In this document: in pieces, positions 1 to 6,590 of the stretch | Layout: each line of letters begins with the position of its first letter | Position numbering within the stretch: position 1 is the stretch's first letter | Source: a virus | Lineage: Duplodnaviria; Heunggongvirae; Uroviricota; Caudoviricetes | IMG/VR virus record: IMGVR_UViG_2654587711_000006 | Length of the DNA stretch: 6,590 nt | Strand: one strand, 5' to 3' | Program-made: the position numbers and the translations under genes | The notes under the pieces: model-generated | Seen by the model: the letters and a program-made list of their open reading frames with translations, nothing else | What the model was told of the DNA's origin: nothing | Database searches by the model: none

Positions 1-228
1 TCAATGTCGCGTAAAGGTAACTGTTACGACAACGCTCCGATGGAAAGCTTCTGGGGAACGCTGAAAAATGAGAGCCTGAGCCACTATCGTTTTAATAACC
101 GGGATGAAGCCATCTCAGTAATACGGGAATACATTGAGATTTTCTACAATCGTCAGCGTCGTCACTCTCGTCTGGGGAATATCTCCCCGGCAGCCTTCAG
201 GGAAAAATATCATCAGATGGCTGCTTAA
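1..228 (+). CDS. IS3-family transposase OrfB (DDE integrase), C-terminal fragment; 5' part is outside the window
   Basis: Translation ...SRKGNCYDNAPMESFWGTLKNE...YIEIFYNRQRRHSRLGNISPAAF matches the conserved C-terminal block of IS3-family OrfB proteins (GNCYDNA.ESFF..LK ... YNR.R.HS.LG..SP) as I recall them. The frame is open to the window edge. Confidence 0.8.
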   Translation, partial: SMSRKGNCYDNAPMESFWGTLKNESLSHYRFNNRDEAISVIREYIEIFYNRQRRHSRLGNISPAAFREKYHQMAA

Positions 229-271
229 AAAAAGAACAAATGGTAGTGTCCGCTATTGCCAGTACACCTCA
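1..271 (+). mobile_element. IS3-family insertion sequence, right (3') end only; the IS body lies left of the window
   Basis: Contains the C-terminal transposase ORF. The element ends in ...GTACACCTCA (terminal TCA is typical of IS3-family ends). The same ~270 bp recurs as a reverse complement at 6294-6590, and the match breaks exactly after CCTCA in both copies. Confidence 0.8.
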
Positions 272-413
272 GGGTATAAGGGGTTATGGCCACCGGACTA
301 CCAAACGGCTGCCAGCCCTCTTTCAGTTTATGTGTCAGCTTTTCCGCAAGATCTGACGGCGGCGCCGCCCTGACAACATCATAGTGTTTAAATGCCATGG
401 TTCTTTCCACCAT
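272..413 (-). CDS. Small hypothetical prophage protein, 3' end truncated by the left IS
   Basis: Minus-strand ORF starts at ATG 413 (alternative ATG at 398 giving MAFKHYDVVRAAPPSDLAEKLTHKLKEGWQPFGSPVAITPYT). The reading frame runs straight into the IS terminal sequence after ...PYT, so the native C-terminus is missing. Family not recognised with confidence. Confidence 0.4.
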
Positions 414-591
414 CTGAAAAATAATTCTTTAAAATACCTGACATGTAATACAGAAAAAACACAAAACCATACCTTAAATAAAAACCTGATTATCAAGCAG
501 ATATGCATGGATAAACTACAAGACGAGATATAAACCACCCTGCATTTAAATAAACAATAAACAACATCAGAAAAATAATTCTGCTCTATGG

Positions 592-618
592 TTTACATTC
601 AAAAATATCATTTATACT
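592..618 (+). promoter_or_regulatory. Candidate sigma70 promoter for the 659-994 ORF
   Basis: TTTACA at 592-597 and TATACT at 613-618 with a 15-nt spacer, about 40 nt upstream of the ATG, inside a very AT-rich divergent intergenic region. Spacer is shorter than optimal. Confidence 0.3.
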
Positions 619-658
619 TTTCAGAACATCACCAGCAAGGCATAAACAAGGAAACTAA

Positions 659-994
659 ATGAAGTGGATTGTGATTGATACAGTTATCCAGCCATCATGC
701 GGAATATCTTTTTCAGTCATATGGAGTAAAATAAAATTAATAATCTGGTATCAATCGGATGCTTTCTTACCTCCTGAAAGTATATTTACACTGACTCACA
801 CAGGCATCATGCTCAATAACAAAGTGCTACCTGTAACCATTTACAACGTAGTACCATTCAATAAAACATTCTGGAATTCAATCAAAAATAGCCAGGAATG
901 CCCTACAAATACAGATAACGTATTGAATGAATGCTTTAATAACCGTTGCACTCTGCAAATATGTCCTTATGGACTAAAACAACAAAGTCCATAA
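659..994 (+). CDS. Hypothetical protein (111 aa) in AT-rich island
   Basis: A 336-nt open frame in roughly 30 percent GC DNA, where random ORFs are short. Strong Shine-Dalgarno AAGGA 5 nt upstream of ATG 659. C-terminal Cys cluster (C-x12-C-x4-C-x4-C). Stop codon sits inside an 11-bp perfect inverted repeat. No family recognised. Confidence 0.35.
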
Positions 995-1009
995 GGAGTT
1001 TACTCACAT

Positions 1010-1050
1010 CTGACAAAATCAATATAAACAGCCCCTCCGGAGAGGGGCTG
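1010..1050 (-). terminator. Rho-independent terminator for minus-strand (late-direction) transcription
   Basis: Perfect 9-bp GC-rich stem CAGCCCCTC/GAGGGGCTG with a 4-nt loop at 1029-1050, followed on the minus strand by the U-rich tract TGTTTATATTGATTTTG. On the plus strand no T-tract follows. Confidence 0.6.
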
Positions 1051-1441
1051 GAGAGTGGCGCTATGTGCCATTGCATGGTGCCGGGTGCCTCCCGGTGAAT
1101 TCAGTACCAGCACCTGAATCCGCGATTATCCCATATACCTACTCGCTGATTGCCCCTCCGCACAGGGGGATTCACCATGCCAGTTTCTTTTAACAAACTC
1201 CCCGCAAACCAGACAACAGTCAACCGCCTGAATTGTGAAGTATTTAAAAATTTCTCCCGCTAACTGATACCCGGCTAACAGTCTGGCGTTTTCTTTTTCA
1301 GCAACGGGAAAGCAACAACCACCACACCCGCCACCAGCACACCGTCAGCCAGCACTGACATTATCCGGCTGCTGCAATGCCATTCACAAAAACAGTAAGC
1401 AATCACTTTTTACCGTAACAGGTGATAATCCAGATATGTAT

Positions 1442-1795
1442 CTACCCCAGATGAGTAATCCGAAGTTCATCCATACCACAGGTCCTGGCTATTCTGTTGT
1501 ACTCCTGAACAAGAGCAAATAATTCTGAATTAGCAACCATGAACTCATCGCAAACCCTCTGTATAGCATCACTATTCAGAATAATAACGTCTCTTCCCGA
1601 AAGACGATCAGGAGTACAGAACAAAACTGTCAAACGGCTGAAGGCCTTTGCTCGTGCTGCATTGACTATATCAATACGCTGCCTAAGGATGAAACACCCC
1701 GACGCCTCATCAATATTCACTCTACCCACACCATATGAATGATAAATATTTAATGCTGAAAAAACCATTAGACCGTATAACAAACACTCAATCAA
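1442..1795 (-). CDS. Hypothetical protein (117 aa from TTG; about 108 aa from internal ATG near 1768), moron downstream of Q and tRNAs
   Basis: Longest ORF between the tRNA cluster and the 1010-1050 terminator, co-oriented with late transcription. No recognisable family, signal peptide or catalytic motif by eye. Confidence 0.45.
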   Translation of the reverse strand: MIECLLYGLMVFSALNIYHSYGVGRVNIDEASGCFILRQRIDIVNAARAKAFSRLTVLFCTPDRLSGRDVIILNSDAIQRVCDEFMVANSELFALVQEYNRIARTCGMDELRITHLG

Positions 1796-1905
1796 TACTT
1801 AACAGAACTTTTATTTTTGACAAACATAAAATATTTTCAACAATATCCTGAGCCAGGTATATTTCAGTATAAGGCTCTGCCGGAAGGAATCTGGAAGAAT
1901 GAATA

Positions 1906-1982
1906 TGGCGCGCTGTACTGGATTCGAACCAGTGACCGATTGCTTAGAAGGCAATTGCTCTGTCCGGCTGAGCTAACAACGC
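1906..1982 (-). tRNA. tRNA-Arg (anticodon UCU), argO/argN-like phage tRNA
   Basis: Minus-strand sequence folds by hand into a full cloverleaf: acceptor GCGTTGT/ACAGCGC, D-stem GCTC/GAGC, anticodon stem ATTGC/GCAAT with loop CTTCTAA, T-arm ACTGG-TTCGAAT-CCAGT, discriminator G and encoded CCA. 77 nt. Confidence 0.85.
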
Positions 1983-1995
1983 TGAATACCGATAA

Positions 1996-2075
1996 TGGAC
2001 CGCCATCGGGGACCCGCCCCCGCACCAACAACCCTGTTATCGTGTCGTCTGCTCTTCCTGATAAGCTAATGGCGG
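1996..2075 (-). pseudogene. tRNA-like element, probably a degenerate tRNA gene
   Basis: Perfect 7-bp acceptor stem CCGCCAT/ATGGCGG followed by T and CCA, a D-arm GCTT/GAGC with a GG-containing loop, and a T-arm-like CGGGG/CCCCG stem. No canonical anticodon stem-loop and an atypical T-loop. Confidence 0.3.
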
Positions 2076-2082
2076 TTTGTGA

Positions 2083-2158
2083 TGGTGGCCCTTGCTGGAT
2101 TTGAACCAGCGACTTGGCGATTATGAGTCGCTCGCTCTCACCACTGAGCTAAAGGGCC
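2083..2158 (-). tRNA. tRNA-Ile2 (anticodon CAU, lysidine type), ileX/ileZ-like
   Basis: Hand-folded cloverleaf: acceptor GGCCCTT/AAGGGCC, D-stem GCTC/GAGC, anticodon loop CTCATAA, T-arm GCTGG-TTCAAAT-CCAGC, discriminator A and encoded CCA. 76 nt. Closely resembles E. coli ileX as recalled; a Met assignment cannot be fully excluded from anticodon alone. Confidence 0.8.
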
Positions 2159-2194
2159 GGGAGCAGAATAATAACGGTCCGTAATTAATTCCGC

Positions 2195-2223
2195 AATAAA
2201 AAACCCGCTCGGCGGCGGGTTGT
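2195..2223 (-). terminator. tR'-like rho-independent terminator between Q and the tRNAs
   Basis: Minus strand reads AACCCGC-CGCCGA-GCGGGTT followed by TTTTTATT, a 7-bp GC-rich stem plus U-tract. It lies about 40 nt downstream of the Q stop, the position of tR' in lambdoid late regions. Confidence 0.65.
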
Positions 2224-2260
2224 AGAAACTCTTCTAACGTCAGGCATAAAACGCCCATAG

Positions 2261-3115
2261 TTATGACGAATTTACCACAGATTCCGGAAAAATCAACCTA
2301 GTTACCTTTTTTAACTGCCGCTCAGCCCATGCTTCTTCAATATCAAACCGAGTCACCAGCGCATCATAGAATTTCTTAACTGTTTTTTCCCATGACGCGC
2401 GTGTTATCTGGTTTGTCACCTCGCATATAGCATTAAATGCCTCCGTTGATGGTAGTCTTTCATAGCCACGACCACCACAACGCTGGCAGTCTCTGATAAC
2501 AGGCATACCACGTTTTACCGACTCTTCACGATGAATGGCGACACCACGCCCACGGCAATCCTTACAGGCGGTGGAAACCTCACCCTTTCCGCCACACTCC
2601 GGACAGGCAACTTTTACCACCTCCCTGACTTTTTTCCATTCTTCCCAGTAAGACGGATACACACCTTTCGTACACTTTGCCCATACCGGCGGCTTACCAT
2701 CCGGATACTGGATCTTGTTTGTAAAAACCTCGCTTTCAATAAATTTTTTTCCGTGACAGCAGGGGCACTGTTTTTTGCTCGCCGCGCTACGGGCATAATC
2801 TTCAAACGCATACGAAGCCATAATACGCATCACTGCCGGTTTTATTTCTGCCGGGAGTTTTCTTAACGCCGCCACGCGATCACACCGACTGAGTGCATAT
2901 TCTGTCAGCAATTCTGTTGCCCGCTCTCTGTCATTCATACTAATGCCCATTTTCCCAAGGAACGCAGAAACCCCCATCTCAGCCCGATTCTGTGTCATGC
3001 CCTGCGCGGCCATCACATCAGTGATACTCAGCGCATCTTTCGACGTTGAGGCCGATGCATCAGTCAGGCCGGGGGATTTTGGGGAGTAGTATTTCGGTAA
3101 ATCTTCCAGTTTCAT
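2261..3115 (-). CDS. Late-gene antitermination protein Q-like (284 aa) with DnaJ-type zinc-finger repeats
   Basis: Canonical position after rusA and before the late promoter, tR' and tRNAs. N-terminus MKLEDLPKYYSPKSP... resembles QuuQ/phage-82-type Q proteins as recalled. Contains CPCCHGKK, CPECGGKG, CKDCRGRG and CQRCGGRG (CxxCxGxG-like). Start overlaps the rusA stop (ATGA). Confidence 0.7.
   Translation of the reverse strand: MKLEDLPKYYSPKSPGLTDASASTSKDALSITDVMAAQGMTQNRAEMGVSAFLGKMGISMNDRERATELLTEYALSRCDRVAALRKLPAEIKPAVMRIMASYAFEDYARSAASKKQCPCCHGKKFIESEVFTNKIQYPDGKPPVWAKCTKGVYPSYWEEWKKVREVVKVACPECGGKGEVSTACKDCRGRGVAIHREESVKRGMPVIRDCQRCGGRGYERLPSTEAFNAICEVTNQITRASWEKTVKKFYDALVTRFDIEEAWAERQLKKVTRLIFPESVVNSS
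2262..2300 (-). promoter_or_regulatory. Candidate late promoter (pR'-like) overlapping the 3' end of the Q gene
   Basis: Minus strand has TTGATT (2296-2291), a 16-nt spacer, then TAAATT (2274-2269), placing the start near the Q stop codon and about 65 nt upstream of the tR'-like terminator. A qut site cannot be resolved by eye. Confidence 0.4.
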
Positions 3116-3492
3116 TTTTTGACCTGCCCTTCAAGCATTATGGGATAAATCTTCACCCCCAGACGTCCACCAGATACTGGCTGAGCACGAACGATATTGA
3201 TTTCATCAAACTGCTCATCGTCCATTAGCAACCCCGCATGCGTCAGCGCATCCAGCGGCGCTTTCAGAATATTGTCCAGGTCACGGCGGCGCTTATCCGG
3301 TGGTTCTGCAATAATTTTTATTGCCAACCTTCCGGACAGGCTTAATTTCAGCCGCTGCTGGCGAACAATAAGCGCCACTGCCCGGCGATAACGCTCCCCG
3401 GCTTTTGATACAAAATATGTGCTGCCACGACGACGCCAGTAAGTGTTCACCGTCGGCGGGTAAGGTAAAACAAATTCTATGCGCTCGGTCAT
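3112..3492 (-). CDS. rusA: RusA-family Holliday junction resolvase (126 aa)
   Basis: Motifs shared with E. coli RusA as recalled: LPYPPTVNTYWR, PDKRRRDLDN, DALTHAG...DDEQ, GGRL. Size matches. Start abuts the DUF968 stop. Confidence 0.85.
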   Translation of the reverse strand: MTERIEFVLPYPPTVNTYWRRRGSTYFVSKAGERYRRAVALIVRQQRLKLSLSGRLAIKIIAEPPDKRRRDLDNILKAPLDALTHAGLLMDDEQFDEINIVRAQPVSGGRLGVKIYPIMLEGQVKK

Positions 3493-4551
3493 TTATGCTT
3501 TCCACTTCAGAACACCCGAATTTCTCGCGTGCATTAAAAAACGAATCAGCAACAACAGCTGACTGCCGTGTTTCTCTTCAAAATCTTTTACTCCGGCATG
3601 TAGTTCGTTACGGCATTTACGGCATAACGGAATAACAAACAAATCATCAGCCTTTGTTCCCATCCCTCCCAGTCCATGACCAATGATGTGATGCGGATCA
3701 TCTGCCTGATTGCCACACGTCATGCATTTCTGCGTTTTTACCCAGCGCGTGTATACAGGCATCTCTTCCCGTTGTGATTTCTGGCGCTGGAGATACTGAG
3801 CCGGTGACTCCGGATCAACGGCAATGCTGACCACCGTCTTTTCCTGTGGTGGGTTCTGTTGCTGGTGGACGTGAGGCAGTAACGCAATATTTTTTGTGCG
3901 CTGCTTCAGTATGCTGGTGGCTGTCTGCTCTCCCGGTATGATGTCGCTTTCACTGTACACAGAGCGAATTTTTTCCGCACGCAACCCCAGCGAACGACGT
4001 AATACCGCTTCCGGTAGCGCGTCCGCCACCTGATTGCGGACCGCCCACCAGGATAATTCAGCCAGAGATAATTCACGCTCCTGCGTACCGCTTATTGCGT
4101 GACCGATGACGTCAATCATCCATGCTGACAGGTTTTGATGAGCAAGTTGCTCGAGTGATTCGGATGTCTGGTCACGCAGCTGGTTGTCGCAGTGCCAGCA
4201 CAACACCATTGCGCCGGTACCATAACGGTGAATGACGGTTTCGCTGTGATGATAATCGCCGTGTGGCCACTGGCAGGATTTAATATGGCGCAACAGCCAG
4301 TCAGACAATGCACCAGCACCACCAGCAGCACGAATCACCCGTGCGTTACTGAAAAACGGCAGCAATGTTTTGTCTTCCACCAGCGGCTGGCGAGCGGCAG
4401 GAACGACCCCGGACGGCAGATTACGCATGCTTTTTGGTTCCGGCTCCACCAGTATTCTGCCGTTATGGAATGCTGACATTGATTCACGGCCTGGCTTAAC
4501 GATAACCAGACCGAGTTCCGGTACCAGAACAGGTCGAAGTAATACCCGCAC
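3493..4551 (-). CDS. DUF968-like prophage protein (YdfU-like, 352 aa) with Cys/His HNH-like motif
   Basis: Long ORF with C-terminal CMTCGNQADDPHHIIGHGLGG...CRKCRNELH cluster. Position upstream of rusA and Q matches Qin-like prophages. GGAGG sits 5 nt upstream of ATG 4551; an internal ATG (MSAFHNG..., near 4479) is an alternative start. Confidence 0.6.
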   Translation of the reverse strand: MRVLLRPVLVPELGLVIVKPGRESMSAFHNGRILVEPEPKSMRNLPSGVVPAARQPLVEDKTLLPFFSNARVIRAAGGAGALSDWLLRHIKSCQWPHGDYHHSETVIHRYGTGAMVLCWHCDNQLRDQTSESLEQLAHQNLSAWMIDVIGHAISGTQERELSLAELSWWAVRNQVADALPEAVLRRSLGLRAEKIRSVYSESDIIPGEQTATSILKQRTKNIALLPHVHQQQNPPQEKTVVSIAVDPESPAQYLQRQKSQREEMPVYTRWVKTQKCMTCGNQADDPHHIIGHGLGGMGTKADDLFVIPLCRKCRNELHAGVKDFEEKHGSQLLLLIRFLMHARNSGVLKWKA

Positions 4552-4626
4552 ATTACCTCCAGATCCGTTGCTGGAATGTGCGGGACGGACGCGTTGGCCG
4601 TTCGGAGTAAGGGAGCCTGACGGAGA

Positions 4627-4911
4627 TTATCCAGTGACGGTAGTCGAGGCTAAGGGCTTTTTTAACCTCGCATCCGCGCCTGCGGTAACACTGAATGAGC
4701 CATTCGGCCTGTTCTTCAGTGCATGGGGGATGCTGGTACCAATCAGATTTAAATGCGTGAGAGCGCCGCCCGTGCCTGCTGGCAAAGACGGCTGAATTAT
4801 CAGAATTGTGTAGTCTGGAAGGCAGTGGCTGACAATAGCGCCATTCTCAACGCGCACAGTATAGAGGCCATCTTCACTAAAAATTTCACGTAATTCTTCG
4901 ATTTTCATCAA
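4627..4911 (-). CDS. Small hypothetical protein at the position of rem in Qin-like prophages; possibly frameshifted
   Basis: ATG near 4908 preceded by AAGGA. The N-terminal 40 aa (MKIEELREIFSEDGLYTVRVENGAIVSHCLPDY...) look protein-like, but the C-terminal half is Ser/Thr/Gly/Ala/Pro-rich like an off-frame product. The -1 frame is open for about 93 codons and ends in TAA overlapping the DUF968 ATG. Confidence 0.4.
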   Translation of the reverse strand: MMKIEELREIFSEDGLYTVRVENGAIVSHCLPDYTILIIQPSLPAGTGGALTHLNLIGTSIPHALKNRPNGSFSVTAGADARLKKPLASTTVTG

Positions 4912-4990
4912 CAGAATCCTTCCAGATAAATAGCACTCCCCTGTTCGGGGTCCATCCCTCTTCTCCCTGCGCGCTACTTAAGTATTTTTG

Positions 4991-5020
4991 ATTCTATTCC
5001 GGCACCATCTAAAACTTCAA
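4991..5020 (-). promoter_or_regulatory. Candidate sigma70 promoter for the 4911 to 2261 operon
   Basis: Minus strand TTGAAG (5020-5015), 18-nt spacer, TAGAAT (4996-4991), located between the hok terminator and the downstream ORF. Confidence 0.35.
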
Positions 5021-5026
5021 ACGCGT

Positions 5027-5060
5027 TGAAAATAAAAACAAAAACCCGCCGAAGCGGGTT
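5027..5060 (-). terminator. Rho-independent terminator at the 3' end of the hok mRNA
   Basis: Hairpin AACCCGC-CGAA-GCGGGTT (5043-5060) followed on the minus strand by TTTTTGTTTTTATTTT. Gives an mRNA of about 420 nt from the inferred 5' end, typical of hok mRNAs. Confidence 0.65.
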
Positions 5061-5128
5061 AAGTGTGGGTGCATTGAGGATGCCTGACCCATCAGAGGTG
5101 GCGAGGGATTTCTCCCCCGCCTGGTCTC

Positions 5129-5284
5129 TTACTCCTCAGGTTCGTAAGCTGTGAAGACAGCGACCTCCGTCTGGCCGGTTCGAATTCGTACCTCGCAGAG
5201 GTCTTTCCTCGTTACCAGTGCCGTCACTATGACGGTTAAACAGATGACGATCAGGGCGATTAACATCGCCTTTTGCTGCTTCAT
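5129..5284 (-). CDS. hokD: Hok-family membrane toxin (51 aa), HokD/RelF-like
   Basis: Translation MKQQKAMLIALIVICLTVIVTALVTRKDLCEVRIRTGQTEVAVFTAYEPEE matches HokD (RelF) of E. coli K-12 as I recall it: single TM helix and conserved C...C-E-(I/V)-R motif. The ORF-track entry 5129-5341 is an in-frame upstream extension. Confidence 0.8.
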   Translation of the reverse strand: MKQQKAMLIALIVICLTVIVTALVTRKDLCEVRIRTGQTEVAVFTAYEPEE

Positions 5285-5490
5285 AGCCTGCTTCTCCTTG
5301 CCTTTCGGCACGTAAGAGGCTAACCTAGATTTGCCGTTCATAGATTGAGCCTCAGATTAATGTTAAGCGTCTTGCCGGACGCGTAATGTTAACTGGGGCT
5401 TTTCTCTATCTGCCTTTTGGTGTTCATGCCTGAGACAGATAGCCTCAAGCACCCGCTGCAATTCTACTTAACTCTCCTTTTCCCGCAAAC
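5285..5490 (-). promoter_or_regulatory. hok mRNA leader with upstream promoter (mok-like frame, sok-target region)
   Basis: Minus-strand GCTTGAGGCTATCTGTCTCAGG..., ...AGCCCCAGTTAACATTA... and ...AGCCTCTTACGTGCCGAAAGGCAAGGAGAAGCAGGCTATGAAG parallel the plasmid R1 hok mRNA 5' end, leader and mok/hok start as recalled. TTTGCG/TAGAAT promoter-like hexamers just upstream (about 5487-5459). An intact sok antisense gene could not be delimited. Confidence 0.55.
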
Positions 5491-5495
5491 CGTTT

Positions 5496-5579
5496 TTATC
5501 CCCAGCGGCAAATCGAATACACCACCAGCGCCACCGCCATCGCAATTCCTACCGTTGTTAATGCTTCAGGCCAGGTCAT
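5496..5579 (-). CDS. Candidate 27-aa hydrophobic peptide, translationally coupled to the 114-aa gene
   Basis: ATG overlaps the stop of the upstream gene (ATGA); GGAGG lies 10 nt upstream. Translation [27 protein letters not shown] has one hydrophobic stretch. Below the ORF-track size cutoff; could be fortuitous. Confidence 0.3.
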
Positions 5580-5920
5580 CGTAAAATATCCTCCACGCTT
5601 ATCAGTCCGTTCCGCTCCAGATAACTCATCGCCTTATCCGGTAATTTGCAGTCTGGCTTCGCTTTCCTCAGTTGCCAGGTTAACTGCTTTACCAGCATGG
5701 TTAACTCATCGACCAGACGCTGATATCCCACTGGTTTGTATTCATGCAATTTACCGGCTGGCTCTGCTGCCAGCGATACCAGTGCGATTTCCAGAACAGC
5801 AATATCCATCTTATATGTGCGGATGATGTCATGGTCGATTGTGCCCGGTATGCACAGTCTCTGTGCTTCAATAGTCTCCTCTGCGTGAGCTATTAACTGC
5901 TCTCTGGTAAAAGTCGTCAT
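5576..5920 (-). CDS. Hypothetical protein (114 aa), paralogous at its N-terminus to the upstream 55-aa ORF
   Basis: ORF with ATG overlapping the upstream stop (ATGA). Shares MTTFTREQ with the neighbour's MTTITKER and [11 protein letters not shown] with its [11 protein letters not shown]. Carries a C-terminal extension of about 56 aa. Not similar to RelE, ParE, MazF or other toxin families I can recall. Confidence 0.6.
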
Positions 5921-6084
5921 GCCGTAGCCCCTTCTTGATATTTTTCAAACCAGAACACAACCGGCTCTGCTTCCAGCGATGCCAGCGCAATCCGTGCCAG
6001 TTCCATTTGTTCACCACGGGTAAGCCCGTTTTCAAGCGGGTTTTTAATGAACAATTCAATACGTTCTTTGGTAATAGTGGTCAT
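5917..6084 (-). CDS. Hypothetical small protein (55 aa), not in the ORF track
   Basis: Hand translation: [62 protein letters not shown] 6-7 nt upstream of ATG 6084. The stop overlaps the next start. Occupies the frame opposite the spurious track ORFs 5868-6059 and 5935-6213. Confidence 0.5.
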
Positions 6085-6094
6085 GTGTTACTCC

Positions 6095-6293
6095 TTAACC
6101 CGCAGTGCTTTCAACTGATGAGGGGAACAAAATCTTTTCATCAAACCCTGCATTCATATCATGAACAGCAACACACCAATCCATCGACGAACGATTATCA
6201 AGAGCCTCCATGATTTCATCCATGCGGCGTAGGTCATACAGGTAAATGCTTTTATCGCCAATGGTGTAAAAGCCAATTTTTTTCGGTGATGGA
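6095..6293 (-). CDS. Hypothetical protein, 5' end truncated by the right IS (C-terminal about 65 aa retained)
   Basis: The open frame exits the IS terminal sequence and continues ...PSPKKIGFYTIGDKSIYLYDLRRMDEIMEALDNRSSMDWCVAVHDMNAGFDEKILFPSSVESTAG. The track's start MVVSAIASTPH is encoded by IS end sequence. Its stop is followed within 10 nt by the RBS and ATG of the 55-aa gene. Confidence 0.45.
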
Positions 6294-6590
6294 TGAGGTG
6301 TACTGGCAATAGCGGACACTACCATTTGTTCTTTTTTTAAGCAGCCATCTGATGATATTTTTCCCTGAAGGCTGCCGGGGAGATATTCCCCAGACGAGAG
6401 TGACGACGCGGACGATTGTAGAAAATCTCAATGTATTCCCGTATTACTGAGATGGCTTCATCCCGGTTATTAAAACGATAGTGGCTCAGGCTCTCATTTT
6501 TCAGCGTTCCCCAGAAGCTTTCCATCGGAGCGTTGTCGTAACAGTTACCTTTACGCGACATTGATGTTTTCAGACCAGACTGCTCCTGTA
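6294..6590 (-). mobile_element. IS3-family insertion sequence, right (3') end only, inverted relative to the copy at 1-271; body lies right of the window
   Basis: Reverse complement of 6294-6562 matches 4-271 with a single mismatch visible (CAG vs CCG in the transposase, Q to P). The terminal TGAGGTG... is the complement of the ...CACCTCA end. Confidence 0.8.
6337..6590 (-). CDS. IS3-family transposase OrfB, C-terminal fragment; continues beyond the window
   Basis: Same 74-aa C-terminal sequence as the left copy apart from one residue. The frame stays open upstream of the listed Met to the window edge. Confidence 0.8.
   Translation of the reverse strand, partial: QEQSGLKTSMSRKGNCYDNAPMESFWGTLKNESLSHYRFNNRDEAISVIREYIEIFYNRPRRHSRLGNISPAAFREKYHQMAA

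Follow-up and report, generated by a model that had tools for sequence, protein, structure and literature searches.

A Shigella sonnei draft contig bounded by inverted IS600 ends probably joins two separate prophage remnants

The stretch of DNA analyzed here (6,590 nucleotides; the window) begins and ends within inverted, near-identical insertion sequence (IS) ends, which raises the question of whether the 6 kb in between constitutes a unit that moves or inverts as a whole, as a preliminary description had proposed. A repeat search of the window placed the arms at 1-271 and 6294-6564, each 271 nt long with 6022 nt between them, so that the coordinates given earlier (4-271 and 6294-6562) were correct to within 3 nt. 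Aligned with both strands read, the arms match as reverse complements at 270 of 271 bases, which is far beyond chance. The sole mismatch, A at 155 versus G on the plus strand at 6410, amounts to a Gln-to-Pro change in the C-terminal part of the transposase.

The description had also recognized these arms as IS3-family ends with their right ends facing inward, an assignment that we confirm. Many elements annotated by PGAP as "IS3-like element IS600 family transposase" share 99.7% identity with positions 6294-6590, the copy at L012 9762-10032 matches positions 1-271 at 100%, and the incomplete products encoded at either end of the contig hit the rve_3 and rve_2 domains. Counted on the full 1264-bp IS600 at L012 8769-10032, which has TG...CA ends (TGAGGTAGCC...ACACCTCA), the left arm (1-271, plus strand) covers element positions 994-1264 and is truncated by the start of the window, while the right arm (6294-6590, minus strand; 297 nt) covers positions 968-1264 and is truncated by the contig end. 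The 3' end of orfB occupies 1-228 (plus strand) of the left arm, which then closes with the IRR, the last letters of which are ...CACCTCA. Both arms end in this motif, at 271 and 6294, and so turn their IRR, downstream of orfB, toward the interior; of the two termini of each copy, the window includes just the CA end. Full IS600 copies at these junctions are likewise 1264 bp long with TG...CA ends and carry orfA/orfB, encoding products of 100 aa (HTH_Tnp_1) and 272 aa (rve) or a fused product of 385 aa. Compared with IS600 in S. sonnei chromosomes, the arms are 99.7 to 100% identical, the junction sequences are those of closed genomes, and the element itself shows no difference; the window, however, holds just 271 and 297 nt of it, the contig stopping there. 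Judged by sequence, both arms are real ends of IS600, a common Shigella element of the IS3 family and one of the five ISs expanded in all Shigella (PMC7373316).

The window coincides with the whole of the 6590-bp contig LJOH01000187.1 (range 1-6590) of the draft Shigella sonnei assembly GCA_001443165.1, and this contig was the single record retrieved with the 83-aa product that is cut by the contig end. The window stops inside IS600 at both ends because the element is a multicopy repeat, which the assembler was unable to traverse. In other words, the IS ends at the window edges are the points where the assembler stopped.

What lies beyond these points is seen in closed chromosomes. Across 19 closed S. 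sonnei assemblies, from which 20 closed loci (10 A and 10 B) were compared, the two IS600/prophage junctions sit in separate lambdoid prophage remnants, A lying close to ompW and B close to yecE/cmoA. In closed chromosomes of 4.8 to 5.0 Mb, remnant A reads IS600-76aa-55aa-114aa-hok-DUF968-RusA126-Q273-Mtase and remnant B reads IS21-85aa-RusA124-Q284-DUF3927-IraM-DUF1737'-IS600, with strain 53G (HE616528.1) among these chromosomes. Junction a is marked by a 76-aa open reading frame (ORF) (6095-6325, minus strand) that starts inside the IS600 end, and closed chromosomes carry this marker only in remnant A, adjoining the ompW region. Junction b is marked by a truncated DUF1737 ORF of 57 aa (225-398, minus strand; the N terminus of a NanS-type esterase) that runs into the IS600 end, the insertion point being placed by comparison with the intact prophage L001; closed chromosomes carry this exact protein only in remnant B. 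Contigs above 1 Mb carry the junction proteins in 83 and in 73 blocks of the protein collection. In CP022457.1, the one closed chromosome in which both junctions were seen, the IS ends lie at about 4,096,952 and 3,362,550, 734 kb apart, with the IS600 copies inverted and their IRRs inward and the two Q genes in direct orientation. Every closed genome examined shows the junctions in unaltered form, and strain 53G, which belongs to lineage II, has the B junction as well. Near identity of the arms had been read as a sign of recent transposition or gene conversion, a reading that is not supported, given that the full-length IS600 copies of the loci compared are 99.7 to 100% identical to one reference copy and that the junctions are fixed in closed genomes. 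Both are genuine IS600 insertions, old and fixed.

Between its arms the window is a mosaic of the two remnants. Positions 272-2195 are found only in remnant B and show zero differences from L022; they contain iraM (PmrD family; 659-994, plus strand) and, all on the minus strand, the small RNA STnc100 (1020-1209), DUF3927 (1275-1406), a tRNA-Arg UCU (1906-1982), and a tRNA with a CAU anticodon (2083-2158). Homology between A and B starts at 2196, and up to 2369 the window has B-type alleles at four of four diagnostic sites (2259, the absence of an 8-bp insertion at 2295-2299, 2351, and 2369). There follows a perfect A/B repeat of 343 bp (2370-2712), which lies inside gene Q and is 100% identical in 20 of 20 closed loci. 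In the remaining homology (2713-3484), comprising the N-terminal part of Q and rusA (3112-3492), the window is A type at all 68 sites that tell B apart. Positions 3485-6293 are found only in remnant A and carry DUF968/ydfU (3493-4551), a rem-like gene (4553-4908), hok (5129-5341), sok (5279-5454), and ORFs of 114 aa (5576-5920) and 55 aa (5917-6084), all on the minus strand. By alignment, window positions 1-2712 show 0 differences from B and positions 2370-6590 show 1 difference from A, namely, the IS single-nucleotide polymorphism (SNP). The diagnostic sites agree across all closed loci (10/10 A and 10/10 B), and the crossover or misjoin thus falls within the 343-bp interval 2370-2712, itself embedded in 1.3 kb of 92 to 100% homology. 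As a result, the 284-aa Q antiterminator (2261-3115, minus strand; Pfam Antiterm) is a hybrid with a B-type C-terminal and an A-type N-terminal part. In content and order the interior resembles lambdoid late-regulatory regions (ydfU-rusA-Q, hok/sok, rem, iraM, and tRNAs): prophages at ompW and the phages vB_EcoS-640R1 and mEp460 show 90 to 94% DNA identity over 44 to 74% of it, and the Escherichia coli ST131-type prophage L001 is 95.6% identical. In contrast to these regions, the window is a decayed remnant that is truncated by IS600 at both ends and lacks the methyltransferase that L001 has between Q and the tRNAs.

We consider it probable that the window arose by misassembly across the Q repeat, as a chimera of two remnants 0.73 Mb apart. 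It is an assembled contig, it switches within a perfect repeat, and each of its sides is identical to a different locus of finished genomes. The contig path runs from junction a through the hok-ydfU-rusA region of A into gene Q, crosses the 343-bp stretch in which A and B are identical, and continues through the tRNA-DUF3927-iraM-DUF1737' region of B to junction b, omitting the roughly 0.73 Mb that separates the two Q copies. Most likely, the assembler or scaffolder took the wrong exit from the Q repeat, in which case the 6-kb IS-bracketed segment would be no physical unit. The contig's identity, its mosaic structure, and the closed-genome arrangement are observations; that the join is an artifact in this particular isolate we infer as most likely.

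The distribution of the join is in line with such a chimera. None of the 20 closed S. sonnei loci is hybrid; the exact hybrid Q protein is listed in 385 blocks of the protein collection, none of which has it on a contig above 84 kb; and in 5,426 closed E. coli genomes the join region (Q/rusA) finds a best identity of 97.2%, with the hybrid Q absent. The G at 6410 is also carried by CP179977.1, a closed genome with a standard A locus. Likewise, window-type joins are found on both alleles of the B SNP at 2114, and standard closed genomes have both alleles as well. Hybrid Q also occurs in three loci with seemingly intact prophage contexts (L002, L006, and L007), all of them drafts. Given their draft status and the absence of that Q from closed E. 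coli and Shigella genomes, we treat these layouts as probably mosaic too.

Other draft assemblies disagree with one another at this locus. Designating the hok-ydfU-rusA side of A as A-right, its methyltransferase side as A-left, and the tRNA-DUF3927-iraM-DUF1737' side of B as B-left, six draft contigs run from A-right to A-left (L004, L009, L010, L034, L078, and L093) and five from A-right to B-left (the window, L005, L011, L032, and L033). Draft L080 contains the reciprocal hybrid, drafts L004, L009, and L034 have B-type patches at 3128-3185 inside A, and both paralogues appear in tandem layouts in drafts L003, L005, L008, L066, L076, and L127. The contigs that share the join of the window have differing contig-end overlaps (51 to 107 nt in L032, L033, L005, and L011). 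The prefixes CXBN, CXBR, and CXBV are listed for the Holt S. sonnei collection, a CX* accession series (PMC5447701), and L004 and L009 carry prefixes of the CX* series (CXCN and CXAM). The mean read length in the Holt collection is 59 bp (PMC7373316), and a repeat of 343 bp therefore cannot be spanned by such reads. This behavior is reminiscent of the collapsed or misjoined paralogous repeats known from short-read assembly of genomes rich in ISs and prophages: such contigs also end in multicopy ISs, the window likewise switches loci in a perfect repeat exceeding typical reads, closed genomes lack the arrangement, and other drafts of the locus give inconsistent mosaics. In contrast to the typical case, the join recurs in several assemblies, and for this isolate the chimera is a probable one, judged by comparing sequences.

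This recurrence brings us to the main alternative, namely, that the contig is correct and that homologous recombination between the remnants produced a real 6-kb hybrid bracketed by inverted IS600 copies, which we regard as possible but rather unlikely. The recombinant could have arisen by gene conversion or a double crossover, with the Q repeat and IS600 as arms and the B-left copy replacing A-left, or by a Q x Q crossover in a genome whose A and B had come to face opposite ways through a previous inversion. The crossover would have occurred in a perfect 343-bp repeat within a long stretch of homology, and A-left and B-left alike lie between Q and an IS600 that faces inward, with these two homologies oriented alike in both, which makes real gene conversion mechanistically easy. 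The A-right to B-left join is found in at least four further assemblies and reciprocal hybrids exist, as a recurrent or inherited recombinant would give. Moreover, the extent to which the contig reaches into the ISs (271 and 297 nt) and the fact that an SNP specific to one IS copy was recovered suggest that reads were about 300 nt long, and pairs of such reads could in principle have resolved a 343-bp repeat. Closed S. sonnei genomes do rearrange at these IS copies (L020), and IS-flanked inversions are documented in this species (PMC12795559). Against a recombinant stand the consistently nonhybrid closed loci, the confinement of hybrid Q to contigs of no more than 84 kb, the standard arrangement in CP179977.1, which carries the private IS SNP as well, and the occurrence of the join on two SNP backgrounds that each have standard closed representatives. 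In addition, the drafts split about 50:50, and some tandem layouts look impossible, a pattern that suggests repeats left unresolved, not lineages. That this isolate swapped the distal part of its ompW-adjacent remnant for a copy from the second remnant 0.73 Mb away, using Q and IS600 as arms, is accordingly a doubtful proposition. If true, the replacement would restore a full-length 284-aa Q antiterminator and make a true 6-kb hybrid between inverted IS600 copies.

Far less probable is a composite transposon, in which the two IS600 copies would move the enclosed prophage genes together. It is the geometry alone, two inverted IS copies around 6 kb, that suggests this, whereas neither junction varies in position among the closed S. 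sonnei genomes examined. The IS600 copies are complete in closed genomes yet flank no 6-kb segment there. The flanks in closed genomes, given as IRL side/IRR side, are ...TTT/TCC for the A-junction copy and ...TAG/GGG for the B-junction copy, so neither has a 3-bp target-site duplication; nor is there one at the level of the unit, the outer flanks of which read ...TTT and CTA... on one strand. As a control, clean 3-bp duplications (GGA/GGA and GTG/GTG) flank two further IS600 copies from these loci. The lack of duplications at the junction copies implies earlier IS-associated rearrangements; it is no argument against their identity as IS600 and indicates later rearrangement at both copies. When the unit was sought in other genomic contexts, it was absent from the 5,426 closed E. 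coli genomes, as was either IS600 junction, with only the interior being found (95.6% identity, in four pieces). The exact junction patterns had 0 matches each in species-representative genomes, probably because Shigella has no separate representative there, and the other copies of the unit are only equivalent draft contigs (L032 and others). Without target-site duplications or another context, a composite transposon has no support, and we reject it on these grounds. The composite transposon-like unit of the preliminary description is not supported: the window is a draft contig with a mosaic A/B interior, the junctions of which belong to separate remnants in closed chromosomes, and the supposed 6-kb unit between ISs is unremarkable and probably does not exist as such.

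The proposal that the inward-facing copies are a substrate for inversion stands in part. In the closed genome CP045932.1, the A-junction IS600 is joined to the outer flank of B (8,768 bp at 99.93% identity), and this exchange of flanks is a 0.73-Mb inversion by recombination between these IS600 copies. As in other IS-mediated large Shigella inversions, 1264-bp inverted IS copies are involved and flanks are exchanged. The segment between the copies is, however, about 0.73 Mb in closed genomes, and an inversion of 6 kb is without support. Finally, a real deletion of roughly 0.73 Mb between the directly repeated Q genes, of which the window would be the exact junction given the orientation of A and B in CP022457.1, is hardly conceivable and was rejected, since about 15% of the chromosome would go, the ompW-cmoA interval carries many essential genes on the E. 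coli K-12 map, and viability would be very unlikely.

In conclusion, IS600 insertions in decayed Shigella prophages and IS-mediated rearrangements are well documented, and the biological weight of this locus is small. Its lesson is one of method: a contig that starts and ends in one and the same IS mimics a composite transposon only because assemblers halt at repeats. The hybrid Q gene should also caution anyone who bases gene-content or pangenome analyses on short-read Shigella assemblies.

The inverted repeat at the ends of the window is real and is IS600. Its 271-nt arms (1-271 and 6294-6564) lie 6,022 nt apart and, with both strands read and aligned to reference copies, differ at a single position (A at 155 versus G at 6410 on the plus strand), which exchanges Gln for Pro at the C terminus of the encoded transposase. 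The left arm is truncated where the window begins, and the right copy runs on to 6590; this 297-nt arm is 99.7% identical to the "IS3-like element IS600 family transposase" that PGAP assigns in thousands of E. coli records, and partial products at both contig ends match rve_3 and rve_2. Relative to the full 1,264-bp IS600 at the same junction in a closed chromosome (L012 8769-10032; TGAGGTAGCC...ACACCTCA), the arms represent positions 994-1264 and 968-1264, that is, the 3' end of orfB plus IRR, and the IRR of both points to the window interior. The near-identical, inward-facing IS3-family ends of the preliminary description are thus borne out. Their near identity is uninformative as a sign of a recent event, since the full-length copies of IS600 in the loci retrieved match the reference copy at 99.7 to 100%.

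Exactly one record contains the 83-aa product truncated at the right end of the contig: range 1-6590 of contig LJOH01000187.1 (GCA_001443165.1). The window is therefore an entire contig of a draft assembly. Shigella reference chromosomes carry 229 to 348 IS copies each (PMC7373316). Short-read Shigella contigs typically stop inside multi-copy IS elements, as this one does at both ends, so that the bracketing partly reflects the assembler's stopping points.

Published closed genomes of S. sonnei already contain the IS600 elements and the two sites of insertion. As markers we used two exactly matched ORFs that straddle an IS/prophage border, of 76 aa for junction a at the right end (6095-6325, minus strand) and of 57 aa, DUF1737', for junction b at the left (225-398, minus strand). 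Both occur on closed chromosomes of 4.8 to 5.0 Mb, including HE616528.1, identified as S. sonnei 53G (PMC5447701), at different places. Junction a belongs to a lambdoid prophage remnant, A, that adjoins yciA-yciB-yciC-ompW and runs IS600(+), ORFs of 76, 55, and 114 aa, hok, DUF968, RusA (126 aa), Q (273 aa), a 65-aa ORF, and a methyltransferase, followed in 8 of 10 closed A loci by a second, inverted IS600 and then nanS. Junction b belongs to a second remnant, B, with the order IS21, 85-aa ORF, RusA (124 aa), Q (284 aa), tRNAs, DUF3927, IraM, DUF1737', IS600(-), outside which lie a Dam/invertase element and then yecE-yecN-cmoA-cmoB. In CP022457.1, the only assembly in both marker lists, the inner IS ends (at about 4,096,952 for A and 3,362,550 for B) are 734 kb apart, with the two IS600 copies inverted, IRR inward, and the two Q genes in direct orientation. 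Remnant A is structurally polymorphic among closed genomes in its second IS600, which L013 and L018 lack, and in a roughly 250-bp insert with a second rem-like ORF, located between window positions 4820 and 4821 in some S. sonnei genomes (L013, L018, L004, L009, and L010). In 53G (L024 10128-12168), an IS1 splits the B-junction IS600 into positions 1117-1264 and 1-1126, with the IS1 genes between them.

The interior is part of a lambdoid prophage late-regulatory region, 90 to 96% identical to lambdoid phages and prophages. Rightward of iraM (659-994, plus strand), all on the minus strand, lie the sRNA STnc100 (1020-1209; full-length RF02076 match, 132 bits), located between iraM and DUF3927 (1275-1406); tRNA-Arg (UCU; 1906-1982) and a tRNA with a CAU anticodon (2083-2158), both downstream of Q; the Q antiterminator (2261-3115); rusA (3112-3492); ydfU/DUF968 (3493-4551); a rem-like gene (4553-4908); hok (5129-5341; HOK_GEF, 70-aa call); sok (5279-5454; full-length RF01794 antitoxin RNA match, 112 bits); and ORFs of 114 aa (5576-5920) and 55 aa (5917-6084). 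The STnc100 match contains two GC-rich hairpins (1031-1047 and 1152-1168). The CAU tRNA is Met according to ARAGORN and Ile as annotated in the related E. coli prophage L001; its pairing with tRNA-Arg (UCU) is typical of lambdoid and Stx-type phages. Together, hok and sok (5129-5454) form a type I toxin-antitoxin module within the prophage remnant.

Compared with closed loci, the window is a mosaic. Positions 1-2712 show no differences from B (L022), and 2370-6590 show one from A (L012), the IS SNP at 6410. Within the homologous stretch, A departs from the window only at 2259, by an 8-bp insertion at 2295-2299, and at 2351 and 2369, and B departs at 68 sites between 2713 and the end of homology at 3484; the same diagnostic pattern was seen in 10/10 closed A and 10/10 closed B loci (19 assemblies). 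Since A matches from 2370 and B up to 2712, the switch falls inside a 343-bp stretch identical in A and B (2370-2712), within Q. The window amounts to the real 734-kb IS600-bracketed segment minus everything between the two Q copies. Closed S. sonnei genomes have two Q alleles, of 273 aa in A (L012 13211-14032), a length due to the 8-bp insertion near the gene's 3' end, and of 284 aa in B (L022 7284-8138).

The 6-kb "IS-bracketed unit" is, in our view, probably a construct of the draft contig, with a chimera across the Q repeat as its likeliest origin. The 284-aa hybrid Q was found only in fragmentary assemblies, with none of the 385 blocks of the public collection that list it on a contig longer than 84 kb; the junction proteins, in contrast, were on contigs of more than 1 Mb in 83 and 73 blocks. 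Neither the A-B join (best identity across it, 97.2%) nor junction a or b was found in 5,426 closed E. coli genomes. That the join is real, reflecting recombination between the two remnants, seems rather unlikely to us. It would agree with the recurrence of the same join in several assemblies with differing overlap lengths, and overhangs of 271 and 297 nt hint at a read length of about 300 nt, with which read pairs could have spanned the repeat. Moreover, the parts left of the repeat, A-left and B-left, each have Q on one side and an IS600 facing inward on the other, which would allow gene conversion or a double crossover to exchange them without a lethal deletion.

The draft layouts, however, are varied: six contigs cross the repeat from A-right into A-left (L004, L009, L010, L034, L078, and L093) and five from A-right into B-left (the window, L005, L011, L032, and L033), L080 carries the reciprocal hybrid, L004, L009, and L034 have B-type patches at 3128-3185 within A, and L003, L005, L008, L066, L076, and L127 place both paralogues in tandem in one scaffold. 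In S. sonnei, a clonal species with hybrids at 0/20 closed A and B loci, such diversity suggests unresolved repeats and, hence, a chimera. Three more observations favour a chimera. L004 and L009 bear CX* accession prefixes, a series used for assemblies of the Holt collection (PMC5447701), whose mean read length was 59 bp (PMC7373316). SNP 6410G is real, being also present in closed CP179977.1 with a standard A locus. Joins of the window type are found with either allele of SNP 2114, and both alleles are also present in closed genomes of standard arrangement. The exact hybrid Q is also carried by drafts L002, L006, and L007 (84, 11.7, and 44 kb), which over the rusA-Q stretch (2260-3600) show one difference from the window at most (2114). 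To the right of hok (about 5311-5477) these drafts depart from the window and continue as an early region that seems intact or as a Mu-like prophage; they may be additional chimeras involving a third prophage paralogue, or a real phage that is intact.

A composite-transposon-like unit, as initially proposed, is not supported, as the outer flanks in closed genomes (TTT and CTA) hold no target duplication for the whole unit and a second context was not found. At the level of single copies, 3-bp duplications are absent from the A-junction IS600 (...AATTTT on the IRL side, TCC... on the IRR side) and the B-junction IS600 (...GATTAG and GGG...) and present at the second IS600 of A (GGA on both sides) and a strain-specific copy in L029 (GTG on both sides). 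IS600 thus does make such duplications, and the two junction copies have lost theirs via later rearrangements. In an intact relative, the insertion point is followed by a stretch (L001 15554-15840) whose counterpart in A is inverted and lies 2.2 kb from junction a. Its first triplet, GGA, is that of the inner flank, and it borders a truncated lambdoid integrase next to ompW. The piece resembles one half of the original target duplication of IS600, since displaced; an IS1 and a DUF977 fragment separate it from the IS600. The stretches compared were L012 6290-6830 and 8379-8768 versus L001 15554-17728.

In CP045932.1 (L020), the A-junction IS600 is joined, in reverse, to the outer flank of B (8,768 bp, 99.93%; L020 1-10032 versus L022 10128-20159), and the A- and B-junction copies have therefore recombined in nature, across about 0.73 Mb. 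This arrangement indicates an inversion of roughly 0.73 Mb between these two inverted IS600 copies; from closed S. sonnei genomes, inversions flanked by IS elements are on record (PMC12795559). The suggested inversion between the IS copies thus holds in kind, but its size is about 0.73 Mb rather than 6 kb. As a by-product, our analysis advises caution when short-read Shigella assemblies show hybrid genes or pseudo-composite structures.

Follow-up and report, generated by a model that had tools for sequence, protein, structure and literature searches.

The AT-rich island at positions 414–1000 of the window, by which we mean the whole stretch of 6590 bases analysed here, is very probably a self-contained prophage moron carrying iraL, a gene for an RssB anti-adaptor of the IraM family. 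The gene is already known and its function was shown by published experiment, so finding it here is a rediscovery; it has been characterised in CFT073 and Shigella sonnei, and its recovery adds no new biology. It does validate the initial annotation, which had picked out a real gene and foreseen its start site to within one base. Several side leads could merit a small follow-up, namely the slot shared with stx and the stx2-linked copies, the cysteines of the protein tail, a PhoP-box-like site, and the convergence with an STnc100 gene.

GC content is 0.322 over 414–1000 against 0.491 for the remaining prophage DNA of the window, with 0.286 in the intergenic part (414–658) and 0.345 in the ORF (659–994). 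The lowest-GC segment of 587 nt within all 6590 bases begins at position 415, and the AT-rich island first placed at about 420–1000 is thus indeed the lowest-GC stretch of the window (0.32 versus 0.49). Separate acquisition of this DNA, also proposed from the start, is borne out by phage JLK-2012 (L014), which has both flanks and an unrelated 171 bp instead of 392–1063. When this phage was compared with the window by BLAST, the flanks matched at 97.6% (269–391) and 92.9% (1064–1374), and the interior was replaced. On this comparison and on GC content (0.323 for 392–1028), we delimit an exchangeable cassette at 392–1063 that comprises the AT-rich promoter region and iraL.

Three properties expected of a moron were considered. 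Positions 392–1063 are present or absent between conserved phage flanks and deviate in base composition. The cassette also has its own promoter, whose hexamers match the consensus at 10 of 12 positions and lie 7 nt upstream of the published start, and a segment spanning −100 to +33 sufficed for expression at attTn7. As for a terminator of its own, the plus strand downstream of 994 has no terminator-like site. Because the cassette is oriented against the Q-dependent late operon, iraL would be expressible in the lysogen independently of phage late transcription.

Identity and conservation of the gene

The iraL coding sequence (659–994, plus strand) starts with ATG, encodes 111 aa, and is the sole ORF longer than 67 aa in 414–1000; its assignment draws on NCBIfam, PDB entry 8twd, the CFT073 match, and dN/dS. 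As first described, it runs against the direction of late transcription, with Q, RusA, DUF968, both tRNAs, and DUF1737 all on the minus strand.

Only two points speak for a chance open frame in a non-coding AT-rich spacer: phage DNA between genes, when AT-rich, commonly codes for nothing, and a Pfam-A hmmscan with IraL and two relatives as queries found nothing significant at thresholds up to E = 10. Shuffling of 414–1000 argues otherwise, in keeping with the early remark that so long an ORF is unlikely to arise by chance in AT-rich DNA: among 20 000 shuffles, the share with an ORF of at least 111 aa was 0.26% under the mononucleotide model and 0.67% under the first-order Markov model (P 0.003–0.007). 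Together with the matches to a curated family and a solved structure, dN/dS well below 1, and published protein-level evidence, this refutes the chance frame, to which we attach a negligible probability.

A profile search of the 111-aa protein, which the initial annotation had proposed as a check, matched the curated family NCBIfam NF007393 ('anti-adapter protein IraM') with 162 bits against a cutoff of 121, residues 1–110 aligning to profile positions 1–113 of 114. With phmmer, IraL residues 1–78 matched the crystallised IraM(1–78) chain (PDB 8twd_A) at E = 6.3e-31. An AlphaFold2 model of IraL built on a 16-sequence alignment had a mean pLDDT of 59.9, with the tail below 50, and Foldseek of this low-confidence model returned 8twd_A as its only significant match (E = 7e-6, 57% identity), at a TM-score of only 0.37–0.46, which makes the fold evidence weak. 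Precomputed tables of two other tools list PF11183.15 (PmrD) for IraL/IraM proteins, unlike the local Pfam-A scan.

PMC4045071 assigns a gene to the IraL clade when its entire coding region is at least 95% identical to CFT073 iraL in nucleotide sequence. The window gene is 99.4% identical to CFT073 iraL (c1429, WP_000871291.1; 334/336 nt and 110/111 aa), and its flanks are 99.35% identical over 269–1500. For the upstream region, the clade is defined by at least 96% identity to CFT073 including the mapped start-site sequence; here we found 2 differences in 130 nt, and the RACE sequence with one mismatch. Compared at the sequence level, the ORF is iraL and not iraM proper, and IraL is a paralogue of K-12 IraM.

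RefSeq labels every copy 'anti-adapter protein IraM', and this naming by RefSeq/PGAP is one reason to consider the gene an orthologue of K-12 iraM, induced through PhoP/PhoQ under Mg2+ starvation, and not the log-phase IraL. The other is a PhoP-box-like repeat at 547–563 whose counterpart at the same position in a close paralogue scores 12/12. Against this, identity is 60.7% to K-12 IraM versus 99.1% to CFT073 IraL, the upstream regions cannot be aligned with that of K-12 iraM, and the K-12 gene lies beside e14 whereas the window gene lies in a lambdoid late region. In addition, the PhoP-like site is not significant alone (P = 0.058) and sits at −79 to −63, and the NCBIfam model name applies at the subfamily level. 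We consider orthology to iraM highly improbable, and retain iraL as the identity of the gene.

The single amino acid difference from CFT073 IraL is L74S (codon 74, window 878–880). Only this allele has serine at that position; of 15 further family members, 13 have leucine and 2 isoleucine. Position 74 lies in a helix, beside position 75, which in IraM contacts the RssB C-terminal domain. S. sonnei chromosomes such as HE616528.1 encode an identical protein with S74, which occurs in 4016 blocks of a contig index, in which the eight longest contigs listed are chromosome-sized NCBI assemblies.

Selection was assessed on a set comprising the window gene, that of phage 640R1 (97% aa identity), an 88% variant, a 75% variant, the phage 2851 paralogue (74%), and K-12 iraM (61%). 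All pairs gave dN/dS of 0.10–0.28, with similarly low values in tail residues 79–107; judged by these substitution patterns, iraL, including its Cys-rich tail, is under purifying selection. The gene is present in 1446 of 5426 complete Escherichia coli genomes (∼27%), in 1439 of them with ≥ 80% coverage and in 7 below that. Sampled copies with a 1-nt length difference have an intact ORF, so the indel lies outside the coding sequence. Loss of the reading frame in related sequences had been named at the outset as an observation that would count against a gene; the frame is kept (dN/dS 0.10–0.28), and the sampled E. coli copies are all intact except one split by IS1A (E. coli AR_0058, L028 1600–2712). 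Separately, an iraM-type gene in E. coli ECGI0523 reads as only 52 aa (L025 3001–3318).

The four C-terminal cysteines pointed out in the initial annotation are C81, C92, C97, and C102, with C14 in addition. In 16 family members, the most distant at 53% identity, C81, P82, C92, C97, C102, P103, and G105 never vary; C14 does. In the IraM structure paper (PMC10844676), which provides the only crystal structure, the tail was removed as proteolytically unstable and called less conserved, and AlphaFold2 with the 16-sequence alignment gave no confident model of the Cys tail (pLDDT <50). It is a rather speculative idea, which we think improbable, that the tail, with its spacing C81-x10-C92-x4-C97-x4-C102, binds a metal or forms disulfides and so acts as a switch controlling how stable or active IraL is. 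If true, the anti-adaptor itself would be a redox or metal sensor and not a passively expressed inhibitor.

Promoter, leader, and transcript end

The AT-rich region 414–658 (plus strand, GC 0.286) holds the iraL promoter and 5′ UTR, as complementation in CFT073 also indicates; the complementing CFT073 segment from −100 to +33 relative to the start corresponds to window 526–658. The published 5′-RACE sequence ACATCACCAGCAAGGCATAAACAAGGAAACCA equals window 626–657 with one mismatch and places the start of iraL transcription at 626 on the plus strand, where a start near 625 had been predicted. Upstream of it we assign, as the best sigma-70 match, a −35 hexamer TTTACA (592–597) and, 7 nt before the mapped start site, a −10 hexamer TATACT (613–618), both on the plus strand, separated by 15 nt and matching sigma-70 at 10 of 12 positions. 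A Shine-Dalgarno AAGGA (648–652, plus), read from the sequence, stands 6 nt before the ATG, and the ribosome-binding site and promoter-like hexamers described in the initial annotation are thus both recovered. The leader is 33 nt long and the 5′ UTR unstructured (z = +1.56). In the 130 nt before the ATG, the 2 differences from CFT073 fall at 625 (−1) and at 656, in the spacer between Shine-Dalgarno and ATG. Phage 640R1 carries C596T within the −35 hexamer, a change that fits the '−35 point mutation' reported for iraL2 (PMC4045071).

The region had first been called a divergent promoter region. A plus-strand promoter is supported and the gene orientation is divergent, but promoter scans found no second, minus-strand promoter in 414–658.

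A PhoP-box-like direct repeat, TGTTTA-N5-TATTTA, occupies 547–563 on the minus strand, at −79 to −63 from the iraL start site, and matches at 11 of 12 positions (P = 0.058 versus shuffles), which we treat as a lead only. At the same position the match is 12/12 upstream of an stx-linked paralogue (L015, about −113 from the ATG) and 11/12 in phage 2851; the repeat is absent from the 88% variant. Scans of 414–700 for a Fur box, a LexA box, and a 10-mer H-NS motif did no better than shuffles (P = 0.97, 0.96, and 0.51, respectively). Given the Fur-box result, the rise of IraL reported in a fur mutant is probably indirect. H-NS silencing of the island is suggested by just two things, its composition (GC 0.29–0.35) and the analogy to iraM; according to the title of Battesti 2012, H-NS controls iraM and iraD.

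At the other end of the gene, a perfect 12-bp inverted repeat with a 10-nt loop (964–997, plus) encloses the last codons and the stop, as seen in the sequence and assessed by simulations and folding. Its arms are TCCTTATGGACT (964–975) and AGTCCATAAGGA (986–997), and the stop codon TAA (992–994) lies inside the right arm. The initial annotation had described an 11-bp inverted repeat at 964–998 holding the stop; the repeat is real and the stop is inside it, but the arms are 12 bp and the coordinates were off by 1–2 bases, the 11-bp core corresponding to 965–975/986–996.

A functional RNA element of iraL, whether terminator, 3′-end stabiliser, or protein-binding palindrome, would account for several features of this repeat. 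A perfect 12-bp repeat of such kind occurred in 0 of 300 Markov simulations of the window and so is far beyond chance, the hairpin folds stably as RNA (−17.5 kcal/mol, z = −5.8), it is identical in all IraL-clade copies examined, and the plus strand downstream of iraL has no other terminator. Yet two relatives, L018 (88% identical) and L015 (75% identical), carry uncompensated changes in both arms, leaving −5.8 and −9.1 kcal/mol, and the 107-aa paralogues have no hairpin; moreover, the Pro-Tyr-Gly codons (CCN TAY GGN) are partly self-complementary. Judged by the features of a Rho-independent terminator (a G+C-rich stem, a loop of 3–8 nt, then a U-tract), the hairpin is not an intrinsic one: it has 5 G-C pairs of 12, a 10-nt loop, and downstream GUUUACUC with 4 U in 8, and the terminator scan was silent. 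A functional element of this kind is therefore a minority possibility in our estimate, and for want of compensatory conservation we rejected a conserved RNA element as the principal interpretation. The simplest reading is that a lineage-specific local inverted duplication could have added the codons QQSP and the stop. Since the inverted repeat is not conserved in relatives, it lends little support to the gene call.

A scan found no canonical terminator after iraL on the plus strand. The GC hairpin at 1029–1050 was rejected as an iraL terminator, as its T-run is on the minus strand only and belongs to STnc100.

Prophage setting

The layout of Q, tRNAs, DUF3927, iraL on the opposite strand, DUF1737, holin, and lysozyme is found in CFT073, E. 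coli 042, and phage vB_EcoS-640R1. In lambdoid phages, the DUF1737/nanS-p gene normally lies within the Q-dependent late operon. In the window, Q occupies 2261–3115 on the minus strand. A strong terminator-like hairpin with a T-run at 2202–2221 (minus), just after Q, is a candidate for the tR′ of the late operon. Downstream of Q are a tRNA-Arg(TCT) and a CAT-anticodon tRNA (1906–1982 and 2083–2158, minus strand); the second tRNA is called Met by ARAGORN, but its positional counterpart in E. coli 042 carries the annotation Ile. Between the tRNAs and a DUF3927/TciB-like gene at 1275–1406 lies a 117-aa ORF (1442–1795, minus) corresponding to phrog_2873 (unknown function, E = 4e-70), which had no Pfam or NCBIfam match. 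Farther along, a hok/sok type I toxin-antitoxin was recognised at 5129–5454 (minus; Rfam sok, 112 bits, 5279–5454), with a HokD-like ORF within 5129–5341.

On one side of iraL, an STnc100-family prophage sRNA gene spans 1020–1209 on the minus strand (Rfam RF02076, 132 bits against a gathering score of 47, full length 1–206), ending in a terminator formed by the GC-rich hairpin 1029–1050 with its U-tract. The two genes are convergent, with ∼26 nt between the iraL stop and the 3′ end of the sRNA. A partial 'hypothetical protein' pseudo-CDS that PGAP annotates in E. coli 042 and CFT073 (window ∼1065–1190, plus) overlaps the STnc100 gene and is perhaps not truly coding.

On the other side, a 5′ fragment of a DUF1737/nanS-p esterase gene (225–413, minus; Pfam DUF1737, E = 1.5e-15) is cut by IS600 after ∼48 codons; other E. 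coli have an uninterrupted copy at this site, encoding a full-length SASA esterase. The IS600 end that truncates the prophage occupies 1–268 on the plus strand (rve_2/rve_3 domains, 100% identity to a pO157 site annotated IS600), and homology to CFT073 begins at 269. A second, inverted IS600 copy lies at 6294–6590, and the prophage segment bracketed by the two is 269–6293. The window is 98% identical to S. sonnei loci over 1–3484, and the left IS600/DUF1737 junction is common to the S. sonnei loci L003–L010; beyond RusA, those loci have an IS21 element and the window has DUF968. iraL thus persists in a decayed prophage remnant bracketed by two IS600 copies.

Such surroundings could mean that the gene itself is a decaying relic, its protein inactivated by L74S: the lysis and structural genes of the prophage have been lost to IS600, S74 is unique at a conserved hydrophobic position, and rare disrupted copies exist, for example the IS1A-interrupted gene of E. 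coli AR_0058. The ORF, promoter, start site, and Shine-Dalgarno are nonetheless intact, and the 4016 contig-index blocks with the S74 protein include chromosome-sized NCBI assemblies among the longest listed. Deletion of iraL in S. sonnei, moreover, lowers log-phase RpoS (PMC4045071); the parent of that mutant may carry S74. We regard a relic as very unlikely, and infer that the L74S allele of the window is active as an RssB anti-adaptor.

Function and comparison with known systems

iraL came to light when CFT073 was screened for effectors of the RpoS level (Hryckowian 2014, PMC4045071). In that study, IraL binds RssB and blocks RpoS delivery to ClpXP; deletion of iraL in CFT073 shortened the RpoS half-life from ∼5 to ∼2.5 min, and −100 to +33 plus iraL, in single copy at attTn7, complemented the deletion. 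IraL copurified with RssB and interacted in a two-hybrid assay with the RssB N-terminal domain only, and in S. sonnei, deletion of iraL resulted in less log-phase RpoS (PMC4045071). Later work reported more IraL in a CFT073 fur mutant and a 1.6 log2 increase of iraL (c1429) mRNA at 37°C relative to 23°C.

In the IraM-RssB structure (PMC10844676), IraM residues 1–78 form a PmrD-like beta-barrel that contacts both RssB domains and the linker. We compared these contact residues with IraL by eye in alignments. All five cluster I contacts (RssB N-terminal domain) are identical in IraL; cluster II (RssB C-terminal domain) retains 3 of 5, with T13S and L75I, and cluster III (linker) 2 of 4, with H63N and I64V. 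This pattern appears to fit, without proving, the reported binding of IraL to the N-terminal domain only.

For the window, the course of events may be pictured as follows. The sigma-70 promoter (TTTACA-15 nt-TATACT) would drive transcription from 626, and the short unstructured leader with AAGGA would allow the 111-aa IraL to be translated. Through its PmrD-like N-terminal beta-barrel (residues 1–78), IraL would bind the adaptor RssB, and RssB so bound would be unable to hand RpoS to ClpXP, with RpoS stabilised even in exponential growth. By raising RpoS in exponentially growing uropathogenic E. coli and Shigella, IraL influences stress resistance and possibly niche adaptation.

The closest known counterpart is CFT073 IraL (c1429, formerly YcgW), which shares the promoter and start-site sequence, 110/111 aa, and 334/336 nt. 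Its neighbours are also alike, with DUF3927 and STnc100 on one side and DUF1737/nanS-p on the other, downstream of Q and the tRNAs of a lambdoid prophage. Unlike CFT073, the window has L74S, A for G at −1, and T for C in the spacer between Shine-Dalgarno and ATG, and the IS600 cut has removed the lysis and structural genes present in the CFT073 prophage.

K-12 IraM (b1160; 8TWD, PMC10844676), the anti-adaptor of Mg2+ starvation, belongs to the same family (NF007393) and shares the PmrD-like N-terminal beta-barrel, the conserved cluster I contacts with RssB, and the invariant tail C81-x10-C92-x4-C97-x4-C102. It differs in having 107 aa and 60.7% identity, without the QQSP extension and the stop-codon hairpin, in an unrelated promoter (reported to be PhoP- and H-NS-controlled), in its own canonical terminator, and in its place beside e14. 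IraM also engages both domains of RssB; for IraL, two-hybrid assays showed binding to the N-terminal one only. Salmonella RssC belongs with both to one iraL-iraM-rssC family (PMC4045071), but is ∼49% identical to iraL and restricted to Salmonella (PMC4045071). PmrD, the PhoP-PmrA connector (PDB 4HN7), has the same fold as IraM residues 1–78 (PMC10844676), but its partner is phospho-PmrA and it has no Cys-rich tail.

IraL-like genes that are 73–75% identical, intact, and at dN/dS ∼0.1–0.2 also occur just downstream of stx2B on the opposite strand, in phage 2851 (L012 5001–5324), in L015 (3206–3541), and in L016 and L017. The late-operon gene that follows them encodes a DUF1737-SASA esterase in L015–L017. 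Such copies are present in 41 phage records and are found among Stx2c phages and part of the Stx2a phages; most of the listed rows have no annotation there. A text search of the literature found no paper describing these stx2-linked paralogues.

As a cassette, the island resembles the lambdoid phage morons of the Q-to-lysis interval, such as stxAB. Like them, it has its own promoter and deviant base composition, is present or absent between conserved flanks, and occupies the same slot downstream of Q and the tRNAs. It departs from them in that no dedicated terminator was recognised for the iraL cassette, and in its orientation: iraL points against the late operon and so, unlike stx, should not be driven by Q antitermination.

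Follow-up and report, generated by a model that had tools for sequence, protein, structure and literature searches.

The stretch of DNA analysed here, referred to as the window, covers 6,590 nt of a Caudoviricetes virus record (IMGVR_UViG_2654587711_000006), and downstream of its Q gene it holds a cassette that runs on the minus strand from ~2197 to ~1025. In order, this cassette is made up of a tRNA promoter-like site, a tRNA-Ile2, a decayed tRNA-Arg, a tRNA-Arg(UCU), a 92-aa gene, a tciB-like gene and an STnc100 small RNA, and we consider it very probable that these parts and their places are as given. The ORF, tRNAs, Q gene and terminator described in the initial annotation were recovered at the same positions by the ORF listing, ARAGORN, Rfam, Pfam and a terminator scan, and the features, given in the direction of the minus strand, are the following.

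2261..3115, minus strand: Q antiterminator gene, 284 aa, the upstream context of the slot (PF03589 Antiterm, E = 1.8e-53)
2202..2221, minus strand: tR'-like intrinsic terminator (terminator scan: 7-bp stem with 5 GC pairs, then TTTTATTG)
2168..2196, minus strand: candidate sigma-70 tRNA promoter (TTGCGG, 17-nt spacer, TATTAT)
2083..2158, minus strand: tRNA-Ile2, anticodon CAU (ARAGORN; Rfam tRNA, 71.8 bits)
1996..2075 (approximate), minus strand: decayed middle tRNA-Arg remnant, both ends of which align with the first tRNA-Arg of VT2-Sakai
1906..1982, minus strand: tRNA-Arg, anticodon UCU (ARAGORN; Rfam tRNA, 68 bits)
1813..1840, minus strand: weak promoter-like site (TTGAAA, 16-nt spacer, AAAAAT; 9/12 in a consensus scan)
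1721..1795, minus strand: non-conserved 25-codon N-terminal extension of the 117-aa ORF, shifted to another frame in RM10042 and with a stop ahead of it in ETEC4079
1442..1720, minus strand: 92-aa gene of phrog_2873, the conserved core of the 117-aa ORF (GTG start at 1720, TAG stop at 1442-1444)
1275..1406, minus strand: tciB-like gene for a 43-aa DUF3927 single-pass membrane peptide (PF13064, phrog_1470, PGAP WP_000562553.1)
1020..1209, minus strand: STnc100-family small RNA, RF02076 (cmscan 132.4 bits against a gathering score of 47, E = 7e-30)
1029..1050, minus strand: intrinsic terminator belonging to the STnc100 RNA (in the terminator scan, a 9-bp stem, 7 of its pairs GC, then TTTATATTGA)
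659..994, plus strand: iraM, anti-adaptor protein IraM (NCBIfam NF007393, 162 bits against a cut-off of 121; PGAP in E. coli 042)

The Q gene, labelled 'antitermination protein' by PGAP in E. coli 042, is followed by the tR'-like hairpin ~40 nt 3' of its stop codon. The sequence at 2168..2196, a weak promoter call with 8 of 12 consensus positions, aligns with the site annotated in VT2-Sakai as 'putative tRNA promoter', and tRNA-promoter activity is inferred for it; the same site is also the left edge of the mobile cassette. PGAP calls the CAU tRNA gene tRNA-Ile in identical DNA, and the middle of the tRNA-Arg remnant has diverged from VT2-Sakai and receives no call from ARAGORN or Rfam. The site at 1813..1840 lies within the AT-rich spacer 5' of the 92-aa gene, which is the most variable part of the cassette; the number of promoter-like sites in the scan was not above the shuffled expectation, and the idea that this site could serve as the promoter of the 92-aa gene is speculative. 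On the other side of the cassette, iraM is convergent with it and is a separate, neighbouring cargo gene.

VT2-Sakai has, in this order, Q, pR'/tR', tRNA-Ile, tRNA-Arg, tRNA-Arg, stx2A, stx2B, STnc100 and nanS-p, and the window has in common with it the tRNA block (2198-1898, 86.6% identity over 305 nt) and the STnc100 element (1238-1072, 71% identity), between which lie 659 nt in the window versus 1368 nt of stx2AB in Sakai. The analogy with the stx slot that had been drawn initially is thereby borne out and, as judged from this alignment, the window interval occupies the same post-Q slot as stx2AB in Stx2 phages. The contents of the slot also vary among the lambdoid prophages surveyed, VT2-Sakai, 813R8, JLK-2012, RM10042 and mEp460, as a site for variable cargo had been taken to do. 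Base composition sets the interval apart as well, with a G+C of 0.33-0.43 across 1400-1900 (0.40-0.43 in the 92-aa gene, 0.33 in the preceding spacer) versus 0.45-0.53 in the adjacent Q gene. Like the lambdoid post-Q morons stx1 and stx2, the cassette lies between conserved late-regulatory and lysis genes and is absent from close relatives; on its two sides it has the tRNA and STnc100 sequences that also border stx2AB and, as lambdoid morons do, it has its own terminator at the end. The lambda morons bor and lom, located elsewhere in the genome, are by extension comparable. Unlike the stx morons, the cassette carries no toxin, and as a single unit it unites a small RNA with tRNAs and two small proteins. 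As a moron-type transcription unit it has a clear terminator at 1029..1050, while its promoters are only consensus-like and putative.

The shared slot and strand, together with presumed Q control, are what would be expected if the cargo were a Stx-like toxin or a virulence effector released on prophage induction, as the initial annotation had implied. We consider this highly improbable and do not retain the implication, since the 92-aa protein has an acidic N-terminus (MNIDEASG...) and no signal peptide, the 43-aa peptide is one membrane-spanning segment and nothing more, and searches of Pfam, NCBIfam, PHROG, PDB and PADLOC gave no toxin, effector, defence or solved-structure match. None of the Shiga-toxin AB5 features (an A-subunit RNA N-glycosidase, a B-subunit, signal peptides) was found in the cassette proteins. 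Furthermore, 1314 of 5426 complete E. coli genomes (24%) carry the cassette, among them those of environmental, commensal, ExPEC, EPEC and EAEC strains, with no pathotype association.

The gene at the centre of the interval had been described as a 117-aa ORF with a TTG start (1442-1795, minus strand, in the ORF listing), but comparison of three diverged lineages restricts the conserved coding part to 92 aa. Polymorphisms in the 25-codon extension are 1 synonymous versus 4 non-synonymous, and 1721..1795 is, on these comparisons, most likely a 5' untranslated region. The concern that the frame might decay in relatives thus applies to the first 25 codons, which are frameshifted or stopped, and not to the 92-aa core, which is conserved. 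In dinucleotide shuffles of 1050-1905, an ORF of at least 117 aa arose in 4.3% and one of at least 92 aa in 21%; the length of the ORF is therefore within the range of chance, and its status as a gene has to be judged from comparative evidence only. Among the three lineages, which share 59-63% amino-acid identity, each copy is exactly 92 codons long with zero indels, third-position differences are about twice those at first or second codon positions, and dN/dS is 0.26 in the frame of the ORF versus 0.8-1.25 in the other two frames. Off-frame values near 1 also argue against an overlapping RNA structure or a gene on the opposite strand as the cause of conservation. All 79 full-length alleles are intact, and the 92-aa gene is the least variable segment of the cassette, with 3.9 variable sites per 100 nt versus 11.8 in the upstream spacer. 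Homologues of the same length, at 20-43% identity, occur at the same genomic position in five other genera.

These results bear directly on the possibility that the ORF is a chance frame in an AT-rich spacer, in an interval otherwise non-coding except for tciB and the small RNA. This is what PGAP annotation implies, as it places no gene at the ORF in E. coli 042, in E2348/69 or in essentially all copies of at least 98.9% identity among the matches listed. The frequency of such ORFs in shuffled sequence, the GTG or TTG start and the weak Shine-Dalgarno sequence point the same way, the last being weak before the GTG in the lineage of the window, poor in the AraC-linked lineage and good only in ETEC4079. 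However, constraint confined to one frame, exact length kept across diverged lineages and other genera, the absence of any disrupted allele and a confident AlphaFold2 fold are all at odds with a chance frame; the comparative data already refute this explanation, which we give next to no chance, and they indicate that the 92-aa ORF is a true coding gene under purifying selection. About one quarter of complete E. coli genomes have this gene, and its lack of annotation in every near-identical RefSeq copy inspected makes it invisible to pangenome and prophage studies. PGAP does annotate a homologue of 92 aa (WP_001017777.1), and the identical 92-aa protein is already in NCBI as a hypothetical protein. 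The window also contains longer antisense ORFs, which are clearly spurious.

The initial annotation had found no recognisable family for this protein, and that holds for Pfam and NCBIfam, as well as for PADLOC, where neither the protein nor its family has a significant match. It does not hold for PHROG, since the phrog_2873 HMM matches residues 10-117 of the 117-aa ORF over profile positions 1-108 of 108 (E = 3.8e-70), and distant members of the family match it too, with E between 1e-11 and 1e-21. The family comprises ~40 clusters, all of 91-110 aa, from E. coli, Shigella, Citrobacter, Salmonella, Morganella, Serratia and Xenorhabdus, and is restricted to Enterobacterales; a profile search of genome contigs with a narrower family alignment gave three species-representative loci. 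Members of phrog_2873 and of the distant phrog_4827 (e.g. Sb55 of Salmonella phage ST64B) are ~92-100 aa long, like the 92-aa protein, and likewise come from the late region after Q in Enterobacterales prophages, with the difference that Sb55 sits after the Rz gene, unlike family members located before the holin. AlphaFold2 models two long helices with a short beta-hairpin between them (pLDDT 85), and the predicted fold corresponds to a generic helical hairpin in a cytoplasmic protein. A sequence-profile search of PDB with the family gave no significant match (best E = 0.66), and Foldseek with the model returned generic helical hairpins only (best E = 0.29 in PDB and 0.32 in BFVD). The family HMM matched no ORF of the P1, JLK-2012, VT2-Sakai or 813R8 loci. 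P1 Upl, whose gene lies just before tciA, had been considered as a homologue and was rejected on the same result for the P1 locus.

The ~390 nt downstream of the ORF had been described as lacking any ORF of 60 aa or more, which is correct for both strands of 1050-1441, but the interval is far from empty because it holds the DUF3927 gene and the STnc100 RNA. The product of the former matches PF13064 with 95.6 bits (cut-off 25, E = 1.7e-27; residues 2-43 against profile positions 7-53) and phrog_1470, 'TciB-like', with E = 7.8e-13. A TciB-like protein is expected to have one membrane-spanning segment in a peptide of ~45-55 aa, and the 43-aa peptide has a hydrophobic segment at residues 15-36 followed by KKK, with a mean Kyte-Doolittle value of 2.47 in the 19-residue window of residues 18-36. 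The Pfam and PHROG matches and the form of a small single-pass membrane peptide are shared with P1 TciB, and the tciB of the window adjoins phage tRNA genes as it does in P1, JLK-2012 and a Citrobacter prophage. P1 has a tciA-tciB-tciC cluster, whereas the gene in the window stands without the TerB-like TciA and without TciC; neither the ORF list nor Pfam gave a TerB-like ORF in the window. TciA is present in Citrobacter, P1 and JLK-2012, and its linkage is a feature of the P1 cluster and not of the Pfam family. The peptide also has a Cys-rich N-terminus (CFCEWHC), unlike P1 TciB, and in one tciB allele of the population codon 8 is a stop. For P1 TciB itself the only functional assignment is 'by homology', and the literature on DUF3927/TciB function offered nothing beyond annotation. 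P1 tciA, tciB and tciC were non-essential in a CRISPRi screen (PMC10695390). The TciB of the window is probably an accessory peptide of the inner membrane, dispensable and of the P1 Tci type.

The small RNA at the end of the cassette matches the full STnc100 model (positions 1-206 of 206), and its structure is supported by RNAalifold on 14 copies, where 9 of 27 predicted pairs have both sides changed with pairing kept, and by a single-sequence minimum free energy of -69.2 kcal/mol (z = -2.9). The hairpin at 1029-1050 had been read as a strong late terminator; the hairpin is indeed there, but it corresponds to the hairpin with which the Rfam model ends and is the intrinsic terminator of the STnc100 RNA itself. 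The closing helix, the three internal hairpins, the terminator and compensatory changes across copies are common to the STnc100 family, while the copy in the window has a sequence of its own in the likely seed, which lies between closing helix and terminator. In VT2-Sakai, STnc100 lies at the same place, the 3' end of the post-Q cargo before the lysis region, and EcOnc27/sRNA103, 3' of stx2B, belongs to the same prophage small-RNA family. EDL933 has 11 STnc100 copies that are transcribed in LB, one of them confirmed by Northern blot (PMC5331693), EcOnc27 is an Hfq-binding RNA downstream of stx2B that overlaps STnc100 (PMC12711010), and shared ancestry of PasD and STnc100 has been reported (bioRxiv 10.64898/2026.05.13.724894). 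By likeness to EcOnc27 and PasD, the RNA of the window is probably an Hfq-dependent trans-acting regulator. It is not PasD itself, an identity that was rejected because the PasD Northern-probe sequence and the UGUGAG seed are absent; PasD1 and PasD2 of EPEC sit in other prophages, PP4 and PP2.

Comparison of 80 IMG/VR viral contigs shows that the order tRNA-Ile2, tRNA-Arg, ORF92, TciB, STnc100 is invariant wherever the contig reaches, with no tRNA-Arg match in 2 of the 80, and that both flanks vary. Upstream, the Q gene is of the PF03589 kind or of the DUF1133 kind, the latter together with a methyltransferase, and downstream are iraM/DUF1737, TolA-like genes or a SASA esterase. Homology breakpoints cluster at 2197/2198 (15 loci) and at 1072 or 1024-1026, a pattern that probably reflects few recombination events inherited by many contigs. 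Even so, ORF92 and TciB are not an obligate pair, an idea that was rejected because each is found without the other: ORF92 is absent from phages 813R8, JLK-2012, P1 and VT2-Sakai, and TciB is absent beside the homologues in ETEC4079, Morganella, Serratia and Salmonella. The AraC-linked arrangement, whose AraC-like neighbour may correspond to PsrA, PsrB or PatE of O157, was found in 80 genomes, mostly LEE-negative STEC, in a collection without EDL933, and the TciB-like region of this lineage gave no DUF3927 match. Altogether, we favour, with a probability of about 0.6, the reading that the interval is a compact mobile accessory cassette of the moron type, of a known kind, moving as a unit between prophage backbones. 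All of its elements are of known kinds, and current concepts are unchanged.

During lytic growth, Q-modified RNA polymerase would read from pR' through tR' and across the cassette and its terminator into the lysis genes. In the lysogen, the tRNA promoter could read into the 92-aa and tciB genes, since VT2-Sakai has a terminator after its tRNAs that the window lacks, and the small RNA would be made from its own promoter and end at its own terminator. As to function, it is possible, though we would sooner expect otherwise, that the 92-aa protein is a soluble helical hairpin that acts by binding another protein, with a part in host modulation or counter-defence and not in virion assembly or lysis. 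A gene order seen in several genera, with the homologue immediately before the holin gene, is compatible both with involvement in lysis and with a moron.

In the former case, the 92-aa protein would regulate the timing of lysis by acting on the holin, with a late promoter expressing its gene just ahead of the lysis cassette, and the cytoplasmic antiholin RIII of phage T4 offers a model for such an activity. A small, soluble protein predicted to be a helical hairpin would suit this role, and homologues immediately precede holin/endolysin genes of the same strand in Morganella (248 nt before the holin), Serratia, Salmonella Kottbus and, with tciAB in between, Citrobacter; the distant relative Sb55 of phage ST64B also adjoins lysis genes. 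However, the holins next to these genes come from at least three families that are unrelated (class II, Phage_holin_2_1, and Phage_holin_8 with 3_7), which counts against this role because a specific holin-binding partner should co-vary with the holin. In addition, tciB, an intrinsic terminator, the convergent iraM and other cargo stand between the E. coli gene and the holin, copies occur on plasmid-like contigs without any lysis genes, and closely related prophages with the same holin, such as phage 813R8, do without the 92-aa gene. A function in lysis timing is for these reasons very doubtful.

The frequent company of tRNA genes would fit another role, in which the 92-aa protein and the adjacent phage tRNAs form a counter-defence module, for example with the protein as an inhibitor of a nuclease that attacks tRNAs (anticodon nuclease or tRNase colicin) and the phage tRNAs replacing cleaved host species. 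At least one tRNA gene lies ~100 nt to 2.3 kb upstream of the family member in E. coli, Citrobacter, Salmonella, Serratia and one Morganella locus, a plasmid-like contig has a tRNA upstream as well, and the tRNA-ORF92 block is inherited as a unit. Protective or anti-restriction functions are frequent among the nearby cargo (DNA methyltransferase, TolA C-terminal-domain proteins, TerB/TciA), and small single-domain helical proteins are typical of anti-defence factors. The identity of the tRNA varies, though, among Ile2, Arg, Thr, Gly and Asn, three lineages (Morganella L018, ETEC4079 and ST64B) have no nearby tRNA, and the protein has no similarity to known immunity or anti-defence proteins. 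Many lambdoid phages carry post-Q tRNAs with or without the 92-aa gene, as VT2-Sakai and JLK-2012 illustrate, so the linkage may be only positional, and we regard a module of this kind as decidedly unlikely.

A broader proposal would add to the mobile moron-type cassette a shared, tRNA-linked function for a protein missed by annotation, together with a role of the tRNA block and the STnc100 core as recombination joints for the swapping of cargo; taken as a whole, this seems unlikely to us. Linkage to tRNAs across six genera, and even on plasmids, may reflect a shared function such as neutralising a tRNA-targeting defence or a tRNase colicin, and the tRNA block and STnc100 core may be the joints at which stx2AB, TolA-domain decoys, AraC-like regulators and the present cassette are exchanged. 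STnc100 may then be a fixed scaffold with a hypervariable seed, sometimes with four or five in tandem. The recurrent breakpoints, which lie immediately before the tRNA promoter and at the border of the STnc100 core, suggest where exchange of cargo occurs, and such sites bear on the emergence of new Stx-converting phages. The 92-aa protein and TciB, as small and dispensable-looking phage proteins, are candidates for screening, and a viable phage that carries the block is available in mEp460, where mEp460_ev081 has it at 98.6% identity.

The interval 1050-1905 most likely corresponds to the section of a moron-type accessory cassette that encodes its proteins and small RNA; the cassette as a whole consists of tRNA-Ile2, tRNA-Arg, a 92-aa gene (ORF92), a tciB-like gene and an STnc100 small RNA. 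The cassette lies in a lambdoid prophage fragment that reads on the minus strand and is organized as follows:

5129-5454, minus: complete hok/sok type I toxin-antitoxin locus (Hok-family ORF PF01848, E = 3e-23; sok RNA 112 bits, gathering score 59)
between hok/sok and Q, minus: DUF968 gene, then rusA
2261-3115, minus: Q antiterminator gene, PF03589 type
2202-2221, minus: terminator-like hairpin, 40 nt past Q
2196-2168, minus: putative tRNA promoter, TTGCGG-17-TATTAT, annotated in the Stx2 phage VT2-Sakai
2083-2158, minus: tRNA(CAU)
1906-1982, minus: tRNA-Arg(UCU)
659-994, plus: iraM

The fragment is bracketed by an inverted repeat with 271-nt arms (1-271 and 6294-6564) reported as 100% complementary, and since each arm carries the 3' end of an IS3-family transposase ORF (4-228, plus; 6337-6561, minus), these 6 kb are flanked on both sides by the same IS end, pointing inward, and one of the two copies truncates a DUF1737 gene at ~269. 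An isrK-like match at 5039-5120, downstream of hok/sok, is sub-threshold (25.7 bits, gathering score 50). Many E. coli chromosomes contain near-identical DNA, and in E. coli 042 the order given by PGAP is Q, tRNA-Ile, tRNA-Arg, DUF3927 protein, IraM (other strand), DUF1737 fragment, holin, lysozyme and Rz. The product of iraM is an anti-adaptor stabilising RpoS, and the gene is convergent with the late operon, so that Q-dependent late transcription would run antisense through it.

The initial annotation described a 117-aa ORF (1442-1795), the tRNAs and a strong terminator, and all of them were located as stated, the ORF with a TTG start and the terminator as a hairpin at 1029-1050. However, an ORF as long as 117 aa arises in 4.3% of dinucleotide shuffles of 1050-1905, and its length alone is therefore little proof of a gene. 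Homologues in E. coli form three diverged lineages, the window type, an AraC-linked type (loci L002 and L005) and the ETEC4079 type (L006), the last annotated by PGAP as the 92-aa WP_001017777.1. All three have a GTG start (VNIDE/VNIDD...), exactly 92 codons, zero indels and 59-63% amino-acid identity; dN/dS (Nei-Gojobori) is 0.26-0.27 in the ORF92 frame against 0.8-1.25 in the other two, and codon position 3 has about twice as many differences as position 1 or 2. RM10042 has a frameshift in the 25 codons 5' of the GTG and ETEC4079 a stop that closes them, and as the start and length are common to all lineages while these codons are broken, the gene is 1442-1720 on the minus strand. The 117-aa frame thus marks a true but shorter gene, and the loss of frame in relatives that had been proposed as its refutation touches the upstream codons and leaves the 92-codon core intact. 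The 79 near-identical alleles recovered at full length from viral contigs and genomes are all intact, ORF92 is the least polymorphic cassette segment among them, and the view that the ORF is not a gene is effectively excluded.

ORF92 is present in 1314 of 5426 complete E. coli genomes. Across the 36 listed matches (identity at least 98.9%) the locus has no annotated feature, and NCBI already has the exact 92-aa sequence as a hypothetical protein of Enterobacteriaceae. The PGAP annotations of E. coli 042 and E2348/69 leave the gene uncalled, and both place a partial 'hypothetical protein' pseudogene opposite STnc100 (~1065-1190, plus; 9466-9591 in the comparison locus L001), a call that is probably spurious.

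The description of the protein as without recognisable family is correct for Pfam and NCBIfam, but it matches phrog_2873 (E = 3.8e-70) and, distantly, phrog_4827, and is a member of a PHROG that has been catalogued but not characterised. When 1.84 billion representative proteins were searched exhaustively with HMMER, only 22 relatives came up, and a profile search gave ~40 clusters of 91-110 aa, all named hypothetical, from E. coli, Shigella, Citrobacter, Salmonella, Morganella, Serratia and Xenorhabdus. The fold predicted by AlphaFold2 (pLDDT 85, pTM 0.71) has one long helix at residues 3-35 and another at 50-81, connected by a short beta-hairpin bearing the most conserved motif, TPDR..SG..V.ILN, and the acidic N-terminus points to a cytoplasmic protein. 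Foldseek against PDB and BFVD found generic helical hairpins only (E at least 0.29), and PADLOC and PDB sequences gave zero matches.

The ~390 nt that follow the ORF do lack any frame of 60 aa or more (1050-1441), but they are not empty, since they hold a 43-aa DUF3927 gene and STnc100. The peptide encoded at 1275-1406 (95.6 bits), labelled TciB-like in PHROGs after phage P1, has a single hydrophobic segment (residues 15-36) followed by KKK. In P1, tciA-tciB-tciC belong to the C1-controlled ban operon, between tRNA genes; their function is assigned by homology only, and all three were non-essential in a CRISPRi screen (PMC10695390). In a Citrobacter prophage the 92-aa homologue stands 5' of a P1-like tciA-tciB pair. 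The two genes are often neighbours, but an obligate pair was rejected, since 813R8, JLK-2012 and P1 have TciB but not the 92-aa gene, and ETEC4079, Morganella, Serratia and Salmonella have the 92-aa gene but not TciB. One tciB allele, found in three IMG/VR loci, has a stop at codon 8, and an ATG at codon 16 would still yield the 28-aa form annotated by PGAP in E2348/69, which makes the true start of the peptide uncertain.

Positions 1020-1209 are a full-model match to Rfam STnc100 (132 bits, gathering score 47), and the strong terminator proposed earlier, a hairpin at 1029-1050, is the terminal hairpin of this RNA. Fourteen copies from the compared loci have a closing helix and three hairpins in common, with compensatory changes in 9 of 27 pairs and a hypervariable stretch between closing helix and terminator. 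The conserved TTTGTTAAAA motif just upstream is a candidate -10 element. The 11 copies in EDL933 are transcribed in LB, with Northern blot confirmation for one of them (PMC5331693), and EcOnc27/sRNA103, an Hfq-binding RNA directly 3' of stx2B, overlaps STnc100 (PMC12711010; PMC12370729). EPEC PasD1 and PasD2 are structural relatives (bioRxiv 10.64898/2026.05.13.724894), but the window copy lacks the PasD probe and seed sequence and is therefore not PasD itself. Copies also follow each separate cargo gene, and tandem arrays reach four consecutive units 5' of a nanS-p-type esterase gene; among the compared loci, L005 has four in tandem (3637-4616) and one at 1666-1878, L007 has five and L004 two. 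The core is conserved, but each copy has its own sequence immediately ahead of the terminator, like a scaffold with interchangeable seeds.

The slot is indeed the one where stx sits. VT2-Sakai has the order Q, pR', qut, tR', tRNA-Ile, tRNA-Arg, tRNA-Arg, terminator, stx2A, stx2B, STnc100 (208 bits), antisense AsxR and nanS-p, and shares with the window the tRNA block, putative promoter included (86.6% identity), and STnc100 (71%), with 659 nt in the window in place of stx2AB. Toxin-like cargo in the window's slot is nevertheless effectively excluded. In the window, a decayed remnant of the middle tRNA-Arg (~1996-2075, minus) lies between the two intact tRNAs; its 5' and 3' ends align with the first VT2-Sakai tRNA-Arg, and neither ARAGORN nor Rfam calls it. 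Unlike Sakai, the window has no terminator after the tRNAs, and transcripts from the tRNA promoter could therefore run on into the 92-aa gene.

In 80 IMG/VR contigs the cassette order is constant wherever the contig reaches, with no tRNA-Arg match in 2 of the 80, and the backbone varies both upstream (a PF03589 Q gene, or a DUF1133 Q gene and methyltransferase) and downstream (iraM/DUF1737, TolA C-terminal-domain genes or a SASA esterase). Homology stops at 2197/2198 (15 loci), at 1072 (16 loci), where the conserved STnc100 core has its edge, and at 1024-1026 (4 loci), counts that probably reflect few recombination events. The viable phage mEp460_ev081 has the block at 98.6% identity. Other cargo in the slot includes small TolA C-terminal-domain proteins (PF06519, E from 1e-14 to 1e-23; L005 1130-1558, L013 4888-5316 and 5467-5862), which could be decoys for colicins or filamentous phages using TolA; in RM10042 such a gene has an STnc100 copy of its own behind it. 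Of the three elements, STnc100 and DUF3927/TciB are described families, and the arrangement matches a lambdoid moron in the well-known post-Q slot; the useful outcomes are a corrected gene model, an annotation gap and cassette boundaries common with Stx phages.

In every genus the 92-aa family lies after Q, or after Q and an N6 methyltransferase, and before holin/endolysin genes on their strand:

Citrobacter: tRNA-Thr ... ORF95, TerB/TciA, DUF3927/TciB, holin_8, holin_3_7, M15 peptidase
Salmonella Kottbus: DUF1133 Q, ORF6N, tRNA-Thr, tRNA-Gly, ORF95, pRha, holins, GH108
Morganella: Q, methyltransferase, (tRNA-Asn), ORF96, holin, lysozyme
Serratia: Q, tRNAs, ORF99, holin-like gene, lysozyme

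Sb55 of phage ST64B, which is of the phrog_4827 type, lies 3' of Rz and a KilA-N protein.

Holin adjacency in four genera gives some weight to a role as a lysis-timing regulator, but the neighbouring holins are from unrelated families, the E. coli gene arrangement does not fit, and one sublineage (91 aa, 34% identity; 4001-4276) is carried by plasmid-like contigs (L014-L016) that have a Rep3 replication gene, an adjoining K88-like fimbrial operon (PapB, usher) and no lysis genes. On these contigs a tRNA-Thr gene lies 580 nt upstream of the homologue, and since a tRNA recurs there across genera as well, it is the most constant neighbour. This linkage lends some weight to a counter-defence partner of the phage tRNAs, although the tRNA identity varies, the tRNA is absent in three lineages, and tRNAs cluster after Q in general.

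For the accessory cassette, we infer that Q-antiterminated read-through from pR' would express it during lytic growth, and that the tRNA promoter may express its genes in the lysogen. The small RNA would be made from its own promoter and probably acts as an Hfq-dependent trans-regulator, TciB would be a dispensable inner-membrane accessory peptide, and the 92-aa protein may be a soluble helical hairpin that works by binding a protein partner, either to modulate the host or to counter its defences. In one diverged lineage a 241-aa AraC-family regulator gene lies directly 5' of the 92-aa gene (L002 164-889; L005 2255-2980), a pair found in 80 of 5426 complete genomes, mostly LEE-negative STEC (O91, O113:H21, O22:H8, O43).

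Follow-up and report, generated by a model that had tools for sequence, protein, structure and literature searches.

Prophage-borne small RNAs (sRNAs) of the STnc100 family (Rfam RF02076) are the closest described relatives of the RNA analysed here. EcOnc05, located in prophage Sp4 of O157 Sakai, is an Hfq-crosslinked RNA (Hfq-CRAC peak) of ~222 nt on Northern blot, while the published sizes of EcOnc06 and EcOnc27 are ~177 and ~235/247 nt, respectively (Tree et al. 2014, PMC4104026), which implies that the 5' ends differ among alleles. EcOnc27/sRNA103 (3' of stx2B in the Stx2 phage Sp5) and EcOnc06 (Sp17) share family, core and architecture with the RNA of our window, i.e., of the whole 6,590-nt stretch of phage DNA that was analysed. 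They differ from the window allele in the central insert, the linker and the terminator (the core of EcOnc27 has 119 nt and its linker is AGUAUACAGAGAUUAGGCAUAUACCAAG). EcOnc27/sRNA103 is Northern-positive and Hfq-bound, and its Hfq-CRAC peak maps to P5, the 3' strand of P1, the linker and the terminator (parts named as in the list below). The effects of sRNA103 on fimZ and espA are overexpression phenotypes, not transferable to the window allele, and in the literature a validated target is given for none of the STnc100 alleles. STnc100_4 is Northern-positive as well, and EDL933 carries 11 copies, with transcriptome reads for all of them. STnc100/EcOnc/PasD RNAs adjoin Shiga toxin genes, and a machine-learning study placed SNPs in one allele among the top predictors of haemolytic uraemic syndrome.

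PasD1 and PasD2 of EPEC E2348/69, encoded in prophages near Q, were reported as structural homologues of STnc100 that are too divergent for BLAST and have different seed regions; their likeness to the window RNA is by description only. Hfq-dependent stability and RIL-seq targets were documented for both (Pearl Mizrahi 2021; Zhu, Shabalina & Storz 2026 preprint). A functional analogy is provided by StxS, the pR'-tR' early-termination sRNA of Stx phages, in which a promoter, a short RNA and a terminator are combined and the terminated product binds Hfq, but both its locus and its sequence differ from those of the window RNA. The anti-sRNAs AgvB and AsxR (RF02702/RF02703) are found in the same moron region, where they are usually convergent with STnc100-type genes. 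They are, however, 51-60-nt RNAs encoded on the opposite strand, and neither of these families had an Rfam match in the window at E <= 1. The put RNAs of phage HK022, two simple stem-loops, resemble the window RNA in concept only, as structured phage RNAs close to a promoter with terminators behind them. An HK022 put-like antiterminator was rejected, as our own covariance model (R1, described below) found nothing anywhere in HK022 at E <= 10, and so was IpeX of the K-12 prophage DLP12 as a relative, since the DLP12 late region contains neither the core motif nor an R1 match. No known riboswitch class was found among the Rfam matches at E <= 1, nor was a conserved expression platform apparent.

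The locus in the window resembles that of EcOnc05 in its orientation and in its position in the late region downstream of prophage tRNA genes. The two differ in the U-tract after the terminator stem (UGUUUAUAUUG in the window, UUUCUUAUGG in Sakai), in the upstream neighbour (a DUF3927 gene in the window, a tRNA terminator in Sakai) and in the convergent partner (iraM in the window, an anti-sRNA-type gene in Sakai).

The minus-strand RNA and its parts

The Rfam covariance-model search of the window gave a full-length match to RF02076 on the minus strand (1209-1020, model positions 1-206 of 206, E 7e-30), with 132.4 bits (gathering score, 47 bits). Furthermore, positions 1238-1030 are 100% identical (209/209 nt) to Sakai 1179716-1179924, where Sp4 carries EcOnc05. 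The Northern probe published for EcOnc05 corresponds to 1117-1151 of the plus strand, so that it detects a minus-strand RNA. The terminator scan found, on the minus strand, a 9-bp stem with 7 GC at 1050-1029, followed by TTTATATTGA; this stem was also detected as an inverted repeat and forms the last helix in the Rfam model. The gene was assigned to the minus strand on account of its terminator, the covariation involving G-U pairs, the match to Rfam and the polarity of the probe.

The first-pass annotation had pointed to three GC-rich hairpins, namely a perfect 9-bp stem at 1029-1050 (with arms 1029-1037/1042-1050, found again as an inverted repeat), CCGGG-TGCCT-CCCGG at 1081-1095 and CCCCT-CCGCAC-AGGGG at 1154-1169, and all three are present in the sequence. 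Judged from sequence comparison, they are helices of one catalogued prophage small RNA (STnc100/EcOnc05) encoded on the minus strand, so the separate treatment that the first hairpin had received does not hold. Its proposed role as a terminator was right, but the T-run lies on the minus strand and the hairpin is the sRNA's own terminator. An sRNA had been listed as one of four options, the others being a structured 3' UTR, REP-like repeats and a processing site, and the STnc100 family match and the identity to the Northern-verified, Hfq-bound EcOnc05, for which a discrete transcript is published, bear this option out. The hairpin RNA is already known and catalogued, i.e., the finding is real but not new, and for the window itself it amounts to the routine annotation of a very common, already described prophage sRNA gene; the fold is richer than the published one. 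With a probability of roughly 0.78, we regard positions 1238-1020 of the minus strand as a prophage-borne STnc100-family sRNA gene of the same allele as EcOnc05 of O157 Sakai Sp4, and this value refers to the whole explanation, including a discrete, Hfq-bound and trans-acting RNA. The parts of the gene, its promoter candidates (read from the sequence) and its neighbours are as follows:

1020-1238, minus strand: sRNA gene module (Rfam match, Sakai identity, EcOnc05 probe), with the 3' end in the U-tract at ~1020-1028
1020-1050, minus strand: intrinsic terminator (hairpin 1 of the first-pass annotation), 9-bp stem CAGCCCCUC/GAGGGGCUG, loop UCCG, then UUUAUAUUG
1051-1072, minus strand: linker from core to terminator (AAUGGCACAUAGCGCCACUCUC), hypervariable between alleles
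1073-1180, minus strand: structured conserved core of ~108 nt, closed by P1
1073-1080/1173-1180, minus strand: closing helix P1, GCAUGGUG/CACCAUGC, found as an inverted repeat and in the RNAalifold consensus
1081-1095, minus strand: hairpin P5 (earlier hairpin 2), CCGGG-AGGCA-CCCGG, directly abutting the 3' strand of P1
1097-1121, minus strand: central hairpin P4, arms 1114-1121 and 1097-1104, GGAUUCAG / CUGAAUUC
1105-1113, minus strand: P4 loop, carrying the pseudoknot 3' strand UGCUGGU at 1106-1112
1144-1150, minus strand: pseudoknot 5' strand AUCAGCG, pairing with the P4 loop
1154-1170, minus strand: hairpin P2 (earlier hairpin 3), CCCCCU-GUGC-GG-A-GGGG
1181-1250, minus strand: 5' leader and promoter region, conserved across contexts, with the A-rich stretch AAAAGAAAC at 1190-1182
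1246-1241, minus strand: promoter candidate TAAATA
1223-1218 and 1200-1195, minus strand: promoter candidate TTGACT, 17-nt spacer, GAGTTT
1216-1211 and 1192-1187, minus strand: promoter candidate TTGTCT, 18-nt spacer, TAAAAG
659-994, plus strand: iraM-like anti-adaptor gene (PGAP annotation in E. coli 042), convergent with the sRNA gene
1275-1406, minus strand: gene of a small hydrophobic DUF3927 protein, 43 aa (PF13064, 95.6 bits vs the cut-off of 25, E 1.7e-27)
1442-1795, minus strand: 117-aa ORF from the ORF list, upstream neighbour of the sRNA, a "hypothetical protein" in many E. coli genomes
2261-3115, minus strand: Q gene (PF03589)

The closing helix (1073-1080/1173-1180), the central hairpin (1097-1104/1114-1121) and the pseudoknot (1106-1112 with 1144-1150) had escaped the first-pass annotation.

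According to the sRNA reading, the RNA would consist of a leader of ~55 nt or less, the ~108-nt core, an allele-specific single-stranded linker and a strong intrinsic terminator, and it would be released as a discrete transcript of ~170-220 nt. Hfq would bind and stabilise it via the 3' linker and the terminator, and the variable linker and/or the leader may base-pair with other RNAs in trans, the invariant pseudoknotted core being a putative stabilising scaffold or protein-binding domain. At least eight unrelated linker sequences occur among 38 representatives with the same core, and such differences between alleles fit a variable base-pairing region; the linker at 1051-1072 is a candidate base-pairing (seed) and Hfq-contact region, its seed role being putative. 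It should be added that an invariant pseudoknotted core of ~108 nt far exceeds the needs of a base-pairing sRNA, which hints at an additional or a different function.

The 5' end of the sRNA is uncertain and may lie at about 1237, about 1190 or about 1181. The homology between differing genomic contexts starts at ~1250-1238, and no promoter candidate in the window passes the consensus promoter scan. The pair TTGTCT/TAAAAG with the 18-nt spacer, which would place the start at P1, was weakened as a candidate because the box lies inside the context-conserved block, its -10 element lacks the final T and EcOnc05 has ~222 nt.

Covariation and the pseudoknot in the core

The covariation set comprised 136 copies from many Enterobacteriaceae genera, of which the 128 distinct ones were used for the statistics. 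The alignment was built with R1, against which the window core scores 103.4 bits, and it replaced a MAFFT alignment with one-column shifts in P4. All helices covary, with a score of 0.261 vs 0.127 for shuffled data (0/500 as high) and 0.03-0.09 for slid controls, these figures being cell counts and not event-based statistics. In P1 and P4, changes on both sides were found in 8/8 pairs each (90% and 86% of cells paired, respectively), and six covarying pairs of P4 were already contained in the RNAalifold consensus. P2 is 99% paired over the 128 distinct copies, with rare compensatory variants such as CCUUUC/GAAAGG and UCUCCU/GGAGGAG, while P5, also 99% paired, has the compensatory variants UCGGG/CCCGA and CUAGG/CCUGG and an essentially invariant AGGCA loop. 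Compensatory base-pair conservation in homologues, which the first-pass annotation had named as a check, is therefore abundant. In the same alignment of 128 distinct copies, G-U pairs are frequent (e.g., 48 at columns 119/190), and since the plus strand would have A-C mismatches in their place, they fix the strand as minus.

For the pseudoknot, counting in a fixed register gave 40.6% paired cells; as the register shifts by ~1 nt between alleles, a register-tolerant test with four controls was used. The mean longest helix was 6.19 bp vs 4.38 +/- 0.11 bp for permuted loops (0/500 reached the observed value); decoy windows and reversed loops gave 3.76 and 4.01, respectively. In all, 71 distinct complementary helix variants were found. 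The pseudoknot and the strict two-part core are absent from the Rfam model and from the literature searched; supported by covariation, they should improve models of the family and guide mutagenesis. Thermodynamic significance was rejected as proof of the fold, for on the minus strand z = -1.5 (14/200 shuffles fold as well) and the plus-strand fold is lower in energy (z = -3.06). The structure is judged real because of the comparative evidence, not the energetic one.

The motif GCCCCTCCG, said by the first-pass annotation to be shared by two of the hairpins, occurs exactly twice, at 1031-1039 and 1152-1160 (0.04 occurrences expected by chance, at least two in 0/200 shuffles). A functional anti-terminator pairing between the 3' arm of P2 and the 5' arm of the terminator was considered and rejected, because P2 is constant and the terminators of other alleles and genera bear no relation to that of the window. 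The repeat of this 9-mer exceeds chance in the window allele, yet there is no support for its being conserved: terminators are exchanged between alleles and genera without a change in the P2 hairpin.

Copies in other genomes and competing readings

The RNA was found in 2860 of 5426 complete E. coli genomes, in up to 12 places per genome, and 7862 of 7876 copies are located on chromosomes. The gene that usually follows prophage copies on the same strand is of the DUF1737/NanS-p type or a holin gene. Tandem arrays of 2-5 complete promoter-core-terminator units occur, and in other genera there are clusters of up to five copies per 8 kb. In at least six genera, including Klebsiella, Kosakonia, Enterobacter, Raoultella and Citrobacter, a KdgM-family porin ORF is found 100-220 nt downstream of about 20 chromosomal copies (~20 of 92); the genes downstream are otherwise heterogeneous. 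Further copies precede a putative regulator ORF by ~30 nt (MarR-like on visual inspection, with no Pfam match) or are placed just upstream of a lipoprotein ORF, with no terminator between. Some family members of other genera stand without a terminator directly in the 5' leaders of genes. The Klebsiella spacer before the KdgM-type ORF has no promoter evident by eye and contains a conserved hairpin.

These copies raise the question of whether the core is a cis-acting sensor or leader, i.e., a riboswitch-like aptamer, an attenuator or a protein- or RNA-polymerase-binding domain that controls terminator read-through or a downstream gene, with the short RNA as a terminated by-product that may act in trans like StxS. 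Such a role would fit the complex pseudoknotted fold with its sequence-invariant stems and loops, the canonical sigma-70 promoters that place P1 at the transcript 5' end in other genera (20/124 copies vs 2.0 expected), the copies preceding porin, putative regulator and lipoprotein ORFs and the usual same-strand gene downstream of prophage copies. We consider it unlikely, since in the window iraM, the next gene, is convergent and leaves nothing downstream to regulate, and the terminators and linkers of the family are unrelated and without conserved complementarity to the core, so that no anti-terminator or expression platform is apparent. Moreover, the tandem arrays look like paralogous sRNA genes, the genes downstream are heterogeneous, the PasD relatives have documented Hfq dependence and RIL-seq partners, and the HK022 put RNAs show no homology. 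The structured 3' UTR proposed by the first-pass annotation, here of the DUF3927/117-aa mRNA, with the short RNA made by processing and not from its own promoter, would agree with the lack of a promoter consensus match immediately upstream in the window, with a promoter-like site inside the DUF3927 ORF (minus strand, 1389-1360) and with the frequent position of DUF3927 before the window allele. It is judged incorrect in that the identical 209-nt module stands directly after the tRNA-argO terminator, without the DUF3927 gene, in Sakai Sp4, and a copy follows stx2B in Sp5, a Northern band being published for each locus (PMC4104026). The start of homology at ~1250-1238 marks the boundary of an autonomous module, canonical promoters abut P1 in the copies of other genera, and a 3' UTR origin is rated as improbable.

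Conservation due to coding, for example of an ORF from the AUG inside P1 (MVNPPVRRGNQ...), has some points of contact with the data, i.e., a high footprint/RNA ratio in some EDL933 copies (e.g., STnc100_10, RCV 3.21), the recurrence of "VVNPPERRG..." as the first ORF in copies of other genera and a PGAP pseudo-CDS over the sRNA, although the latter lies on the plus, i.e., wrong, strand. We regard it as highly improbable: single-nucleotide indels just past P2 (GGGGCA-AUC vs GGGGCAUAUC) and inserts that are not multiples of three shift the frame between alleles, on which ground the core was rejected as coding sequence; substitutions are compensatory for base pairs and not synonymous, and ribosome coverage is low in most copies. 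Hardly any weight is given either to REP-/ERIC-like dispersed repeats or a DNA-level recombination site without RNA function. The first-pass annotation had suggested REP-like elements and a search for other copies of the hairpins, and that search did reveal dispersed, multi-copy elements, clustered in places and situated at junctions between mosaic phage modules. They turned out, however, to be prophage sRNA genes and not REP elements, having strand-specific G-U covariation, their own terminator and detected RNAs, and being fixed in position and orientation within late operons.

The conserved core with its exchangeable linker, the tandem arrays and the KdgM-leader copies suggest a modular RNA, whose core may be a stabiliser, a protein binder or a sensor. 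A broader proposal, which we hold to be rather unlikely but worth stating, is that the ~108-nt core (P1-P2-PK-P4-P5) could be a ligand- or protein-sensing domain of an unrecognised class, widespread in Enterobacteriaceae. It would serve as a cis-acting 5' leader of KdgM-family porin, lipoprotein and putative regulator genes and would be coupled to a terminator in prophages, its product doubling as an Hfq-bound sRNA with an exchangeable seed.

The neighbourhood of the sRNA gene

Like EcOnc-type loci, the sRNA gene belongs to the moron region that separates Q/pR' from the lysis genes in the late operon of a lambdoid prophage, and it is preceded by Q, a short pR'-tR' unit and two tRNA genes. Q and the tRNA genes lie upstream of the sRNA on the same strand. 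At the 99.5% identical locus of E. coli 042, holin, lysozyme and lysis genes follow, while the downstream part of the window is cut by an IS fragment. The ST131 strain JJ1886 is another carrier of the locus. The 117-aa ORF (no Pfam match), the DUF3927 gene and the sRNA gene fill the region between the tRNA genes and iraM. The stretch 1029-1440, called ORF-poor by the first-pass annotation, indeed has no ORF of at least 60 aa, but it is not free of genes, as it contains the 43-aa DUF3927 ORF. This gene, which has a PGAP-annotated counterpart (CDS WP_000562553.1) at the corresponding position of E. coli 042, is separate from the sRNA and fills most of the remaining part of the stretch; its homologues upstream of other sRNA copies differ by conservative substitutions.

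In convergent sRNA pairs of prophages, an anti-sRNA gene faces the STnc100-type gene (PMC4104026), and in the window the position used by the convergent anti-sRNA in other prophages is held by iraM. AgvB/AsxR were accordingly rejected for the plus strand, which gave no Rfam match to them. Further upstream, at about 2290-2200 of the window, an StxS-like unit is apparent, separate from the STnc100 gene.

Identity of the hairpin cluster

The three GC-rich hairpins of the first-pass annotation were found in the window sequence where it had placed them, and all of them are helices in the model of STnc100 (Rfam RF02076), a prophage sRNA. In the Rfam scan of the window this model gave a full-length match to the minus strand (1209..1020; 132.4 bits versus a gathering score of 47; E 7e-30).

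Helices of the conserved RNA core and its terminator (minus strand)
1029-1050, terminator; perfect 9-bp stem, 1029-1037/1042-1050 (inverted-repeat search)
1073-1080 with 1173-1180, P1, the closing helix of the core
1081-1095, P5, CCGGG-TGCCT-CCCGG (window sequence, plus-strand letters)
1097-1104 with 1114-1121, P4
1154-1170, P2, with CCCCT-CCGCAC-AGGGG at 1154-1169 (window sequence, plus-strand letters)

The first hairpin is an intrinsic terminator, as had been proposed, but it belongs to the sRNA itself; the terminator scan places the T-run TTTATATTGA 3' of the stem on the minus strand and not on the plus strand. Published STnc_100 qPCR primers match the window at 1160-1179 and 1087-1106. The Northern probe for EcOnc05, the STnc100 allele of the E. 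coli O157 Sakai prophage Sp4, is identical to the plus strand at 1117-1151 (Tree et al. 2014, PMC4104026) and therefore detects a minus-strand RNA; the Sp4 locus and window 1238-1030 are 100% identical over 209 nt. EcOnc05 (about 222 nt) was found through Hfq UV-crosslinking, and other alleles of the family are EcOnc06 of Sp17 (about 177 nt) and EcOnc27/sRNA103, located 3' of stx2B (about 235/247 nt) (PMC4104026). Once coordinates had been corrected for genome versions that are offset by about 135 nt, the Hfq peak of EcOnc27 falls on P5, the 3' strand of P1, the linker, and the terminator. In strain EDL933, 11 STnc100 copies are reported, all 11 with transcriptome reads and one confirmed by Northern blotting, while PasD1/2 of EPEC, reported structural homologues of STnc100, show Hfq-dependent stability and have RIL-seq partners. 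The element is catalogued as STnc100 = EcOnc05 and is therefore already known.

The earlier observation is thus confirmed with corrections, and among the functions suggested for the hairpins the sRNA is the one borne out, by the full-length RF02076 match and the identity to the detected EcOnc05. The segment of about 390 nt described as ORF-poor does lack ORFs of 60 aa or more (ORF list, 1029-1440), but it is not empty, being fully explained by an sRNA module of about 230 bp, a gene for a 43-aa protein, and short spacers.

Conserved core and pseudoknot

For the comparative analysis, 120 viral contigs carrying the 3' core and 91 loci carrying the 5' core, the latter from bacterial genomes (one genome per species), were collected. 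The element occurs in Escherichia, Shigella, Citrobacter, Klebsiella, Raoultella, Enterobacter, Kosakonia, Leclercia, Superficieibacter, Trabulsiella, Atlantibacter, Phytobacter, and others, and the collected copies score above threshold with Rfam's own model. All copies share a strict two-part core, i.e., UGGUGAAUCCCCCUnnGCGGnGGGG, a variable insert of 40-85 nt, and ACCGGGAGGCACCCGGCACCA. A covariance model built from the nested helices only recovered 136 copies from 99 sources, an 8-kb locus often holding 2-5 of them; in its alignment the structure was paired at 83.4% (75.2% in shuffles), with a covariation score of 0.261 versus 0.127 in shuffled alignments (0/500 as high) and 0.03-0.09 in slid controls. 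Covariance across homologues, a check named in the first-pass annotation, thus revealed compensatory changes in the helices: both sides changed in 8/8 pairs of P1 and likewise of P4, and in P2 and P5, which were 99% paired, compensatory variants were rare but clear (CCUUUC/GAAAGG, UCUCCU/GGAGGAG, UCGGG/CCCGA, and CUAGG/CCUGG). The frequent G-U pairs fix the strand.

Just 3' of P2, nucleotides 1144-1150 (AUCAGCG) are complementary to the P4 loop (1106-1112, UGCUGGU), and the same complementarity is retained in other alleles with entirely different sequences (CUAGAC/GUCUAG, UUUGAUC/GAUCAAA, CUGGUGAU/GUCACCAG, ACUGGAUA/UAUCCAGU, and GCCAGUCUG/UGGACUGGC), strand swaps being among the examples. A fixed-register count fails (40.6% paired) because the register varies by about 1 nt among alleles. 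In a register-tolerant test, the longest helix averaged 6.19 bp (n=102 distinct copies), versus 4.38 +/- 0.11 with loops permuted between sequences (0/500 as high), 3.76 in decoy windows, and 4.01 with reversed loops; when each helix class was represented once (n=79), the values were 6.32 versus 4.43 +/- 0.13. Altogether, 71 distinct helix variants of at least 5 bp were found. This pairing is absent from the Rfam consensus structure and is not mentioned in a 2026 preprint comparing PasD with STnc100 by RNAalifold; relative to the sources searchable here, the covariation-supported pseudoknot in a strict two-part core seems to be new.

Variable parts and mode of action

The linker between core and terminator (1051-1072 in the window) is unrelated among alleles with the same core (at least eight types in 38 representatives), and terminators are likewise swapped. 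The 9-mer GCCCCTCCG, reported as shared by two hairpins, does occur exactly twice in the window (starts 1031 and 1152; 0.04 copies expected by chance, two copies in 0/200 shuffles), but these exchanges rule it out as a conserved family feature and its sharing is therefore a trait of this allele and several others of E. coli.

At the 5' side, comparison of independent contexts (following a tRNA terminator, DUF3927, or other genes) showed that homology begins at TTTTAAAT..TCACAATTCAGG (window 1250-1238). Counted from a candidate start near 1237, the RNA would measure about 216 nt, in agreement with the 222 nt of the identical EcOnc05, and a candidate internal promoter, TTGACT-17-GAGTTT, would give about 170 nt, fitting EcOnc06; none of the candidate sRNA promoters passes the promoter scan of the window. 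Copies from other genera can have a canonical sigma-70 promoter whose -10 box stops 2-7 nt short of P1 (20 of 124 copies; 2.0 expected), which puts P1 at the extreme 5' end of their RNA.

The evidence agrees best with a prophage sRNA that acts in trans and associates with Hfq. The present analysis shows its structure, its strand, its place in the STnc100 family, and its identity to an RNA already detected; Hfq dependence and trans action would carry over from what has been published on alleles identical or related to it. Hfq would bind the 3' linker and terminator, allele-specific base-pairing would be supplied by the variable linker and perhaps also by the A-rich leader, and the invariant core would serve as a scaffold, stabiliser, or protein-binding domain.

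The main competitor, a cis-acting sensor or leader, draws on about 20 chromosomal copies of the core located 100-220 nt upstream of an ORF for a KdgM-family porin (PF06178) in at least six genera, including Klebsiella, Kosakonia, Enterobacter, Raoultella, and Citrobacter; in Klebsiella the spacer between core and porin contains a conserved hairpin and, by eye, no evident promoter. In further copies no terminator separates the core from the next ORF, which is a putative regulator ORF about 30 nt away or a lipoprotein ORF that follows directly. Relative to the sources searchable here, such doubling of the same core as a gene leader in several genera seems to be new. As a general explanation a cis-acting sensor or leader is nevertheless quite improbable: the gene that follows in the window is convergent, the copies show no apparent conserved expression platform, tandem arrays resemble sRNA paralogues, and the core has no homology to the HK022 put RNA. 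The pseudoknotted two-part core and the leader copies keep in consideration that the core belongs to an unrecognised class of sensing or protein-binding domains, a reading that we regard as unlikely.

The remaining explanations are contradicted. A 3' UTR or processing product, as suggested earlier, conflicts with the autonomous module boundary and with the identical RNA following a tRNA terminator in Sakai, and REP-like repeats, suggested likewise, conflict with strand-specific covariation and the detected RNAs. Some ribosome footprints would favour a small ORF, but indels break the frame.

Arrays, leader copies, and genomic neighbourhood

Tandem or clustered arrays comprise 2-5 complete STnc100 units, each with its own linker and terminator and often spaced by about 257 nt (loci L142 6370-7001, L153 2834-3208, L175 1920-2299, L199 5470-6546, and L005 2326-3350; also L140, L162, L134, L158, and L201). 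Phage holin genes follow them directly in Superficieibacter, Leclercia, Enterobacter, and others, and linkers and pseudoknot sequences differ among members of one array. In Leclercia prophage regions, matches to isrI, an Hfq-binding RNA in Rfam (L199 5617-5713 and L154 4609-4706), adjoin STnc100 copies, which suggests further sRNA clustering there. The KdgM-linked copies (L151, L181, L182, L145, L190, L203, L127, L136-L138, L143, L183, L188, L210, L135, L161, L165, L169, and L177) have a small conserved, covarying hairpin (CUGCnnUUUnGCAG) and a box UUGUACCUUUGGA just before the ribosome-binding site.

Neighbourhood of the sRNA, in minus-strand order
First, minus, hok/sok: sok antitoxin RNA (112 bits, Rfam) and adjoining hok-type ORF at 5129-5341
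After hok/sok, minus, DUF968-like ORF and RusA-type gene (as annotated in the related E. coli 042 locus)
After the RusA-type gene, minus, Q antiterminator (PF03589)
About 2290-2200, minus, short promoter-plus-terminator unit (sequence and terminator/promoter scan)
2083-2158 and 1906-1982, minus, two tRNA genes (ARAGORN)
Between the tRNA genes and the DUF3927 ORF, minus, 117-aa ORF
1275-1406, minus, 43-aa DUF3927 ORF (E 1.7e-27; PGAP-annotated in the 99.5%-identical E. coli 042 locus)
Last, after the DUF3927 ORF, minus, the sRNA
659-994, iraM paralogue, convergent with the sRNA

The sRNA and the convergent iraM sit in the "moron" region, where eight Sakai prophages carry the convergent sRNA pairs of Tree et al. 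(PMC4104026). In the window iraM replaces the anti-sRNA partner; neither AgvB nor AsxR was found in the Rfam scan. A perfect 12-bp inverted repeat, TCCTTATGGACT / AGTCCATAAGGA (964-997, plus strand), spans the iraM stop codon; no U-tract terminator is obvious on the plus strand, so the iraM transcript may, judging from sequence, extend antisense into the sRNA terminator and core.

Directly after the Q stop codon, the minus-strand unit at 2200-2295 has a promoter-like TTGATT-16-TAAATT and, about 50 nt beyond it, a strong terminator (AACCCGCCGCCGAGCGGGTT then TTTTATTG, 2221..2202), and, preceding the tRNA genes, it resembles the unit for the short, StxS-like pR'-tR' transcript; its Rfam match is weak (Trp_leader, 25.7 bits, below threshold). 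The tRNA at 2083-2158 is Met(CAT) according to ARAGORN and tRNA-Ile according to its RefSeq homologue, of the ileZ type and presumably lysidine-modified; the other (1906-1982) is tRNA-Arg(UCU). Sakai Sp4 has three tRNA genes at this position (ileZ-argN-argO) and the window two. Just downstream of hok/sok, a weak isrK-like match (25.7 bits, below threshold) contains the hairpin AACCCGCTTCGGCGGGTT, which resembles a terminator; the sok and isrK-like matches occupy 5039-5126 and 5279-5454 on the minus strand.

The DUF3927 ORFs that precede other sRNA copies are longer, with two hydrophobic segments (...LRLAAVALLLFLVVMVDF..SRIMSVLADGVLVAGVVVVAFPLLKKK...). The 43-aa protein has a different N-terminal sequence (VIAYCFCEWHCS) and may thus be a variant whose N-terminus was remodelled or truncated. 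In E. coli 042 (NC_017626.1), PGAP lists a plus-strand pseudo 'hypothetical protein' CDS over the sRNA core (window 1065-1190) and no ncRNA feature in the locus; other E. coli genomes likewise list a 'hypothetical protein' where the sRNA matches, and STnc100 loci are probably systematically mis-annotated.

At either edge of the window (1-265, plus strand, and 6325-6590, minus strand) lies the 3' end of an IS3-family transposase gene, the two copies being inverted relative to each other; their 74-aa ORFs (4-228, plus, and 6337-6561, minus) differ at a single residue. The ORFs next to them on both sides begin identically (MVVSAIASTP), and a DUF1737 (NanS-p N-terminal) ORF (225-413, minus strand) is cut short by the left copy.
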